From an uncultured Chloroflexia bacterium (GTDB lineage: Bacteria; Chloroflexota; Chloroflexia; Thermomicrobiales; UBA6265), in NCBI GenBank assembly GCA_963724285.1, contig CAVRUD010000016.1:21676-85675 (forward strand): a DNA stretch of 64,000 bases. Reading direction: 5' to 3'. Shown here in pieces: positions 1-64,000 of the stretch (position 1 is the stretch's first letter; every line of letters starts with the position of its first letter). Both the position numbers and the translations under genes were made by a program. The notes under the pieces are model-generated. The model was given only the letters and a program-made list of their open reading frames with translations, was not told where the DNA came from and did not search any database.

Positions 1-302
1 GCAACGGCCTGAGCAGCCTGCACCTGCCGGTGCCAGACTTTCATGCGCCCAGCCCCGACCAACTGCGCGAGGCGCTGACCTTTATCGACCGGCACCGGTC
101 GGAGGGTCTCGGCGTGGCGGTCCACTGCCGGGCGGGGATGGGCCGGACCGGCACCGTGCTGGCCGCCTACCTGATCCGCGGCGGCGCGACCCCCGACGAC
201 GCTATCCGGGCCGTCCGCGAGGTCTGCCCCCACGCGGTCGAGAGCAAACCCCAGGTCGAGGCGCTCAAGGAGTTTGCGCGGCGGAGGGATTGGTTGGTGT
301 AG
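1..302 (+). CDS. dual-specificity/tyrosine protein phosphatase, 5' end outside window
   Basis: Frame is open back to base 3. Active-site P-loop HCRAGMGRTG (CX5R). Confidence 0.8.
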   Translation, partial: NGLSSLHLPVPDFHAPSPDQLREALTFIDRHRSEGLGVAVHCRAGMGRTGTVLAAYLIRGGATPDDAIRAVREVCPHAVESKPQVEALKEFARRRDWLV

Positions 303-354
303 CCGAACCTGAGAGGTTCCTTCAATGCCGCCGGTCGGTCGTGGACCCCAGGTT

Positions 355-453
355 GATGAAGGTTGCGGAGTTGATTGCGGGTTGTTTGGAGCGACGCCAT
401 CTCCCGTCCCAGCACCGTCCCCAAAAATCGATGATCTATTCCGCAACCTCCAT
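355..453. mobile_element. 97-99 bp TIR (MITE-like) element, copy 1, inverted relative to copy 2
   Basis: Ends ATGAAGGTTGCGGAG...TTCCGCAACCTCCAT. The core reverse-complements onto the core of the copy at 7215-7309. Confidence 0.65.
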
Positions 454-620
454 AAACCTGGCGCCGAACCGACGAAGTCCCTCCGAGACTGGTCCCGAGG
501 GGCAATCTCAGTCGGTTTTGGAAGTCGCTTTGTAGTGGGATGAAGGGGGCGTAGAGTGGCCGATTCGGTAGAATGCGCGCTCGGCTTTGTCCCAGCGGTG
601 GCGGCGATGAGGGTGTCGAT

Positions 621-818
621 TTAGAGCACGTCGTTGATGGCGCTCTTGTGGTCGCGGAACGCCGGAAAGCTCAAAAAGTACTCGATCATTTCCCCGTAGA
701 TGATGCAGCTGGTCGCTGCCTCGTCGCGGTCAATCCAGGGCGAGAGCAAGCGTACGGCATCCGGGCGTCCCCGAAGATACGCAGCAAGCGGAGTCGTGTC
801 GAAGAGATAGCGCCTGAT
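621..818 (-). pseudogene. PIN-domain (VapC-like) N-terminal fragment
   Basis: Translation IRRYLFDTTPLAAYLRGRPDAVRLLSPWIDRDEAATSCIIYGEMIEY... is only about 65 aa. An in-frame TGA lies directly upstream and the ATG is displaced by 1 nt. Confidence 0.4.
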
Positions 819-1086
819 TCATCGTCGTCCCAGGCAAACTCGATGGGGGGTCGGGGTGCGCTCATATCGGATGCGATCCAGGGCATCCAGCCTCTCGTCG
901 CAGTCGATGTCGCCCCACGCGCCGGCCGCCGCTTTCGCCCGCTCGATGTCCTCGCGGGTCACGGAGGCGTCCGCGTCCTCCTCGGTGTAGCAGGGGCGCC
1001 AGCGGGCGGGGTCGCCGCGGTCCGGGATGGAGATGATCGGCTCGTCGTCGAGGGCGGAGACCTCCGGATCGTCGGCGGAGGGCCAT
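819..1086 (-). pseudogene. VapB-like antitoxin remnant, at least 2 frameshifts
   Basis: ...TREDIERAKAAAGAWGDIDCDERLDALDRIRYE then the frame changes at a G6/C6 run (845-850) to ...PPIEFAWDDDE. The ATG at 1084-1086 is out of frame by 1. Confidence 0.3.
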
Positions 1087-1193
1087 GGCGGTGCTCTTAA
1101 CCGGGATGGGCTATGACGACGAGGATACAACGGATGCAGGATGATCGTGTTGGATTGCGTCTAACCGCTCCATAGCCCTAACTTCGTCAGTGG

Positions 1194-2083
1194 CTAAATG
1201 GTCCATCCGGCAAGTCCGGAGTAGCATGGGGCGCGATGAGCGGCGGCCCCCGGGCACCCCCCGCCGACGGCGCGCTGTGACCGAGGCGGCGGCGGCCGGG
1301 CGCCGCGCGCCGGCCCACGTCCTCCAGACCGAGGCCCGCCGTCGCGCGCCCGCCCGGATCGGCTGGCTGGCCCACCAGGGGCGGCGCGCGCCCCAGATCT
1401 CCGCCGCGCGCGGCGGCGGGCCGGCCACCGCCCGGACCCGGGTCACCCGCTTCCCCGCCGCCGGCCGGGCCCTGGACCGGCGGGCGGCGCGCCGCCATGA
1501 GGGGCATAGGGCAGCGCGATCACGCGCGGCCGCCGCGGCGAGATCCTGGCCGCCGAGGGCGTGCGCTGGCGCCGGCAGGGGGACCGGCTCGGCGAGCGGG
1601 CCGTTCCCCGCCCCCGTCCGCACCAGGGGGCGATCGTCGCCCTCGTCGAGGCGCCGCCTGCGGGCTGCGTCGTGATCGGCTGCGCCGCGCCGGGGTCGGC
1701 GGCGGCCACGCGCCTCCCCGGAGCGCGGGCGCGCCGCCCCGACCCGGCCGGGCCCGGCGGGGGAGGGCCACCCAGGCGGCCGCCGACGGCCGCCGGGGCG
1801 AGGGCGCCGTCTTCGCCGCCCGCTCGCCCAGCGGGCGGGGAGGCCCCGACGGCGGCCGTCGACTGGGCGGCTGCGCGCCACGTGGGGCGCCCCACCGGGG
1901 CGGGGCGGGGCCTGGGACGACGGGGCGGCCGCGCGGGGCGACGCGGTCCTCGCCGACCTCCGCGCCCCCCGAGCGCTGGGCGCGCTGCGCGGGGCGCTCG
2001 GGCACCCGCGCCGGGCGTCCGTCGTCCCGCCGGCGTCGTCCGCCCGCCGATGGCCGCATAGACTTGCCGGATGGACCACTTAG
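1194..2083. mobile_element. IR-bounded hyper-GC cassette of unknown nature
   Basis: 23-bp inverted repeats at 1194-1216 and 2061-2083 (1 mismatch). TGG lies on both outer flanks. The interior is about 85% GC and open in all six frames. Confidence 0.4.
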
Positions 2084-2235
2084 TGGACCGTCAACCGTCA
2101 TTTGCCGTTGGGCGCGCCGTTGACGGGGCATCCACGTGCGGCGCCCTGGTCCCAACCGGGACCGTCCCGGCGGGCAAGCCGGGCAGGGCAAGCCCTGCCC
2201 CTACCGGGTGGCGAATCATGCGTGACGGTCCACTA
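2081..2235. repeat. 155-bp unit bounded by a perfect 13-bp IR, containing a GTAG-headed hairpin (2181-2204, minus strand)
   Basis: TAGTGGACCGTCA at 2081-2093 and TGACGGTCCACTA at 2223-2235. Internal GGGCAGGGCAAGCCCTGCCCCTAC. Confidence 0.55.
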
Positions 2236-3306
2236 GGGGGCTTTATTCGGCAACTCGAACCACCCCGCCCCCCCATGCCAGTGCCTTCCCGCCTTGATGT
2301 GGGCGATGACGGCACGTTCCAGGGTGGTGGTCTGGGGATAGGCGTCCAGTGGGAGATCGCTTCGGCCGAAGACGAAGCGCAGGATGGACGCGTCGTTCTC
2401 GTCGAAGCGATAGGCGATCTGGAAACGGTCGATGAACCGGATGATGTTCGAGGTGGTGGGCAGGTACTCGCGCAAGTCGTCGTCCAACATCCACGAGTAG
2501 CAGACCGCGTAGATGAAACGCTCCTCCGGGAAGTACCTGGGAAAGAACTCCATCGCCTGGGCAAACGCGGCGTCGCACGCTGCCGGTTCCATTGGTCCGG
2601 AGAAGCCCGGGATGTGGACCGAGAGGACGTGGTCTTCTGGGCTTGCATCGACGCCGGCAGCCCTCATTCCTGTGCTCGTGGTGTTGCCCAGGCGGCCGCG
2701 CTCAAATTGCAAGCGGCCCAGCTCGAAGAGGGCGCCACGGAGGTGCCGCTCCAGCCACCAGGGATCGGCAACGGCCAGGCTGTCCACCTGACGCCGCCCG
2801 TGTCGCAGGCTGCGGCCGAGGTCGGAAAAGGTCGCCCGGGACACCTCCGCCGGGATACCACGCTCGGCGTGGAACCGGCGCGAAAACGGAAGGGTAGCGA
2901 GGAAAACCCAGGCGTAAAACGCCCTCCCCACCAAGGCCGCCCTGCCCGGCGACACCGGCCAGCGCGGCATCATGGGCCAATTGCTCACCTCGCCCATCCC
3001 GGACACGATCAACCACGCACTGCGTTCCACCAGTTGCCAGAGTTCCGGCGAGCCCTCCAGCACCGCCAACGAGTCGATCAGCTCTGCCGCGTCCTCATCC
3101 GTCACGCCCAACTCGCGCAGGAGTTCGGGAAGTTCCGACCGGGTCGGGAGCACGAATTCGACCGGCGGATCGCCCCCTGCATCGAGCGAATCGAGCCAGG
3201 TCGAGGTCTCCTCCGTCGCGCGCAGGGTGTCAAATACGGCAGCCAGATCGATGTCGCCACCATTGTGGCGGTCCTTGGCCCGGAAATTACTCACCGACGG
3301 CGCCAT
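2233..3306 (-). CDS. acyltransferase-like protein (NAT_N / GNAT_C-type architecture)
   Basis: Motif block SVHIPGFSGPMEPAACDAAFAQAMEFFPRYFPE...CYSWMLDDDL...SNIIRF. Start chosen at MAPSVSNF; the ORF extends to 3375. Confidence 0.6.
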   Translation of the reverse strand: MAPSVSNFRAKDRHNGGDIDLAAVFDTLRATEETSTWLDSLDAGGDPPVEFVLPTRSELPELLRELGVTDEDAAELIDSLAVLEGSPELWQLVERSAWLIVSGMGEVSNWPMMPRWPVSPGRAALVGRAFYAWVFLATLPFSRRFHAERGIPAEVSRATFSDLGRSLRHGRRQVDSLAVADPWWLERHLRGALFELGRLQFERGRLGNTTSTGMRAAGVDASPEDHVLSVHIPGFSGPMEPAACDAAFAQAMEFFPRYFPEERFIYAVCYSWMLDDDLREYLPTTSNIIRFIDRFQIAYRFDENDASILRFVFGRSDLPLDAYPQTTTLERAVIAHIKAGRHWHGGAGWFELPNKAP

Positions 3307-3802
3307 CGATGCCCTCGCGGATGAAATCGGCGTGGCCGTTGTGCCGGGCCAGTTCTTCCAGCATGTGAAAGGCAATCCATCGCAGCGTCAACCCTGCCTG
3401 ACCCGGACCGGCGCCCTTGGCCAGATCGTCCAGGTCGGCCGCGTTCAGGATGGCGCGCGCCTGCGTCGCTTCGGCGTCGGAGAAGGCGAGCACGTCGGCG
3501 GTGGTCTCCTCCGGCTCGATCCGCCAGTACCGGTTGGGATCGTCCGGATCCCAGAAGTGGGCCAGATCCTCGCCCATGAAGCACTCGCGCCACCAGGAGC
3601 GCTCGACGTCGGCGATGTGCTTGGTCAGACCGAGCAGACTCATCCCGGACGGCTGATGCGGCTGGCGCAATTGCTCGTCGGTCAGGCCCGCCAACTTGCA
3701 GCGCAGGGTCGCGCGGTGCCAATCGAGGAACGCCGCCAGCATCTCCTTTTCGGTGCCGGCCTCGGGCGGATCGATCCGGCTGCAATTCTCCAGCATTGCC
3801 AT
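3287..3802 (-). CDS. DinB family protein (DUF664-like)
   Basis: 171-aa ORF with LAAFLDWHRATL...HIADVERSWW...LEELARHNGHADFIRE. Confidence 0.85.
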   Translation of the reverse strand: MAMLENCSRIDPPEAGTEKEMLAAFLDWHRATLRCKLAGLTDEQLRQPHQPSGMSLLGLTKHIADVERSWWRECFMGEDLAHFWDPDDPNRYWRIEPEETTADVLAFSDAEATQARAILNAADLDDLAKGAGPGQAGLTLRWIAFHMLEELARHNGHADFIREGIDGAVGE

Positions 3803-3914
3803 CGTGGATCCGTCTCCTTGTCGTTGATCGCGGGCATCGTACGCGCCGGGCCAGTCGCGGCCACATGATGCGGGCTGCGGCTCCAGCCGTGCGAGTGCGC
3901 CGGGCAGGATCGGC

Positions 3915-5183
3915 TCAGGCTGGTGCGACTCCGGGGTCGGGCATGGTGTCCGGCACCTCCTTCAGCGCTCGGACTGGCGAAAGGTACAGGATCGCGAAGC
4001 CGATCTGGAGCCCGACGGCGCCGACAATGAGCGTCGGGCGCAGACCGATCAGGTCGCCCAGGAATCCACCGGCCAGAGCGCCAACCGGCGCGAGGCCGAG
4101 GGTCACGACGCGCATCGTGCCGTTGACCCTGCCCAGCAGGCGGTCCGGGGTGATGGCCTGGCGGAGGCTGATCTGGTTGATTGCCGTCACCGGCCCGCCG
4201 AGCGTCGCGACGATCCGGGCAACCGTCAGCATGGCGACGGCGACGACGACCGGGCCGGTCACGAGCGGCACGAGCAGAAACGCCGCATCGTTGACGAAGG
4301 CGCCCCAGACGATCGCCGGGCCGATCCCGATCCTGTCGGCCACCCAGCGGGCCGCGAGGGCTGCCACGGGGAGCCCCAATGCGCCGACGCCAAAGATGAT
4401 CCCCAGCGCCGCCGGGGGGACATCGAGTTCCCGCGTCACGAACAGCAGGTAGACCGCGCTGAACATCCCGGCGAACAGGTTGTAGACGCCGAGCGAGCTT
4501 CCCATTGTCCTGAGCAGGGGGGACAGCGCGATGACGCCGATCCCTTCCCGCACATCGGCGAGGAGGCTGCGCCGGGGTCCGGAACGCTCGGGTCGCGTCT
4601 CGACCGTGCGGATACGCCCAAGGGCAAACGCGGAGAGGACGAAGGAGACGGCGTCGATCAGGATCGCGATCGGGGCGGTAAAGACCTGCACGATCAGGCC
4701 GGCGAGGCCCGGACCCAGGATCATGGCGCCGGATCGGCTGAACTCCAGCTTGCTGTTGCCCTCGACGAGTTGCTCACGACGCACGATCGAGGGGAGGAAG
4801 GAGGCATGGGCAACGTCGAAGAAGGTGGTCAGCACCCCGGAGAGGAAGGCGACGAGGCAGAGGTACCAGACCGACAGCCAATCGAGCAGGTAGACGGCCG
4901 GGACCGAGCCGAGAATGGCGGCCCGGCCGAAATCGGCGGCGATCAGGATCGGACGGCGCCGGGTCCGGTCTATCAGGACGCCCGCGAAGAGGCCGACCGC
5001 CAGGGCGGGCACGGTCCCGGCGGCGGCAAGGAGGCCCATCTGGACGCCGGAGGCATCGAGCGTCACCACCGCGGTCAGCGGCAGGGCGAGGAGCGTGACC
5101 TCGGAACCGAAGAACGAGAGCGTCTGGCCCGTCCAAAACCGGCGGAAATCGGGATGCCGCCGGAGGCTCTCGTTCGGGGTCGA
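3915..5183 (-). CDS. MFS transporter
   Basis: 12-TM-like hydrophobic pattern. N-terminus RRHPDFRRFWTGQTLSFFGSEVTLLALPL. GTG start inferred; the ORF extends to 5270. Confidence 0.85.
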   Translation of the reverse strand, partial: STPNESLRRHPDFRRFWTGQTLSFFGSEVTLLALPLTAVVTLDASGVQMGLLAAAGTVPALAVGLFAGVLIDRTRRRPILIAADFGRAAILGSVPAVYLLDWLSVWYLCLVAFLSGVLTTFFDVAHASFLPSIVRREQLVEGNSKLEFSRSGAMILGPGLAGLIVQVFTAPIAILIDAVSFVLSAFALGRIRTVETRPERSGPRRSLLADVREGIGVIALSPLLRTMGSSLGVYNLFAGMFSAVYLLFVTRELDVPPAALGIIFGVGALGLPVAALAARWVADRIGIGPAIVWGAFVNDAAFLLVPLVTGPVVVAVAMLTVARIVATLGGPVTAINQISLRQAITPDRLLGRVNGTMRVVTLGLAPVGALAGGFLGDLIGLRPTLIVGAVGLQIGFAILYLSPVRALKEVPDTMPDPGVAPA

Positions 5184-5379
5184 CACGCGCGTCCCTCCCG
5201 GGAATGGACCGGGGTACGCTCTGCCCACACATCGCCCCGCCCATTCGTGATTGATTTCACAATACCACAATGACAGATTGCCTCGTCCCCAAGCGGACCA
5301 AGCCGCCGGTGAGGATCGGCCGCCCGAACGACGTTGTGCGGGCGTATCTGAGCCTGTCCTCGATTGAAGGGATTGCCCG

Positions 5380-5784
5380 TTATCGTGGGGGCGCAGGTAC
5401 CTCCGGCAGGAGCGCCAGGAACGACGTCACGCGGATCCGGTCCAGGACCCAGCGCACCGGCGCTGGCAGGGTTGGGGCGGCTTCCGCCGGGCCGATCAGC
5501 CGGGGCGCGGTCAGTGAGACGCGACGACCCGCCCGTTCCAGCTCGCAGCTCTCCGCGGCCAGGACATTCTTGACCCACTGCGCGTCCGGGCCGTAGGTGA
5601 GGGCCACCACGTAGCCGCCGGTGGCGCGGTTGGGGAAGGCCATGATCGGCGTGCGGTAGACCGTGCCGGAGCGTCGCCCCTGGTGGCGGACGATCGCAAA
5701 CGGCGGAATGCGCCCGGCGACCGTCCGGGCGATCGGGTTGGTGACGTGGCGGTTGAAGCGTGCCAGGCGCTGCGGGAGTGGCAT
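5380..5784 (-). CDS. deazaflavin(F420)-dependent nitroreductase family protein (DDN/PNPOx-like)
   Basis: FNRHVTNPIARTVAGRIPPFAIVRHQGRRSGTVYRTPIMAF. The start overlaps the stop of the upstream MFS gene (ATCA/ATGA junction at 5782-5786). Confidence 0.8.
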   Translation of the reverse strand: MPLPQRLARFNRHVTNPIARTVAGRIPPFAIVRHQGRRSGTVYRTPIMAFPNRATGGYVVALTYGPDAQWVKNVLAAESCELERAGRRVSLTAPRLIGPAEAAPTLPAPVRWVLDRIRVTSFLALLPEVPAPPR

Positions 5785-7026
5785 CAGGCAGGGACCTCCA
5801 GTCCGGACAGGCTCGGTTCTTCGGTTCGTTCGAACCCGATGACGCGGTCGACCACGATGAAGGCTATCAGGGTCAGGATGAGCAAGGCGGCCGCGCCGCG
5901 GAAGAGCCCGACCGTGCCGATGGAATCGAGGAGGAGGCCGCCCAGGAGCGACCCGGTGATGCTGCCGAACCCGAACGACATCGCCGCCAGCAGGGCCTGG
6001 GCGGTGGCCGCCTGTTCCCGGCCCGCCAGGCGGTACGCCAGGGTCACCGAGGCGATCAAGAAGGCGCCGTAGGACAGGCCGTGGAGGAGCTGGACCGGCA
6101 GGATCCACTTCGGGTCGGTGATCAGGGCGAAGGCGAGAAAGCGGAAGGCGTAGACCGCGATCGCCAGGGCGATCATCCGGACCGGGCCAAACTTGACGAT
6201 GAACCAGCCGCCAAAGGCGACGATCGGCAGTTCGCTGGTCGAGGACAGCGCCGCCGCGAATCCGATGAGGCTGGCGGAACCACCCAACTCCTCGATGTGG
6301 ATCCCGAGGAAGCCGTACATCGTCGCCACGCTGACGGACATGCAGTAGGTGATCGCCAGCAGCGCCATCAGGGGCCGGTTAGCGGTGGCCGATCCCAGGC
6401 CGCCGAGGACAGTCCGGGCGGTGCGCTCGCCCAGGGCAGGCAACCCGAGGGTCGAGAGCACCCCGAACCCCAGGCAAACGACGTGGGCAAAGAAGATGAG
6501 CCGGGTGACATCGTCGCCCATCAGCCAGCCGACCAGCAGCACGCTGGCCGTATACCCGATCGATCCCCAGACCCGCAGGCGCCCGTATGAGGTGCCCAAC
6601 CGGTCACTGACCGTGACGCCGTACGCGTCGAACGTCGGAGCAATCGGAGCCTCGAGAAAGGCCAGCATCGCGATGAGCGGCAAGAGCAGCAGGAACGTCT
6701 CGGGCAGGCTGGCTGCCAAGCAGACGACCGCGGCGCCACCCAACCCCACCCGGAGTACGAACCGGTGCTTCGAGCGGGAATCGGAAAATGCCCCCCAGAT
6801 TGGCCCGGAGAGGGCGACCCCCAGGGCGGGGAGCGCGGACCAGCACCCCGATCTGCCAGCCGCTGAACCCGAGATCCCGGTAATAGAGCGCGGTAAAGGG
6901 GAGAAAGGCGCCGGTTCCCCCAAAAATCCAGAAATACCCGGAACTGACCCAGCGCCCCGCCCGGCGCCAATCGGCCGCGCTCGCCTCGTCCGCCACGGCC
7001 GTCTCATCGTCCGCCAGACCTGCCAC
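5784..7026 (-). CDS. MFS transporter (MFS_1_like type), frameshifted near 6840
   Basis: N-terminus YFWIFGGTGAFLPFTALYYRDLGFSGWQIGVL lies in one frame and the rest, ALPALGVALSGPIWGAFSDSR..., in another. Confidence 0.75.
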
Positions 7027-7032
7027 CCAGGT

Positions 7033-7098
7033 TCGGTCCCTTCCCTCGTCTCAACGCATCACCGCCGGGGACCTGGTCAGGCCTCCGGCGGTGCATCG
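7033..7098 (+). repeat. about 66-nt repeat with 11-13 bp hairpin, copy A
   Basis: About 80% identical to 7551-7617. Stem differences are compensatory. Confidence 0.6.
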
Positions 7099-7214
7099 TG
7101 CGGCTTGAACGGGTGCGTGCGCAAGAGCCCGGCCAATGCGCTCGGCGTCAACGTGAACTGTGGAGGGAACCGCACCCTGGATGCAGCACGCTCCATCTGT
7201 CCGCGTGTTTTTTT

Positions 7215-7309
7215 ATGGAGGTTGCGGAACTGATCGCGGGCTTTCGGGAGCGGTGATGGGACGGGACATGCCGGCTCCGCTTCCGCCCGATCAATTCCGC
7301 AACCTCCAT
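7215..7309. mobile_element. 97-bp TIR (MITE-like) element, copy 2
   Basis: ATGGAGGTTGCGGAACTGATCGCGGGC...GCCCGATCAATTCCGCAACCTCCAT, a 25-bp TIR with 1 mismatch and 1 indel. Confidence 0.7.
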
Positions 7310-7453
7310 CAGACAGCACGTGCTCTCAACACCGTTCTGATGTCGGGGAATGTAGTCCTCTACGATCCCACCGACCAGCCCTGGGCCGAGCGCCTCGCCT
7401 ATGCCCTCGATCCCATGGGCAACCCCATCCACATCACCGCACCGATTGGGTAA
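7310..7453 (+). pseudogene. VOC/glyoxalase family C-terminal fragment
   Basis: ...GNVVLYDPTDQPWAERLAYALDPMGNPIHITAPIG*. No intact N-terminal half is present; it lies directly downstream of the TIR element. Confidence 0.5.
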
Positions 7454-7550
7454 GCGCTGGCCCTCATCCGCGTCCGGCTGGAAGCCAATCGGCAGCGTTG
7501 GCTTCGTCCCTCACAGCCGTCTCGTCACCTACCAAACCCGCCTCCTAAGC

Positions 7551-7617
7551 TCGGTCCCTTCCTTGACAATCAACGAATCACCGTCGGAGACCTGATCGGG
7601 CCTCCGACGGTGATTCG
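7551..7617 (+). repeat. about 66-nt repeat with 13-bp perfect hairpin, copy B
   Basis: ATCACCGTCGGAG (7577-7589), a 12-nt loop, then CTCCGACGGTGAT (7602-7614). Confidence 0.6.
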
Positions 7618-7681
7618 GGCCGCCTGGCGGATGCCGGCGTTAGGGCAACGCCCGCGTCCAGTGGCCGTCAGTTCCTCCTGT

Positions 7682-8339
7682 CTACCGCTTCAAAGAGAAG
7701 ATTCCCTGGATTCCAGCGAGGAGCGCCCCGGCGAAACTGGCGATCGTCATCACCTGAAGTCCCCAGCCGACGCGGGCCAGAACCCCGAAGTCCAGATCGT
7801 CCTCGTTCGAGGTGGCCAGAAGGTCATTGAGGTCGCTCCAATCTGCCGCGCCGATGATGCCGGAGAGCAGGAACGCGGCCGTCGCCAGGAATGCCGTCCA
7901 GGTCGGATGCGACCTCGCGAACAGGTGGACCGCCAGCAGCACCATCGCGCCCAGCCCGCACCCGAGCGTGATCTTGCCGTCGCCATCCATCCCGTTGACC
8001 TCGACCGTGCCGAAGAAGACGCTCACGGTCACCCAGGGTGAGAACGAACCGACAATCACCAGGATCGCCGCCCCAATGCCAAGAAACCCTGCGATCCGGT
8101 TCGGTGGCTCGGGCTCGGCATTGGTTTGATTGGGCGGGAACGACCTCCAGTCCGATAGGGGTACCGCCACCCGCGGAGCGGGCGAACCCAAAGACCGAGA
8201 AGAGGTCGATGATGCCGGCGTGCTGGCTGGCTGGTCCGCTCCGATGGTTTCAGGGGCATCCTCGGCCTGGCTCTTGCCGCAGGCGAAGCAAAACCCGGCA
8301 TTCTCAGGCGAGCTTCGTCCCACAGTTCCAACAATACAC
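7682..8339 (-). CDS. zinc-ribbon domain membrane protein, frameshift near 8308
   Basis: The GTG at 8337-8339 gives VYCWNCGTKLA, then a frame change gives PENAGFCFACG (CxxC...CxxC). The C-terminal half has 4 TM-like segments. Confidence 0.6.
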
Positions 8340-8577
8340 TTCAAGACTCCTCGGCCGGGCCGCACGCGCCCTCGGTCGAGACGAGCGGAAGCCAATCGCT
8401 CATCCCGCCAGGAAATCGGGCCACACGTTCTGTTCGGACCTTTCCGGGAATGGTACGGCAGGTCCACGTGGTCGTGTCGCGTGCCTGGCGATGGCCGTAC
8501 AATCCCCGCACGATCCATTGACATGTTGGAACCGCCAGCTTCGGCGCAGCCGCGCACCACCGGAGGCATCCATCCCG

Positions 8578-10859
8578 ATGAGCCTTTCCTCTCCGCCCCG
8601 CCCATCGTCCAATGGAGCCGCCGCGGCCAACGCCAATGGGAGCAAGCCGCGCGTGCTGATCCCGATCAACCCGTACCGCGACAACGTCCAGGGAAAGGCG
8701 AACGAGCCGATCACGGTCGCCGCCATCCTGGACAGGGCGCGGAAGGAGTTGGCCAGCCTGGGCGAGTCCGTCCCGGCGCCGGACTGGACACTGGAGGCGA
8801 TCTACGACCGGCTGGAGGAGAACGCCCCCCGGATCGCGATCATCGGCGGCTCGCCGGACCACCCTGCCCACGTGATGGACCCCGGCACCGGGGCCCGGGC
8901 CGCCCTGGCGATCTGGGCGGAAGGGGGCGTGCCCTTCGCCTTTAGCGTCCCGGTGCTTTGCGACGGCACCGCCCAGAGCAACATGGGCATGAGCTACTCG
9001 CTCCAGTCGCGCAACGCCATCGCCGAGATCGTCGTCAACCAGATGGAAGCCCACTCTTACCACGGCGCCTTCGTCATCCAGAGCTGCGACAAGATGCCGC
9101 TGGCGGTCGTCGCTGCCCTGGCCCATCTCGACACCCTGCGGCGGCGGCGCGGCGAAGCGCCGGTCTTTGCGGCGTTCGCCCCGGCCCACGTCCTCAAGGG
9201 CGGTGAGATCCCCGCTGAGACGCGGGATGACCTCGAAAAACTCGGGCACGAACTGGAGGCGGCCGGCCACGCTGAGATCGCCGAAGACCTCTACGACACG
9301 ATGGCCTACATCCTCCAATGCTCCTCCAACACCGCCTTCCAGGGCGTCTTCCTCCGCGCCATCGACGCCGGCCTGCTCGATCCGGTTCGACACAAGGAGC
9401 TGGAGAAGGGCCTGGCGGTCAGCACCTGCGACGCGAAGGGCGGGCATCTGCGCCTTCAACGGCACGGGCAACTCCTCCCGGCATCTGGTGGCGGGGCTCG
9501 GTCTCGTCCACCCCGCCGTCGAACTGCTGACCGACCCGCCCACGACCGAGCAGGTCAACGCGGTCGTGGCTGACATGATGACGCTGGTCAACAAGCCGGA
9601 GTACGGCGTCGCCGAGATCGTGATCCGCAACATGGCGAACGCGGTCCGCTTGCACAGCGCCTCCGGCGGCTCGACCAACCTGACGATGCACCTCGTCGGG
9701 GCGGCGATCTACGCCGGCTACAGGTTCTCCATCCACGACATGGACCGCATCCACCACGCCGCGCCGGTGCCCGATCTCTTCGACTACAGCCTGACCCAGG
9801 GTCGCGACATCTTCGCCCTGGCCAAGCAGTGCTGCTCCGGCGACATCCGCGGCATGGAGACGCTGGTCCACGAGATGGTCCAGAACAACGTGCCGATGGA
9901 CCTCGACGCCCCGACCGTCACCGGCACCACCTGGCGCGCCCGCCTGATGGACCAGACCGGCCTGAGCGCCGCGGGCGTCCAGGAGAACCCGGTCATCCTG
10001 GCCAAACCGCGCCGCCCGATCAGCGGCGTCGACGTGCTGCAGAGCAACTTCTTCGACAGCGCCGTCGTCAAGACGAGCGGCATGCCGGAGAAACAGGTCG
10101 ACCACTTCGACGAGCAGGTCGGCTTCGTCCTCCTCTACGAGCACGAAGAGGACGCCAACGACGCCCTCCTCGACGTCGATCTCCTACCCGGCCTGCGCGA
10201 CTCAGCGGCTTTCGCCTACGAGGATTTGCAGGCCGTCTGGCGCCACAATGCGACCGGCCTCGGGCTCGATGTCACGGCGGGCGAAGGGTCTGGAGTACAC
10301 CGCTCTCTTCGATCACATGGTCGAAACCGGCACGCTCAAGCTCGGGATCGTGATCTCAGGACAGGGACCGGTCGCTTTCGGCATGCCGGAGATGTTCACC
10401 CCGATGCAGCACATCAACGCCAACCGGGCGATGCGCAAACTGGCGACCCTGATCAGCGACGGCCGCTACTCCGGCGTCTCCTACGGCGCGGCAGTCGGCC
10501 ACGTCGTGCCCGAAGCGATGGCCGGCGGCCAGATCGGCCGCCTGCAGACAGGCGACCTGCTCCACCTGCGCTTCCGCGCCCGCCGGATCGACCTGCTCGA
10601 TCCGGCCGCGCTGCGGGCCGGTACGATCGCCTTCGCGCCCGATGCCCTCCTCGGTGGCCGGGACGACCTCGCCGCCGAGCGCCTGAGCCGCCTGAAGGCG
10701 CGGCAGCGCAACGTCGCCGCCAGCAACCGGATGGTCGGCTGCACCGACGCCGCCAACGGCGTGGTGCCGCTTCCCGTCGCCGAGGACGCCGAGATCGACT
10801 TCTGGGACGCGGTGGTCGTCGGCGGGGTGAACGCGCCGGTGGCGGTGGTGGCGGACTAG
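8578..10859 (+). CDS. IlvD/Edd family dehydratase, YjhG/YagF (sugar-acid dehydratase)-like, 2 frameshifts (about 9440 and 10285)
   Basis: CDGTAQSNMGMSY...VIQSCDKMPLAVVAAL; GICAFNGTGNSSRHLVAGLGL; SGGSTNLTMHL; DGRYSGVSYGAAVGHVVPEAMAGGQIG. These are spread over three frames. Confidence 0.8.
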
Positions 10860-10886
10860 CGGCATTCCGCAGAGGAAACAGCATGC

Positions 10887-10927
10887 GGAGAGGGGCGGAC
10901 CAGTGGGTTCTGCCCCTCTCGTGTGTT
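10887..10927 (+). terminator. putative intrinsic terminator
   Basis: GAGAGGGGC, a 15-nt loop, GCCCCTCTC, followed by GTGTGTTG. It lies 28 nt after the dehydratase stop. Confidence 0.45.
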
Positions 10928-11138
10928 GACTCCTGATTGGCCAGGGCGTGCTGGATACTGACCGCCAACTCATGGCGCTGCCGTCCGGGCCGCAATGACG
11001 ACTGGAGGGCAGTGTTCGGAATAGGTCGCGCTGGTTTTCGCCGCCGCCTGGTGACGGACGTGGCGCAATCACGGGGACCCGCGTACTCTCTTTTCCAGAT
11101 GCGGGGTTTTCGAGGTAGCCGGAGAGCCGGAGCAGCGC

Positions 11139-12317
11139 GTGGCGAACGTCGTCACTGTGGCCAGCCAGACCGACACAGGACATCCGGCCGGGGAACCCGC
11201 CGGTGACGCACCCATGCGGCGCGGCGTTCGGCAGCGGGCAACCGAATCCCTGCCCGTCTGGCTGATCAGGCAATTGGTCGTCCAGTACCTGATCCAGGGC
11301 CTGGGCGGGATGGCGGCCCAGGCCTCTTTCCGTCTCACCATCACGCTGCCGTCACTGCTGCTCCTGCTGATGACGGTGGCGGGGCTGGCGGACCAGTACG
11401 CGGGCGTCCCGGTGGCGAAGTCGGTGCGCGATATCATCGAGCAGCGCGCCCCGGAGGACCTGAAGCCGCTCTTCAGTTCGCTGCTCGATCAGGCGACCAA
11501 CCAGAGCGGGCAAAGGCTTTCCCTCAACCTGGTGATTGCCCTCCTCATCGCCCTCTGGGGTACCTCGGGCAGCATCGCCGCGGTCGTCTACGCCTGCAAT
11601 CGGGTCTACGGCGTGCGCGACCGACGCTCCTGGATCACCCACCGCCTGCTTGTGGTCGGCATCACCATCATTGCGGCGATCGTCGTGGCGCTGACGTTCG
11701 TGCTCGCGCTCCTGAGCGAGCGGGCCGGTCGCAAAATCGTGGTCGCATTTGGCCTTGGGAACGACACAGCAGCGCTATGGAGCGACATCGCCCGCTGGGT
11801 TCAGATCGCCCTGATCGTCATGGCCCTCATCGTCGTCTACCGCGTCGGGCCGGACGTGGAGCAATCATTCCGCTGGATCGTGCCGGGGATCGTCGCCTCG
11901 ACACTCGGATGGCTGGGGACCTTGAACGGATTCACCCGGATTCTGAACCTGTCCAACCCCTCCACCCCCTACGGCCAGGCGGCGAGCGTCGTCGCCCTTC
12001 TCCTCTTGCTCTACTGGACGGTGTTGGTGATTCTCTGCGGGGCGCTGCTCAACGCCGTCCTGGGGAGAAGGTACGATCGGCGGCTCATCCGTCATCTGAA
12101 AAACCGTCCGCTCAGGTACCTGGAGAACCCGGACATTCCCGATGCCCCACCGGCGTCACCGCTTGGCCCGTTGCCGGCGGACGACACCGAGTCTGACACC
12201 TCGCCCTTCCGGCGCGGTTGGCGCGGATTTGCACTCGGCGCCGCCGCCGGTGCGACCGTGATGGCGGCACTCGCCGTCGTGGCGCAGGTCTTCACCCGGA
12301 ACAGTCGAGGGTCGTAG
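11139..12317 (+). CDS. YihY/BrkB family membrane protein
   Basis: GMAAQASFRLTITLPSLLLL...ALWGTSGSIAAVVYACNRVYGVRDRRSW. The start may instead be the ATG at 11214. Confidence 0.8.
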   Translation: MANVVTVASQTDTGHPAGEPAGDAPMRRGVRQRATESLPVWLIRQLVVQYLIQGLGGMAAQASFRLTITLPSLLLLLMTVAGLADQYAGVPVAKSVRDIIEQRAPEDLKPLFSSLLDQATNQSGQRLSLNLVIALLIALWGTSGSIAAVVYACNRVYGVRDRRSWITHRLLVVGITIIAAIVVALTFVLALLSERAGRKIVVAFGLGNDTAALWSDIARWVQIALIVMALIVVYRVGPDVEQSFRWIVPGIVASTLGWLGTLNGFTRILNLSNPSTPYGQAASVVALLLLLYWTVLVILCGALLNAVLGRRYDRRLIRHLKNRPLRYLENPDIPDAPPASPLGPLPADDTESDTSPFRRGWRGFALGAAAGATVMAALAVVAQVFTRNSRGS

Positions 12318-12356
12318 GGCGATCCCGGTTCGTGGTCACCGCCGCGCCGGCCCCGA

Positions 12357-14090
12357 TTGGCACGGCCCGTGCAAGTCCTGTCGATCGGAACGGCGGGACG
12401 GCACAGGAAGGGAGTGGCGCGGGTGGAATCGCAGGCCGGCCCCGATTGGTACAAGGACGCGATCATCTACGCCGTCGATGTCGAGCGCTTCCACGACGGC
12501 AACGGTGACGGCACCGGCGACTTCCCCGGCTTGACGGCCAAACTCGACTACCTGGCCGGCCTCGGCGTCAACTGCCTCTGGCTGCTGCCCTGTTACCCAA
12601 CCCCAAACCGGGACAACGGCTACGACATCGTCGACTACCTGGCGATCGATCCCCGCCTCGGCACCCTCGACGACTTCCGCACCTTCCGGCAGGCCGCGAC
12701 CGAACGCGACATCCGGGTCATCCTCGACCTCGTCGTCCACCACACCTCGGACGAGCACCCCTGGTTCCAGGACGCCCGGACTGATCCCAACTCGCCGTAC
12801 CGCGACTACTACGTCTGGACGGACGACCCTCCCGGGGAGACCCCCGCCAAGCTCATCTTCCCGGGTGTCGAAGAATCGATCTGGACCTTCGACGACGCGG
12901 CCGGTCTCCTCTACCTGCACCAGTTCTACGATTTCCAGCCCGACCTCAACATCGAGCAGCCCAACGTCCAGGAGGAGGTGCGCCGGATCATGGGGTTCTG
13001 GCGGGACCTGGGAGCGGACGGCTTCCGGATCGACGCCGCGTCGCACCTGTTCGGGACGGAGGCGCTCTTGCCACGGGCTCAGGAGCAGCCCCACGCCTTT
13101 CTCCGTCAGGTCCGGAGCTTCCTGGACGAGCACCGGCCAGGCGGCGTGCTGGTGGCCGAGGCGGATGTCGCGCCCGACGAGCTGGCGACGTATTTCGGCG
13201 AGGGCGACACCTGCGACCAGATGCACGTCCTGTTCAACTTCCTGCTCGACAACCACCTCTTTCTCGCCCTGGCCCGGGGCGAAGCAGAACCCATCGCACG
13301 CGCGATGGCCTTGCTGCCGGACAAGCCGAGAGAGGCCCACTGGGCGACCTTCGTGCGCAACCTGGACGAGGTCGACCTGGAGCAACTGACCGGCGCCGAA
13401 CGGGAGGAGGTCTACCGGGCCTTCGCGCCGGAAGAGGGGATGCGCTCCTACGGCAAGGGAATCCGCCGCCGCCTGGCCCCGATGCTGGGCGGTGATCCGG
13501 CCAGGCTGCGGCTCGCCTTCAGCCTGCTCCTCACGCTGCCCGGCACGCCGGTCATCCCCTACGGCGACGAGATCGGCCTCGGCGACGACCTCTCCCGGCC
13601 GGAGCGGGAAGCGGTCCGTCCCGCGATGCAGTGGTCGGCCGGACCGAACGGCGGCTTTTCAACCGCGGCGCCAGAACGGGTCTCCGTGCCCCTCATCACG
13701 GAGGGGCCCTTCGCGCCCGGACAGGTCAACGCCGAGGAACAGGCCGCAGATCCCGATTCGCTGTTGAACTGGGTTCGCCGGGCGATCGCCGTCCGCAAGG
13801 AGCGCCCCGCATTTCGCCGGGGGACGTTTGTCCCAGTCGAGACGGGCGCTCCAGGTGCTCCCAGCGCTCCCAGCGTCCTGGCGCACCGCTGTGTGTGGGA
13901 TGGTGGAGACGTGATCGCCGTCCATAACCTCGGAGATGCTCCCATCTCCATCGAGTTGAGCCTCGCGGAGGACGAGCGTGTCGTGGACCTGCTGAGGGCC
14001 GACGATTCCCCGGAACAACGGGGCAGAATCTGCCTGGACCTGGATGGGTACGGCGTTCGCTGGTTCGGCCCCGGGCCGGGCTCGTCCTGA
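12357..14090 (+). CDS. GH13 alpha-amylase family protein, trehalose synthase-like
   Basis: DWYKDAIIYAVDVERFHDGNGDGTGDFPGLTAKLDYLAGLGVNCLWLLP; GFRIDAASHL; LVAEAD; FVRNLDEVDLE. Region IV reads NLD rather than NHD. Confidence 0.8.
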   Translation: MARPVQVLSIGTAGRHRKGVARVESQAGPDWYKDAIIYAVDVERFHDGNGDGTGDFPGLTAKLDYLAGLGVNCLWLLPCYPTPNRDNGYDIVDYLAIDPRLGTLDDFRTFRQAATERDIRVILDLVVHHTSDEHPWFQDARTDPNSPYRDYYVWTDDPPGETPAKLIFPGVEESIWTFDDAAGLLYLHQFYDFQPDLNIEQPNVQEEVRRIMGFWRDLGADGFRIDAASHLFGTEALLPRAQEQPHAFLRQVRSFLDEHRPGGVLVAEADVAPDELATYFGEGDTCDQMHVLFNFLLDNHLFLALARGEAEPIARAMALLPDKPREAHWATFVRNLDEVDLEQLTGAEREEVYRAFAPEEGMRSYGKGIRRRLAPMLGGDPARLRLAFSLLLTLPGTPVIPYGDEIGLGDDLSRPEREAVRPAMQWSAGPNGGFSTAAPERVSVPLITEGPFAPGQVNAEEQAADPDSLLNWVRRAIAVRKERPAFRRGTFVPVETGAPGAPSAPSVLAHRCVWDGGDVIAVHNLGDAPISIELSLAEDERVVDLLRADDSPEQRGRICLDLDGYGVRWFGPGPGSS

Positions 14091-14110
14091 CCGTCGCCGG
14101 GACGTGGCCC

Positions 14111-15250
14111 ATGACTGACGTCGGCCCCAGGGCTCCTCACGCGGCCAGCCGGGTGATCCGCCACCGGGCGCGACGGGTCGCGCCCCCGCGAACCCCCGAG
14201 GTCGCCGAGGTGACGCGCCTGGACCCGCATCCGACCGCCGCCTGGTGGCGCGTCGCGGTAATCGGGGCGGCGGCCCTGGCGGTGGCGCTCGGCCTGCTGG
14301 ACACGCTCCGGCTCCTGGCTCGGCCGCTGGCGTTGCTCTTCCTCGGGATCGTCATCGCCGAGACGCTCGCCCCCCTCGTCGCCCGCCTCGAGCGGCTCGT
14401 GGCGCGTGGTATCGCTGTGGGGATCGTCTACGCGATCCTGTTCCTCACCGCCGTCGGCATCGGGTGGCTGGTCACGCCGCCGCTGGCGCGCCAGGCGGGA
14501 GAGCTGGTCGACAACGCCCCGACCCTGGTCGACCGGTCGACGGACTGGGCAGAGCGCTGGTCTCCCGGCGGGGAGGAGCGCATCGTCGCGGCCGCCGAGC
14601 GAGGTCTGGATCGCTTCGGCGGGGTGCTGGTGGATCTGCCCTTCACGATCCTCGCCTCCCTGGCCGAGGTCGTGCTCGTCGTCTTCCTCTCCGCCTACTG
14701 GCTGCTGATGCGGCCATCCATGGGCCGGTTTGCCCGCTCGCTCGTGCCGGAACACCGCCACGGCGAGATCGGGGCGCTGGGGACGGACCTGAGCCAGGCG
14801 GTCGGCGGCTACTTCCGGGGCGAGGGCCTGATGGCCGTCGTCGTCGCCGCGATCGTCTACGTCGGGCTGCGCGTGATCGGCGTCGACTACGCCCTGGTGC
14901 TGGCGCTGATCGTCGCCGTGGGGGAGCTCGTGCCGGTGGTCGGGCCGTTCATCGCCGCGATCCCGGCGGTGGGGGTGGCGCTGCTCGATTCGCCAACACA
15001 GGCCGTGATCGTGCTGGTTTTCTACGTCATCGTCCAGCAGCTCGAGAGCAACGTTCTCCTGCCCATGATCATGCAGCGCCAGGTGCACGTCTCGCCGGTG
15101 CTGGCCCTGGTTGCGCTGTACGCGGGCGCCGCGATCGGCGGCGTGCTCGGGGCGATCATCGCCGTGCCGTTGGCCGGGGCGGCGCGGGTGCTGGCGATGC
15201 GCTTCGCCGTCCCCGCCGTTCGTCGGTGGACCGGCGCCGCGGGCGGGTAA
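14111..15250 (+). CDS. AI-2E family transporter (PerM-like)
   Basis: ...GELVPVVGPFIAAIPAVGVALLDSPTQAVIVLVFYVIVQQLESNVLLPMIM. Confidence 0.85.
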   Translation: MTDVGPRAPHAASRVIRHRARRVAPPRTPEVAEVTRLDPHPTAAWWRVAVIGAAALAVALGLLDTLRLLARPLALLFLGIVIAETLAPLVARLERLVARGIAVGIVYAILFLTAVGIGWLVTPPLARQAGELVDNAPTLVDRSTDWAERWSPGGEERIVAAAERGLDRFGGVLVDLPFTILASLAEVVLVVFLSAYWLLMRPSMGRFARSLVPEHRHGEIGALGTDLSQAVGGYFRGEGLMAVVVAAIVYVGLRVIGVDYALVLALIVAVGELVPVVGPFIAAIPAVGVALLDSPTQAVIVLVFYVIVQQLESNVLLPMIMQRQVHVSPVLALVALYAGAAIGGVLGAIIAVPLAGAARVLAMRFAVPAVRRWTGAAGG

Positions 15251-15749
15251 CGCCGCTCGTGGCCTTCATCCTGCGCGTCTTTCCACGAGACGGCATCCGT
15301 CCATGACGTCCATGAGGTGATAGCGAGGCTGAGCGAGGCGGCCCACATTCCGGTCGTCGCCGGGCCGGCCCTCTCCCTCAACCACCGCTTCCTGCCGCCG
15401 GACGTACGCGCCGCGCGGATGAGTGTGGCCGTGACCGCCGCCGCGGTCGTCTTCTTCGCCGCGTTCGCCATTGTCACGTCGTCCAGTCGCTCAACTAGCC
15501 TGGGTGTCGAGCGACGTCGCTCCGATCTTGGCACAGCGGTTGCGCAGATGCTCCAAGTACAGGGGGCGCGAGCCGTTCCGAGAGCGCGGCACACAATGGC
15601 TGGAATCTGGGACGGCCTGGGCCTCTCCGATCCCGCCTCCCAGCAGACAGATGGAGTGCACTTGCGCTGAGGAGCCCGAGCGCGGTGCCGCTGCCCCTCG
15701 ACGCGGCAGCCACATACCCCGGACGCAATCCGGAGAAACGAGCAGGCAC

Positions 15750-16271
15750 GTGTCGCCACCGGTCACCCGTACGCCCGTCACGCTGAACGTAAACGGGCGG
15801 GATCAGTCGTTGTTGCTCGAACCCCGGCGGACGTTGCTCGACGCCCTCCGCCACGACCTGGCGATGACCGGCACCAAGAAGGTCTGCGACATGGGTACCT
15901 GCGGCGCCTGCACGGTCTTGGTCAATGGCAGGGCGATGTATTCCTGCCTCCTCCTGGCCGTCGATTGCGAGGGCCGCTCGATCCGCACGATCGAGGGATT
16001 GGCCCATGGCGAAGATCTCGATCCCGTGCAGCGGGCCTTTATCGAGCACGACGCGTTCCAGTGCGGCTTCTGCACGGCAGGACAGATCATGAGCCTCCGC
16101 GGCCTGCTCGACACCCACCCCCAGGCGACCGAGGAGCAAATCACCCGGGCGGTCACCGGCAACATCTGCCGTTGCGGTGCCTACCAGAACATCGTCAAGG
16201 CGGGGCTCTACGCGGTCGAATTGCAGAGCCAATCTCAGGATAGGGCGAGCGATGACCGCGCCGCGGACTAG
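15750..16271 (+). CDS. (2Fe-2S)-binding small subunit of a xanthine dehydrogenase/CO dehydrogenase family enzyme
   Basis: CDMGTCGACTVLVNG and QCGFCTAGQIM...GNICRCGAY. A GTG start is inferred. Confidence 0.85.
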   Translation: MSPPVTRTPVTLNVNGRDQSLLLEPRRTLLDALRHDLAMTGTKKVCDMGTCGACTVLVNGRAMYSCLLLAVDCEGRSIRTIEGLAHGEDLDPVQRAFIEHDAFQCGFCTAGQIMSLRGLLDTHPQATEEQITRAVTGNICRCGAYQNIVKAGLYAVELQSQSQDRASDDRAAD

Positions 16272-18601
16272 CAGGACTAGCAGGACTAGCAGGACTGACA
16301 CACCGCCCAACCTGGCGGAGACGTCGGGCAGCCTGCCCGCCTGGGGTGAGTCGACCCGCCTGACCATCGTCGGCAAGCCTCACCCTCGCCTGGAAGGCGT
16401 CGAGAAGGTGACCGGCCGGGCCCAATACACCTACGACGTCCGCCAACCCCGTCAGCTCTACGCCCGGGTGCTGCGCTCCCCCCATCCCCACGCCGAGATC
16501 ATCCGGATCGACACGAGCAAAGCGGCCACACTGCCCGGCGTGTACGCCGTCATCTCCTCCGCCGATGCTCCCCAGATCCCGTGGTACGAGGACAGCTTCG
16601 TCTTCGACCGGACGGTCCGGTTCGTCGGCGACGAGGTCGCCGCGGTCGCGGCCGAGTCCGAAGAGATCGCCAATGACGCCCTTCGCCTGATCGAGGTCGA
16701 ATACAAGCCCCTCCCGTTTGTCACCGGCCTGGATTGCCGCCCAGCAACCGGACGCGCCGAGGATTCGGCCCGAGGGCCTGCCGCACAACGCCGCCGCCGA
16801 GCCCCAGATCTACGAGCGCGGCGATATCGCCGCCGGGTTTGCCGCGGCGGATGTCGTCGTCGAGCGGACCTACACCACCCAGACCGCCCTCCATAACGCC
16901 CTCGAACCGCACGGCTGCACGGCGGCCTGGGCGGGGAACGATTTGACGCTCTGGACCTCCACCCAATCTATCTTCGACGTTCGCCAGAAGGTCGCCCGGT
17001 CGCTCGGCGTGCCCGAACACCGGGTCCGGGTAATCAAGCAGCACATGGGCGGCGGCTTTGGCGCGAAGCAGGTGGCCTGGAAGCACGATGTTATCGGGCC
17101 GCTGCTGGCCCAACGGGCGGGTCGGCCGGTGCAGCTGATGCTGGACCGGGAAGCGGAGAACCTGGCCGTCGGCAACCGCAACCCCACCCGGCAGCGCGTG
17201 CGTATCGGAGCGAAGCACGACGGCACGCTGACCGCGCTCGAAGCCACCATCTTCCTCGGCACCGGCGCCTATCAGGTGGGAGGAGAGGCGAGCAACGTCC
17301 AGGGCACCTACCAGTCGCTCTACCGGTGCCCCAACGTGCGCACGGAGCAGACGGCGATCTACACCAACACCGGCCCGGCGGTCGCGTTCCGGGCGCCGGG
17401 CTTCGTCGAGGCGGCCTTCGCCCTCGAGCAGGCGATGGACGAGCTGGCCCGCGAACTCGGGATGGACCCGCTCGACCTGCGCCTGCGCAATTACGCCGAG
17501 ACCGACCAGACCGAGGAGAAGCCTTACAGCCTGCCGGAGGCGCTGCGCGCCTGCTACGAGCGGGCGACCGAGGCCTTCGGCTGGAAGGGCTATCAGAAGC
17601 CCGCGCCGGAGGGATCGAAGCGACGCGGCGTCGGGATCGCCGCCCACGACTGGGTCGGCGGGGCGGGCCATCCGCCCGGCTACGCCTGGGTGAAGCTGAA
17701 CGCCGATGGCGGTGCCGATGTCGTCACCGGAACACACGACATCGGCACCGGCACCCGCACCGGCTTGGCCCAGATCGCCGCCGAAGAGCTCGGCCTGCCG
17801 CTGGACCAGATCTCCCTTCATCTGGGCGATACCGCCACCGGGCCGTACGCCCCGGTCAGCTCCGGCAGCGCGACCCAGGCGACGATTGGCCCCGCGATCC
17901 GGGCCGCGGCGGCCGCCCTGAAGGCCCAACTGCTGGACAAAGCCGCCGAACAGATGGAGATTCCCGCCGCCCGCCTGAGCATCCAGGAGGGCCGCATCCT
18001 GGTCGATGGCAACCCCGAGCGGGGCATGGAGGTGGCCGAAGTCGCCGAAAAGATCGGCCCGGAGATGCTGCAAGGGCACGGCAGCCGCGGCCCGAATCCC
18101 GAAGACGTGACGATCCACACCTTCGGCGCCCAGTGCGTCGAGGTCGAGGTCGATACCAGCACCGGCGAGGTGACGGTCCTGCGCCTGGTCGCCGCCCACG
18201 ATTGCGGCCGGATCGTGAACCCGACCATGGTCGAGAGCCAGATCGTCGGCGGGATCACCCAGGGGATCGGCTACGCCCTGACCGAAGAGCGGATCGTCGA
18301 CGACCGCCTGGGCCGGGTGATGAACGCCAACCTGGAGGAGTACAAGGTCCCGACGGTGGCCGACATCCCGCCGATCCAGCACGTGCCCGTCAACATCCCC
18401 GACCTGAAGGCGAACCCGACTGGGGCCAAGGGCGTCGGCGAGCCGCCCCTCATCCCAACCGCCCCGGCCATCGCCAACGCGATCTTCGACGCGGTCGGCG
18501 TCCGCATCTCCGACGGCCCGGTCTCGCGCCACCGGCTGCTGTCGGCGCTCGGTCGCCAGAACGACCCAAGCACCGATCGCCCCGGAGATGACCACCGATG
18601 A
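16252..18601 (+). CDS. molybdopterin-binding large subunit (xanthine dehydrogenase family), frameshift near 16730
   Basis: GKPHPRLEGVEKVTGRAQYTYD...; second frame HNALEPHGCTAAW...GGGFG. The start overlaps the small-subunit stop. Confidence 0.85.
16265..16300 (+). repeat. 9-bp tandem repeat GGACTAGCA x3 (+1 degenerate)
   Basis: Read directly from the sequence. It spans the small-subunit stop codon and encodes (TSR)3 at the large-subunit N-terminus. Confidence 0.8.
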
Positions 18602-19593
18602 GCCTGCGCCCCTTCGCCTACGACCAGCCAGCGACCATCGCCGACACGATCGCGCTCTTGTCCGGTGACGCCGCGGCCACTCGCCCCCTCGCGGGCGGAA
18701 CCGACCTGCTCACCCTGATGAAGGGTGAGATTATCGCCCCGGACCGCCTGGTCGATATCAAGCGCCTCAACGACCTCACCAACGAGATCGAGGTGACGGA
18801 GCACGGCCTCGAGATCGGCGCGCTGGCCACACTGGCCGAGATCGAGACCAATCCATTCGTCACCAGCCTGGCTCCGGCCCTGGCCCAGGCGGCCGGACTG
18901 GCGGCGACACCTCAGCTTCGCCACATGGCGACCCTCGGCGGTAATCTCCTCCAACGCCCCCGCTGCTGGTATTTTCGGAACGCGCAGATCCCCTGCTGGC
19001 TGAAAGGCGGCGATGATTGCCCCGCGCGCGAGGGCGAAAACGCGTTACACGCCATCTTCGTCGAAAGCCCCTGCGTGGCGGTTCACCCGTCCGACCTGGC
19101 GACGGCCTTGACGGCACTCGACGCCGAGATTGTGGTCCGTGGCCCGTCGGAGGAACGCGTCGTTCCGATTGGGTCACTCTTCGCGCCGCCGGACGCGGGG
19201 CGGCGCACCGAAACCACCCTTGGCCCGGACGAACTGATCGTCTCGGTCCGCATCCCGACCGAACCAGACGGTGCCCAGAGCGCCTACCTGAAGGCGATGG
19301 ACCGGAAGGTCTGGGCATTTGCGCTGGTCTCGGCGGCCGCGAGCCTCGCGGTGCAAGGCGGAACGATCAACCACGCCCGGGTCGTCCTTGGCGGCGTTGC
19401 GAATGTCCCCCATCGGGCGATCGAGGCGGAGCAGGCTCTCGTCGGGGCCAAGCCGACTGACGAGGTGTTCGCCCGCGCGGCCGACGCCGCTCTCACTGGC
19501 GCCCAATCGCTGGCGCGGAACGGCTACAAGATACCCCTCGCCCGGACCCTGCTCCGCCGCGCGCTGGTCGCCTGCCGCGACGGCGCGCGCTGA
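18598..19593 (+). CDS. FAD-binding medium subunit (xanthine dehydrogenase family, CoxM-like)
   Basis: PLAGGTDLLTLMK...MATLGGNLLQRPRCWYFR. ATGA overlap with the large subunit. Confidence 0.85.
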   Translation: MSLRPFAYDQPATIADTIALLSGDAAATRPLAGGTDLLTLMKGEIIAPDRLVDIKRLNDLTNEIEVTEHGLEIGALATLAEIETNPFVTSLAPALAQAAGLAATPQLRHMATLGGNLLQRPRCWYFRNAQIPCWLKGGDDCPAREGENALHAIFVESPCVAVHPSDLATALTALDAEIVVRGPSEERVVPIGSLFAPPDAGRRTETTLGPDELIVSVRIPTEPDGAQSAYLKAMDRKVWAFALVSAAASLAVQGGTINHARVVLGGVANVPHRAIEAEQALVGAKPTDEVFARAADAALTGAQSLARNGYKIPLARTLLRRALVACRDGAR

Positions 19594-19610
19594 GGATGGA
19601 GCCGGCTAAA

Positions 19611-19764
19611 GCGCGCACCGAACACCGTGGCTGCCGTCGCCGCTATTGCGCCGTGCGGAAAAGGTGCGGCCGTGTCTCCGCGTCGATCGGGGTAACGGCC
19701 CGGGCTCAACGTCACAGCCTCTCCGAGGCGAGCGGCGACGGCGGCCACGGTGTTCGGTGCGCGC
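19611..19764. repeat. 154-bp element with 34-bp terminal inverted repeats
   Basis: GCGCGCACCGAACACCGTGGCTGCCGTCGCCGCT at 19611-19644 and its reverse complement at 19731-19764 (1 mismatch). Confidence 0.7.
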
Positions 19765-19902
19765 ATCAAGCTCCCCGTCATGGCGGGCCAAACGGACATC
19801 TCATCCGGCGGGTACGGCTCGGGCCGTAGCCTCGCGGTGTCTTGCTTCCGGGCCGACACGTCGCCCCGCGGCACTCGTGAATAGTCACGCTAGACTGGCC
19901 GC

Positions 19903-20304
19903 ATGGCCCCCTGGCAAATCGTCCTCGTCGCCGCCCTTGTCGTGATCGTCGGCGCCGCGGCCACCCTCCTGGTGTGGCTGCGCCGCTCGGCGCTGACGCC
20001 GACCGAAGCGGCGGCGGAACTGCGCACGCTGGGAGTCGAACTCGCCCGCTTACCCGGTCGTCTCCGAGGCGTTGCCGCCGATCCCCGCACGCCCCGCCGG
20101 GCCCGCTGGTGGCTGATCGGGCTCGCGATCTACATCGCCAGCCCGATCGACCCAATCCCCGACTTTCTGCCCGGAATCGGTCACCTGGACGAGATAATCC
20201 TGGTGCCAATCATCCTCCGGCATATCCGCGCGATGATCCCTGACGAGGTCTGGAACGAACACATGACCCGTCGGAATCGGGAGCCCGACGGACAGCCGTC
20301 ATAG
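19903..20304 (+). CDS. DUF1232 (YkvA family) membrane protein
   Basis: YIASPIDPIPDFLPGIGHLDEIILVPIIL. Confidence 0.8.
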   Translation: MAPWQIVLVAALVVIVGAAATLLVWLRRSALTPTEAAAELRTLGVELARLPGRLRGVAADPRTPRRARWWLIGLAIYIASPIDPIPDFLPGIGHLDEIILVPIILRHIRAMIPDEVWNEHMTRRNREPDGQPS

Positions 20305-21355
20305 CGCAGCAACCTTCGTGGACACCGTGCTCAGTCCCGCATCGGCCACTGTCCTTCAGCCCAGGACTTCCAGTCTCGGGCGGCCCGGAAATGCGACCAC
20401 CCTCTTGGACCGATGCTTTAGAGCGCCTATCAAGACCGTCGGGCGCCGCGCCGGTGGGCCCAGTCCCGGCGGGACGTCGTCGGTTCAGCGCCAGGTTGCA
20501 ACCCGGCGTCCGCCGCCGCCGAGGGGGTTGATCAGAAGGTCTAAGAACTCCTAACGAATACCGCTCGATGGCGTTGACGCAGATGAGCGAGCAGCCGAGG
20601 GAAAGGAACGCCTCGTGGACGTCTTGGCGACGCTCGTAGCGGATGGTCAGGCGGCGGCAGTGGTTGAGCCACGCGAAGGTGCGCTCGACCACCCAGCGGT
20701 GGCGGCCGAGGCGGTCGCTGGAGTCCACCCCCTTGCGGGCGATCCGGACCTTGATGCGCCGCTTGGTGAGCGCGCGCCGGCAGCGCGGCGCGTCGTAGGC
20801 CTTGTCGGCGTGCAGCTTCGTCGGGCGCCTGCGGCGCCGGCCGGAGGGGCGAGCGATCGGCGGGATGGCGTCGACCACCTCCTCGAATGGGACGCTGTCG
20901 TGGCGGTTGGCGCCGGTCAGGCGGACGGCGAGCGGGGTGCCGCGGCGGTCGACCACAAGGTGGCGCTTCGTGCCCGGTTTGCCGCGATTCGTCGGATCCG
21001 GGCCGGTCGCATCGCCCCCTTTTTGGCGGGGATGGTGGCCGAATCGAGGCAGGCCCGCTCCCGGTCGATCCGGTCGGCTTCCCCCAGGCGGTCCAGGCAG
21101 CGCCCGGTGGAGGCGGTCCCACACCCCGGCCGCCTGCCAGTCGCGCAGCCGCCGCCAGCAGGTCATGCCGCTGCCGCAGCCGAGCTCTTGGGGCAGCATC
21201 TCCCACGGGAGGCCCGAGCGCAGCACGGAGAGGATCCCGGTCAGGCAGGCCCGGTCGGGGACGCGCGGGCGGCCGCCCTTGGGCTTCGGCGGCTCCGGCG
21301 GCAACAACGGTTCGATCGCGTCCCACAGGTCGTCGCTCACGAGTGGCTTGCTCAT
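20210..21355 (-). CDS. IS5-family DDE transposase; the ORF reads through the IS end and contains a compensated out-of-frame patch
   Basis: MSKPLVSDDLWDAIEPLLPPEPPKPKGGRPR...GMTCWRRLRDWQAAGVWDRL...NRGKPGTKRHLVVD...HADKAYD...RWVVERTFAWL. Family-like sequence ends near 20560. The patch at 21018-21098 reads LLDRLGEADRIDRERACLDSATIPAKKGG in another frame. Confidence 0.8.
   Translation of the reverse strand: MSKPLVSDDLWDAIEPLLPPEPPKPKGGRPRVPDRACLTGILSVLRSGLPWEMLPQELGCGSGMTCWRRLRDWQAAGVWDRLHRALPGPPGGSRPDRPGAGLPRFGHHPRQKGGDATGPDPTNRGKPGTKRHLVVDRRGTPLAVRLTGANRHDSVPFEEVVDAIPPIARPSGRRRRRPTKLHADKAYDAPRCRRALTKRRIKVRIARKGVDSSDRLGRHRWVVERTFAWLNHCRRLTIRYERRQDVHEAFLSLGCSLICVNAIERYSLGVLRPSDQPPRRRRTPGCNLALNRRRPAGTGPTGAAPDGLDRRSKASVQEGGRISGPPETGSPGLKDSGRCGTEHGVHEGCCAMTAVRRAPDSDGSCVRSRPRQGSSRGYAGG
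20421..20541. mobile_element. MITE related to the adjacent IS5-family element (copy 1)
   Basis: Ends GAGCGCCTATCAAGACC...GGTTGATCAGAAGGTC, flanked by TTA (20418-20420) and TAA (20542-20544). Confidence 0.5.
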
Positions 21356-21401
21356 GGCGCACCCCGCCGCAAGCCCGGTTCCATGGTTTTGTTAGAAGGT
21401 C
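20545..21401 (-). mobile_element. IS5-family insertion sequence (857 bp)
   Basis: Imperfect IRs GAACTCCTAACGAATACC (20545-20562) and GGTTTTGTTAGAAGGTC (21385-21401), flanked by TAA and TTA. Contains the transposase ORF. Confidence 0.7.
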
Positions 21402-22239
21402 TTATTCCCGGGGGGTAGCTTCGCGGGTTGTACCGTCTGGCGATGAACCCGGTCGCCTTGTCCAGGTCGAGGTCGTAGACGAGGAGTTGCACTTCGCCAT
21501 ACGGGACATGGGCCAGGAGGTCTCCCTCTGGGCCGATCACGCTGGTGGCCGATTCCTGGTAGCGGAACTGGTAGTTGACGCTGGCGAAATAGACCGTGTT
21601 CTCGATGCTGCGCATCAGCATCGCCTTCTCGTAATACGGACCATCCGGGTCGCCCCAGCGGGTCAGCGTCGGGCCGGTCACATCGCTGCCGGTCAGTTGC
21701 GGGTGAAAAACCACCTTCGCGCCCCGGGCAGCCGGCCAGCGGACGCTCTCCGGATAGCGCCAGCCTTCGTGGCAGATCGTGACCCCAAACGGGATGCCAT
21801 CAACCTCGAACAGCCGCCGGCTGCCTTCGGCCACGTAGTGCGGCTCCTCTTCGCGCGGGATCTGGTTCTTCGGCTGAAAGCCCTCGACCACGCCATCGCG
21901 GGAGATCACGAACGCAACGTTGTGCAGCCCCTTCGGCGTTTCCCACTCCATCCCGACGACCACCGCCACGCCGTGGCGCTCGGCCCCGGCGCGAATCTCC
22001 TCCAGGGCCGCTTCCTGGCGAGACTGATCGACCGGGGGGACCGGAAAGTCCATCCCGCGCAGGCCGGGGATGTAGGTCTCCGGGAAGCAGACGATCGCGA
22101 CATCCTTCGCCGCCGCCTCAGCCAACACGCGGCCGGCGGTCCGCAACCGCTCCTCGACCGTCGGCGCATTCGGCACCGCCGCCAGCCCGATACGCAGGGT
22201 TTGCAGGGTTTTGCCCGCCGTGCCTTGTTCCATCACCAC
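21352..22239 (-). CDS. carbon-nitrogen hydrolase (nitrilase superfamily); 3' end replaced by IS sequence
   Basis: VCFPETYIPG...VVVGMEWE...FGVTICHEGWRYPE. The last 17 codons lie inside the IS right end. Confidence 0.8.
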   Translation of the reverse strand: MVMEQGTAGKTLQTLRIGLAAVPNAPTVEERLRTAGRVLAEAAAKDVAIVCFPETYIPGLRGMDFPVPPVDQSRQEAALEEIRAGAERHGVAVVVGMEWETPKGLHNVAFVISRDGVVEGFQPKNQIPREEEPHYVAEGSRRLFEVDGIPFGVTICHEGWRYPESVRWPAARGAKVVFHPQLTGSDVTGPTLTRWGDPDGPYYEKAMLMRSIENTVYFASVNYQFRYQESATSVIGPEGDLLAHVPYGEVQLLVYDLDLDKATGFIARRYNPRSYPPGIRPSNKTMEPGLRRGAP

Positions 22240-22339
22240 GCCCCTTGGTTGGGTGCCACGACCCCACGGTTTGCCTTTGCTGGCGCCGATTCTCGCACGT
22301 CAACCGATCGGTTCAATCTGGCGGGTCGCCCAAAATCAC

Positions 22340-23521
22340 CTAGAAGTGATCCGGCATCCACGGAGCAGGGCCGGCGAACAACGTCGTCAGGAGGTCCAGG
22401 TCGTCGTCGGGTCCCTTAAGGTACCCGGCGGTCCGCAGCGCCGCCGAAGACAGGTAGCCCGAATACAGCGCCGACAGACCACGGACGTCGACGACCACCG
22501 TACCCTTACCGCCCGGGCTGACCTCGCCGCGGCCGCCGGCGACCGAGAGAATCACCGGGCCGTCGTTCGCCGGCAGCATGTCGTCGAGCACGGCCAGGTG
22601 GACCTCGCCGCTGGCGCCCGTCGGGTAGCCCCGCGCCGCCAGCGCGGCGGGAACATCGAGCATCCTGAGCATCCATTGTTGGAAATACGGCACGGAGTAA
22701 TCCTGCTCGGTGACCAGGAGTAAGAGCGGATCGGCGGCCGGACCTTCCCAGTCCAGATGGTCGGCTACGCGGCGATGCCCGCCGAGAAACGAGAGCAGTT
22801 GCCGGCCGGCATCGGGCGTGACCGCGACGAGATCCCGGACATTGATCACCTTGCCGGGATCATTGGGCCGGCGTCGTTGGCTATAGAGGACGTACCCCTC
22901 GGCCACGCCGTCTCGCTCGACCATATACGCGCTGACCGGCGGTCGCTCGCGCAGCTTCCACTCCCAAATCACCGGATGGCGATCGAGATTGCCGTTCGTC
23001 TGCCGGGCCCGTTCCGTGTACAGCCGGTGCATCTCCGGCTCGTCCTCGGGCATCGCCACCCGGACGACCAGCCGTTGCTCGCGGGTCGGCAGGGAGGACA
23101 CCGGAAACCGATAGGAGACGGAGTGGCCGGCCTGCTCGTAGCCCATTTTCCGGTAGATCGTCTGGGTGGAGGCGTAGAGGACGCTGAGGGCGACGCCATC
23201 GGCCCGCATCTCCTCCATCGCCGAGCGCATCATGTACGATGCCACGCCGCTGCCCCGGTACTCCGGCGCGACGACTACGCCAACGATGCCGCTCATCGGC
23301 ACGCTGCGGCCGCCGAACCACTGGCCCATCCGCAACATGCCCATCCCCGCCGCAATCTGCCCTCCGGCGCGCACCACCCGGAAGCTCTCCAGCCCCGACT
23401 GCTTTTGCCAGGTGGTGTCGTGCTGCGCCGTCGGGTTCTCGGAGAATGCGTGGTCCAGGAGGGCGGCATATGGGACCAGGTCGGTCTCCGTGATCGGCCC
23501 GTACTCGTACGACCGCTGCAT
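22340..23521 (-). CDS. GNAT acetyltransferase with sterol-carrier-like C-terminal domain (Eis-like)
   Basis: GIVGVVVAPEYRGSGVASYMMRSAMEEM plus a long C-terminal domain ending PWMPDHF. Confidence 0.75.
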   Translation of the reverse strand: MQRSYEYGPITETDLVPYAALLDHAFSENPTAQHDTTWQKQSGLESFRVVRAGGQIAAGMGMLRMGQWFGGRSVPMSGIVGVVVAPEYRGSGVASYMMRSAMEEMRADGVALSVLYASTQTIYRKMGYEQAGHSVSYRFPVSSLPTREQRLVVRVAMPEDEPEMHRLYTERARQTNGNLDRHPVIWEWKLRERPPVSAYMVERDGVAEGYVLYSQRRRPNDPGKVINVRDLVAVTPDAGRQLLSFLGGHRRVADHLDWEGPAADPLLLLVTEQDYSVPYFQQWMLRMLDVPAALAARGYPTGASGEVHLAVLDDMLPANDGPVILSVAGGRGEVSPGGKGTVVVDVRGLSALYSGYLSSAALRTAGYLKGPDDDLDLLTTLFAGPAPWMPDHF

Positions 23522-23700
23522 CGTGCGTAGCCTCCTGCTCCCCGGAATCGCCAATAGTCAACGATGTTCGTCTGTCAGAACGTCGCAATGCCGAACCACT
23601 CACAGGGTGAGACGCGCGGGACGCACCCGCGTCATACCTTCGACTGGTTGCGGCCCGCCACGCAGTTGTGCCGTCGCGGTTGTCAAGGGGGCGTGGTCGC

Positions 23701-24357
23701 CTAGCGAGCGACCACGCAGGTGTACGTAGAGTAGATCGAGCCGTTGTGCTTGACGTCCTGGATGATGAACCCGGCCCGTTCCAGCATCGGCTCCAGCAGC
23801 CAGCTGAAGGTGCTGTGCTCCTCGCGGAGGTGGGTCTCCAGCTCTGCCCGCGTCCAGCCGCTTCCCGGGGAAGAGGCCGCGCCCGACAGCCATTGTTCGA
23901 CGATCTGATCGGTCTCGCCCGGCTCGAAGGAATAGATCAGGTCGCGGAGGAACAGGACGCCGCCGGGCGCCAGGATCCCGGCGATCCGCTCCAGCGCGAT
24001 CGCCTTCCAAAAGTCGGGGAGGTGGTGCAGGGCGTGGCGAGTGTAGACGAAGTCGACCGGATCGCCGCGGTGATTGTACGAGAGGAATCCGGCGTGGACG
24101 ACATCGAGGTTCGGAATGTTCGACCGCTTGCGCTTCTCGGCCAGTACGGCCAACATCTCCTGCGAGACATCGACCGCGATCACCCGCTTGCAGTACGGCG
24201 CGGCGGCGAGGGCGAAGGTGCCGGTGCCCGCGCCCAGATCGACGAGCGTGTGCGATTTGCTCAGGCCGAGGCCTTGCAGTTCGGCCAGATCTTCCTGGGG
24301 GTTCGTCCCGGCCTTCTGGTCATAGGTTGGGACGTATCCAGGGTCAAAGTGCTCCAT
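23701..24357 (-). CDS. class I SAM-dependent methyltransferase
   Basis: LVDLGAGTGTFALAAAPYCKRVIAVDVSQEML...LAPGGVLFLRD. The start is uncertain (24357 or 24402). Confidence 0.75.
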   Translation of the reverse strand: MEHFDPGYVPTYDQKAGTNPQEDLAELQGLGLSKSHTLVDLGAGTGTFALAAAPYCKRVIAVDVSQEMLAVLAEKRKRSNIPNLDVVHAGFLSYNHRGDPVDFVYTRHALHHLPDFWKAIALERIAGILAPGGVLFLRDLIYSFEPGETDQIVEQWLSGAASSPGSGWTRAELETHLREEHSTFSWLLEPMLERAGFIIQDVKHNGSIYSTYTCVVAR

Positions 24358-24621
24358 GCCAGCATGGGCCACCTCGTCGATATACCAGCGGGGTCTCTCC
24401 ACGCGCTCCTTGCTCCTCTTCGCGCCGCCTATCCCGAGCCACACGCCGGGATGGGCGGACCGGGCCGCTGGGCAGGAATGACGGCAAACCCATCGCTCCC
24501 CCACTCCGATGCGCCCCGATACGTCCTTAGCCTACCATCTAGGCGAGCGCGTCCGACCGCGCCCCGGCCTAACACCGGCCTTTGTGATGCGGTTGTCTGG
24601 GAAGGCGAAAGGAGTTCCGCG

Positions 24622-24972
24622 ATGACGACGCTCCCGACAATTGACCGAGCAATTCGACCGACAGTCGCGCGGATCTGGCGGGGAAGGACGCCCCGCGCCC
24701 GGGCGGACGAGTACGCCGCCTATCTCTACGAGCACGGCATCAAGCCCCTGGAAGAGAAGGCGCTCGGGGTGCTCTCCCTCCGCGAGGACCGCGAAACCGA
24801 GAGCGAGTTCATCACCATCTCCTTCTGGGCGGACATCCCCGCGATGTCCGTCTTTGCCGGCGACGACCCGACCCGGATCCACCACCTGGACCGCGACCCC
24901 GAATTCCTGATCGAACTCCCGGAGCGCGTCCAGATCCTCCAGATCGTCGGCAGCCACGGGCAAACGGGCTAG
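24622..24972 (+). CDS. small ABM (antibiotic biosynthesis monooxygenase)-like protein
   Basis: AAAGGAG lies 8 nt upstream of the ATG. ARIWRGRTPRARADEYAAYL...FITISFWADIPAMSVFAGDD. Confidence 0.55.
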   Translation: MTTLPTIDRAIRPTVARIWRGRTPRARADEYAAYLYEHGIKPLEEKALGVLSLREDRETESEFITISFWADIPAMSVFAGDDPTRIHHLDRDPEFLIELPERVQILQIVGSHGQTG

Positions 24973-25041
24973 GCCGGCAAATCACGAGACTGACCCTGGT
25001 GGCCAACCATGGCGTCAATTACCGCAAAGGCGTAACCCGGT

Positions 25042-25162
25042 GTAGGGGCAGACCGATGTGTCTGGCCCCCGGCGCCCGCCAACGCGGTTCGCATCGAGAA
25101 CGCGTCTCGAGACCGAAACGCCGCGTCTGCGTGGCCGGGCAGACACACCGGTCTGCCCCTAC
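25042..25162. repeat. REPIN-like inverted doublet of GTAG-headed hairpins
   Basis: GTAGGGGCAGACCGATGTGTCTGGCCC at 25042-25068 and GGGCAGACACACCGGTCTGCCCCTAC at 25137-25162. Confidence 0.7.
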
Positions 25163-25199
25163 AACGGTTTCCGGCATGTCCAATGTTCGCCCGTTGGCC

Positions 25200-27179
25200 C
25201 TACCGTTCCGGAACGGTCCCGCCGTCGGCAGAGTCAATGGTAAGTTCGACCAACACCTCGTTTGCGCCGACCTGGGCGTCGACGGTGCAGGCTACCCGGT
25301 CGACGGTACCGGCGGCGGGCGCTTCACAGGCGAGTTCCATCTTCATCGCGCCGAGGGTTACGAGGGGCTGCCCCGCGGCAACGCGGTCGCCGGAGGCCGC
25401 ATGGATCGCCAGCACCCGGCCCGGCATCGGCGCTCGGACCCGCCCGTCGTGGGCCTGCGTCCGCTCCATCTGAGCGGCCACACGACGTCCGCCCGCCCGG
25501 ATGACCCAGCAGCCACCGGCACCCGCGATCTCCATCCCATCGTCGCGCTCGATCACGGCCATGCGGGCGACATCGGCCCCGGCCGCAATCGTCCAGACGC
25601 CGGCGGCATCGCGCCACCACCGCAACGGCACCGGCCCGGACGCCGTCTCGATTTCCCAACCGGCGCCGCGGCGGCGGAGCGTGACCCGCGCCTCCCAATC
25701 GTCGCCGTGAAAGGTGAGGGCGGCGTCGCCGGAGAGCCGAAACGGACCGATCGCCGACCAGGGATCGCGGGCGGTCTCCTGACCGCGATCGAGGGTCCGC
25801 GCCACTGCCGCCAGCAATGCCGGGGCGCGGTCCGGCACGGACGGAAGAATGGTCCCGGCTGTCTGGGTTGTTGCCTGACCGAGTTGGGTCTGCGGCGCGT
25901 CGAGGAGATCGATCAGCCAGGAGACGTTCGTCGCGACCCCGGCGATCACGGTCTCACGCAGGGCCAGCCGGAGCGCGGCGAGCGCGCTCGGACGATCCGA
26001 GCCGCTCGCGACGACCTTGGCCAGCATCGCGTCGTAGGTCGAAGGCACGGTATCGCCGCTGGCGTACCCGGCATCGACCCGGATGTCCGGGCGCAAAGGC
26101 CAGGAGACGATCTCCAGGCGGCCGGTGACCGGAAAGAATCCCTTTGAAGGATCCTCGGCGTAGATTCGCGCTTCGATCGCATGACCCCGCGGTGTCGGAG
26201 GGCTGTTCAGGTCCGGCAACCCGTCCGTCGCGATGGCCAGCTGCAATTCGACCAGATCCAGGCCGGTGACCGCTTCAGTCACCGGGTGCTCGACCTGGAT
26301 CCGGGGATTGATCTCGAGGAAGGCCAGTGTGCCGTCACCGCCGAGCAGGAACTCGGCGGTCGCGATCCCGCGCAGCCCGACCTCCTTGCCGATCCTACGG
26401 GCATGCTCGTGCAGCGCGGCCCGGAGGCCGGCGGCGATATTCGGTGCGGGCGCTTCCTCGATCACCTTTTGGGCACGGCGCTGGAGGGAGCAGTCCCGGT
26501 CGCCGAGCGCAATCGCCCTCTTGCCGTCCCCCGCGATCTGGACCTCGACGTGGCGGGCGTCGACGAGCTCGCGTTCCAGGTAGACGGCGGTGCCGGCGCC
26601 CGCCGTCTGGCTCTCCCGGCGCGATGCCCGGATGCCCTCGACCAAATCCGCTTCTCCCTGGACCCGGCGCAATCCCCGGCCGCCGCCCGCGCCGGCCGGC
26701 TTGACCAGCAGGGGATACCCAACCTGGCGCCCGGCCGCGATCCACTCCTCGGGATCGTCGCCAAGTGGCGGGCTGCCTGCCAGTACCGGCGCGCCGGCCC
26801 GGACCGCCGCATCCCTGGTCGCCAGCTTGTCGCCGCAGAGGCGCAGGGTCTCCGCCGAGGGTCCAACAAAGGTGATCCCAGCCGCCGCACATGCCTCGGC
26901 CAGGTCCGCCCGCTCGCTCAGAAAGCCGTAGCCGGGATGAAGCAGGTCGGCGCCGGAACGAGTCGCCGCCGCGATCACACTGGGGACATCCAGCTCGCTG
27001 CCGGCCGCGCCGACGCGTTCGATGCGGCCGACCACGCGGGCCGCGTAGCCCTCCAGGTCGGGATCGCCCAGGAGGACGATCGGGATCGCGCCAAGGCGAC
27101 GGCAGGTCGCGGCGATCCGGACGGCGATCTCACCCCGATTCGCGATCGCGACACGCCGGCCGGATACCGTCGCCGTCAC
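25200..27179 (-). CDS. acyl-CoA carboxylase alpha subunit (biotin carboxylase + BCCP), methylcrotonyl-CoA carboxylase-like
   Basis: VAIANRGEIAVRIAATCRRLG...HPGYGFLSE... C-terminal GAMKME biotinylation motif. Confidence 0.85.
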   Translation of the reverse strand: MTATVSGRRVAIANRGEIAVRIAATCRRLGAIPIVLLGDPDLEGYAARVVGRIERVGAAGSELDVPSVIAAATRSGADLLHPGYGFLSERADLAEACAAAGITFVGPSAETLRLCGDKLATRDAAVRAGAPVLAGSPPLGDDPEEWIAAGRQVGYPLLVKPAGAGGGRGLRRVQGEADLVEGIRASRRESQTAGAGTAVYLERELVDARHVEVQIAGDGKRAIALGDRDCSLQRRAQKVIEEAPAPNIAAGLRAALHEHARRIGKEVGLRGIATAEFLLGGDGTLAFLEINPRIQVEHPVTEAVTGLDLVELQLAIATDGLPDLNSPPTPRGHAIEARIYAEDPSKGFFPVTGRLEIVSWPLRPDIRVDAGYASGDTVPSTYDAMLAKVVASGSDRPSALAALRLALRETVIAGVATNVSWLIDLLDAPQTQLGQATTQTAGTILPSVPDRAPALLAAVARTLDRGQETARDPWSAIGPFRLSGDAALTFHGDDWEARVTLRRRGAGWEIETASGPVPLRWWRDAAGVWTIAAGADVARMAVIERDDGMEIAGAGGCWVIRAGGRRVAAQMERTQAHDGRVRAPMPGRVLAIHAASGDRVAAGQPLVTLGAMKMELACEAPAAGTVDRVACTVDAQVGANEVLVELTIDSADGGTVPER

Positions 27180-28015
27180 GATTCCGCCCCGTCGGCCACG
27201 ACCCAGGCCGGCGAGCGCTTTTCCAGGAAGGCCGCCAGGCCCTCCCGGCCCTCGGCGCTGGCGAGCCGCTCGGCCAGCAGGTCGACCGTCGCGTTGCGAA
27301 TGACCGCCGGGCTCTTCCCGAGACTCTCCGGTAGGCGCTTGATCGTCGCCAGGGCGCCGGGAGCGCCGCGCAGGAGATCGGCAACCACGGCGTCGACGGA
27401 GGAATCGATCTCTCCCGCGGGGGCAACCTCATGCACGAGACCGATGCGCAGGGCAGTTTCGGCGTCGAAGGGCGCGGCGCGGAGGATCCGGGCCCGCGCC
27501 TCCCGGTTGCCGAGGGCGGCGTAGACGTACGGAGCGATCACGGCGGCGACCAAGCCGAGGCGGGCTTCGCTCAGGGCGAAGCGGGCATCGTCCGCCGCAA
27601 CCACGATGTCGGACGCGCAGATCAGGCCCAGGGCGCCGCCGAACGCCGCGCCGTGGACCAAGGCCACGATCGGTCGGGGGCAGGCGGCCATCGCGCCCAA
27701 AAGCCCGACGATTCCTTCGGCGTCGGAGCGTGCCAGGCCCTCCGCCGCGGACGAGGCGAACTCCCCGATATCGGCGCCCGCGCAGAACGCCGGCCCCTCG
27801 CCGGCAAGCACGACGACGCGGACGCCGTCGGAGGAGCCAGCTTCCTGAATGGCCCGATGCAGCAGCGCGACCAACCCGCGCGAGAGCGCATTGCGCCGAG
27901 CAGGACGATTCATCGTGATCCGGAGCACCGCGCCGCTTCGTTCGACGCGGACCGGCGATTCGTGACTGGCCTGACCCGTCGCGGGCGCCGTTGCCCGCTG
28001 TGCTGGGAGATTCAT
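27176..28015 (-). CDS. enoyl-CoA hydratase/isomerase family protein (methylglutaconyl-CoA hydratase-like)
   Basis: VVVLAGEGPAFCAGADIGEF. ATGA overlap with the carboxylase alpha subunit. Confidence 0.85.
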   Translation of the reverse strand: MNLPAQRATAPATGQASHESPVRVERSGAVLRITMNRPARRNALSRGLVALLHRAIQEAGSSDGVRVVVLAGEGPAFCAGADIGEFASSAAEGLARSDAEGIVGLLGAMAACPRPIVALVHGAAFGGALGLICASDIVVAADDARFALSEARLGLVAAVIAPYVYAALGNREARARILRAAPFDAETALRIGLVHEVAPAGEIDSSVDAVVADLLRGAPGALATIKRLPESLGKSPAVIRNATVDLLAERLASAEGREGLAAFLEKRSPAWVVADGAES

Positions 28016-28071
28016 GCCTCTGTTTGCCCCCTGTCGCCGGTCTCACATCGACCGGCCAATCCGGCGAACCC

Positions 28072-28087
28072 GGTACAGCGTTGTACC
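28072..28087. promoter_or_regulatory. 16-bp palindrome GGTACAGCGTTGTACC, candidate operator
   Basis: Perfect 6+6 palindrome about 57 bp upstream of the hydratase start. Confidence 0.25.
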
Positions 28088-28225
28088 AAATCTTGCGCGG
28101 TCGGACCGCGTTTCTACCAGCGGCCGCGCACGAAACCGGCCGCCCGATTGCTCGGGCGGCCAGCTCGCGCGTCGCGGTGCTATCGCTGTGGCGCATGGTT
28201 AGAGGGTTAGCGGTCTGAGATCCGC

Positions 28226-28552
28226 CTACTCGTAGGCGAGAAAATCTCCTGCCACCCAGGCGCCGCTAGACGCGGAGGTAATGTCCGGATTGCGGGGCTG
28301 CACCTGGTACCAAGTGAAGCCGTCGGCGTACTCGGGCTCGCCAGCGATGGTCAGGGCCATCCCACCAAAGAGTTCACCGGTGATCTCGCTGTCGAGTCCA
28401 GGAGCTCTACGAACGTTGGCGACATCGACGGCAACGACGACTTCGGCGCCATCGGGGAATCCGCTTTGCCCGGTCTGAGCCGAAGTGCCGTGCGGGACGG
28501 CGACAAGTACCCCGAGGAGCAGGGCAAAGAGGGCAAATCCGATACGGCGCAT
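28226..28552 (-). CDS. secreted SH3b-domain protein
   Basis: AAGGAGG SD. Signal peptide MRRIGFALFALLLGVLVAVPHGTSAQ. VDVANVRRAPGLDSEITGELFGG...FTWYQV. Confidence 0.75.
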   Translation of the reverse strand: MRRIGFALFALLLGVLVAVPHGTSAQTGQSGFPDGAEVVVAVDVANVRRAPGLDSEITGELFGGMALTIAGEPEYADGFTWYQVQPRNPDITSASSGAWVAGDFLAYE

Positions 28553-28881
28553 GGTGACCTCCTTCACGCGCGTGTGGCCAGTTGGGGGGGGGAATCCGGC
28601 GTTGGGTAGGGATTGCAGGAAGGGTCCCGCCGCCGGCCTGAAAAAGCGAAACGCGCTCCCAATCGGAACGCGCTTACCCCCTCCAACGAACACGACGACG
28701 AGCAGGTTCCGCCCAAGATGTAGCCCGAGTCATATCTCCCCGAAGAGTTCCCAATGATGCGGGAAAACGGCTTTCAGATCGGAAGGGCGTGCTCGATCTT
28801 GATCGCGCCAGTCGGCACACGGATCGACCTGAGAGGAGTACTGGCTCCGACCACGACGGGCTCTAGAAGACATGGTACGAT

Positions 28882-29112
28882 GTGGTCATGGTAGCCAAAG
28901 TGATCGAACTTTCGGACGAACTCCAACGAGAGATTGAGGAACTTTCTCGGCTGATGGGCCGGGACGAGGCTGATCTCGTGCGGGATGCGATCACAACATT
29001 TGTCCAAGCCCATCAGGTCCCTCGGCCCAAATCCGATGGCATCATCGATGACCCAGATCTCGACGCGCGGGATATCGACGAGTGGTTGGCCGCCAACTGG
29101 CGCCCTGAGTGA
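28882..29112 (+). CDS. vapB: ribbon-helix-helix antitoxin
   Basis: 76 aa with an RHH-like N-terminus and an acidic tail. A 4-nt overlap with vapC. Confidence 0.75.
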   Translation: MVMVAKVIELSDELQREIEELSRLMGRDEADLVRDAITTFVQAHQVPRPKSDGIIDDPDLDARDIDEWLAANWRPE

Positions 29113-29513
29113 TCACGTTCGACACATCAGCGCTATTTGCTCGCCTTAATCAACGAGACGCGAATCACGATCGGATATTGACCGCGATGGCTGCCGAACC
29201 TCCTCCGTGGATCGTGCCGGTGGCGATCCTCGGCGAACTCGGATACCTCGTCAACCAACGCGGAACCACCACCGCGCTCGATATCTTCTTGTTGGACATC
29301 GAAGAGGGAACCTACGTCCTCGACTCCGGATCTAATGACATTGGTCGCGTCCGGTCGCTGGTCAAACGGTACGCGGATTTCCCACTTGGGCTTGTCGATG
29401 CGATCGTCATCGCCTGCGCAGAGCGCAACGGCGGCCGTGTTGCAACGCTCGACCAACGGCACTTCGGCGTCGTCGCCCGCGAAGGAACGATCACGATTCT
29501 GCCGAGTTCATAG
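29109..29513 (+). CDS. vapC: PIN-domain ribonuclease toxin
   Basis: MITFDTSALFARLN...LGELGY...LVDAIVIACAERNG...TLDQRHF. Confidence 0.85.
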   Translation: MITFDTSALFARLNQRDANHDRILTAMAAEPPPWIVPVAILGELGYLVNQRGTTTALDIFLLDIEEGTYVLDSGSNDIGRVRSLVKRYADFPLGLVDAIVIACAERNGGRVATLDQRHFGVVAREGTITILPSS

Positions 29514-29535
29514 CGGCGCCAATTCAGACCACGAT

Positions 29536-30093
29536 GCCATCCTCCTGTCGCATCGCTCGCTGGTCGTCTTGTGCGGCCCGGCTGGAGCCGGCAAAAGCAC
29601 CTTCGCCCGGTCCTTCGTCCAGGACAATCGCTTGCCGATGGTGGCCCTGTCATCGGATGCCTGCCGCCTCACACTATGCGACAAGCTGAACACGGTGCCC
29701 GAGGGGGACTGGACCCAGCTGCAGGAGCACACGTTCCGATTTTTCTTGACGGTCGTCGAAAGTCGGCTGAGCCTCGGACGTCCTACACTCGCTGACGGTG
29801 CGAATCTTCACCGTGAGTTGCGGGAGGGACTGCTAACGTCAGCACGGAAGCACGGCTACCGAAGCGCGCTCGTCGTGTTTGATCTCTCGCTCGACACCTG
29901 CTTGGCCCAGAATGAGCAGCGTGAACCCGCTTGCCGCGTCCCTGAACGACTGATTCGCATGGAGCGACAGGCGCTCGACGACCTGCTGCCGCATCTGTGC
30001 GAAAAAGGGTGGGATCGAATCGAGGAACCTAACGAACGGCGACGCACGGTGCCGATGAAGATAGGTCCCGAAAACGCCTCGTCTTCGTATTAG
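29536..30093 (+). CDS. P-loop kinase, AAA_33 / polynucleotide kinase-like
   Basis: [16 protein letters not shown]...SSDACRLTL...[11 protein letters not shown]. There is no canonical in-frame start between the vapC stop and the P-loop. The ATG at 29534 is out of frame by 1. Confidence 0.65.
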
Positions 30094-31682
30094 ATCCGCA
30101 ACACCCCATAGTCCGTCGCCGGGATTGGGGCGTTGAGGGTCGTGGCTAAGGCCAGGCCTAGGACCTGGCGCGTCTGGCGCGGGTCGATGATGCCGTCGTC
30201 CCAGAGGCGGGCGGTGGCGAAGTAGGGGCTGGCCTCCTCGTCGTAGCGTCGCTCGACCTCGCGCCGGATGGCTGCCAGTCCTTCCTCGTCCAGAGGCTCA
30301 CCCTTGGCCTGGGCGGCGGCGCGGCGGATGTCGGTCAGTACCCCGGCCGCCTGCTCGCCGCCCATCACCGCGATCTTGTGGGTCGGCCAGGAGAAGACGA
30401 AGCGCGGATCGTAGGCCCGGCCGCACATCGCGTAGTTCCCGGCCCCGTACGACGCCCCGATCATGACCGTCAGCTTCGGTACCTGGGCCACCGCGACCGC
30501 GGCGACCATCTTTGCCCCGTCCCGGGCAACCCCGGCGTGCTCCGCATCCCGTCCGACGATGAACCCGGTGATGTTCTGGAAGAACAGGAGCGGGATCTTC
30601 TGCTGGGCGCAGAGCATGACGAAGTGAGCGCCCTTGCGGGCCGACTCGGGGAAAAGCACGCCGTTGTTGGCTAGCACCCCAACCGGAATCCCATAGAGAT
30701 GGCCGAACCCGCAAACCAACGTCTGACCGTAATTCGCCTTGAACTCGCGGAACCCGCCACCATCGAGAATGCGGCGCAGCACGGCGCGGATGTCGTACGG
30801 GCGGCGGGGATCGGACGGGATCAGGGAGAGGAGATCGGAAGGATCCTCCTCGGGCTCGCGGATCGGCTCGGTCTGCCAGGGCAACGACGGGGGAGTGGGC
30901 CGCGGCGCCCGCATCAGATCGTGGGCGATGGCGAGGGCGGCCGGTTCATCGTCAGCGACGTAGTCGACCACGCCGGAGATCCGGCCGTGGGTGTCAGCCC
31001 CGCCCAACTCTTCGGCGGTGACCTCCTCGCCGGTGGCGGCCTTCACCAACGGCGGCCCCGCCAGAAAGATCGTCCCGGCCCCACGTACGATAACCGCCTC
31101 GTCGCACATCGCCGGGACGTAGGCCCCGCCCGCCGTGCAACTGCCGAGGACGACGGCCACCTGCCGCAGCCCCTGGGCCGAGAGCAGCGCCTGATTGCGG
31201 AAGATCCGGCCGAAGTGCTCCTTGTCCGGAAAGACTTCGCTCTGCAAGGGCAGAAACGCCCCGCCAGAATCGACCAAATAGAGGCAAGGAAGGTGGTTGG
31301 CGAAGGCGATCTCCTGGGCGCGGAGATGCTTCTTGACCGTCATCGGGAAGTAGGTGCCGCCTTTGACGGTGGGATCGTTAGCGACGACCACCACTTCGCG
31401 CCCGCCGATCCGGCCGACGCCGGTGACGATCCCGGCCCCGGGGCTGGCCCCGTCGTACATCCCGTCCGCCGCCAGCGGCGAGAATTCCAGGAATGGGGAC
31501 GCGGGATCGAGCACCCGCTCGATACGCTCCCGCACCGGGAACTTACCCCTGGCCCGGCCTCGCGCCTGGGCGGCTTCGCCGCCGCCGGTCGCGGCGACCG
31601 CCAGCCGCCGCTGCAATTCTTCAACCGCGGCGGCGTTCGCCTCCGCGTAGGAGGTCGCCGCCGGAGCTTGCGTTTCGATCAC
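30090..31682 (-). CDS. acyl-CoA carboxylase beta subunit (carboxyltransferase), methylcrotonyl-CoA carboxylase-like
   Basis: 530 aa. ...[29 protein letters not shown]...[12 protein letters not shown]. Confidence 0.85.
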
Positions 31683-32042
31683 TTGCTCATCCTTGAGCTA
31701 TCCCAGCGGCTCAACCCCATTGTCGGGCCGCGACGACCTACCAGGGCACATACGGTTCGATGCTACCACCAACGAAGCGAAGCATGAGGTGGCGAGACGG
31801 GCAGGTGGTTGACGGCGTCTGCGTAGCCTGGGGAAGCGTGGGTATCGTCCCTCTCAACGCCCAATGGCAAACGGCCTGGATCATGGGACGACCATCTCTA
31901 CACAGCCCGGAACAATCGATCCCGGAATGAGAGGTGGACCCGGCCCTAGCACCCCGTGCAAGGTCACCTGTCCGCCTAGACCTGGGACCGATGTCGCCCC
32001 GGCCCTCCCGATCATTCCGCCCCCTCCCCCCGGGTCCGTCCG

Positions 32043-32170
32043 AGCCTGTCGAGGAATCTCGATGGAGATGCTGCCGTGAGGACGCCCCGGCCACCGAGAA
32101 CACGGCATCGTGCTCTCGCAGACGACGGCCCCATCGGACCACCGTCTCCATCGAGATCCCTCGACAGGCT
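32043..32170. repeat. 128-bp element with 26-bp inverted repeats
   Basis: AGCCTGTCGAGGAATCTCGATGGAGA at 32043-32068 and its reverse complement at 32145-32170 (1 mismatch). Each arm contains a TCGAG/CTCGA mini-hairpin. Confidence 0.65.
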
Positions 32171-32445
32171 GCTGTGAAAAACTCGGCGGCGCCCGCGTAC
32201 GAACGCGGCACCGGTTTTTCATGCCGCGGTGGCGAGTCGCGGATCATGAACACTCGGGATGACGGAGTGGGCCAGGCCGACACCTCAAAACGGGCAAATG
32301 AACCTGCGCAAGTACTAGCCTGCTGAATAGGTTGGATGCGGATGTATCCTCTTGCCAAGGAACCGTCTGAAGAATGTGATCGACCTCTCTTGGCGGGAGG
32401 CCCATTCAGGCATCGCCCTTTGCTCTTGTCTCCGCCCGAGGATCA

Positions 32446-32802
32446 ATGATGGTTGCCAGCGACACCTTTGCCGAGTTCCTGGGCGAGCAACTCGCTCCGC
32501 TCGGTCGCGTCACGATGCGGCGGATGTTCGGCAAGACCGGCGTGTTCTGCGACGGGCTGATGTTCGGGATCGTGACCGAGGATACGCTCTACTTCCGGGT
32601 TGACGAACTCAACCGGGCGGGCTTCAAGGAAGTCGAGTCTTTTCCGCCCCTCAGCTACGAGAAGCAGGGCCGCACCATCGATCTCTCCTTCTGGCGAGCG
32701 CCGGAGCGACTCCTCGATGAGCCCGACGAGTTCGTCACGCAGGCGCGAGAAGCGCTAGAAGCAGCGCGTCGGGTCGCGGCGAAGAGAGCCGGAACGGCCT
32801 GA
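32446..32802 (+). CDS. TfoX/Sxy N-terminal domain protein
   Basis: FAEFLGEQLAPLGRVTMRRMFGKTGVFCDGLMFGIVTEDTLYFRVD. Confidence 0.8.
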   Translation: MMVASDTFAEFLGEQLAPLGRVTMRRMFGKTGVFCDGLMFGIVTEDTLYFRVDELNRAGFKEVESFPPLSYEKQGRTIDLSFWRAPERLLDEPDEFVTQAREALEAARRVAAKRAGTA

Positions 32803-33132
32803 CCGTTATTTGCAGGCGTTCGTGCGCCTCGACGATGCCGATGAATCGTACGCTCACATTTCGGCCTTCAGCGCGGATCGCGATGTGTCCCATAAACGGG
32901 AAGCATGGACGTCAGCTGACCTCCACCTGACCGAATATGTCCTGCTTGATGGTGCGCGACTTGTGGGCGGGTCAGGCGAATGGGTTGCTCCCCATCCCCA
33001 AGATTTCTGATTTGGAGCAAGGGAAGAACCCCGGAAGAACGATGCCCCAAGGTTGCATCTTGAGAGCCGCCCGAGCCCGATTGCTCGCTGGGCGGTCCAA
33101 TCACAATTTGTCGCCAAGGAGCTACGTCACCG

Positions 33133-33849
33133 ATGACCACCCTGACCGCAACCCGGCCCGCTTCCTCGCCGGTCTCCACTTCTCCCACTCAGACGGCACG
33201 TCGCCCAACGACCTTCAACCCGAAGGCACCCACCTGGCTCAAGGATCTGACGTTCGACGAGGTCAAGCCCGCGGACTTTGCGCAGGTGATCGGTCTGCTG
33301 GGACGCGGAATGCGCGACAACCCGGCCCACATCGCCGCGTTAGGCGCGGATCCCGAGGTCCGGCTCCGGCGCATCCAGCGGTTGTTCGGCGGTGTCCTCG
33401 GCTCCGGGATGGAGATCCAGCTCACCGCGGCGCGCCGTCCGGACGGCGTCATCGTCGGTGTCTGCGGCAAAGCCGCCCCGGGCGCTTGCCAGCCCAGATT
33501 CACCACGAAGCTCAAGTTGCTGCCCGTCGTGTTTGCCAATGGGCCGCGGGCCGGCCTGCGGACCATGCGCTGGATGGGAGTCTGGGCGAAGCGTGACCTG
33601 CCGGAGCGTCACTGGCACCTCGGGCCGGTCGCGATCGACGCCGAGTACCAGGGGTTCGGTATCGGCACCGCCTTGATGATCCGATTCTGCGCCGAGATGG
33701 ACGCCGCCGGGGAGGTCGCCTACCTGGAAACCGACAAGCCGATCAACGTCCGCTTCTACGAGCGGTTCGGCTTCGAGACGGTTGGCGAGCAACCCGTCCT
33801 GGGCACCACGAACTGGTTCATGCGCCGCGCCCCGCGCCCGGTCAACTAG
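33133..33849 (+). CDS. GNAT family N-acetyltransferase
   Basis: LGPVAIDAEYQGFGIGTALMIRFC...AYLETDKPINVRFYERFGF. The start is uncertain. Confidence 0.75.
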   Translation: MTTLTATRPASSPVSTSPTQTARRPTTFNPKAPTWLKDLTFDEVKPADFAQVIGLLGRGMRDNPAHIAALGADPEVRLRRIQRLFGGVLGSGMEIQLTAARRPDGVIVGVCGKAAPGACQPRFTTKLKLLPVVFANGPRAGLRTMRWMGVWAKRDLPERHWHLGPVAIDAEYQGFGIGTALMIRFCAEMDAAGEVAYLETDKPINVRFYERFGFETVGEQPVLGTTNWFMRRAPRPVN

Positions 33850-34330
33850 CGACGATCGATCCGCGATCGCAATCTCCTCCCATTCTGAGAGAAGGCCCGC
33901 AACGTGTCGAACGTAGCGGGTCCTCGCTGTGCACGCGGCCTGGCCTGAAACGGCGCGATGAATCGATTTATCGCGCCCCGACGGTGGGCGATTGGATCTC
34001 CTGCGGCACGGGCGGGGTCTACGGCGGACAGGTAGGTAGACCTACCACCGCTGGACATCGGTAGGAAATGCGTACATCTGCTGATGCGCGCGCCAGGCCG
34101 CGAGGGCATGATTGAAACACAGACATCCGGCCTAGCCCGTTCGGGACGGCAGGCCCCCGAGACCTGATGCCTCGTGGCGGCGTTGGCCTGCTTCGGCGTG
34201 CGCCTGGGAGCGAAAACCTTCTGGGAAGAATCAGGGAAGGTTGTTCTCCGATGATGTCGTCGCGACAGACAAACCGGCCCACCAGCGCATAGCGCCGGTC
34301 ACAAGGACCTAGACGAACGAAGGATTCCTG

Positions 34331-35834
34331 ATGAACGGTTCTCCGATCAAAAACCTGCGCCGCCTCTGGATCCGGCGCTCCACGCGGCGCGCTGGCTTCG
34401 CGCTCGCCCTGCTCGGCGTCGCCGTGGCGATCTTCGCCTGGGTGCCGCTGACCCCGCGCCGCCGACGACGAGTACGAGCCCCAGCTCCGGGAGTTCACCC
34501 TGACCGCCTCCGAGATCGACTGGGAGTTCCAGCCGGGGACGGTCGTCAAGGCCTGGGCCTACAACAACACCCTGCCCGGCCCGGAGCTCCGCGTCAAAGA
34601 AGGCGACACCGTCCGCATCACCCTCGTCAACAACCTGCCGGTCCCGACCACCACCCACTGGCACGGTCTCAACGTTCCGCCGGAGATGGACGGCCCCGCC
34701 GGCCTCAACCAGGCCCCGGTCGAGCCGGGCCACGAGTTCGTCTACGAGTTCGAGGCCACCGAGACCGGCACCCGCTGGTACCACTCCCACACCGACGTCG
34801 CCACCCAGGTCATGCTCGGCCTGTACGGCTCCCTGATCGTCGAGCCGAAGGACGGCGAAATCGAGCAGACCGACCGAGACTACACCTACGTCCTCTCCGA
34901 ATGGGACCTGGAACTGACCCCGGACGTCGCCACCGGCAAGGCCCCGCGGGGTCCGCGTGATTCCCAGCTCCGCGGCGGCGAGCTCGGCACGGACATCTTC
35001 CTGTTGAACGGCAAGACCCACGAGGCGATCCCGCCGATCGTGGTCTCGACCGGAGATTCGGTCCGGATCCGGCTGATCAACGCCGGCACCGTGGCCCACC
35101 CATTCCACACCCACGGCCACTCGTTCCGGATCGTCGCGACCGACGGGAACCCGGTGCCGCGCGAGGCGCAACTGACGAAGGACACCGTCTGGATCGCCCC
35201 GGGCGAGCGCTACGACATCATCTTCGAGGCCAACAATCCAGGAGTCTGGATGGCCCACTGCCACATCGAGAACCACGCCGCCAACGGCATGATGACCGTG
35301 ATCCAGTACGAGGGCGTCCTCCCGACCGGCCCGCTGGCGGAGATCTGGAATATCACCCCGGCGACGACCAACCCCGAGGAGGCCGCCGCCGCGAGCGACG
35401 CCTACGCCGGAATGCACGCCGGCCACCAGATGCCGGCCGAGGCCAGCCCGGCGGCCGACGAGACAACCCCGGTTACCGCGGCGGAGACGCCCGCCACCCA
35501 GACCGACCAGCCCGCCCAATCGAGCGACGCGGCCCAGACACCGGTCGAGTCCGACGGCGGCGTTGTCGCCGGGGCGAACGAGGTCACGATCGCAATGAAC
35601 GACGACCGCTTCGGACCGGCCAAAGTCGAGATTACGGCCGGGACGACGGTCACCTGGGTCAACCAGGGCGCCAACACCCACAGCGTCGCCTCCCTCGACG
35701 GCAGCTTCTCCTCCGTCGCGGTATTGCCCGGCGAATCCTTCTCCTATACCTATGAGACCCCGGGCGAATTCGGCTTCATCTGCAAGCACCACGCCCGCCA
35801 GGGCATGACCGGCAAGGTTGTCGTCACCCCATGA
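34331..35834 (+). CDS. multicopper oxidase with fused C-terminal cupredoxin domain, frameshift near 34460
   Basis: THWHGL; WYHSH; HPFHTHGH; WMAHCHIENHAANGM. C-terminal domain ...THSV...FICKHHARQGM. The N-terminal TM/signal segment is in another frame. Confidence 0.8.
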
Positions 35835-36004
35835 TCCGGAGCGTGGATCGCACAGCGCGATCCAGGACCGGAAAGGAGGCCCGTCTATCGCGCACCGTGA
35901 TCTGAAGAATCGGCGTCGACTCTCCTCATCCTTGCGAACCCGACCTCAAAGAACCAGTTCAACTCACCACCATCACGCATGACGAACCAGCACGAGGAGC
36001 TTTT

Positions 36005-37207
36005 ATGAACTTCGAGACGATCGAAACCGTCAACCAGATGCTGCGCAAGGTCCAGACCGGTCAGATGTCCCGGCGTCAGATGCTTCGCGGCCTCGGTGCC
36101 CTCGGCATCGCCGGCGCCGGACTGGCCGCCCTCGGCCGCCGCGGCGCATTCGCCCACCAGGAAGCCTCGCCGGCAGCCGCCACCCCGGCCGTTGGCCCCC
36201 AAGCCGATGGCTCGACGCTCTGGCGGGTCAAGGTCGGTGACATGCGGATGGACGCTCCGATCGAGCTCCACGCGTACTTCCCGGGCGACATCACCGTCGC
36301 GGTCGGCGATTCGGTTTGGTTCGATTTCGGCCAGATGCCGATGTTCCACACCGTGACCTTCCCATCCGGCGGCGAAGTTCCGGCCCTGCTCATCCCGGAT
36401 CCCGAAGTCCCGGCCGATGCCACCCCAGCCGGTCCGCCGAAACTGATCCTCAACCCGCAGATGGTCTTCCCAGCCGGCGGCCCCGATTACGACGGCTCCA
36501 CCTACACCAATTCCGGCGTCGACGTCTTCCGTGATCCCGCGCAGCCATTCATCCTGAAGTTCACCACGGAAGGCAGCTTCGATTACCTCTGCATCCCGCA
36601 CCAGTCGGTCATGCAGGCCAAGGTGAACGTGGTCGCCGCTGGCGGCACCCTGCCGATGGACCAGGCCGCCTACGATGCCGCCGCGGCCGAGCAGATTGCC
36701 GCGCTGTACGCTCAAGGCGAGGCCGAAATTGCGACCTACGCCGAGCCGGTTGCGACCGAGCGCGAGGACGGCACCACCCTCTGGGAGGTCACCGTCGGTG
36801 CCGGTGGCGCGACCCAGGTCCGGGTCCAGGCGTTCCTCCCAACGGAGTTCACCATCGCCGCGGGCGACACCGTCCGCTGGGTCAATCGCTCCGAGGGCGA
36901 GCCGCATACGGTTACCCTGGTCGGCTCCGATACGGAGCCGCCGGAAGATGCGATCGTCGAGCAGTTCGCCGACGGCAGCCCCAAGATCGTCCAGAACATG
37001 CAGACCTTCCTTCCCCAGGGAGGAAGCACCTTCTCCGGCACCGGCTACGCCAACTCCGGCTTCACGGGCATCCCGCAGCTCGGCCTGCCAATGGAGTATG
37101 AGCTGACCTTCGACACGCCGGGCGATTACATCCCCTACTGCGCGCTGCACGGCAGCGCCAACGGCGAGCGCATGGCCAGCAAGCTGACCGTCACCCCGAA
37201 GGCGTAA
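36005..37207 (+). CDS. Tat-exported two-domain cupredoxin (plastocyanin/azurin-like) protein
   Basis: SRRQMLRGLGALGIAGAG twin-arginine signal. YLCIPHQSVM and YCALHGSANGERM copper-ligand-like motifs. Confidence 0.75.
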   Translation: MNFETIETVNQMLRKVQTGQMSRRQMLRGLGALGIAGAGLAALGRRGAFAHQEASPAAATPAVGPQADGSTLWRVKVGDMRMDAPIELHAYFPGDITVAVGDSVWFDFGQMPMFHTVTFPSGGEVPALLIPDPEVPADATPAGPPKLILNPQMVFPAGGPDYDGSTYTNSGVDVFRDPAQPFILKFTTEGSFDYLCIPHQSVMQAKVNVVAAGGTLPMDQAAYDAAAAEQIAALYAQGEAEIATYAEPVATEREDGTTLWEVTVGAGGATQVRVQAFLPTEFTIAAGDTVRWVNRSEGEPHTVTLVGSDTEPPEDAIVEQFADGSPKIVQNMQTFLPQGGSTFSGTGYANSGFTGIPQLGLPMEYELTFDTPGDYIPYCALHGSANGERMASKLTVTPKA

Positions 37208-37356
37208 CCCGCACGTTCCACAACGCATCGCCCCTGAATGCGGCGCCCGCCCCGGATATCCGGGGCGGGCGCCGCGCTGTGTCACAATCCTTCTGTATAG
37301 GCGTCCTGACTCCAGGATCATTGACTGGCGACCGTCAACGACACGGGAGTGTTTGC

Positions 37357-37755
37357 GTGGCAGACCTGAGCGACGCATTCTTGGTCCGAGCTCGGGAGAG
37401 CCTCCTCGGCGCCGAGAGCGAGTTTGTCAATGGCCGTTACAACAACGTCGCGAACCGCGCCTACTACGCCTGCTTCCAGGCGGCTATCGCGGCCCTCGTC
37501 CTCTCGGACATCCGCCCTCCGGGCGGCAAGGCCGACTGGAGCCACCAGTTCGTACAAAGTCAGTTCGAAGGTCTTCTGATTGGCCGTCGCAAGAAATACC
37601 CCTCCGCGCTCCGTAGTACCCTCCCCGAAATGAGGTTCGTTCGCCATCAAGGCGACCACAGACGCGGTCCGGTTAACCGTTCCCAAGCTTCGCGAGCACT
37701 CGAACGGGCAAACCGATTCGTCATGGCCGTCGAGCGAACAGGAGAAATCCGATGA
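37357..37755 (+). CDS. HEPN domain protein with Rx4H motif
   Basis: NRAYYACFQAAIAAL (HEPN helix) and VRHQGDH (R-x4-H). A GTG start is inferred. Confidence 0.7.
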   Translation: MADLSDAFLVRARESLLGAESEFVNGRYNNVANRAYYACFQAAIAALVLSDIRPPGGKADWSHQFVQSQFEGLLIGRRKKYPSALRSTLPEMRFVRHQGDHRRGPVNRSQASRALERANRFVMAVERTGEIR

Positions 37756-38114
37756 ACGACGACGAACTCATGCCCGACATGATCGAACCAAATCTTGACG
37801 ACCCTCGGATCCAAGCGGCTCTCGAAGAGCTCCAGGCGATGATCCTGGCGAAGTTCCCGGCCGCAACGTTCGACGCGTACCTGGGTCCAGATTTGGACGG
37901 GATCTGGCTCGCGGCGACGGTAGATGTCGATGATCTGGACGAGGTCACGGACGTTGTCATCTCTCGAATCGTCGACATGCAAGTCGACGAAGGCCTTCCC
38001 GTCAATGTCGTCGGCGATTGGCCTCCCGAGCGCCTTCACGCGTACATCCAAGCGGAGAAGGCCAAGCTGGCTCCGCTCGAACCGGCGGAACCGGCACCGT
38101 CCCTCACCGCATAG
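37752..38114 (+). CDS. acidic 120-aa partner of the HEPN protein; possible degenerate MNT-like fold
   Basis: ATGA overlap with the HEPN stop and GGAGAAA SD. No GS...DxD nucleotidyltransferase motif. Confidence 0.55.
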   Translation: MNDDELMPDMIEPNLDDPRIQAALEELQAMILAKFPAATFDAYLGPDLDGIWLAATVDVDDLDEVTDVVISRIVDMQVDEGLPVNVVGDWPPERLHAYIQAEKAKLAPLEPAEPAPSLTA

Positions 38115-38143
38115 CGACCGCGGGCGCTCACCATTCCGCCGAT

Positions 38144-38449
38144 CTAGTCCGACGGCGGCGTCCACCCCTCGATCGCCGAGATGAAGTGGGTTCGGGCGTA
38201 TTTCTGCCGGAGCGGGATGATTGCCTGGTATTCGGGCGAGGCGAACCAGGCCTTTGCCTGTTCCACGCTGGGGAACTCGATCAGAACGATGCGATGCGGC
38301 TCCCAGTTGCCCTCCAGGGTGTCGTTGGCGCCGGCGCGGACGATGAACTTGCCGCCAAACGGCGCCAACGTTCCCGGCACCTGGGCGGTGTACGCCTTGT
38401 ATCCCTCCGGATCATGGACTTCGACGTTGCCGAGGATATAGCCAGCCAC
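38144..38449 (-). CDS. DUF1330 domain protein
   Basis: MAGYILGNVEVHDPEGYKAYTAQVPGTLAPFGGKFIVRAG...IVLIEFPSVEQAKAWFASPEYQ. Confidence 0.85.
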   Translation of the reverse strand: MAGYILGNVEVHDPEGYKAYTAQVPGTLAPFGGKFIVRAGANDTLEGNWEPHRIVLIEFPSVEQAKAWFASPEYQAIIPLRQKYARTHFISAIEGWTPPSD

Positions 38450-38559
38450 AGGACCGCTCCTTTCTTCAATCGAATCGCTGATCTTTTCGGCGGGGAAACG
38501 GTCGCGTAGGATGCGCGACAGAACTATTCGCCCTGCGCAAAGATCGGAGTTCGACTACG

Positions 38560-41178
38560 ATGCGCTCTCCGTCCTCCCCCCATCTTATGCCGTTGTCGCT
38601 TGAGGCGGTATTCAATGCCGACCGCGCCAAGCTCGACGGCGGGTTGGCACCCCAGGGTCATGCGGACAAGTACTGGGATGGCAGCAGCTACTACGGCGAT
38701 CAAACGTACCGGGGCATCCCATTCAAGCTCGGCGAAAAGGGGAAACCGAACGTCCTCCTTCTCTCGCCCGGCCAGGGCGAGGTCCGGATCGATACCGGCA
38801 ACCTGATGGCCACGTTCGTGGTCTTTGTCCACGCCGTCGAAAACCACCCACCCCACGACCCGTTCGAGCCCTTCCCATACGGCGGCGTCCAGGGCGGCAA
38901 TCTGGTCGGAGGGTGGGTATCCGATTACGTGCTCCAGTATGCCGACGGCGAGACAGCCGAGACCCGCATCGCCCGCCGCTTTGCGATCCAGCAACGCTAC
39001 TTTACCTGGGGCGCCAGTCCGTTCGCGGCGATGCCCGCGCTCGGACCGGCGGTCTTCACCACGGCGAGCGAAGATCGCGTCCTCGGTCGTATCTCCCGCG
39101 ATACCGCCGGCGAGGTCGAGTGCCGTGCCGACGCCCGCCGCCTGATGGGCGATGAAAACCTCTGGCTCTACGCCCTGCCGAATCCTCGTCCCGAGATCCC
39201 TATCGAAGCGCTCGTACTCCGGCCCCGGGAAGAGCGCTCCGTCATCTACGGCATCTCGACCACCACGTTACCGGACCATCCCCTGCGCCTGGGCACGCGC
39301 CAGAAACTCATCCTCTCCCTGCCGGAGGGCGTGCAACTCAACGACCTGGGCGAACTTGACACCGACTATCGCAGTCCGGTGATCGGCATCGACCTCGGCA
39401 CGGTGATTTCCGCCCGCCAGACACTGACCTACGACCGGGAACGCTGGCTGAGCCAGGATCCGAACGTCCAACCCGCCGCCGAAACCCAGAGCGTCGTGGT
39501 CGAGTATGCCGCTCACCCTCAAGCGAAGCTCTACGTCGCCACCGGGCCGGATTCCGTCCTGGCCAGCGACCTGCCGTCCGCACCGGGCGGACCGCACGGC
39601 GACCTCAACCTGCAGGCGGTCGAGGCGGCCGACCGTCCGGTGACGATCCGCGTGCTCGACAAGGCGACCGGCCAGCCGGTCCCCGTCCGGATCCACATGC
39701 ACGGCGTCGCCGGGGAGTACCTGCCGCCACGCGGTAACCACCGCAAGGTCAACCCGTTCTGGTTCGAAGACAACTACGGCGAGTTCGTCAACGGCCGCAA
39801 CCAGTACGCCTACATCTCCGGCGAATGCATCGCCGATCTGCCTTTGGGGACGGTTTACGTCGAGATCAGCCGCGGCTACGAGATCGAGCCGATCAGGACC
39901 GCGGTCCAAGTGGGGGCCTACACCGACGCGCTGACCTTCGAGCTGGAGAAGCGCCTGCCCTGGCGGGAGCGCGGCTGGGTGACGGCCGATACCCACGTCC
40001 ACTTCCTCAGCCCGACCACCGCCCTGCTGGAGGGCGCGGCCGAGGGCGTCAACGTCGTCAACCTGCTCGCCAGCCAGTGGGGCGAGATGTTCAGCAACGT
40101 CACCGACTTCGACGGCCGCACCACCCTTGGCGCCCGCGACTTCGGCGGCGACGGCGAGTTCCTGGTCCGGGTCGGAACCGAGAACCGGATGCAGGTCCTC
40201 GGCCACATCTCCCTGCTCGGTTACAACGGCCCGATGATCCATCCGCTCTGCACGGGCGGCCCGGACGAATCCGCGATCGGCGACCCGCAGGAAGTCACGA
40301 TGGCGGAATGGGCCAGCCGCTGCATCGAGCAGGGCGGCCTGGTCGTCATGCCGCACGGCCCCAACCCGAACGCCGAGCGGGCGGCGGATATCGTCCTCGG
40401 TCTGATCCACGCGATCGAGATGATGACCTTCAACCCCTTCGATGCCCAGATCAATGCCTTCGGTCTGGCAGATTGGTACCGCTACCAGAACCTGGGCTAC
40501 CAGATTCCCCTCAGCGGCGGTTCCGACAAGATGTCGGCCGCCTCGCTGCTCGGCGGAGTCCGGACCTACGCCCATCTGGGGGAGATGGACTTCTCCTACC
40601 AGGGCTGGATGGACGCGATGCGCGCCGGCAATACCTTCGTCACGGTCGGCCCGCTGATCGAGTTCGCGGTCGAGGGCAAACCTGCGGGCGGCCGGATCGA
40701 GATGCCCGCCAGCGGCGGCGTCGAGGTGACCTGGAACGTCGAATCGGTCCGCTGCCCAATCGAGAAGATCGAGGTAATCGCGGGCGGCCAGGTGGCCGAT
40801 GAGGTGGCCGTCAACGCGCTCTCCCATACCGGCCACGTCGCCGTGCCGGTGCGTGCATCGACCTGGATCGCCCTACGGGTGCGCGGCAGCCTGAGCGGCC
40901 GCCCCGGCGACATCGCCGCCCACACGAGCGCCGTCCAGATCCTGGTCGACGGCAAGGAACTCTTTTCGACGGTCGATGCGGTCAACCTCCTGGAGCAGAT
41001 CGAGGGCACCCTGGCCTACGTCGACACCATCGCCCCCCGCCCGGAAGCCCAGCGCTACAGGCAACTCCGCGCCACCCTGGAAACCGCCCACAACCGGATG
41101 CACAGCCGCCTCCACGCTCAGGGAGTCGCCCACCTGCACACCCCGATTCATCACCACGACGCCCACCGGGAGCACTGA
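38560..41178 (+). CDS. 872-aa protein: uncharacterised N-terminal half + CehA/McbA (PHP-like) metallohydrolase half + His-rich tail
   Basis: WVTADTHVHFLSP...VVMPHGPNPN...SGGSDKMS. The tail is HNRMHSRLHAQGVAHLHTPIHHHDAHREH. Confidence 0.7.
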   Translation: MRSPSSPHLMPLSLEAVFNADRAKLDGGLAPQGHADKYWDGSSYYGDQTYRGIPFKLGEKGKPNVLLLSPGQGEVRIDTGNLMATFVVFVHAVENHPPHDPFEPFPYGGVQGGNLVGGWVSDYVLQYADGETAETRIARRFAIQQRYFTWGASPFAAMPALGPAVFTTASEDRVLGRISRDTAGEVECRADARRLMGDENLWLYALPNPRPEIPIEALVLRPREERSVIYGISTTTLPDHPLRLGTRQKLILSLPEGVQLNDLGELDTDYRSPVIGIDLGTVISARQTLTYDRERWLSQDPNVQPAAETQSVVVEYAAHPQAKLYVATGPDSVLASDLPSAPGGPHGDLNLQAVEAADRPVTIRVLDKATGQPVPVRIHMHGVAGEYLPPRGNHRKVNPFWFEDNYGEFVNGRNQYAYISGECIADLPLGTVYVEISRGYEIEPIRTAVQVGAYTDALTFELEKRLPWRERGWVTADTHVHFLSPTTALLEGAAEGVNVVNLLASQWGEMFSNVTDFDGRTTLGARDFGGDGEFLVRVGTENRMQVLGHISLLGYNGPMIHPLCTGGPDESAIGDPQEVTMAEWASRCIEQGGLVVMPHGPNPNAERAADIVLGLIHAIEMMTFNPFDAQINAFGLADWYRYQNLGYQIPLSGGSDKMSAASLLGGVRTYAHLGEMDFSYQGWMDAMRAGNTFVTVGPLIEFAVEGKPAGGRIEMPASGGVEVTWNVESVRCPIEKIEVIAGGQVADEVAVNALSHTGHVAVPVRASTWIALRVRGSLSGRPGDIAAHTSAVQILVDGKELFSTVDAVNLLEQIEGTLAYVDTIAPRPEAQRYRQLRATLETAHNRMHSRLHAQGVAHLHTPIHHHDAHREH

Positions 41179-41422
41179 TGCGTAGGTCTGGCCGGGGCTC
41201 GAAGACTGGTCCCACACCCCGATCCACTCGGCACGGAAGTTCGATCTCGAGGCGATGGCGGCCTTCCGCCGGTTCCAGGCGAACCCCAAGCTCCGCGAGT
41301 TGCGCATCCGCCGTTGCCTGACGGCGACGCGTCATAGTGGAGTATCCTGCCCGCACGAGCTTATCGCGGATGTCGGTGCCGGATCCCGGCGGTGACCGTC
41401 GGCCGGCGTTGTCGGCCAGGAC

Positions 41423-42257
41423 GTGCCCATGATCGACCCCGTGGATGTCGCGCAGCAATATACGACCGATTCGCTGGTCGACCGGATCGACGGTGCCCTC
41501 GCGGAGGCGGGCCTGGACGCCGAGCAGCTCGACTGGCGTGACCTCGCTCCATTCGACAACTTCCACTCGCGCGGGGTCACCGCGGCCACGGAGCTGGCGC
41601 AGGCCCTGGCACCCGAACCCGGGACCCACGTCCTGGACATTGGCTGCGGGGTCGGTGGTCCCGCGCGTTTGCTCGCCGCCATGTACGACTGCCGCGTCAC
41701 CGGGATCGACCTGACCCCGGCCGCCGTCGCGGCGGCCACCGCCCTGTCGGCGCGGACCGGGCTCAGCGACCCAACCCGGTTTCGCGAAGCTGACGCGTTG
41801 AACCTGCCGTTTTCGGACGCAACCCTCGACCAAGCCTGGACCCAGCACGCGGCGACGAACATCGCGGGACCGGGCTGGGCTCTACGCGGAAATTTCCCGG
41901 GTGCTCAAGCCGGGCGGGCGGCTGGCGATCCACGACGTAGTCGAAGGAGCGAATGGCCCGCTCGCCTTCCCGGTGCCGTGGGCGCCCACCCCGCAAAGCA
42001 ACTCCATGCTGACGTCCGATGCGATGCGTTCTGCGCTGATCGAGGCGGGATTCGAGATCCTGTCGTGGGAGGACAAGACGGCGGTCACGCTCGCAGGTCC
42101 GCCCAAGTCGCCGGTCGGGGACGCGGGTTCGACTCCCCCGCCGCCACCGACGTTCGTGTTGGCGGGGCCGGAGTACCCGCGCATGGTCGAGACCTTCCTG
42201 CGCAACCTGCGAGTGGGCCGGGCCGGCGTCGTGCAGGTGATCGCCGCGCGGCGCTGA
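41423..42257 (+). CDS. class I SAM-dependent methyltransferase, frameshift near 41866
   Basis: VLDIGCGVGGPARLLA...VTGIDL, then in another frame LYAEISRVLKPGGRLAIHD. Confidence 0.75.
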
Positions 42258-42292
42258 CCGCTCCTCCCGCTTGTCTCACGAGGAGAACTGGG

Positions 42293-43447
42293 ATGGCCGA
42301 CGATGCCCGTGGTCTGCCCGGCGTTGATGCCGCGACGCTTGCGCCCATGGTCCGCGACCTGCTCGGCGAGCCCGCCGCCGTCGCGGAGGGGTGGTCCTGC
42401 CGCGCGCTCGGCGGCGGGGCCAGCGAGGGGATCGGGCTCTACCGGGTGTCCGGTCTGGCGCGCGTCGGCGGAGCCACCCGTCCGTGGGCGCTGGTCTGCA
42501 AAGTCTGCGCGCCGGCGAACGGGACTGATCCGGGCGCGTGGGACTACCCGCCGCGCGAGCCGCTCGCGTACGGCTCGGGCCTGCTGGTGGCGCTGCCCGG
42601 GGGGCTTGCCGCCCCGCGCTGCCTGACCGTCGAGGCGCAGCCGGACGGGACGAGCCGGCTCTGGCTCGAGGCGGTCGCCGACGCGCGCCCCGGTGCGTGG
42701 TCCCGTGACCGCTACGCCCTGGTCGCTCGGCGCCTCGGCCGCTTCAGCGGCGCCTACCTGGCCGGCGCGCCCCTACCCGACGAGCCGTGGTTGAGCCGGG
42801 GGTGGCTGCGCGACTTCATCGCGCCGTCCGGCCCCGCCCTCGCCGAGCTGGAGCGCCTCGCCGCCCCCGGCGGCCCGCCGTTGCTGCGGAGGCTCTACCC
42901 GCCGACCGTCGTCGCTGAGCTCGGGCGGCTCTGGGCGGAGCGGGAACGCCTCCTCGCGGCCCTGGACCGGCTGCCGCGGACCTTCTGCCACCACGACGCC
43001 TTCCGGCGCAACCTGCTGCACCGGGCGGGACCGGACGGAGAGGGCCTCGTGGCCATCGACTGGGCGTACGCGGGCCTCGGGGCGGTCGGGGAGGAGCTCG
43101 GGCAACTGGTGGTGGCCAGCCTCTACTTCTTCGAGGCGAAGGGGATCGGTCCGCGCGACCTCGCCGCGGCCTGCTTCGCCGGCTACGTGGCGGGATTGCG
43201 GGAGGCGGGCTGGGCCGGGGACGAGCGCCACGCGCGCCTGGGCTTCGCCGTCGACGCGGCGCTGCGCACCACCGTTGGCCTCCTCCCTGTGATTGTGCCG
43301 TTGGTCGCCGATCCGGCTCGGCGACCGGTCGCGGAAGACCGGTTCGGGCGCCCACTCGAAGACGTGGTGGCGGCCTGGGCCGAGTTGTGGCCGCTCCAGT
43401 TCGGGCTAGCCGAGGAGGCTCGGGCGTTGCTGCCGACGATCGGCTAG
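42293..43447 (+). CDS. phosphotransferase (APH/choline-kinase-like) family protein
   Basis: AGGAGA SD. Catalytic loop FCHHDAFRRNLL and IDWAYAG. Confidence 0.7.
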   Translation: MADDARGLPGVDAATLAPMVRDLLGEPAAVAEGWSCRALGGGASEGIGLYRVSGLARVGGATRPWALVCKVCAPANGTDPGAWDYPPREPLAYGSGLLVALPGGLAAPRCLTVEAQPDGTSRLWLEAVADARPGAWSRDRYALVARRLGRFSGAYLAGAPLPDEPWLSRGWLRDFIAPSGPALAELERLAAPGGPPLLRRLYPPTVVAELGRLWAERERLLAALDRLPRTFCHHDAFRRNLLHRAGPDGEGLVAIDWAYAGLGAVGEELGQLVVASLYFFEAKGIGPRDLAAACFAGYVAGLREAGWAGDERHARLGFAVDAALRTTVGLLPVIVPLVADPARRPVAEDRFGRPLEDVVAAWAELWPLQFGLAEEARALLPTIG

Positions 43448-43686
43448 GCGAAGGGACTCGGGGCTGGCTGTGCCAGCGAGGCCACGACGCCTAGATCGCT
43501 CGCCATGGTGGGACCGCTCTTTTGGCCACCGATGCGCCCGCTAGGCGTCCCTTCGCTGGCGAGGTGTGCGGGAATTTGCCTGTCCACAGTGATACAGGGC
43601 AAGAACGAGGACCGATATGGACAAGCTCGCGTTCCGATTCGTCCGCCGCCCAGAGAAATCGCTCAACGCTCGCGCGTCCTCGACGG

Positions 43687-43965
43687 TTAGGCACCGACCG
43701 CCACTCGCTCCGCCGCGATCTTGGAGCGCAAGGCATCGATATCCACCTCAATCGTTGCTACTTCGGAGGTCCCGCCTTCTTCCGGGATCTCGCGCCCTTG
43801 ATCGAGATCGGTCAGGATCAACGCCTCGGCGCAATCCATTGCCATTGCAATCGCTTCCTCGTACGTGGCGCCAAACGTCACGAGGTTGGGAATGTCTGGG
43901 CTGGTCACATTGAACGCGGTTCCGTCGGATTCTGGTGTTAGGACGATGCTGTAGCGCCGCGTCAT
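43687..43965 (-). CDS. hicB: HicB family antitoxin
   Basis: YSIVLTPESDGTAFNVTSPDIPNLVTFGATYEEAIAMAMDCAEALI. Confidence 0.8.
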   Translation of the reverse strand: MTRRYSIVLTPESDGTAFNVTSPDIPNLVTFGATYEEAIAMAMDCAEALILTDLDQGREIPEEGGTSEVATIEVDIDALRSKIAAERVAVGA

Positions 43966-43984
43966 GGCAGGGGTTCCTTTCGCG

Positions 43985-44200
43985 TTACCGCAAGTCTAGG
44001 AACTCTTCTGGCGTCATGCCAGTCAACTTGATGATGTTCCGGAGCGTGCCGGATGGCAAATCGCCTTGGTGCGCAGGAACCGGCACAATGAACCCATCAC
44101 GCTGCCAGATACGGTGGCCAGTTTGCCGGACAAGCGTGAATCCCGCCCGTCTCAGGACTCCCTCGACGTCGCGCGCCGTCATTGCGGGGAGTTTCACCAC
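43985..44200 (-). CDS. hicA: HicA mRNA interferase toxin
   Basis: ARDVEGVLRRAGFTLVRQTGHRIWQ...VPVPAHQGDLPSGTLRNIIK. Confidence 0.85.
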   Translation of the reverse strand: MVKLPAMTARDVEGVLRRAGFTLVRQTGHRIWQRDGFIVPVPAHQGDLPSGTLRNIIKLTGMTPEEFLDLR

Positions 44201-44399
44201 CGCGAGGCTCGCCTTTCATCCGCAACCAAACGATCTCCTACGCCGGATACGGTGGCGATCGAGCCTGACTATACGGGCTGACCGCATGCTTACCGGCACT
44301 CAGTGTCGCATGTCCTTTCTTGCAACATGGTCACGTCGAACCGCTCCACGCTCACGATGCCCACAGAGAGCATTTGATCGCATTGCAAACACATTCTTA

Positions 44400-44531
44400 G
44401 AGCGCCTATCAAAACCGCTCGCTCGGCAGCAAGACCCGGGGTTGACCCCCCTACCCAGCGGGCTGAGCCCGACGAAGCCCTTCCAGGGCCGAGAACGGCG
44501 ACGCCTACCCTGACGGTTGTGATAGGCGCAC
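44400..44531. mobile_element. MITE related to the IS5-family element (copy 2), with TTA target duplication
   Basis: GAGCGCCTATCAAAACC...GGTTGTGATAGGCGCAC (15/17 IR). TTA at 44397-44399 and 44532-44534. Confidence 0.65.
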
Positions 44532-44579
44532 TTAGAGGTCGAATGGCGATCCTCGATGGCGGCGTAACGGGGTGTACTG

Positions 44580-44828
44580 AGGCGACACCGGGCGACAGGC
44601 AGGTCCGCCGCGCTCGCGTCTGTCCAACAGGAGATCTTCTCGACGGTCGATGCGGTTAACCTCCTGGAGCAGATCGAGGGCACCCTGGCCTACGTCGACA
44701 CGATCGCCCCCCGCCCGGAAGCCCAGCGGTACAAGCAACTCCGGGCCACGCTGGAGACGGCCCACCACCGGATGCACCATCGCCTGCACACCCCCATCCA
44801 CCACCACGAGGCGCATCGGGAGCATTGA
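44580..44828 (+). pseudogene. 3' fragment of a paralog of the 38560-41178 gene
   Basis: Encodes ...IFSTVDAVNLLEQIEGTLAYVDTIAPRPEAQRYKQLRATLETAHHRMHHRLHTPIHHHEAHREH*, near-identical to the C-terminus at 40960-41178 except for a deletion of about 9 codons. Confidence 0.75.
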
Positions 44829-44896
44829 CGGCAATGGCGTGTGCGGGGCGCGGCAATCGGGCATGGGCGGCCGAACATCCGCGTCGTCTCGGCTTT

Positions 44897-45051
44897 GCCC
44901 GGGCGTTCCCCTCGTAGGGGCGGACCGGCGTGTCCGCCCGGCCACGACATCACGGCGTGTCGTGAGAGGTGACACTGTCCCCAGACCGCAACGCCCTGGT
45001 CAGCCACCGGGCGGACACACCGGTCCGCCCCTACGAGGGGAACGCCCGGGC
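44897..45051. repeat. REPIN-like inverted doublet (45-nt arms) of GTAG-headed hairpins
   Basis: GCCCGGGCGTTCCCCTCGTAGGGGCGGACCGGCGTGTCCGCCCGG and its reverse complement (1 mismatch). Confidence 0.75.
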
Positions 45052-45104
45052 CAGCATCGGACCCTGCGGGTAGCGGAACCGGCCGGTTTCAACATGGCTG
45101 TCGT

Positions 45105-45884
45105 CTACCGCGGGCGATCGAGCAGTGTCAGAATCGCCCGGCCGATCTCCTGCCGTTTCGCCTTATCGAGCGTGGCGAACGGCAACTGCGCCGCCGGGCC
45201 AACGACCAGGAACGGCCGCGCGCCACTGGCCAACTCGATGCTCTGCCCCGTGACAACATACGGCCGCATCCCGAGGTGATCGCGCGAGATCGTCCAGAAC
45301 GGAACCCAGCCGTCCGGTGAGGCGAATGCGATGAGATCCCGGTAGCGTTTGGCGACCGAGATCAGGATCACATCGGGCGCGAGGTACTCGATCAGGCGAT
45401 GCCAGAGCGGGACTCCGTCAGCCAGGAACGCAGTCTTGCCGCTGTCCAGCTTTGACCAGGTCGGATCGGTGGCCAGCGGCGAGCAGAGGTCCGTGTGCAC
45501 GGCGGTATGGCGCGCCCCGTCGAAGAAGCTGGCATCCATCCCGCGTAGGACCTGCTCGAACCAGTCAAACCAGGCCCGGTACGGCGCGATCCGAAAATAG
45601 TCGTGAAGCGCGGAGAGGTACACGGACCGCGCCGCCTCGCTACGGTCGTGTGGATCGAGCCCGTGCGCCGCGCGAAAGCGCAGGAAGGGATTTTCCACCG
45701 GAAACTCCCGCCGGGACGGATTGAGCCCGACCGTCACAATCCTCAACGGGGAGGCCGCGTAGCGCTCGGCATCACCCCAGTACGGCAGTGGGATCGAGGG
45801 CCGCACCACGGCAGGATGGTCTACGGAATGGAGGTAGATGCGCCAGGCCTCGTCAATCAGTGTGGACAGCTCAGGATCTATCAA
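45105..45884 (-). CDS. hypothetical protein, possibly a divergent Mug/TDG-like member of the UDG superfamily
   Basis: 259-aa ORF. LRIVTVGLNPSRREFPVENPFLRF resembles the G-[IL]-N-P-[GS] motif context. Weak; assessed by eye only. Confidence 0.4.
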   Translation of the reverse strand: MIDPELSTLIDEAWRIYLHSVDHPAVVRPSIPLPYWGDAERYAASPLRIVTVGLNPSRREFPVENPFLRFRAAHGLDPHDRSEAARSVYLSALHDYFRIAPYRAWFDWFEQVLRGMDASFFDGARHTAVHTDLCSPLATDPTWSKLDSGKTAFLADGVPLWHRLIEYLAPDVILISVAKRYRDLIAFASPDGWVPFWTISRDHLGMRPYVVTGQSIELASGARPFLVVGPAAQLPFATLDKAKRQEIGRAILTLLDRPR

Positions 45885-45887
45885 TGG

Positions 45888-46112
45888 ATGCTGCTACTCC
45901 ATTACTGGCGCCACGAACGAATCACCTCTCCGTCAGCCAATATTGCGAATCGTGCCGAAGCCGACCTGTCTGCCATCGCCGGTTCGGGATTCATTCCGAT
46001 CTTCGACAGCCTCGTTCGCACGGCGTTAGACGCGGGTCCCGAGTATGGACGTGTCCTGCTTCCGCCGATGCCGATGCCGAATCTCACCACCCAGGCGGCC
46101 CAGGTTGAGTAG
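45888..46112 (+). CDS. small hypothetical protein (74 aa)
   Basis: Best third-position GC of the overlapping frames. No recognisable family. Confidence 0.25.
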   Translation: MLLLHYWRHERITSPSANIANRAEADLSAIAGSGFIPIFDSLVRTALDAGPEYGRVLLPPMPMPNLTTQAAQVE

Positions 46113-46306
46113 GACCAGGAGCCGGTGCGCACCCACTCCCTGTTTTTCCCCCGGCTCAATTCGACGGGCTAGAACGCATGCCCGACCGGCACCTCAACTT
46201 ATGCGAATGCGCGGCGACGCTGCAGAAAGGACCCATAATGCGGTCCCAGCAATCCCATCTCGGGCAGGCGCCGGGCCACCGTGAACCCAGCGGCCCGGCG
46301 CCTGCG

Positions 46307-47170
46307 CTAGGAACGAACCATCAGCGAGGCGTTCGGGAACGCTCCAAGGCCAATGCGTCGGATCAACGCGACGAAATCCTCCAGGTGGGTTTCGAACGCT
46401 GCGTGTCCCCCCGGTATCTCGACGCGGTTGGCTCCGGCGCCCTCGACCAACCAGCGCGCGGCGGCTCCATACCAACCATCCCGGTTGTCCTCTCCCACAA
46501 CCACTGTCAGCGGAACGCCGCTCACGGGCAGGAGATCACGATCCGGAACGAACGCCGCGAATGCGGGCAACTCGATTGAGAAGAACATCGCGGCGTTCGC
46601 AAATGTCCGCTCCCGCAACCCGGGGTCGGCGGTCGCGAGCCACGACTCGTACCCCTCATCTCCCGCGTTTGCGCGGATGAACACCTCCATGGCCTGTCGC
46701 GGTCCGCCCTCGGCCATGGCCTGCACCATGATCTCGCGGAAGCCGCCGACAATCTCTTCGCCGTTGGGTACGACTGCGAGCAATGGCGGTTCATAGGCGA
46801 CGGCGTGGCGCACGATGTCGGGATAACGCGCAACCAACCCGCAGGCGATCGACCCACCGCCGCTGTGGCCGACCACCACGGCAGGCGCAAGGTCGAGTGT
46901 CCGCAGCAGCGCGGCGGCGTCGTCGGCCTGCTCCTCCACGCTCGTGGCGGTCCAACTCACCGGGCGCGGGCTGCGCGAGCAGCCGCGCCGGTCGTAGGTA
47001 ACGACCGTGAATTCTTCCACCAGATCGGGCGCAACGTGCGCCCAGAACCCCGCGTCGCCGGCCCCGCCGGTAATCAACAACAGTGCCGGTCCACGACCAC
47101 AGACCTCGTAGTACAGCGTCGCGGGTCCAGCATCGACGAGCCCTGAACTGGGTATCTGCCTGGCGCTCAT
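46307..47170 (-). CDS. alpha/beta hydrolase
   Basis: LLLITGGAGDAGFW...VVVGHSGGGSIA nucleophile elbow. Confidence 0.85.
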   Translation of the reverse strand: MSARQIPSSGLVDAGPATLYYEVCGRGPALLLITGGAGDAGFWAHVAPDLVEEFTVVTYDRRGCSRSPRPVSWTATSVEEQADDAAALLRTLDLAPAVVVGHSGGGSIACGLVARYPDIVRHAVAYEPPLLAVVPNGEEIVGGFREIMVQAMAEGGPRQAMEVFIRANAGDEGYESWLATADPGLRERTFANAAMFFSIELPAFAAFVPDRDLLPVSGVPLTVVVGEDNRDGWYGAAARWLVEGAGANRVEIPGGHAAFETHLEDFVALIRRIGLGAFPNASLMVRS

Positions 47171-47295
47171 GACAATTCTCCTCTGCGTCAGCGGGAATCC
47201 CCAGTCTTGAAGCTACGGAGAAGCCGTCAACAGCGCATCGGCGGAAGTACCCAAAGCGAGCAGTCACACGACGTGGGTACTTTTCAGGAGGATTC

Positions 47296-48942
47296 CTAAA
47301 CGAGACCGTGTTCGATGGCGAAGGCGGTGGCCGCCGCCCGCGACGAGAGGCCGAGCTTGACGAAGATGTTGCTCACATGGCGGTCGACCGTCCGTTCGCT
47401 GAGGAAGAGGTCGGTAGCGATGGCGCGGTTCGTCTTGCCCGCCGCCACGAGGCGAAGCACCTCTACCTCACGCTCGGTTAGCCCGCCCGCCGCCTTCGGC
47501 GCCTCCTCCCGGATGAGTGCCTCGACCTGGATCACGTCAGGCACCGCGCCAAGCTGCCGGAAGACCCAGCGCGCCGCGTCCAGTTCCATCGCCGCCGTGT
47601 CTCGATCGCCGAGGGCGCGGTAGGCGAGGCCGATCAGTACCCGGGCACGCGCGGCATCGTAGGGCGCTTTCAATTCCTGCCGAGCCGTCCATGCCCGGCG
47701 CAGCGCTTCGACGGCAGCGCTGGCATCGCCCTCGGCGAGGAGCACCGCGCCCGTCGCGTGGGCCGCGACCGCACGCAGGAGCGGCGCGTCGAAGTCGGCC
47801 GAGATCCCGGTCAATTCGTCGGCGGCGGCGCGGGCCGCCGGCACGTCACCCACCGCGAGCATGATCTCGGCGTGGGCGGCGAGCACCTTGGCGCGGGACA
47901 GGCGATCCTGTACTTCCTCAACCGCGCGCCGCATTGCCGCCGCCGCGGTGTCACTTTGCCCCTGAGCGAGGCGCAGCAGCGCTAATCCCGGCTGTGGCGT
48001 GCACCCGAATTGGCTCGCCCGGCGGTACGCCTGCTCGGCCTTGGAGAATTCGCCACGCAGCCGGTGGAGTTCCGCCCGCCGGTAGAACGCCGGTCCAGTC
48101 GCCGGGCCAGGAGGCTTGGAGAGCCACTCGCATGCCCGCCGCGATTCCTCCAGGGCATCCGACCACGCTCCGTGCAGTTGCATGATCTCGGCCCGGTAGA
48201 CCAAACACTGCCCACGGTAGGGCACGAGGTCCGGCTGCGATGCACACCAGTGGCTGAGCGCCGCCGTCCACTCACGCGCCCGGCGCAACTCGAAGACCTC
48301 TTCGCACGCATCGAGCACGCTGCAGTAGGTCGCTCCAACGAGGATCGGCGACACCTTGTCAGTTGTGACCGCAACCATTACCTCGTCGAGCAATGCCAAG
48401 CCTTCCGTCATCCTTCCCAACCGGATCTGCACCCGCCCCATTCCGGTGCGGGCCAACGTCAGGAGATCTAGATCCCGGAATCGCTCGCCAATTGCGGCGG
48501 CCTGACCAAAATTGACGTATGCAGTCGCGAAGTCACCTCCGGAAAAGCGATCGATCCCGGCGGGTATCAGGAAATAGCCCTGCTCTGCGCAATCGAGGTG
48601 CTCATCGTCGAGCAGGCGTCGGGCGCGGGCGAGCCAGCCGCTGCCGCGGGCGACTTCGCCCCGGTTAATGAGGCAAAAGGCCAGCCAGAACGCACATTGA
48701 GCAGCGCGAGCGACATCGCCCGCCTGGAGACATGCCTGGTGCGCGCGCTCCCAGGCATCGGCGCTTTCGTCGTCTCGACCGACCAGATACGCGGCTACTG
48801 CGAGGCGTTCAAGGTCCTCGGAACCCAGCGGCGTTTTGCGACCAGCGGCCGACAGCAGGTCGTATGCGTTGCCCCAGGCACGCTGCGCGAACGCCGCGCG
48901 GCCTTGCTCCACCGCTTCGAATGCGCCGACATGCTCTTCCAC
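47296..48942 (-). CDS. LuxR-family transcriptional regulator with TPR-like N-terminal region
   Basis: C-terminal LTEREVEVLRLVAAGKTNRAIATDLFLSERTVDRHVSNIFVKLG. Confidence 0.85.
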   Translation of the reverse strand: MEEHVGAFEAVEQGRAAFAQRAWGNAYDLLSAAGRKTPLGSEDLERLAVAAYLVGRDDESADAWERAHQACLQAGDVARAAQCAFWLAFCLINRGEVARGSGWLARARRLLDDEHLDCAEQGYFLIPAGIDRFSGGDFATAYVNFGQAAAIGERFRDLDLLTLARTGMGRVQIRLGRMTEGLALLDEVMVAVTTDKVSPILVGATYCSVLDACEEVFELRRAREWTAALSHWCASQPDLVPYRGQCLVYRAEIMQLHGAWSDALEESRRACEWLSKPPGPATGPAFYRRAELHRLRGEFSKAEQAYRRASQFGCTPQPGLALLRLAQGQSDTAAAAMRRAVEEVQDRLSRAKVLAAHAEIMLAVGDVPAARAAADELTGISADFDAPLLRAVAAHATGAVLLAEGDASAAVEALRRAWTARQELKAPYDAARARVLIGLAYRALGDRDTAAMELDAARWVFRQLGAVPDVIQVEALIREEAPKAAGGLTEREVEVLRLVAAGKTNRAIATDLFLSERTVDRHVSNIFVKLGLSSRAAATAFAIEHGLV

Positions 48943-48984
48943 AACCAGGGACCAATGTCGTCATAGCCAGCGTCCACGTAGTCC

Positions 48985-49025
48985 GAGGACGGTGCCGACA
49001 CTGTAACAGTGTCGGCACCGTCCTC
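48985..49025. promoter_or_regulatory. perfect 19-bp-arm palindrome in a divergent promoter region
   Basis: GAGGACGGTGCCGACACTG taa CAGTGTCGGCACCGTCCTC, 43 bp upstream of the LuxR-family start. Confidence 0.4.
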
Positions 49026-49221
49026 CAATGCGGCCCTGCCCGACCAAGCTCGGCCGGCGACTTCACGCCGACCCTCGTCCGCACGAACCCGTCCATCGCC
49101 TCCTGAATGTCACGCAACGTCGCTAGGTGCACCGAAAGCCCATAACATGAGAGCAATAACGAACACCGAGGCGGGTCGTAGTTGGAGATACTCAGTGGCG
49201 TCGAGAGGGGAGTGACGGGCG

Positions 49222-50196
49222 ATGCGTGACGTGACGGTGTTTAGTGGCAACGCCCATCCGGGCCTGGCGGCGGAGATCTGCCAGCATCTCGGCGTGCCGG
49301 TCAGTCCGACCACGATTCGGCACTTCGGAAACGGCTGTCTCCAGGTACAACTCAACGCGAACTGCCGCCAGAACGACGTCTTCATCGTCCAGCCGCTGGC
49401 TCCCCCGGTTCACGACCACCTGATGGAGCTGCTGCTCATGCTGGACGCGGCACGTGGCGCCTCCGCCGCGCGGGTGACGGCGGTCGTGCCGTACTACTCC
49501 TACGCGCGCTCGGACAAGAAGGACGCGCCGCGAATCTCGATCGCGGCCCGGCTGGTTGCCGATCTGCTCGCCACCTCGGGCGCGAACCGGGTGCTGACGA
49601 TGGCGTTGCACTCCCCCCAGGTGCACGGATTCTTCAGCGTGCCCGTGGATCACCTCAACGCCCTGGGACCCCTCGCCAACCACTTTGCGGACCGGGACCT
49701 GACGAACACCGTCGTGGTCTCGCCCGATCTGGGCAACGCGAAGTCGGCGACGCAATTCGCGCGCATGCTGGGCCTTCCGGTGGCGGCGGGGAGCAAGCAG
49801 CGGATCGACGACGAAACCGTCGTCATCGACGCGATCGTGGGCGACGTCGAAGGCCGGGACATCATCGTCCTCGACGACGAGATCGCGACCGGCGGCACCA
49901 TCTTCGAGCTCTTGCAACGGCTGCGGGAACGCCGCGCGGGACGCGTCTCGATTGCCTGCACCCACGGGTTGTTCATTGGGAACGCAATCGAGCGCCTGCG
50001 ACAGGAGCCGGACGTGCGCGAGGTGGTGCGGACGAATACGGTCCCGCTCGCGGAAGACCGGCACCTGGACCAGATGTACACCTGCTCGATCGCACCGTTG
50101 TTCGCGGAGGCGATCCGCCGCACCCACGTCGGCGAGTCGATCAGCAGCCTGTTCGCGGCGGATTCACGGGTCGCTGGACGTGGCTTGGCGGTGTAA
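49222..50196 (+). CDS. prs: ribose-phosphate pyrophosphokinase
   Basis: VFSGNAHPGLAAEIC...VVPYYSYARSDKK...VVSPDLGN...VLDDEIATGGT. Confidence 0.9.
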   Translation: MRDVTVFSGNAHPGLAAEICQHLGVPVSPTTIRHFGNGCLQVQLNANCRQNDVFIVQPLAPPVHDHLMELLLMLDAARGASAARVTAVVPYYSYARSDKKDAPRISIAARLVADLLATSGANRVLTMALHSPQVHGFFSVPVDHLNALGPLANHFADRDLTNTVVVSPDLGNAKSATQFARMLGLPVAAGSKQRIDDETVVIDAIVGDVEGRDIIVLDDEIATGGTIFELLQRLRERRAGRVSIACTHGLFIGNAIERLRQEPDVREVVRTNTVPLAEDRHLDQMYTCSIAPLFAEAIRRTHVGESISSLFAADSRVAGRGLAV

Positions 50197-50215
50197 GGGA
50201 GACAGCCGGATCTCC

Positions 50216-51730
50216 ATGGTGCGCGGCGATAGATCGGCCTGGGCGGCCGAATCCGACGAATTCGCCTTCCTCGACGCGACCGCCCAGGCCGACCTGGTCC
50301 GGCGCGGGCAGGTCCATCCCCGCGAATTGGTCGACGCGGCCATCTCCCGAATCGAGCGGCTCGATCCAGTCCTCAACGCCGTGATCACGCCCCTCTTCGA
50401 GCAGGCACGCGCTCAGGCGGAATCACCGACGTTGCCGGACGGCCCTTTTCGCGGAGTTCCGCTCTTACTCAAGGATTTTCTGTGCCAGACGGCGGGCGAT
50501 CCCTACTTCGAAGGGATGCGATTCCTGCGCGACCTCAACTGGCGCGCGGAGGCGGACACCCACCTTGCCACCAGGTTCCGAGCGGCCGGCTTTATCTTCC
50601 TCGGCAAGACAAATCTGCCGGAGTTGGCCGCCCTCGCGACGACAGAGCCGGTCGCCTTCGGCGCAACCCGCAATCCCTGGGATCTCGGACGTTCGCCTGG
50701 CGGATCGAGCGGCGGATCGGCGGCGGCCGTCGCGGCAGGCATGGTCCCCATCGCGCACGCCAACGATGGCTTCGGTTCGATCCGGATTCCCGCCTCCTGT
50801 TGCGGCCTGATCGGCCTGAAGCCCCCGCGGGGACGCGCCTCCCTCGGCCCAGAGCGAAATCCGGGGCCACTGGGCAACGTCGTCGAACACGTCCTCACCC
50901 GCTCGGTGCGCGATGCGGCCGCTGTGCTCGATGCGGTGGCCGGGTCGATGCCGGGGGATCTCTTCGTGGCTCCTCCGCCGGCACGGCCTTACCTGGCGGA
51001 GGTCGGCGTCGATCCCGGTCCCATACGCGTTGACCTGCTGCTCAATGACCCGTTTCTCGAGAAGCCGATCGACTCCGAATGTCTGACGGCGGTGGAGGAA
51101 ACGGGCCAGCTACTGGACGACCTTGGACATGCGGTCGAGGAGGCCGTCCCGCCGACCCTGACCGGGCCGACCGGTCTCGGGGAGGCGCTCGGGATCATCG
51201 CGGCCAGCGGAGCCGCCGCTCACCTCGACGGTTGGGCCGCGCGTACCGGTCTGCCGATTGGCCCAGACGATGTCGAGCCGCACGTTTGGAGAAGGGCAGA
51301 ACAAGGACGAGCATACACGGCGGTGCAGATCCACGCGGCGCTGCGGCGGCTGACGGCCGGAGTGATGCGGGCACCCGAATGGTGGGCAAGCGGATTCGAC
51401 CTCCTCATCACCCCGACCATGCAACAACCGCCGCCTCCCATCGGCTCGGCGCCTCCCGAGCGCCAGGGCGAGATCTTCGGCCTCGTCACGATGCCGTTCA
51501 GCGTAACCGGCCAGCCAGCCGTCTCCCTCCCGCTCCACTGGAGCCACGAAGGGCTGCCGATCGGCGTTCAACTCGTCGCCGACTACGGTCGCGAAGATGT
51601 CCTGATCCGGGTAGCAGCGCAGCTCGAAGCGGCCCGACCGTGGTCAGCGCGACGACCAACGTTCCGGCCCGTGGGAGAGCCCTTAGGGCACCGTCCACCT
51701 GCTCCGTCAGCCCAGCCCCGTGGGCGATGA
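50216..51730 (+). CDS. amidase
   Basis: Amidase signature [36 protein letters not shown]. Confidence 0.85.
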
Positions 51731-51740
51731 CGTACGTGCA

Positions 51741-52597
51741 TTATTCGTCGCGCGATGCCGCCGGACTCGGTTCCGCCCAGGAGTGTTTCCGCAGCGGTAG
51801 GATGGGTTGGATCTTGCCCCCGGCCGTCCGCTCGATGGGTTCGATGACGACGTCGACCGTAACCTCGTCGCCGAATCGTGCCGCAAACTTCCCCACGATG
51901 CGCACCCGCATCGTCTGGCGGTCGCCCTGCTGATCGGCCACGACTGCCACGCGGAAGTGGGACTCCGTTCGCTGGTCGACCTGACACTGCCAGATCTGCT
52001 CCTCGTCCGTGAAGCGTGTGCGGATCGCCTGCGGATGAACGATCCGCCCGGAGGGGAGTTCGATCGGGTCGGCGCTCCGCCCCAGCGGGTAGGAGAGGAG
52101 CGGCAACGACCGGCCGCGGGCGCACGGATCGAGGAGGAGGCAGGCGACGTCGCCGAGGCGGTAGTTGAGCAAGATCGTGGCGCGGTTGACGAGGTTGGAG
52201 ACGACCACGCCGCCGCGTTCACCCGGGCCTTAAAGTGCTGTGCGAACAGGTTGCCGCTGCCTGGACGGGACCGTCGCGGCGCTGTCAGGGCGTCGAGCTG
52301 GCGGGCGCAGCACCGACCGACGGTGGCAAGGGCCTGTGCCTGGGCCCGGATGTTGGCATTGCGCTGCACCTGCGCGGGCAGGCGGGGGCAGCGGCGGCGC
52401 CCTTCGCTGGCGACGCGGCCGAGCAGGCCCAGCGGCGCCAACGTCAGGCCCGCGCCCAGGGTCAGGGCCGGCTGCTGGCCGCCGGTGCGCACGACCGGCG
52501 GCAACGGGGCGGCCCGGACCGTGTCGCTCATGCCGTAGGCCGCGACCACGGCGGTCTCCGGGATGGGCCCCGGGCCGGGCCCCGGGCGGTCAAGCAC
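51741..52597 (-). pseudogene. phenylacetate-CoA ligase family (F390 synthetase-like) 5'-truncated and frameshifted remnant
   Basis: GERGGVVVSNLVNRATILLNYRLGD... in one frame (to about 52229). The upstream part AAYGMSDTV... is in another frame. About 285 aa remain against the roughly 430 expected. Confidence 0.5.
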
Positions 52598-52767
52598 CCC
52601 GCCCGTACCGCCCCGGAGCCGCCGACGTCCACATCCATGCCTGCCAGGCGTTTGGGCTCCGGGCCGACCCTCATACCCCCTGAAGGGGGTTGGAACGCCG
52701 GGGCGGTGTCCGGATCGCTCCGCCTCCGGCGCGCCTTTTCCAGCCGGTTTCAGCCGGGTTTGTGGAT

Positions 52768-52796
52768 GTAGCCCGGAATCTTCAGCCCCGGGCTAC
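52768..52796. repeat. GTAG-headed hairpin
   Basis: GTAGCCCGG aatcttcagcc CCGGGCTAC. Confidence 0.4.
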
Positions 52797-52859
52797 GCTT
52801 GGACGGCGCCTCGATCTCTCCCCGGCCCCACGCCTCGGTGCCAGTGAGGCCGGATCGGA

Positions 52860-53660
52860 TCACGCGCCGCCCGGCGCGGCCGCACGCACGGCCAGGAAGT
52901 CCTCCCAGGTGCGGCGGCCAACCGCCCGGTCTGGGGCCAGGTTCGCGCCAGCCCGAACAGCGCTGGCGGCCTTGCCGGGACCCGTGATCGGCAGGATCGG
53001 GCGGTGCTTACCAACGGCCCGGAGGTAGCCGCGGACCAGGTCCTTCATCTCGTACGCGCGCGGGCCACCCATGTCGGGCACCAGACCGGCAGGAGGGCCC
53101 AGCGCAAGATCCACCAGCCGGGCCGCCACCTCATCGGCGTCGATTGGCTGGAACCGGACCCCGGCAAAAGCCGGCACCACCGGCATCTTGGCCATCTGCC
53201 GCGCGGTCATGAAGACCAGATCGTGGAACTGGGTTGCGCGCAGGGTCGTCCAGGGGATGCCGGAGCCGGCCACGATCTGCTCCGCGAGCAACTTCGATCG
53301 GAAATAGCCAAACATCGCGCGGTCGATGCCGCTGACAACCGGAATTCGGTCGGCCCCGACGACCGAGATGTAGACCAGGTGACGCACCCCGGCCTGCGCC
53401 GCGGCATCCACAAGGTGGCGAGTCTTGGCCTCGTCGCCTTTGCTGCTGCCCGCGAGGTGGAGGACGATCTCGACGCCGGCGACGGCGACATCAATTCCCT
53501 CGCCGGTGGTGAGGTCGCCGGTCATGTACTCGACGCCGTCCTGTGGGTCGCCGGGGTGCCGGCTGAAGACGCGAACCTCGCGTCCGGCTTCACGAAGTCT
53601 CGGGACGACCAGCCGCCCCAGCGTCCCTGTGCCGCCGGTAACCAGAATCGGTGCTGCCAT
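52860..53660 (-). CDS. NAD(P)-binding SDR/NmrA-like oxidoreductase
   Basis: ILVTGGTGTLGRLVVPRLREAG. Confidence 0.85.
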   Translation of the reverse strand: MAAPILVTGGTGTLGRLVVPRLREAGREVRVFSRHPGDPQDGVEYMTGDLTTGEGIDVAVAGVEIVLHLAGSSKGDEAKTRHLVDAAAQAGVRHLVYISVVGADRIPVVSGIDRAMFGYFRSKLLAEQIVAGSGIPWTTLRATQFHDLVFMTARQMAKMPVVPAFAGVRFQPIDADEVAARLVDLALGPPAGLVPDMGGPRAYEMKDLVRGYLRAVGKHRPILPITGPGKAASAVRAGANLAPDRAVGRRTWEDFLAVRAAAPGGA

Positions 53661-53956
53661 GATGACCTCCTAGTTCCAGGTCTGGTTCGATCGCGAACGG
53701 CGAGTGTCGATGCGCACCGGCGGCGGGGAACCGGCACGCAACACGACGAGTACTGGTTGCCGCGCACGTCTATCGCGCGCTCTTATGGCCCAACGGGTGC
53801 GCCGCAGGCCGGGCGCCTGGGTCAGGCGAGGCAACAAGGTGGTGATGCGAGCATTCATCTGGGGACTCCGTGCTCCTTGTCACATCTGTCGGGTAGAAGG
53901 TGTCAGATCGTTGACGCGTCACTGAGAAGACACCTGGGAACGAGAGGATGTGACCG

Positions 53957-54876
53957 ATGGATGAGCGCGAGTGGCTGGCGGAACGGTTCGAGGAGCACCG
54001 GCCCCGCCTGCGGGCGGTGGCCTATCGGATGCTCGGCTCGCTTGCCGAAGCCGATGATGCCGTCCAGGACAGCTGGCTGCGCCTGAACCAGTCCAGCAAG
54101 ACCGGGGCGGAGGAGATCGACAACCTGGGCGGGTGGCTGACGACGGTTGTCGCCCGCGTCTGCCTGAACATGCTGCGGGCGCGAAATATCCGGCGCGAAG
54201 AGGCCTTCGGGGTCCACATCCCCGATCCCGTCATCAGCCATGCGGGTGGGCTCCAGCCCGAGGAAGAGGTGCTGCTGGCGGACTCCGTTGGCCTGGCCAT
54301 GCTGGTCGTGCTGGATACTCTCTCCCCGGCGGAGCGGCTGGCGTTCGTGCTGCACGACACGTTCGGGCTGCCGTTCGAGGAGATCGCCCCGATGGTCGGC
54401 CGCTCCCCAGCGGCGGCGCGGCAACTGGCCAGCCGGGCGCGGCGCCGGGTCCGCGGGGCCGAGGTACCGGCACCCGATCCCGATCTTGGCCGGCAACGGG
54501 AGGTGGTGGACGCGTTCTTTCAGGCAGCCCGCGGGGGCGACTTCGATGCCCTGGTCGCCGTCCTCCACCCCGATGTCGTTCTGCGCTCCGACTTTGGGGT
54601 CAAGAAAGCAGGGATATCGAAGGTCTTCCACGGCGCGGAGGCGGTCGCCAGGCAGTCCCTCCTCGGAGCGATCCCGGGGGCCGTCCTGCATCCCGCGCTG
54701 GTGAACGGCGCGGCGGGGGATGGTGATCACGGTCGAAGGGGCGGCCGTTCGCCGTGATGGGCTTTACCGTCACCGACGGCCAGATCGTCGCGATCGACGC
54801 GATCGCCGACCCGGAGCGGGTACGCCGGATTGTGGGTGTTGTGCTAGATGAGGACGACTCATCCGCATCGCGGTAG
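53957..54876 (+). CDS. ECF sigma-70 factor with SnoaL-like C-terminal domain (SigJ-like), 2 frameshifts (about 54728 and 54750)
   Basis: DAVQDSWLRL...LSPAERLAFVLHDTFGLPFEEIA. The C-terminus VITVEG / VMGFTVTDGQIVAIDAIADPERVRRI lies in two other frames, at G5 and G4 runs. Confidence 0.8.
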
Positions 54877-55003
54877 GGTATCGGGCGATGCATGCATCGC
54901 CCCTACGAAGGCAGGTTTGCCAACCAACAGGACATCCATGCGGGGGGTGCCTTCGCCTGATACGCGCCGGATTCCCGTGGTAGGGGCGATGCATGCATCG
55001 CCC
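54873..55003. repeat. two direct copies of a GTAG-associated perfect 20-bp palindrome
   Basis: GGGCGATGCATGCATCGCCC at 54883-54902 and 54984-55003. Each is followed by G(T/G)TTGCCAACCA. Confidence 0.75.
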
Positions 55004-55065
55004 GGTTGCCAACCATCAACGTACGGGTTGGGAACGTGGGAACGTGGGCGGCGTCGGGTTGAGAC

Positions 55066-56236
55066 CTATCCCCAGTCCACCGCCAAGTCCCCACCGCGGC
55101 AGGTTGCCAGCCGTTCCGCCTCTGCCTCAATTCCGGCACGAACCGTCTTCACCAGCGGTTTGAACGGCGCCACCTCGACCCGCAGGCGTTTACCAGTCCG
55201 TTCGTGGCTCCAGGTGCCCACCATCCGGCCGTCGAGCAGCACGACAGGTGACAGCCAGCCCTGAGGGCGGTAGACACGAGCCTTGAATGCCTTGGGCAGG
55301 ACGACGTCGACGTCACGGGGGGCGGCGACGGTGTAGTGGTCGAAGGCGGGCAGGAGGTTGACGACGCCGGTCGGTTTGGCGGTCTGGATTGCCTCCAGTT
55401 CGGAGGCGAGGTGCCAGACCCGCTCCCCGTCGATCTCCACCGGGACGATCTCGTCGCCGAGGGCCTCGATCGCCTTGCCGGCCGGGGTGGGAGATGCCAT
55501 CCCGAACCAGCGGACGAAACCGGCCCGGGTGGCCGGCCCGTAGACCGCGAGGTAGCGGCGCAGCACCTCGGCCATGGCGGCGCCGGGGTGCTGGGCGGGG
55601 TGGAGCGGCCAGTCCGGCAGCCACCGGTCCGGGCGGACAAACCGGACGCGCTGGCCCTCGTTTGGGGCGAAGCAGAGGTCGCCACTGCATCGCGGACGGC
55701 TTGAGCAGTTCCCCAAAGCCCCGGCGCAACTTCTCCGCCAGGTGGCCGACGCCGCTCAGGCGGGCGACCTCGTCGGCCAATTCTTCCCGGGTGAGGGGAT
55801 CGCCGGTGAGGGCCTCCGGGATCGCGGCCAGCATGGCATCCGCCTCGTCTTTGGAAACGCCGTAGAAACGCTGCCACGCCCCGGCGTGGTGGCGGGGCTT
55901 GAGCGACTGCTGGGCGGCGACGTAGAGCGGCAGATCGGCGGCGGGGAGCACGTGGAGGGTGCCCCGCATCGCCCAGGTTTTCACCAGGGTGCGGTCCTCC
56001 CACAGGGCGTGCGCGACCGCATCCGCCATGAAGTTTGTCGTCCTGGCCCAGAGCGTCTGCTCGGCGGAGGAGAGCACCTGGGCGTGGAGCCCGCAGATCC
56101 TAGAGGTTATGCCGAGCATCGTCGTCGCAGGGGCTGGCGAAGCAAGCCCCTGCTGCGTCGTACGCCAGGCCAGGACCTGCTCCCAGGTGAGACGGGCGGC
56201 GGGAGGCAGGTCTTTCGCGGTGCGCTTACCGGTCAT
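55066..56236 (-). CDS. winged-helix DNA glycosylase-like protein (AlkZ/YcaQ, DUF1006), frameshift near 55685
   Basis: LVKTWAMRGTLHVLPAADL; second frame GDLCFAPNEGQRVRFVRPDRW...LPAFDHY. Confidence 0.75.
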
Positions 56237-56817
56237 CGCCTCGGATCGTCCGAGCGGCGGCCGTCCAGCCAGGCGCGCAGGACAGCCGTGTGGGCGGCGT
56301 AGTGCTCGTCGGCGTACGAGGAGATAAGTTGGCCTAACGGCCAGTCCGGCTCGCCCTCACGAGCGGGACGGACATGGGCGACATGGATGTGCTCGGCGAA
56401 GGTGTACGGCCGATCCAGTTCGCTTTCGGGCAAGGCGGCGACCGCTTCCTCCAGGGCATCGGCCCAGCGCGGCGCGTTCGCCTGCACCTCGTCGAGGGAG
56501 CGATGCCGGTCGACGGCCTCGTGGCGCCAGGCGTTGCGCTGGTCCTGATCGCTCAGGTCGACATCGGGCGGCGGAACCTGCTCGTGGCCGTAGCACTCCT
56601 CCACGGTCGGCAGGTCGCCGCGCATTACCGCCCGCAGTTGGCCCGTCATCCAGCGGCTATCGGCGGTAAGGTGGGCGATGACGTCCTTCGTCGCCCATTC
56701 ACCTTCCGCGAACGGCTCGGTCAGGCGGTCGTCCGGAACCTCGGCCACGGCCGTCTCCCACGCCACCCGCGCCGCGCGAATCCGCCCCAGCAACGCGTCC
56801 TTGCGTTTATCGACCAT
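56233..56817 (-). CDS. DinB-superfamily four-helix-bundle protein
   Basis: EWATKDVIAHLTADSRWMTGQL. ATGA overlap with the downstream AlkZ-like gene. Confidence 0.6.
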   Translation of the reverse strand: MVDKRKDALLGRIRAARVAWETAVAEVPDDRLTEPFAEGEWATKDVIAHLTADSRWMTGQLRAVMRGDLPTVEECYGHEQVPPPDVDLSDQDQRNAWRHEAVDRHRSLDEVQANAPRWADALEEAVAALPESELDRPYTFAEHIHVAHVRPAREGEPDWPLGQLISSYADEHYAAHTAVLRAWLDGRRSDDPRR

Positions 56818-57337
56818 CGTCCTGACTCCTTCCCGTCTTCCCGTCTTCCCGCCTCCCCGCCTCCGGCAGCGGCGGCGGCCGCCGCGCCATCGGCGACGAC
56901 TGGACGATCGAGGTCGTCGTCACGCCGTAGAGCAGGAAACGGTCCAGCAGCAGATCGAGCTGATCCATGGCCGGGAAGTGGATCAGCATGACGAAGCAAT
57001 CGTCGCCGGTCACGCGGTGGCACTCGACGACCTCGGGGATGCTCCGGGCCAGCTCCGCCACCCGTGTCAGTTGTCCCGGGTTCGGCCGGATCCGGACGAA
57101 CGCCGAGAGGGGCAACCCCAGCGCGGCAGGATCAAGATCGAGCGCATAGCCGCGGATGATCCCGGCCTCCTCCATCCGGCGGACGCGCTCCGTCACGGCC
57201 GGGGCGGACATCCCCACCCGCCGGGCCAACTCCGCCATCGTCAGACGGGGATCGTCGCGGAGGGCATCCAGCAGGCGGCGATTGGTAGCGTCCAGCAGGC
57301 CATGGGGAGGGCCATAGCTGAAAACCGGATCTGACAT
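56807..57337 (-). CDS. Lrp/AsnC family transcriptional regulator
   Basis: LLDATNRRLLDALRDDPRLTMAELARRVGMSAPAVTERVRRMEEAGIIRGY. Confidence 0.85.
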   Translation of the reverse strand: MSDPVFSYGPPHGLLDATNRRLLDALRDDPRLTMAELARRVGMSAPAVTERVRRMEEAGIIRGYALDLDPAALGLPLSAFVRIRPNPGQLTRVAELARSIPEVVECHRVTGDDCFVMLIHFPAMDQLDLLLDRFLLYGVTTTSIVQSSPMARRPPPLPEAGRREDGKTGRSQDDGR

Positions 57338-57414
57338 TGGATCTCCAGGCGCTTGTTGCCTACCGCTTTCGTATTGCCATGTACGGAGACACTTCGGCAT
57401 CCTAGCATGGCGGC

Positions 57415-58405
57415 ATGGCGAACGCTCCGCACGATTCCGCCCATCACTGGGGAACCGTTCAACCAGCGCCTCCTCCCCCTGCCGTAGCGTCGAACCCGGA
57501 TCTACCCGCTGGCCTCGCCCGCCGGTCCCCTCTGCCGCACCGGATCGATGCCACCCTTCCGCCCCACGCCTACTTTCTGATCAGCGCGGTCTTCCATTAC
57601 CTGGGGCCGGCGTTCGCCGTGCTGCTCTTTGCCGAGGTCGATGTCCTCGGGGTGGCCTGGCTCCGGATTGCGACCGCGACCGTGATCTTCGCCGTCTGGC
57701 GAAGGCCGTGGCGCCTCCTGGGGGGCAATCCCCGGCCCGATCTCCGGTTGATCGGCGCCCTGGGGTTGGTGCTGGGGGCGATGAACGCGGTCTTCTACCT
57801 CGCCCTCGACCGGTTGCCGCTGGGGACGGTCGGCGCGATCGAGTTCCTGGGGCCGATCGCATTGGCGGCGAGCGCGACCCGGAGCGGGCGCAACCTCGCC
57901 GCCCTGGGCCTGGCGGTTGCTCGGGGTCGGGCTGCTGGCGGACGTGCGGCTGGCGGGAGAGCCGTTCGGGTTCGTGCTGGCGGGGATCAACGCCGCCCTG
58001 TTCGTGCTCTACGTCGTCCTGGGCCATCGCGCCGCCCGGTCGGGAATGGGCGGAATCGACTGCCTGGCGGCGGCGATGCTGGTGGCGATGGTCGCCGTCT
58101 CCCCGGTCGGGTTCAGCGCGGCGATGCCCGCCTTCGCCCGGCCGGAACTGCTTCTGGCCGGGATCGGCGTGGGTATCTGCTCCTCGGTGATTCCCTACGT
58201 GAGCGATCAACTGGCGATGGCCCGCCTCTCGCGTGGCACCTTCGCCTTTTTGCTCGCCCTGTTGCCGGCCTGCGCCACGGCCATCGGCGTCGTCGTGCTC
58301 CGCCAGTTCCCATCGCTCCCGGAGATCGCCGGGGTGGGCCTCATCGTCGCCGGGGTAGCACTCCGTCGGGAGCCCAGCCAGAGCGGCGTAGCGCCTGATC
58401 GGTAG
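57415..58405 (+). CDS. EamA/DMT family transporter, frameshift near 57917
   Basis: LGAMNAVFYLALDRLPLGTVGAIEFLGPI, then in another frame LLGVGLLADVRLAGEPFGFVLAG...IPYVSDQLAMARL. Confidence 0.75.
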
Positions 58406-58883
58406 CCCGAGCGGGCGGCTGCGGTAGGTGATCGCTCGGGGCGGCGGGGCAGCCGCATCAGCGGCCGTCGTCTACGCGCGGGCCTCGCGGTGGGGCATTA
58501 CCTTTTCGACTGCGGCGTCTCGCCGCCCCCGCTCGGGCCGCCCGCTGTGCAGCATTCGCCGATCTTGACTTGCGGGACGGCGATTGGTGGGACGGGGTCC
58601 ATGATTCGGCCACAGCACAATCCCACCGCACCGGCCCACGTGGCGCGGCGCACGCGGGACAGTGGGTCGTGTCTGCGCAGGCGACAGGATCGTTCTGGTG
58701 CTTGCCATTGCGCCGGTTCTCTGGTACGTACACCGACACCCGCGTCGTTTCCGCTCCGCTCCGCCGAGGCCCTCGGGGCCGATCGCCGCATGGGTCTCGG
58801 GAGAGCGGCAGCGCGACCGTCCGCGACGCCGGGTGGCCGGTTCGACGGTTGACCCGTTCGCCGGGACCGAGAAGGGGGGCACG

Positions 58884-59945
58884 ATGATCCATCCTCCGCG
58901 CACGCGCACCGGGCGGCGCGCCCCGACGAACGGCCCAGGACCCCGCGCGCCCGTCGGCGCACGGCGCGGGATCCTGGCGGGGCTGCTCGCCGCGTCGGTG
59001 CTCCTTGCCGGAGCCGGGCTCGGGGCAACGCCCGATCGGGCCGACGACCTCCCCGCGATCCTCCACCCACTCCTCGGGTCGACGCCCGCCGAGGCTCCTT
59101 CTCCGGGAACCCCGGCTATCCTGCTCGTCGCCGGCGACATCGCCGAGTCGGGCGGCGCCCAGGCGCACACCGCCGCGATCATCAATGGCCGACCGGGAAC
59201 CGTGCAGACCCTGGGCGACAACGCCTACGAGTCCGGGAGCGCGTTGGACTACGCGACCTACTACCAACCGACCTGGGGCATCTTCAAGGACCGCACCCAC
59301 CCCGCGCCCGGCAACCACGAGTACGAGACCAACGGGGACGGGGCAAGCGGCTACTACGGCTACTTCGGGGACGCCGCCACGCCCCTGGACCCCGGCTGCC
59401 CCGCCCACTGCCTCGGGTACTACGCCTACGACCTGGGGGACTGGCACGTGGTCGTCCTCAACAGCGAGTGCTTCCGTGACGCGAACCCGAATGTCCCAAA
59501 CCGCTGTGCCGCCGGTTCGCCGCAGGAGCGGTGGCTCAGGGCCGAGTTGGCCGCCCACCCCGGCTGCCAGATCGTCGCCACCCACCACCCGCGCTGGTCC
59601 TCAGACGGCACTCACGGGAACGACCGGCAGATGCAGGCCTTCTGGCAGGCCGCGGCCGACGCTGGCGTCGAGTTGTACCTCGTCGGCCACGCCCACGACT
59701 ACGAGCGCTTCGCCCCGATGGACGGCAGCGGCACCGCCAGCCCCACGGGGGTGCGCGAGATCGTCGTCGGCACCGGCGGCGCCGACCTCTTCCCCTTCGA
59801 CCACGTCGTTGCCAACAGCGAGGTCCGCAACAGCACCGCCCACGGGGTGCTGGAACTGACGCTGTACCCCGACCACTACGAGTGGCGCTTCCTGCCCGTG
59901 GCGGGGCAGAGCTTCACCGACGCCGGCGAAGGCACCTGCCACTGA
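58884..59945 (+). CDS. secreted metallophosphoesterase
   Basis: VAGDIAE...LGDNAYE...PGNHEY...ATHHPRWSS...VGHAHDYER. The N-terminus is Arg-rich and signal-like. Confidence 0.8.
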   Translation: MIHPPRTRTGRRAPTNGPGPRAPVGARRGILAGLLAASVLLAGAGLGATPDRADDLPAILHPLLGSTPAEAPSPGTPAILLVAGDIAESGGAQAHTAAIINGRPGTVQTLGDNAYESGSALDYATYYQPTWGIFKDRTHPAPGNHEYETNGDGASGYYGYFGDAATPLDPGCPAHCLGYYAYDLGDWHVVVLNSECFRDANPNVPNRCAAGSPQERWLRAELAAHPGCQIVATHHPRWSSDGTHGNDRQMQAFWQAAADAGVELYLVGHAHDYERFAPMDGSGTASPTGVREIVVGTGGADLFPFDHVVANSEVRNSTAHGVLELTLYPDHYEWRFLPVAGQSFTDAGEGTCH

Positions 59946-60040
59946 GCGGCAGGCGGCATCGCACGCTTCCCCTCAGCGTGATGTCTTCATGGCAGAACCT
60001 GGTGCACCGCGTGGGCGGGCGAGGGACGGGCGGTCGAGCG

Positions 60041-60362
60041 TTACGTGACCCGGGGTCCTCGCCCGCCGTCGCCGCCACCAGGTCCGTGCCCAGCTCGGCC
60101 TCCGTGCACAGCGCCTCAGCTTGCCGATCGCCCCCGCCGCCGACGGGGTGGCCCCGCATCGCCGCGATCGTCTCCATGCTCGGCCACGGCCCGAAGGAGG
60201 AGAACGGGCGCGGGTCGTCGACGCCGCGCAGCAGGGTGCCCCAGCGCGGCGGGGCCTTCAGGGCCAGGAAGACGGCGGCCAGCTCGTGCCAGGCCGCGAC
60301 GAAGGCCTCCTCCTGGCCCGGCGCGACGCGCCAGCGGCGAGGGGTAGGGCTGATCTCGCCAT
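60041..60362 (-). pseudogene. ABM-like monooxygenase remnant with several frameshifts
   Basis: RRWRVAPGQEEAFVAAWHELAAVF...PFSSFGPWPSMETIAAMR. The ATG at 60360-60362 is out of frame by 1. The patch GGGGDRQA reads AAGAIGKL in another frame. Confidence 0.4.
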
Positions 60363-60849
60363 CGCTGCTCCTCCAGGACTGAGAACCGCGGCCGACCGCC
60401 GGGGTGAGCGCCCCGGCGTGGCCCCCTCCACTCTACGGCATCCGGGGCGGTTCCGGAGCGGAGGGCCCCAGAATCAGGCGCAGGCAGACAAGGAGGGCCT
60501 GCCCCAACGGGTCGTGACTTCTCACTAAGGCTGATCTGGTGGAACAACGGGCGGTTGTGGAGGCGGGGAGGAGAGCATGGAGGCATACCCATCGATCGGG
60601 TGGAGCGCCCAGTTGATCATGCCGAGGATCGGCTTGACGCCAACCAGCAGGTCGGCGGCATCGATGTCGGCGCATCGTGAACCGTCGCGAGCGTGACCGG
60701 GATCGGGGAAGGTGCCCGAGAACAGATCCCTTTCGGCTTGACGCCGGCGCCATCCGCAAGGTCGGGATCGCCGGCGTCGAGAGCGAGCGGGTGAGCGGTA
60801 GGATGGAATGAACCGGCGCCGTGCCGACGGCCTGGAGAGGAGGTCCATC

Positions 60850-61371
60850 ATGCTGATCAGCCCCAAGATGAACGACGCCATCAACGAGCAGATCGGTCAC
60901 GAGTTCGCGGCGATGCTCCAGTACGTGGCGATCGCCACCTACTTCGACGGCGAGGCGCTGCCGACGCTGGCCCGCCACTTCTACCGGCAGGCGGAGGAGG
61001 AGCGCGAGCACGCGATGCGCTTCGTCAAGTACGTCGTCGACGCCGGCGGCAAGGTCGCCATCCCGGCGATACCGGCGGTCAAGAGCGGGTTTCGCGCGGC
61101 GGAGGAGGCGGTCAAGCTGTCGCTCGAGCGGGAGCTGACCGTCACCAAGCAGATCAACGGCTTGATGGACCAGGCGATCACGGAGAACGACCACACCACG
61201 CGGAACACGCTGGCGTGGTTCGTCGAGGAGCAGCTGGAGGAGGTCTCCAGCATGGAGACCCTGCTGCGGATGGTCCAGCGCGCCGGCGAGGCCGGGCTGC
61301 TGTTCGTCGAGAACTACCTGGCGCACGGCCAGGGAGCCCATCACGCCGAGCCGGTCGCCGAGCAGGCGTAG
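60850..61371 (+). CDS. ferritin (non-haem)
   Basis: GGAGAGGAGG SD. MNDAINEQIGHEFAAMLQYVAIATYF...EEEREHAMRFVKYV. Confidence 0.85.
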   Translation: MLISPKMNDAINEQIGHEFAAMLQYVAIATYFDGEALPTLARHFYRQAEEEREHAMRFVKYVVDAGGKVAIPAIPAVKSGFRAAEEAVKLSLERELTVTKQINGLMDQAITENDHTTRNTLAWFVEEQLEEVSSMETLLRMVQRAGEAGLLFVENYLAHGQGAHHAEPVAEQA

Positions 61372-61749
61372 GGCGCGGCCGCCACCGGCGCGGCCTGACA
61401 ATAGAGATCGACCGAAGATCGGTACGCTTGTCACATGGAGTGGACACCCTCCTCGGACCAAATCCCCTTGCTCCCGATCGACGTCTTGGGGCTATCCACG
61501 CCGCGCCGTTTCACGGAGGAGCCCGGCAGGGCCATACACCGGAATAGCTTTGTTTGAGTAAACGGTCGCGTCACCTCGTTGGGTCCTTAATACAATCGCC
61601 CTGCCATCCTTGATGCCGTCAACGAAGCCTGGGATTGGCTCGTACTCCAACGGCCTGATGGTGGGCGCCGGTGGTGAGTTGCGGACACCATCGGGGGGTC
61701 TGGAGGGCTACCGGGGAATTTCTACGAAAAGGCGCGCGCTCACGCCTCG

Positions 61750-62435
61750 CCACGACTTCCTGGCTCTCCCGCGTTCTCGGTGAAGCGGTCGACCTGTTGG
61801 GGCGGCGGTGGTCGGACGACCCCAACCGCTTGTGGTCCAAGCCCGCCTTTCACCAGCAGTGCGGAAGTGGCAGGATGTCGCGGCGAGGCGTGCCGGCCCC
61901 GGCCCGACGGGGCTACGAGGTGGATGCCTTCGAGCCGTCGGGGCCGCTGGTCGCCGGTGTGGCGAGGCACATCCCTGAGGGTCTCCAACTCACGGCCTAC
62001 CGGGCCAACGACGCGGATCTCGCCCATCTCGCGCCCACCCTGCCGGGAGGAGAAGCCGCCGACCTCACTACCCTGCCCCGGTTCGACCCTGCGTACCTGG
62101 ACCTGGGTAGCCTGTCGCACCTCCTCTCAGAGCAACGGCAGGTCGCGGCCCTGCGGGCGATTTCCGCCTTCACCGATGGGCCAGGGCTGATTAGCTTCCG
62201 CACCGATCCCCACGCCGTCGGCGAGGCCCGCTCACAACTGGAGCAACTCAAGCGCCGCCTCTCCGGGCGCAACACAGTCACGGCAACTACTTCCACATGC
62301 AGATCGGCTTTTACCAGGCCTTTTGGCGGGAGCAGTTGGGATCGGCCCTTCGCCCAGGCGGGATCAACCGTCGAAAAGCTCGACCCGGCGGATTCGTCTG
62401 GGCTCTGGGGGCACGCCGTATTCAGCAAACGGTAG
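61750..62435 (+). pseudogene. decayed SAM-dependent methyltransferase-like gene
   Basis: CGSGR...RRGYEVDAFEPSGPLV; the later part switches frame (YFHMQIGFYQAFWREQLG...). Boundaries are uncertain. Confidence 0.35.
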
Positions 62436-62626
62436 CAGGGTCCGGATCGCCGTTCCACCAATCCTGCCCGGCGGAATACGTCAATTGGCACACGCGAATC
62501 GGTGTGCGGATACGGATTCTTTCACATGGGTGGGGCCACGACCCTTGGCCGCTACCTGGGATGATCACGTACCGGTGCTGGTCGGTTCTTCTATGGAGTC
62601 CGCGACGTTGACCCTCTCTCACCCCC

Positions 62627-63469
62627 ATGATCCCCCGCTTCGCGTCACTCGTGACCGGCGTCACACTTCCGTACGTTGAATTCGGTGATCCAGAAGGAAT
62701 CCCGGTCGTCTTTCTGCACGGCTACACCGACTCCTGGCGGTCGTTCGAGCCGATGCTGCCGTACCTCCCGGCGGAGCTCCGGGCCATTGCCCTGACCATG
62801 CGTGGCCATGGCGACGCCGATCGGCCCGCGACCGGGTACGGCCAGGATGCCTTCGCCGTGGACGTCGCCGCCTTCCTTACCGCGCTGAACCTGGACCAGG
62901 CGGTCATCGTCGGGCACTCGATGGGCAGCAGCGTGGCCCAGCGGCTTCGTCGATCTCCACTATCTGGGGCGCTGCCGCGGTCTGGTGGTGACGACCGGGC
63001 CTCAACGATGTGGGCCAGCAACCCGGGCGTCATGGCAGCCAGCGCGTTCATCGCCAGCATGGAGGACCCGGTCGACCCCGCCTTCGTTCAAGAGTTCCAG
63101 GCAAGTACCGTCGCTCGCCCGGTGCCGCATTCGCTCATCGCGACCGCCGTCGCGGAGAGCCTGCGGGTACCGGCCCGGGTCTGGCGCGAGGCCCTGGCGA
63201 GCCACATAGAAGCCGACTACACCGCCGAACTCGGCAGTATCACAGGCCCGACCCTGCTGCTGGCGGGAGGTCGGGACGATCTGACGCCGTACGACGCGCA
63301 GCTCGTCCTTCAGGACCTGATTCCCGGCGCCCGCCTGATCATCTACCCAGACGGAGGACATGCCTTCCATTGGGAGGACCCAGCCCAGGTCGCGGCCGAC
63401 ATCGCGACCTTTGTCCGGGCACTCCCCGAGAGCACGGCCGCGCCAGGGTCCGTCCTGTACAACGGATAG
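62627..63469 (+). CDS. alpha/beta hydrolase with a compensated out-of-frame patch (about 62944-63010)
   Basis: VVFLHGYTDSW...VIVGHSMGSSVAQ. The patch reads GFVDLHYLGRCRGLVVTTGP (family-like) only in another frame. Confidence 0.8.
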   Translation: MIPRFASLVTGVTLPYVEFGDPEGIPVVFLHGYTDSWRSFEPMLPYLPAELRAIALTMRGHGDADRPATGYGQDAFAVDVAAFLTALNLDQAVIVGHSMGSSVAQRLRRSPLSGALPRSGGDDRASTMWASNPGVMAASAFIASMEDPVDPAFVQEFQASTVARPVPHSLIATAVAESLRVPARVWREALASHIEADYTAELGSITGPTLLLAGGRDDLTPYDAQLVLQDLIPGARLIIYPDGGHAFHWEDPAQVAADIATFVRALPESTAAPGSVLYNG

Positions 63470-63488
63470 CACAGCGGCAAACGGGCTC

Positions 63489-63525
63489 GGTGCCCCGGTT
63501 GGCAGCGGTAGCCAACCGGGGCACC
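63489..63525 (+). terminator. strong stem-loop after the hydrolase gene
   Basis: GGTGCCCCGGTTGGC agcggta GCCAACCGGGGCACC, a perfect 15-bp stem 20 nt after the stop. No clear T-tract follows. Confidence 0.45.
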
Positions 63526-63638
63526 GGGTTCTCTGATTAGCAAGGGTGGGACGCACATCCCGATCGCAGACCAGATGGACGCGCTAGAGCGCTCGTGGGA
63601 ATGGTTGACCGCGTGTTCCCGGCCGCCCAGGGCTCACA

Positions 63639-63682
63639 GGCCCAAGGTTGGCCCAGGGTTGGCCCAGGGTTGGCCCGGGCTG
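63639..63682 (+). repeat. 11-bp tandem repeat x4 (GGCCCARGGTT)
   Basis: Read directly: ggcccaaggtt ggcccagggtt ggcccagggtt ggcccgggctg. Confidence 0.8.
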
Positions 63683-64000
63683 GGAGCCCGACAGCCGCTC
63701 CGAGGCGCGCGGCGACGGCGGCAAAGGTTTTCAGTGGTAGCGCATTAGTCCCGTCCAGGTGTCGACTTCCATCGAGGACAATCCGCATGGGCAGACCTGG
63801 TTTCGGGGGAGATCGCTGGCTCCCCAGGTTGACCTCGTAGCTTTGACAGGTGGATATGCGAAGAAGATAGGTTCGTCCCGGCCCAAGACAAGCACGCCGC
63901 GTCCTCTGGACAATCAGGCTCCGGGCGGACGCAAATTGGTTCGTTGCCCGAGCCAGGCACGCTCGCCCGGCGCGGTCCGTCGATCACGTCACAGTTGAGG

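Follow-up and report, generated by a model that had tools for sequence, protein, structure and literature searches.

A probable dead IS630-family element with a GC-shifted interior in an uncultured Chloroflexia bacterium

Duplication of a TA target site, often within CTAG or NTAN, is a trait of IS630/Tc1-mariner elements. The closest counterparts of the locus described here are IS630 elements of about 1198 bp, known from soil metagenomes and Chloroflexota MAGs, with ends reading AGTGGTCCATCCGGCAAGTC. The locus, here called E1, is located in a 64-kb stretch of DNA from an uncultured Chloroflexia bacterium (64,000 nucleotides, the window). E1 shares with these elements the terminal repeats, the CTAG-like TA flanks, the order of a helix-turn-helix (HTH) followed by a DDE domain, DNA homology over the full length, and a stop codon that abuts the right repeat. 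It differs in length (884 versus 1198 bp), in GC content (0.84 versus 0.65-0.75), in the destruction of its transposase and in the loss of an A6G5 tract. Non-autonomous deletion derivatives and MITEs of IS630/Tc1-mariner elements likewise combine intact ends with internal deletions and the lack of a working transposase, and they may adjoin a small element of related type, as E1 does (E2, see below). However, MITEs are defined by many similar copies, whereas E1 has one copy in the window and with 884 bp exceeds a typical MITE. Judged from its sequence, E1 would behave like a non-autonomous deletion derivative.

One-directional change inside mobile elements is also known from deaminase hypermutation (fungal RIP, APOBEC, ADAR). 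It consists of transitions only, directed toward A/T or from A to G on one strand, and it occurs in set contexts and in strand-coordinated runs. E1 resembles the targets of these systems in that the change is one-directional, confined to a mobile element and accompanied by a destroyed gene. In contrast to them, its transversions at least equal its transitions, both strands are affected equally, the changes are not clustered and they lead toward G/C.

Eukaryotic genomes possess local hot spots of GC-biased change that are ascribed to biased conversion, such as the "runaway GC" region of gerbils (PMC7403616) and fast-evolving regions of the human genome (PMC3278478, PMC2631073). Like E1, these hot spots are locally enriched in A/T-to-G/C transitions and transversions alike and depleted in the reverse substitutions; they form a sharp GC peak and are indifferent to codon position and protein function. 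The eukaryotic hot spots are tied to meiotic recombination hot spots, whereas only weak genome-wide correlations have been reported from bacteria. Biased gene conversion in bacteria is debated (PMC4450053, PMC6867656); the pattern of E1 is in line with the bacterial hypothesis (PMC4450053). A keyword search of open-access text retrieved no description of a runaway-GC island of about 0.8 kb in a bacterial transposon, which is weak evidence.

Ends, target site and neighbours of E1

The window contains a 23-bp inverted repeat (1194-1216 and 2061-2083, CTAAATGGTCCATCCGGCAAGTC at the left) with 22 of 23 positions matching. A search of the window gave 0 expected chance matches for this pair, and no further copy of the repeat is present within the 64 kb. 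The repeat had been described in a sequence-only reading as the boundary of a GC-rich cassette with transposon architecture, and this architecture is borne out, the repeat representing the ends of an IS630 element. The left terminal inverted repeat, AATGGTCCATCCGGCAAGTC, occupies 1197-1216 (+ strand), and its core TGGTCCATCCGGCAAGTC also ends IS630 elements elsewhere. The right terminal inverted repeat (2061-2080, - strand, reverse complement AGTGGTCCATCCGGCAAGTC) was identified by repeat search and alignment. The left copy of the duplicated target TA is found at 1195-1196 in the context GGC-TA, and a second TA (2081-2082), seen in the sequence, is common to E1 and the neighbouring element E2.

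In the window, E1 therefore reads GGC-TA/AATGG...CCACT/TA-G. Its 20-nt ends differ in 1 position from the ends of the metagenome loci L133, L084, L042 and others. Both ends have the form C-TA/AGTGG...CCACT/TA-G in 4 of 11 distinct full-length relatives, including L137, L084 and L042; the remaining full-length relatives fit a TWA reading, and the cut positions are thus approximate. From the window and the end sequences of the relatives, E1 proper is delimited as 1197-2080, flanked by TA. In addition, the 23-nt repeat (1194-1216) takes in the TA of the duplication and the C/G belonging to a palindromic target of CTAG type. The TGG triplets that had been noted directly outside the 23-bp repeat are indeed present (1191-1193 and 2084-2086), but they do not constitute a 3-bp target duplication: the right TGG belongs to the terminal repeat of E2 (TA/GTGGACC), so the pair is a coincidence. 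No duplication outside C-TA...TA-G was observed in the E1 relatives compared.

E2 (2083-2233) is a 151-bp MITE-like element, detected by repeat search, with ends GTGGACCGTCA and TGACGGTCCAC related to those of E1 and with a hairpin fold of z = -5.2. It corresponds to the second unit bounded by inverted repeats that had been recognised beside the cassette. The junction CCACTTAGTGG, as between E1 and E2, also joins tandem elements in L132 and L051. A third TA follows E2 (2234-2235) and, together with C2233, represents the stop codon (TAG, - strand) of a GNAT_C-domain gene (2233-3375, - strand). The neighbouring genes are syntenic with those of the nearest available relatives (about 80% identical in DNA) exactly as far as this third TA; the highest-ranking relative found for the neighbouring gene has 82% identity. 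The stop codon of the acyltransferase (GNAT_C) gene is TAA in the relatives L024-L026 and TAG here. As two elements are accompanied by three TAs, a single original site, ...GTCAGTGGC-TA-GGGGGC..., is implied. The target of E1 and E2 reconstructed from the sequence, ...GTGGC-TA-GGGGG..., is a CTAG site whose TA is that of the acyltransferase stop codon, and the empty site should read GTCAGTGGCTAGGGGGCTTTATTCGG or GTCAGTGGCTAAGGGGGCTTTATTCGG. Left of the cassette, the reported "decayed vapBC" is PIN-like by eye but without Pfam support.

A degraded IS630-type transposase gene

E1 (1197-2080, + strand, 884 bp, 83.9% GC) is almost certainly a dead, defective insertion sequence of the IS630 family, as judged from nhmmer, MAFFT and pairwise alignments and from a protein profile. 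With a DNA profile of 16 relatives, nhmmer recovers three segments: 1470-2027 (E 1.3e-33), 1197-1464 (E 1.4e-11) and 2023-2080 (E 1.7e-8). Elements that end in the 18-nt core of the repeat occur in one planctomycete MAG and in about nine MAGs of Chloroflexota, always with TTAG or TAAG in front of the core. The core is also present in at least 120 metagenome contigs, for the most part from soil. Where it has coding sequence attached, this encodes an IS630-type transposase with the motifs DNLSTHR and LIEPWW and a stop codon abutting the repeat. Databases contain 895 homologs of this transposase, in which Pfam recognises HTH and DDE_3 (PF13358) domains, and a plasmid relative carries the annotation "IS630 family transposase".

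A protein profile of 57 full-length transposase homologs was searched against the cassette frames with hmmsearch. It matches E1 on the + strand alone, in three frames and colinearly, with 37.9, 15, 8 and 4.7 bits. Profile positions 5-103 correspond to approximately 1268-1555 (15 bits), 126-203 to approximately 1510-1743 (37.9 bits), 208-233 to approximately 1752-1829, and 235-304 to approximately 1835-2044. Among all ORFs of the window, the profile matches the cassette only (E 2e-11). Closer DNA relatives, among the metagenome loci listed, are the elements of about 1198 bp at L133, L132, L137, L084, L042 and others (58-72% overall identity); MAFFT and pairwise alignments show E1 to be colinear with these IS630 elements from soil metagenomes, two internal deletions apart. 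The sequence-only reading had found no match to any family, DDE transposases included, and no resemblance to any IS; neither view holds, given the profile matches in three + frames, the DNA profile match (E 1e-33) and the nature of E1 as a frameshifted and internally deleted IS630-family transposase gene. Nor does any frame have homologs that run across the repeats, as had been considered for an ordinary GC-rich gene; homology ends at the repeats, as in an IS.

Searches with the present-day frames of the cassette yield little. Pfam gave no match for the seven cassette ORFs, and Rfam nothing relevant over positions 1-6000. The best-preserved frame has no match at E <= 1e-3 among 5.8 billion proteins. 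The same frame has 4 weak matches among 1.84 billion representatives, namely two ordinary IS630-like fragments, an unrelated repeat protein and a protein of 6734 aa; no hyper-GC member occurs among the IS630-like fragments and the repeat protein.

The order of the transposase relic can be followed along the + strand. The N-terminal helix-turn-helix relic (orfA, profile positions 5-103) extends over 1268-1466 and is 76-77% identical in DNA to L133 and L132. It ends at the junction of deletion 1 (1466-1467), where a global alignment with L133 and the MAFFT alignment indicate the loss of 123 nt (L133 positions 273-395); due to short repeats, this junction is exact to about 30 nt only. At 1467-2022 it is succeeded by the linker plus the initial two thirds of the DDE domain, recovered with hmmsearch in three frames and seen in the alignments. 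Small indels, five or more in number, interrupt this part (around 1501, 1598, 1749, 1824 and 1864). Both catalytic Asp residues are now Ala (LDEMGP to CAAPGS and DNLSTHR to ADLRAPR), and the slippery site A6G5, which joins orfA and orfB in the relatives, now reads CACCAGGGGG. Deletion 2 (junction 2022-2023) removed 193 nt (L133 positions 948-1140) according to the alignments, with which the blastn gap versus L010 agrees; it takes out the LNLIEPWW motif and the stretch expected to hold the catalytic Glu of the family. The last transposase codons (2023-2060) lead to the stop codon TAG at 2059-2061, the final 62 nt being 87% identical to L010. This stop codon abuts the right repeat, a layout shared with L018, L010 and L133. 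E1 thus has neither a catalytic DDE triad nor an intact or frameshift-joined ORF as an autonomous IS would, and with two deletions, at least five indels and the catalytic residues lost, its transposase gene is destroyed and E1 would be immobile by itself.

Base composition and the one-sided substitution pattern

The interior of the cassette (1217-2060, 844 bp) has a GC content of 85.2%, compared to 67.8% for the window, in agreement with the high value noticed initially. The richest 844-bp stretch elsewhere in the window reaches 77.5%. Thirty-two family members have a GC content of 0.699 +/- 0.024 with a maximum of 0.75, versus 0.83-0.855 in E1. The near-absence of stop codons from the six frames (1, 1, 4, 1, 1 and 0 stops) and the seven overlapping ORFs of 106-322 aa were likewise described correctly.

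If the cassette were a genuine gene that encodes a protein rich in Arg, Ala, Pro and Gly, such as the minus-strand ORF of 322 aa (1111-2079), and the inverted repeat were due to chance, this would account for the one frame that is stop-free across the entire cassette. Such a frame also occurs in 79% of shuffled sequences, however, and the 8 stops of the cassette compare with 8.5 +/- 3.0 in the shuffles. GC by codon position (0.83/0.83/0.90) is non-coding-like and differs from the coding pattern of real genes. In addition to the missing Pfam match and the lack of a homolog of the + strand frame among the 5.8 billion proteins, the homology is found on the strand opposite to this ORF and across three frames, and the inverted repeat is a transposon end common to the family. 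A protein gene is therefore highly improbable, and the open frames and their Arg/Ala/Pro/Gly-rich translations are probably a by-product of base composition. The GC content of the interior (0.852) is close to that of four-fold degenerate sites in the host genes of the window (0.861); four-fold sites in orfA of L133, L137 and L084 have 0.90-0.97 GC.

Substitutions were counted relative to an ancestral base shared by at least 75% of 16 relatives, and the relatives were scored leave-one-out. The consensus for the ancestral states derives from metagenomic relatives that are 58-72% identical overall to E1. The sole raised class in the cassette, by about tenfold, is A/T to G/C, which affects 89 of 179 sites (50%; 38 transitions and 51 transversions) versus 2-8% in the relatives. 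G/C-to-A/T changes occur at 16 of 420 sites (3.8%; relatives 2-9%) and G/C-to-C/G changes at 21 of 420 (5.0%; relatives 2-6%). Changes from A/T to T/A number 5 in the cassette and 0-5 in each relative, equivalent to about 3% versus about 0.4%. Of those interior A/T sites that are invariant in all relatives, 59 of 93 (63%) are now G/C, compared to 3-5% in control relatives. Because the changed sites are invariant across the known relatives, their G/C alleles were new mutations and not borrowed ones, and an origin from known family variants was rejected on the basis of these 63%.

The A/T-to-G/C changes are distributed over the entire interior and do not follow the code: 33 of 57 sites at codon position 1 and 52 of 97 at codon position 2 have changed, and the bias reappears when conserved residues are scored at codon positions 1-2 in an independent, protein-guided count. 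Both strands are affected alike (27 A to C, 24 T to G, 14 A to G and 24 T to C). With 41 of 85 A and 48 of 94 T changed on the + strand, a diversity-generating retroelement target, in which adenines of one strand change, can be rejected. There is no clustering of changes by strand or by substitution type, and runs tests are at expectation, which rejects strand-coordinated or clustered hypermutation. Hypermutation similar to RIP, APOBEC or ADAR is rejected by the 51 transversions versus 38 transitions, by the runs at expectation and by the lack of a clear context. A sequence context preference is not apparent beyond a weak GAT effect. Protection of GATC (Dam) sites was considered, with 4 of 7 ancestral GATC kept and the GAT context kept 11 times versus 5 times changed, and is too weak an effect. 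Copying of the neighbouring base by slippage was rejected as well (35 and 22 of 87, versus 0.43 expected).

Where L133 has G/C, the cassette agrees with it at 82% of positions, on a par with the 81.5% of the sister L132b. Apart from the one-sided class, E1 therefore looks, by its sequence, like an ordinary member of the L133/L132 clade. As a control, three relatives on other contigs with equally weak scores in the family profile have all substitution classes raised (G/C to A/T 14-19%, G/C to C/G 12-20%), with an ordinary GC content of 0.69-0.74. No other hyper-GC member was found among the 146 loci or the protein-search matches listed.

Extreme composition is sometimes artefactual, and an assembly or sequencing artefact or a chimera has to be weighed at this point. 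Against this stand the colinearity of the 884 bp with a real family, the intact ends and target TA, and the family-conserved G/C sites, which are still G or C at 96%. Moreover, no sequencing or assembly error is known to us that would be restricted to A/T-to-G/C changes, affect half of the sites and halt exactly at the repeats. We regard an artefact as very unlikely.

Candidate causes of the GC shift

The shift is confined to the interior of E1. None of the 16 conserved A/T sites in the terminal repeats has changed, as opposed to 87 of 156 in the interior (Fisher p = 6e-6), so E1, like a non-autonomous element, has kept its ends while its interior changed. The 60 nt to the left of E1 have a GC content of about 50%, E2 has about 70%, and nearby non-coding and relic DNA 57-73%. 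In the adjacent DinB/MST and acyltransferase genes, where changes were polarised with three relatives, the window branch has 54 of 737 sites changed from G/C to A/T and 8 of 342 from A/T to G/C. A host-wide GC drift in the current lineage is rejected, as the neighbouring genes change toward A/T instead. Since repeats, flanks and host genes are unaffected, the shift is not a product of the substitution regime that acts at present, be it locally or host-wide. And since neither the flanks nor E2 are GC-enriched, it would either predate the insertion or have run by exchange limited to copies of the element.

The same data bear on decay of a pseudogene in situ, under a host regime in which any unconstrained DNA drifts to about 85% GC. 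The match between the interior (0.852) and the four-fold sites of the host (0.861) is what such decay would produce. However, the terminal repeats would hardly have kept all of their 16 conserved A/T sites (p = 6e-6), the left 60 nt, E2 and the nearby non-coding and relic DNA lie far lower in GC, no second hyper-GC region exists in the window, and GC is declining in the adjacent host genes on this lineage. In-situ decay is therefore improbable, although less so than a protein gene or an artefact.

A strong GC-ward fixation bias, similar to biased gene conversion, has by our estimate an even chance of being the cause of the shift as seen in the sequence. For the statement as a whole, that is, a dead IS630 element with GC-ward fixation bias as the cause of its composition, we arrive at a probability of about 0.5. 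The transposase gene would first have lost its coding constraint. Each interior position would then have acted as a synonymous site under strong GC-ward fixation bias, for which GC-biased gene conversion, GC-biased repair and selection for GC are candidates. With constraint lost and fixation biased, all positions may be expected to head toward a GC content that the functional relatives have at four-fold sites alone (0.93-0.97). The ends would have been retained through propagation by the transposase of a full-length partner, which presumably can mobilise a copy in trans only while its ends are intact. Against this reading count the absence of a second copy of E1 and of a full-length partner with the same ends from the 64-kb window, the lack of further hyper-GC members among the 146 loci and the protein-search matches listed, and the newness of the G/C alleles relative to the known variants. 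Among the candidates for the bias, biased gene conversion suggests itself. For a multi-copy cut-and-paste element, repair or conversion from homologous copies might be much more frequent than for single-copy DNA, and such copy-to-copy exchange would be confined to the DNA of the element and spare the flanks.

In E1, both types of substitution toward G/C are enriched, there is no reverse excess, and the changes are independent of function, as a GC-ward bias would have it. The combination of enriched transitions and transversions to G/C, modestly increased A/T-to-T/A changes and no excess of G/C-to-A/T changes fits fixation bias. G/C to A/T is usually the commonest mutation in bacteria. By a rough estimate, the counts would be obtained if the scaled bias were about 4-5 and the neutral divergence 0.1-0.2 per site. 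One sequence is compatible with fixation bias and with A/T-to-G/C-specific mutation alike.

The latter possibility, element-specific hypermutation, supposes a process that put G/C opposite A/T in one or a few episodes, with the ends kept by selection. Error-prone gap repair after excision, a nucleotide pool rich in dGTP/dCTP or containing 8-oxo-dGTP, or an anti-transposon mutator of a new kind would be examples. In its favour, the excess is restricted to one class and to the interior of the element, and the other classes remain at the level of the relatives, so that little elapsed time would be required. The 51 transversions of the A:T to C:G type exceed the 38 transitions, and A:T to C:G transversions are the signature of MutT/8-oxo-dGTP. 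Abortive gap repair of Tc1/IS630-type elements may moreover be expected to leave internal deletions. Against hypermutation, the changes lack any strand-coordinated or clustered pattern, any context preference beyond the weak GAT effect and any copying of neighbouring bases. G/C-to-A/T changes are without excess, yet those from A/T to T/A increased to about 3%, compared with about 0.4% in the relatives, a picture closer to filtering by a fixation bias than to a pure mutator. Literature searches retrieved no such process in bacteria, and none is known to us. Hypermutation is rather unlikely, at roughly half the weight given to fixation bias, but it is the main rival.

In its architecture the locus is unremarkable, as it consists of a TA-flanked dead IS630 element beside a MITE; the one-sided replacement of the interior is unusual. 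It is conceivable, but doubtful, that the GC shift is tied to the element itself, either by runaway GC-biased copy-to-copy conversion or templated repair, or by a dedicated A/T-to-G/C hypermutation. If true, E1 would to our knowledge be without precedent among prokaryotes as a local "runaway GC" island, and it would directly show a GC-ward force on non-coding bacterial DNA. Why bacterial GC content lies above the prediction from mutation bias is an old question, with selection, biased gene conversion and mutation as the candidates (PMC4450053, PMC6867656). The interior of a dead transposon is about the least constrained DNA in a bacterium, and here it has reached the GC content of synonymous sites, by A/T-to-G/C changes almost alone, while its neighbours have not. 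In hyper-GC regions of this kind, spurious ORFs of considerable length arise in every frame (here up to 322 aa) and may enter protein databases as "hypothetical proteins". Should other dead IS copies in GC-rich genomes prove to share the pattern, they would provide a simple genomic reporter of the direction and strength of the force.

Base composition and gene content around the cassette

The host genes adjoining the hyper-GC cassette (E1, a defective IS630-family element) encode DinB/MST and GNAT_C domain proteins (2233-3802) and have a GC content about 2 points below that of their relatives. On the window's branch, substitutions in these genes number 54/737 from G/C to A/T versus 8/342 from A/T to G/C, a direction opposite to that of the cassette next to them. 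The second GC-richest spot of the window (52300-52650, about 350 bp, 0.79-0.82 GC) sits amid ORFs that overlap and show no clear coding pattern; it has no relationship to the IS630 profile.

Relatives of the DinB-GNAT block have genes for TetR and MMPL downstream; the left-hand region of the window differs and replaces this synteny. The window begins inside a gene with a dual-specificity / tyrosine phosphatase domain (30-302; PF22785, PF00782). The region 621-1133 (- strand) had been labelled a decayed vapBC in the sequence-only reading. It comprises an open frame of 104 codons (822-1133, - strand) and, past an in-frame stop, a PIN-like start (IRRYLFDTTPLAAYLRG...). This PIN-like part is short, and with respect to an ATG it is frameshifted. 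The label is unconfirmed, because neither the 104-codon frame nor the PIN-like part has a match in Pfam.

Frame junction and fragments in the IS family

The functional relatives L133, L137, L084, L042 and L132 each possess a run of GAAAAAAGGGGG (A6G5) that separates the reading frame of the HTH part from that of the DDE part, at about position 560 of the element. This run looks like a site of programmed frameshifting or transcriptional slippage. A single ORF is present in L012-type relatives and in many database proteins. Right-end fragments of about 120 bp occur alone in many other loci (e.g. L047, L080, L103, L131, L136), and a MITE of about 100 bp in L034 (3-96) consists of two right ends of this family.

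The E2 element and tandem arrangements

E2, a MITE-like element of 151 bp (2083-2233), adjoins the cassette in tandem. Its ends, GTGGACCGTCA and TGACGGTCCAC, are related to those of the cassette, TA flanks it at either side, and it folds into a long hairpin (z = -5.2). No further copies were found in the window or among the 146 fetched loci. In the window, the GNAT_C-domain acyltransferase gene ends with TAG (2233-2235), a stop codon composed of the target TA and the first base of E2. In L025 and L026, the closest relatives of this gene, the stop codon is TAA, and their homology with the window stops at this codon. The insertion entered the stop codon and left a stop in place. Head-to-tail IS630 tandems are present in L132 (1170/1176) and L051 (521/527), with a junction, CCACTTAGTGG, identical to that between E1 and E2, which suggests repeated insertion into the TA made by an earlier insertion.
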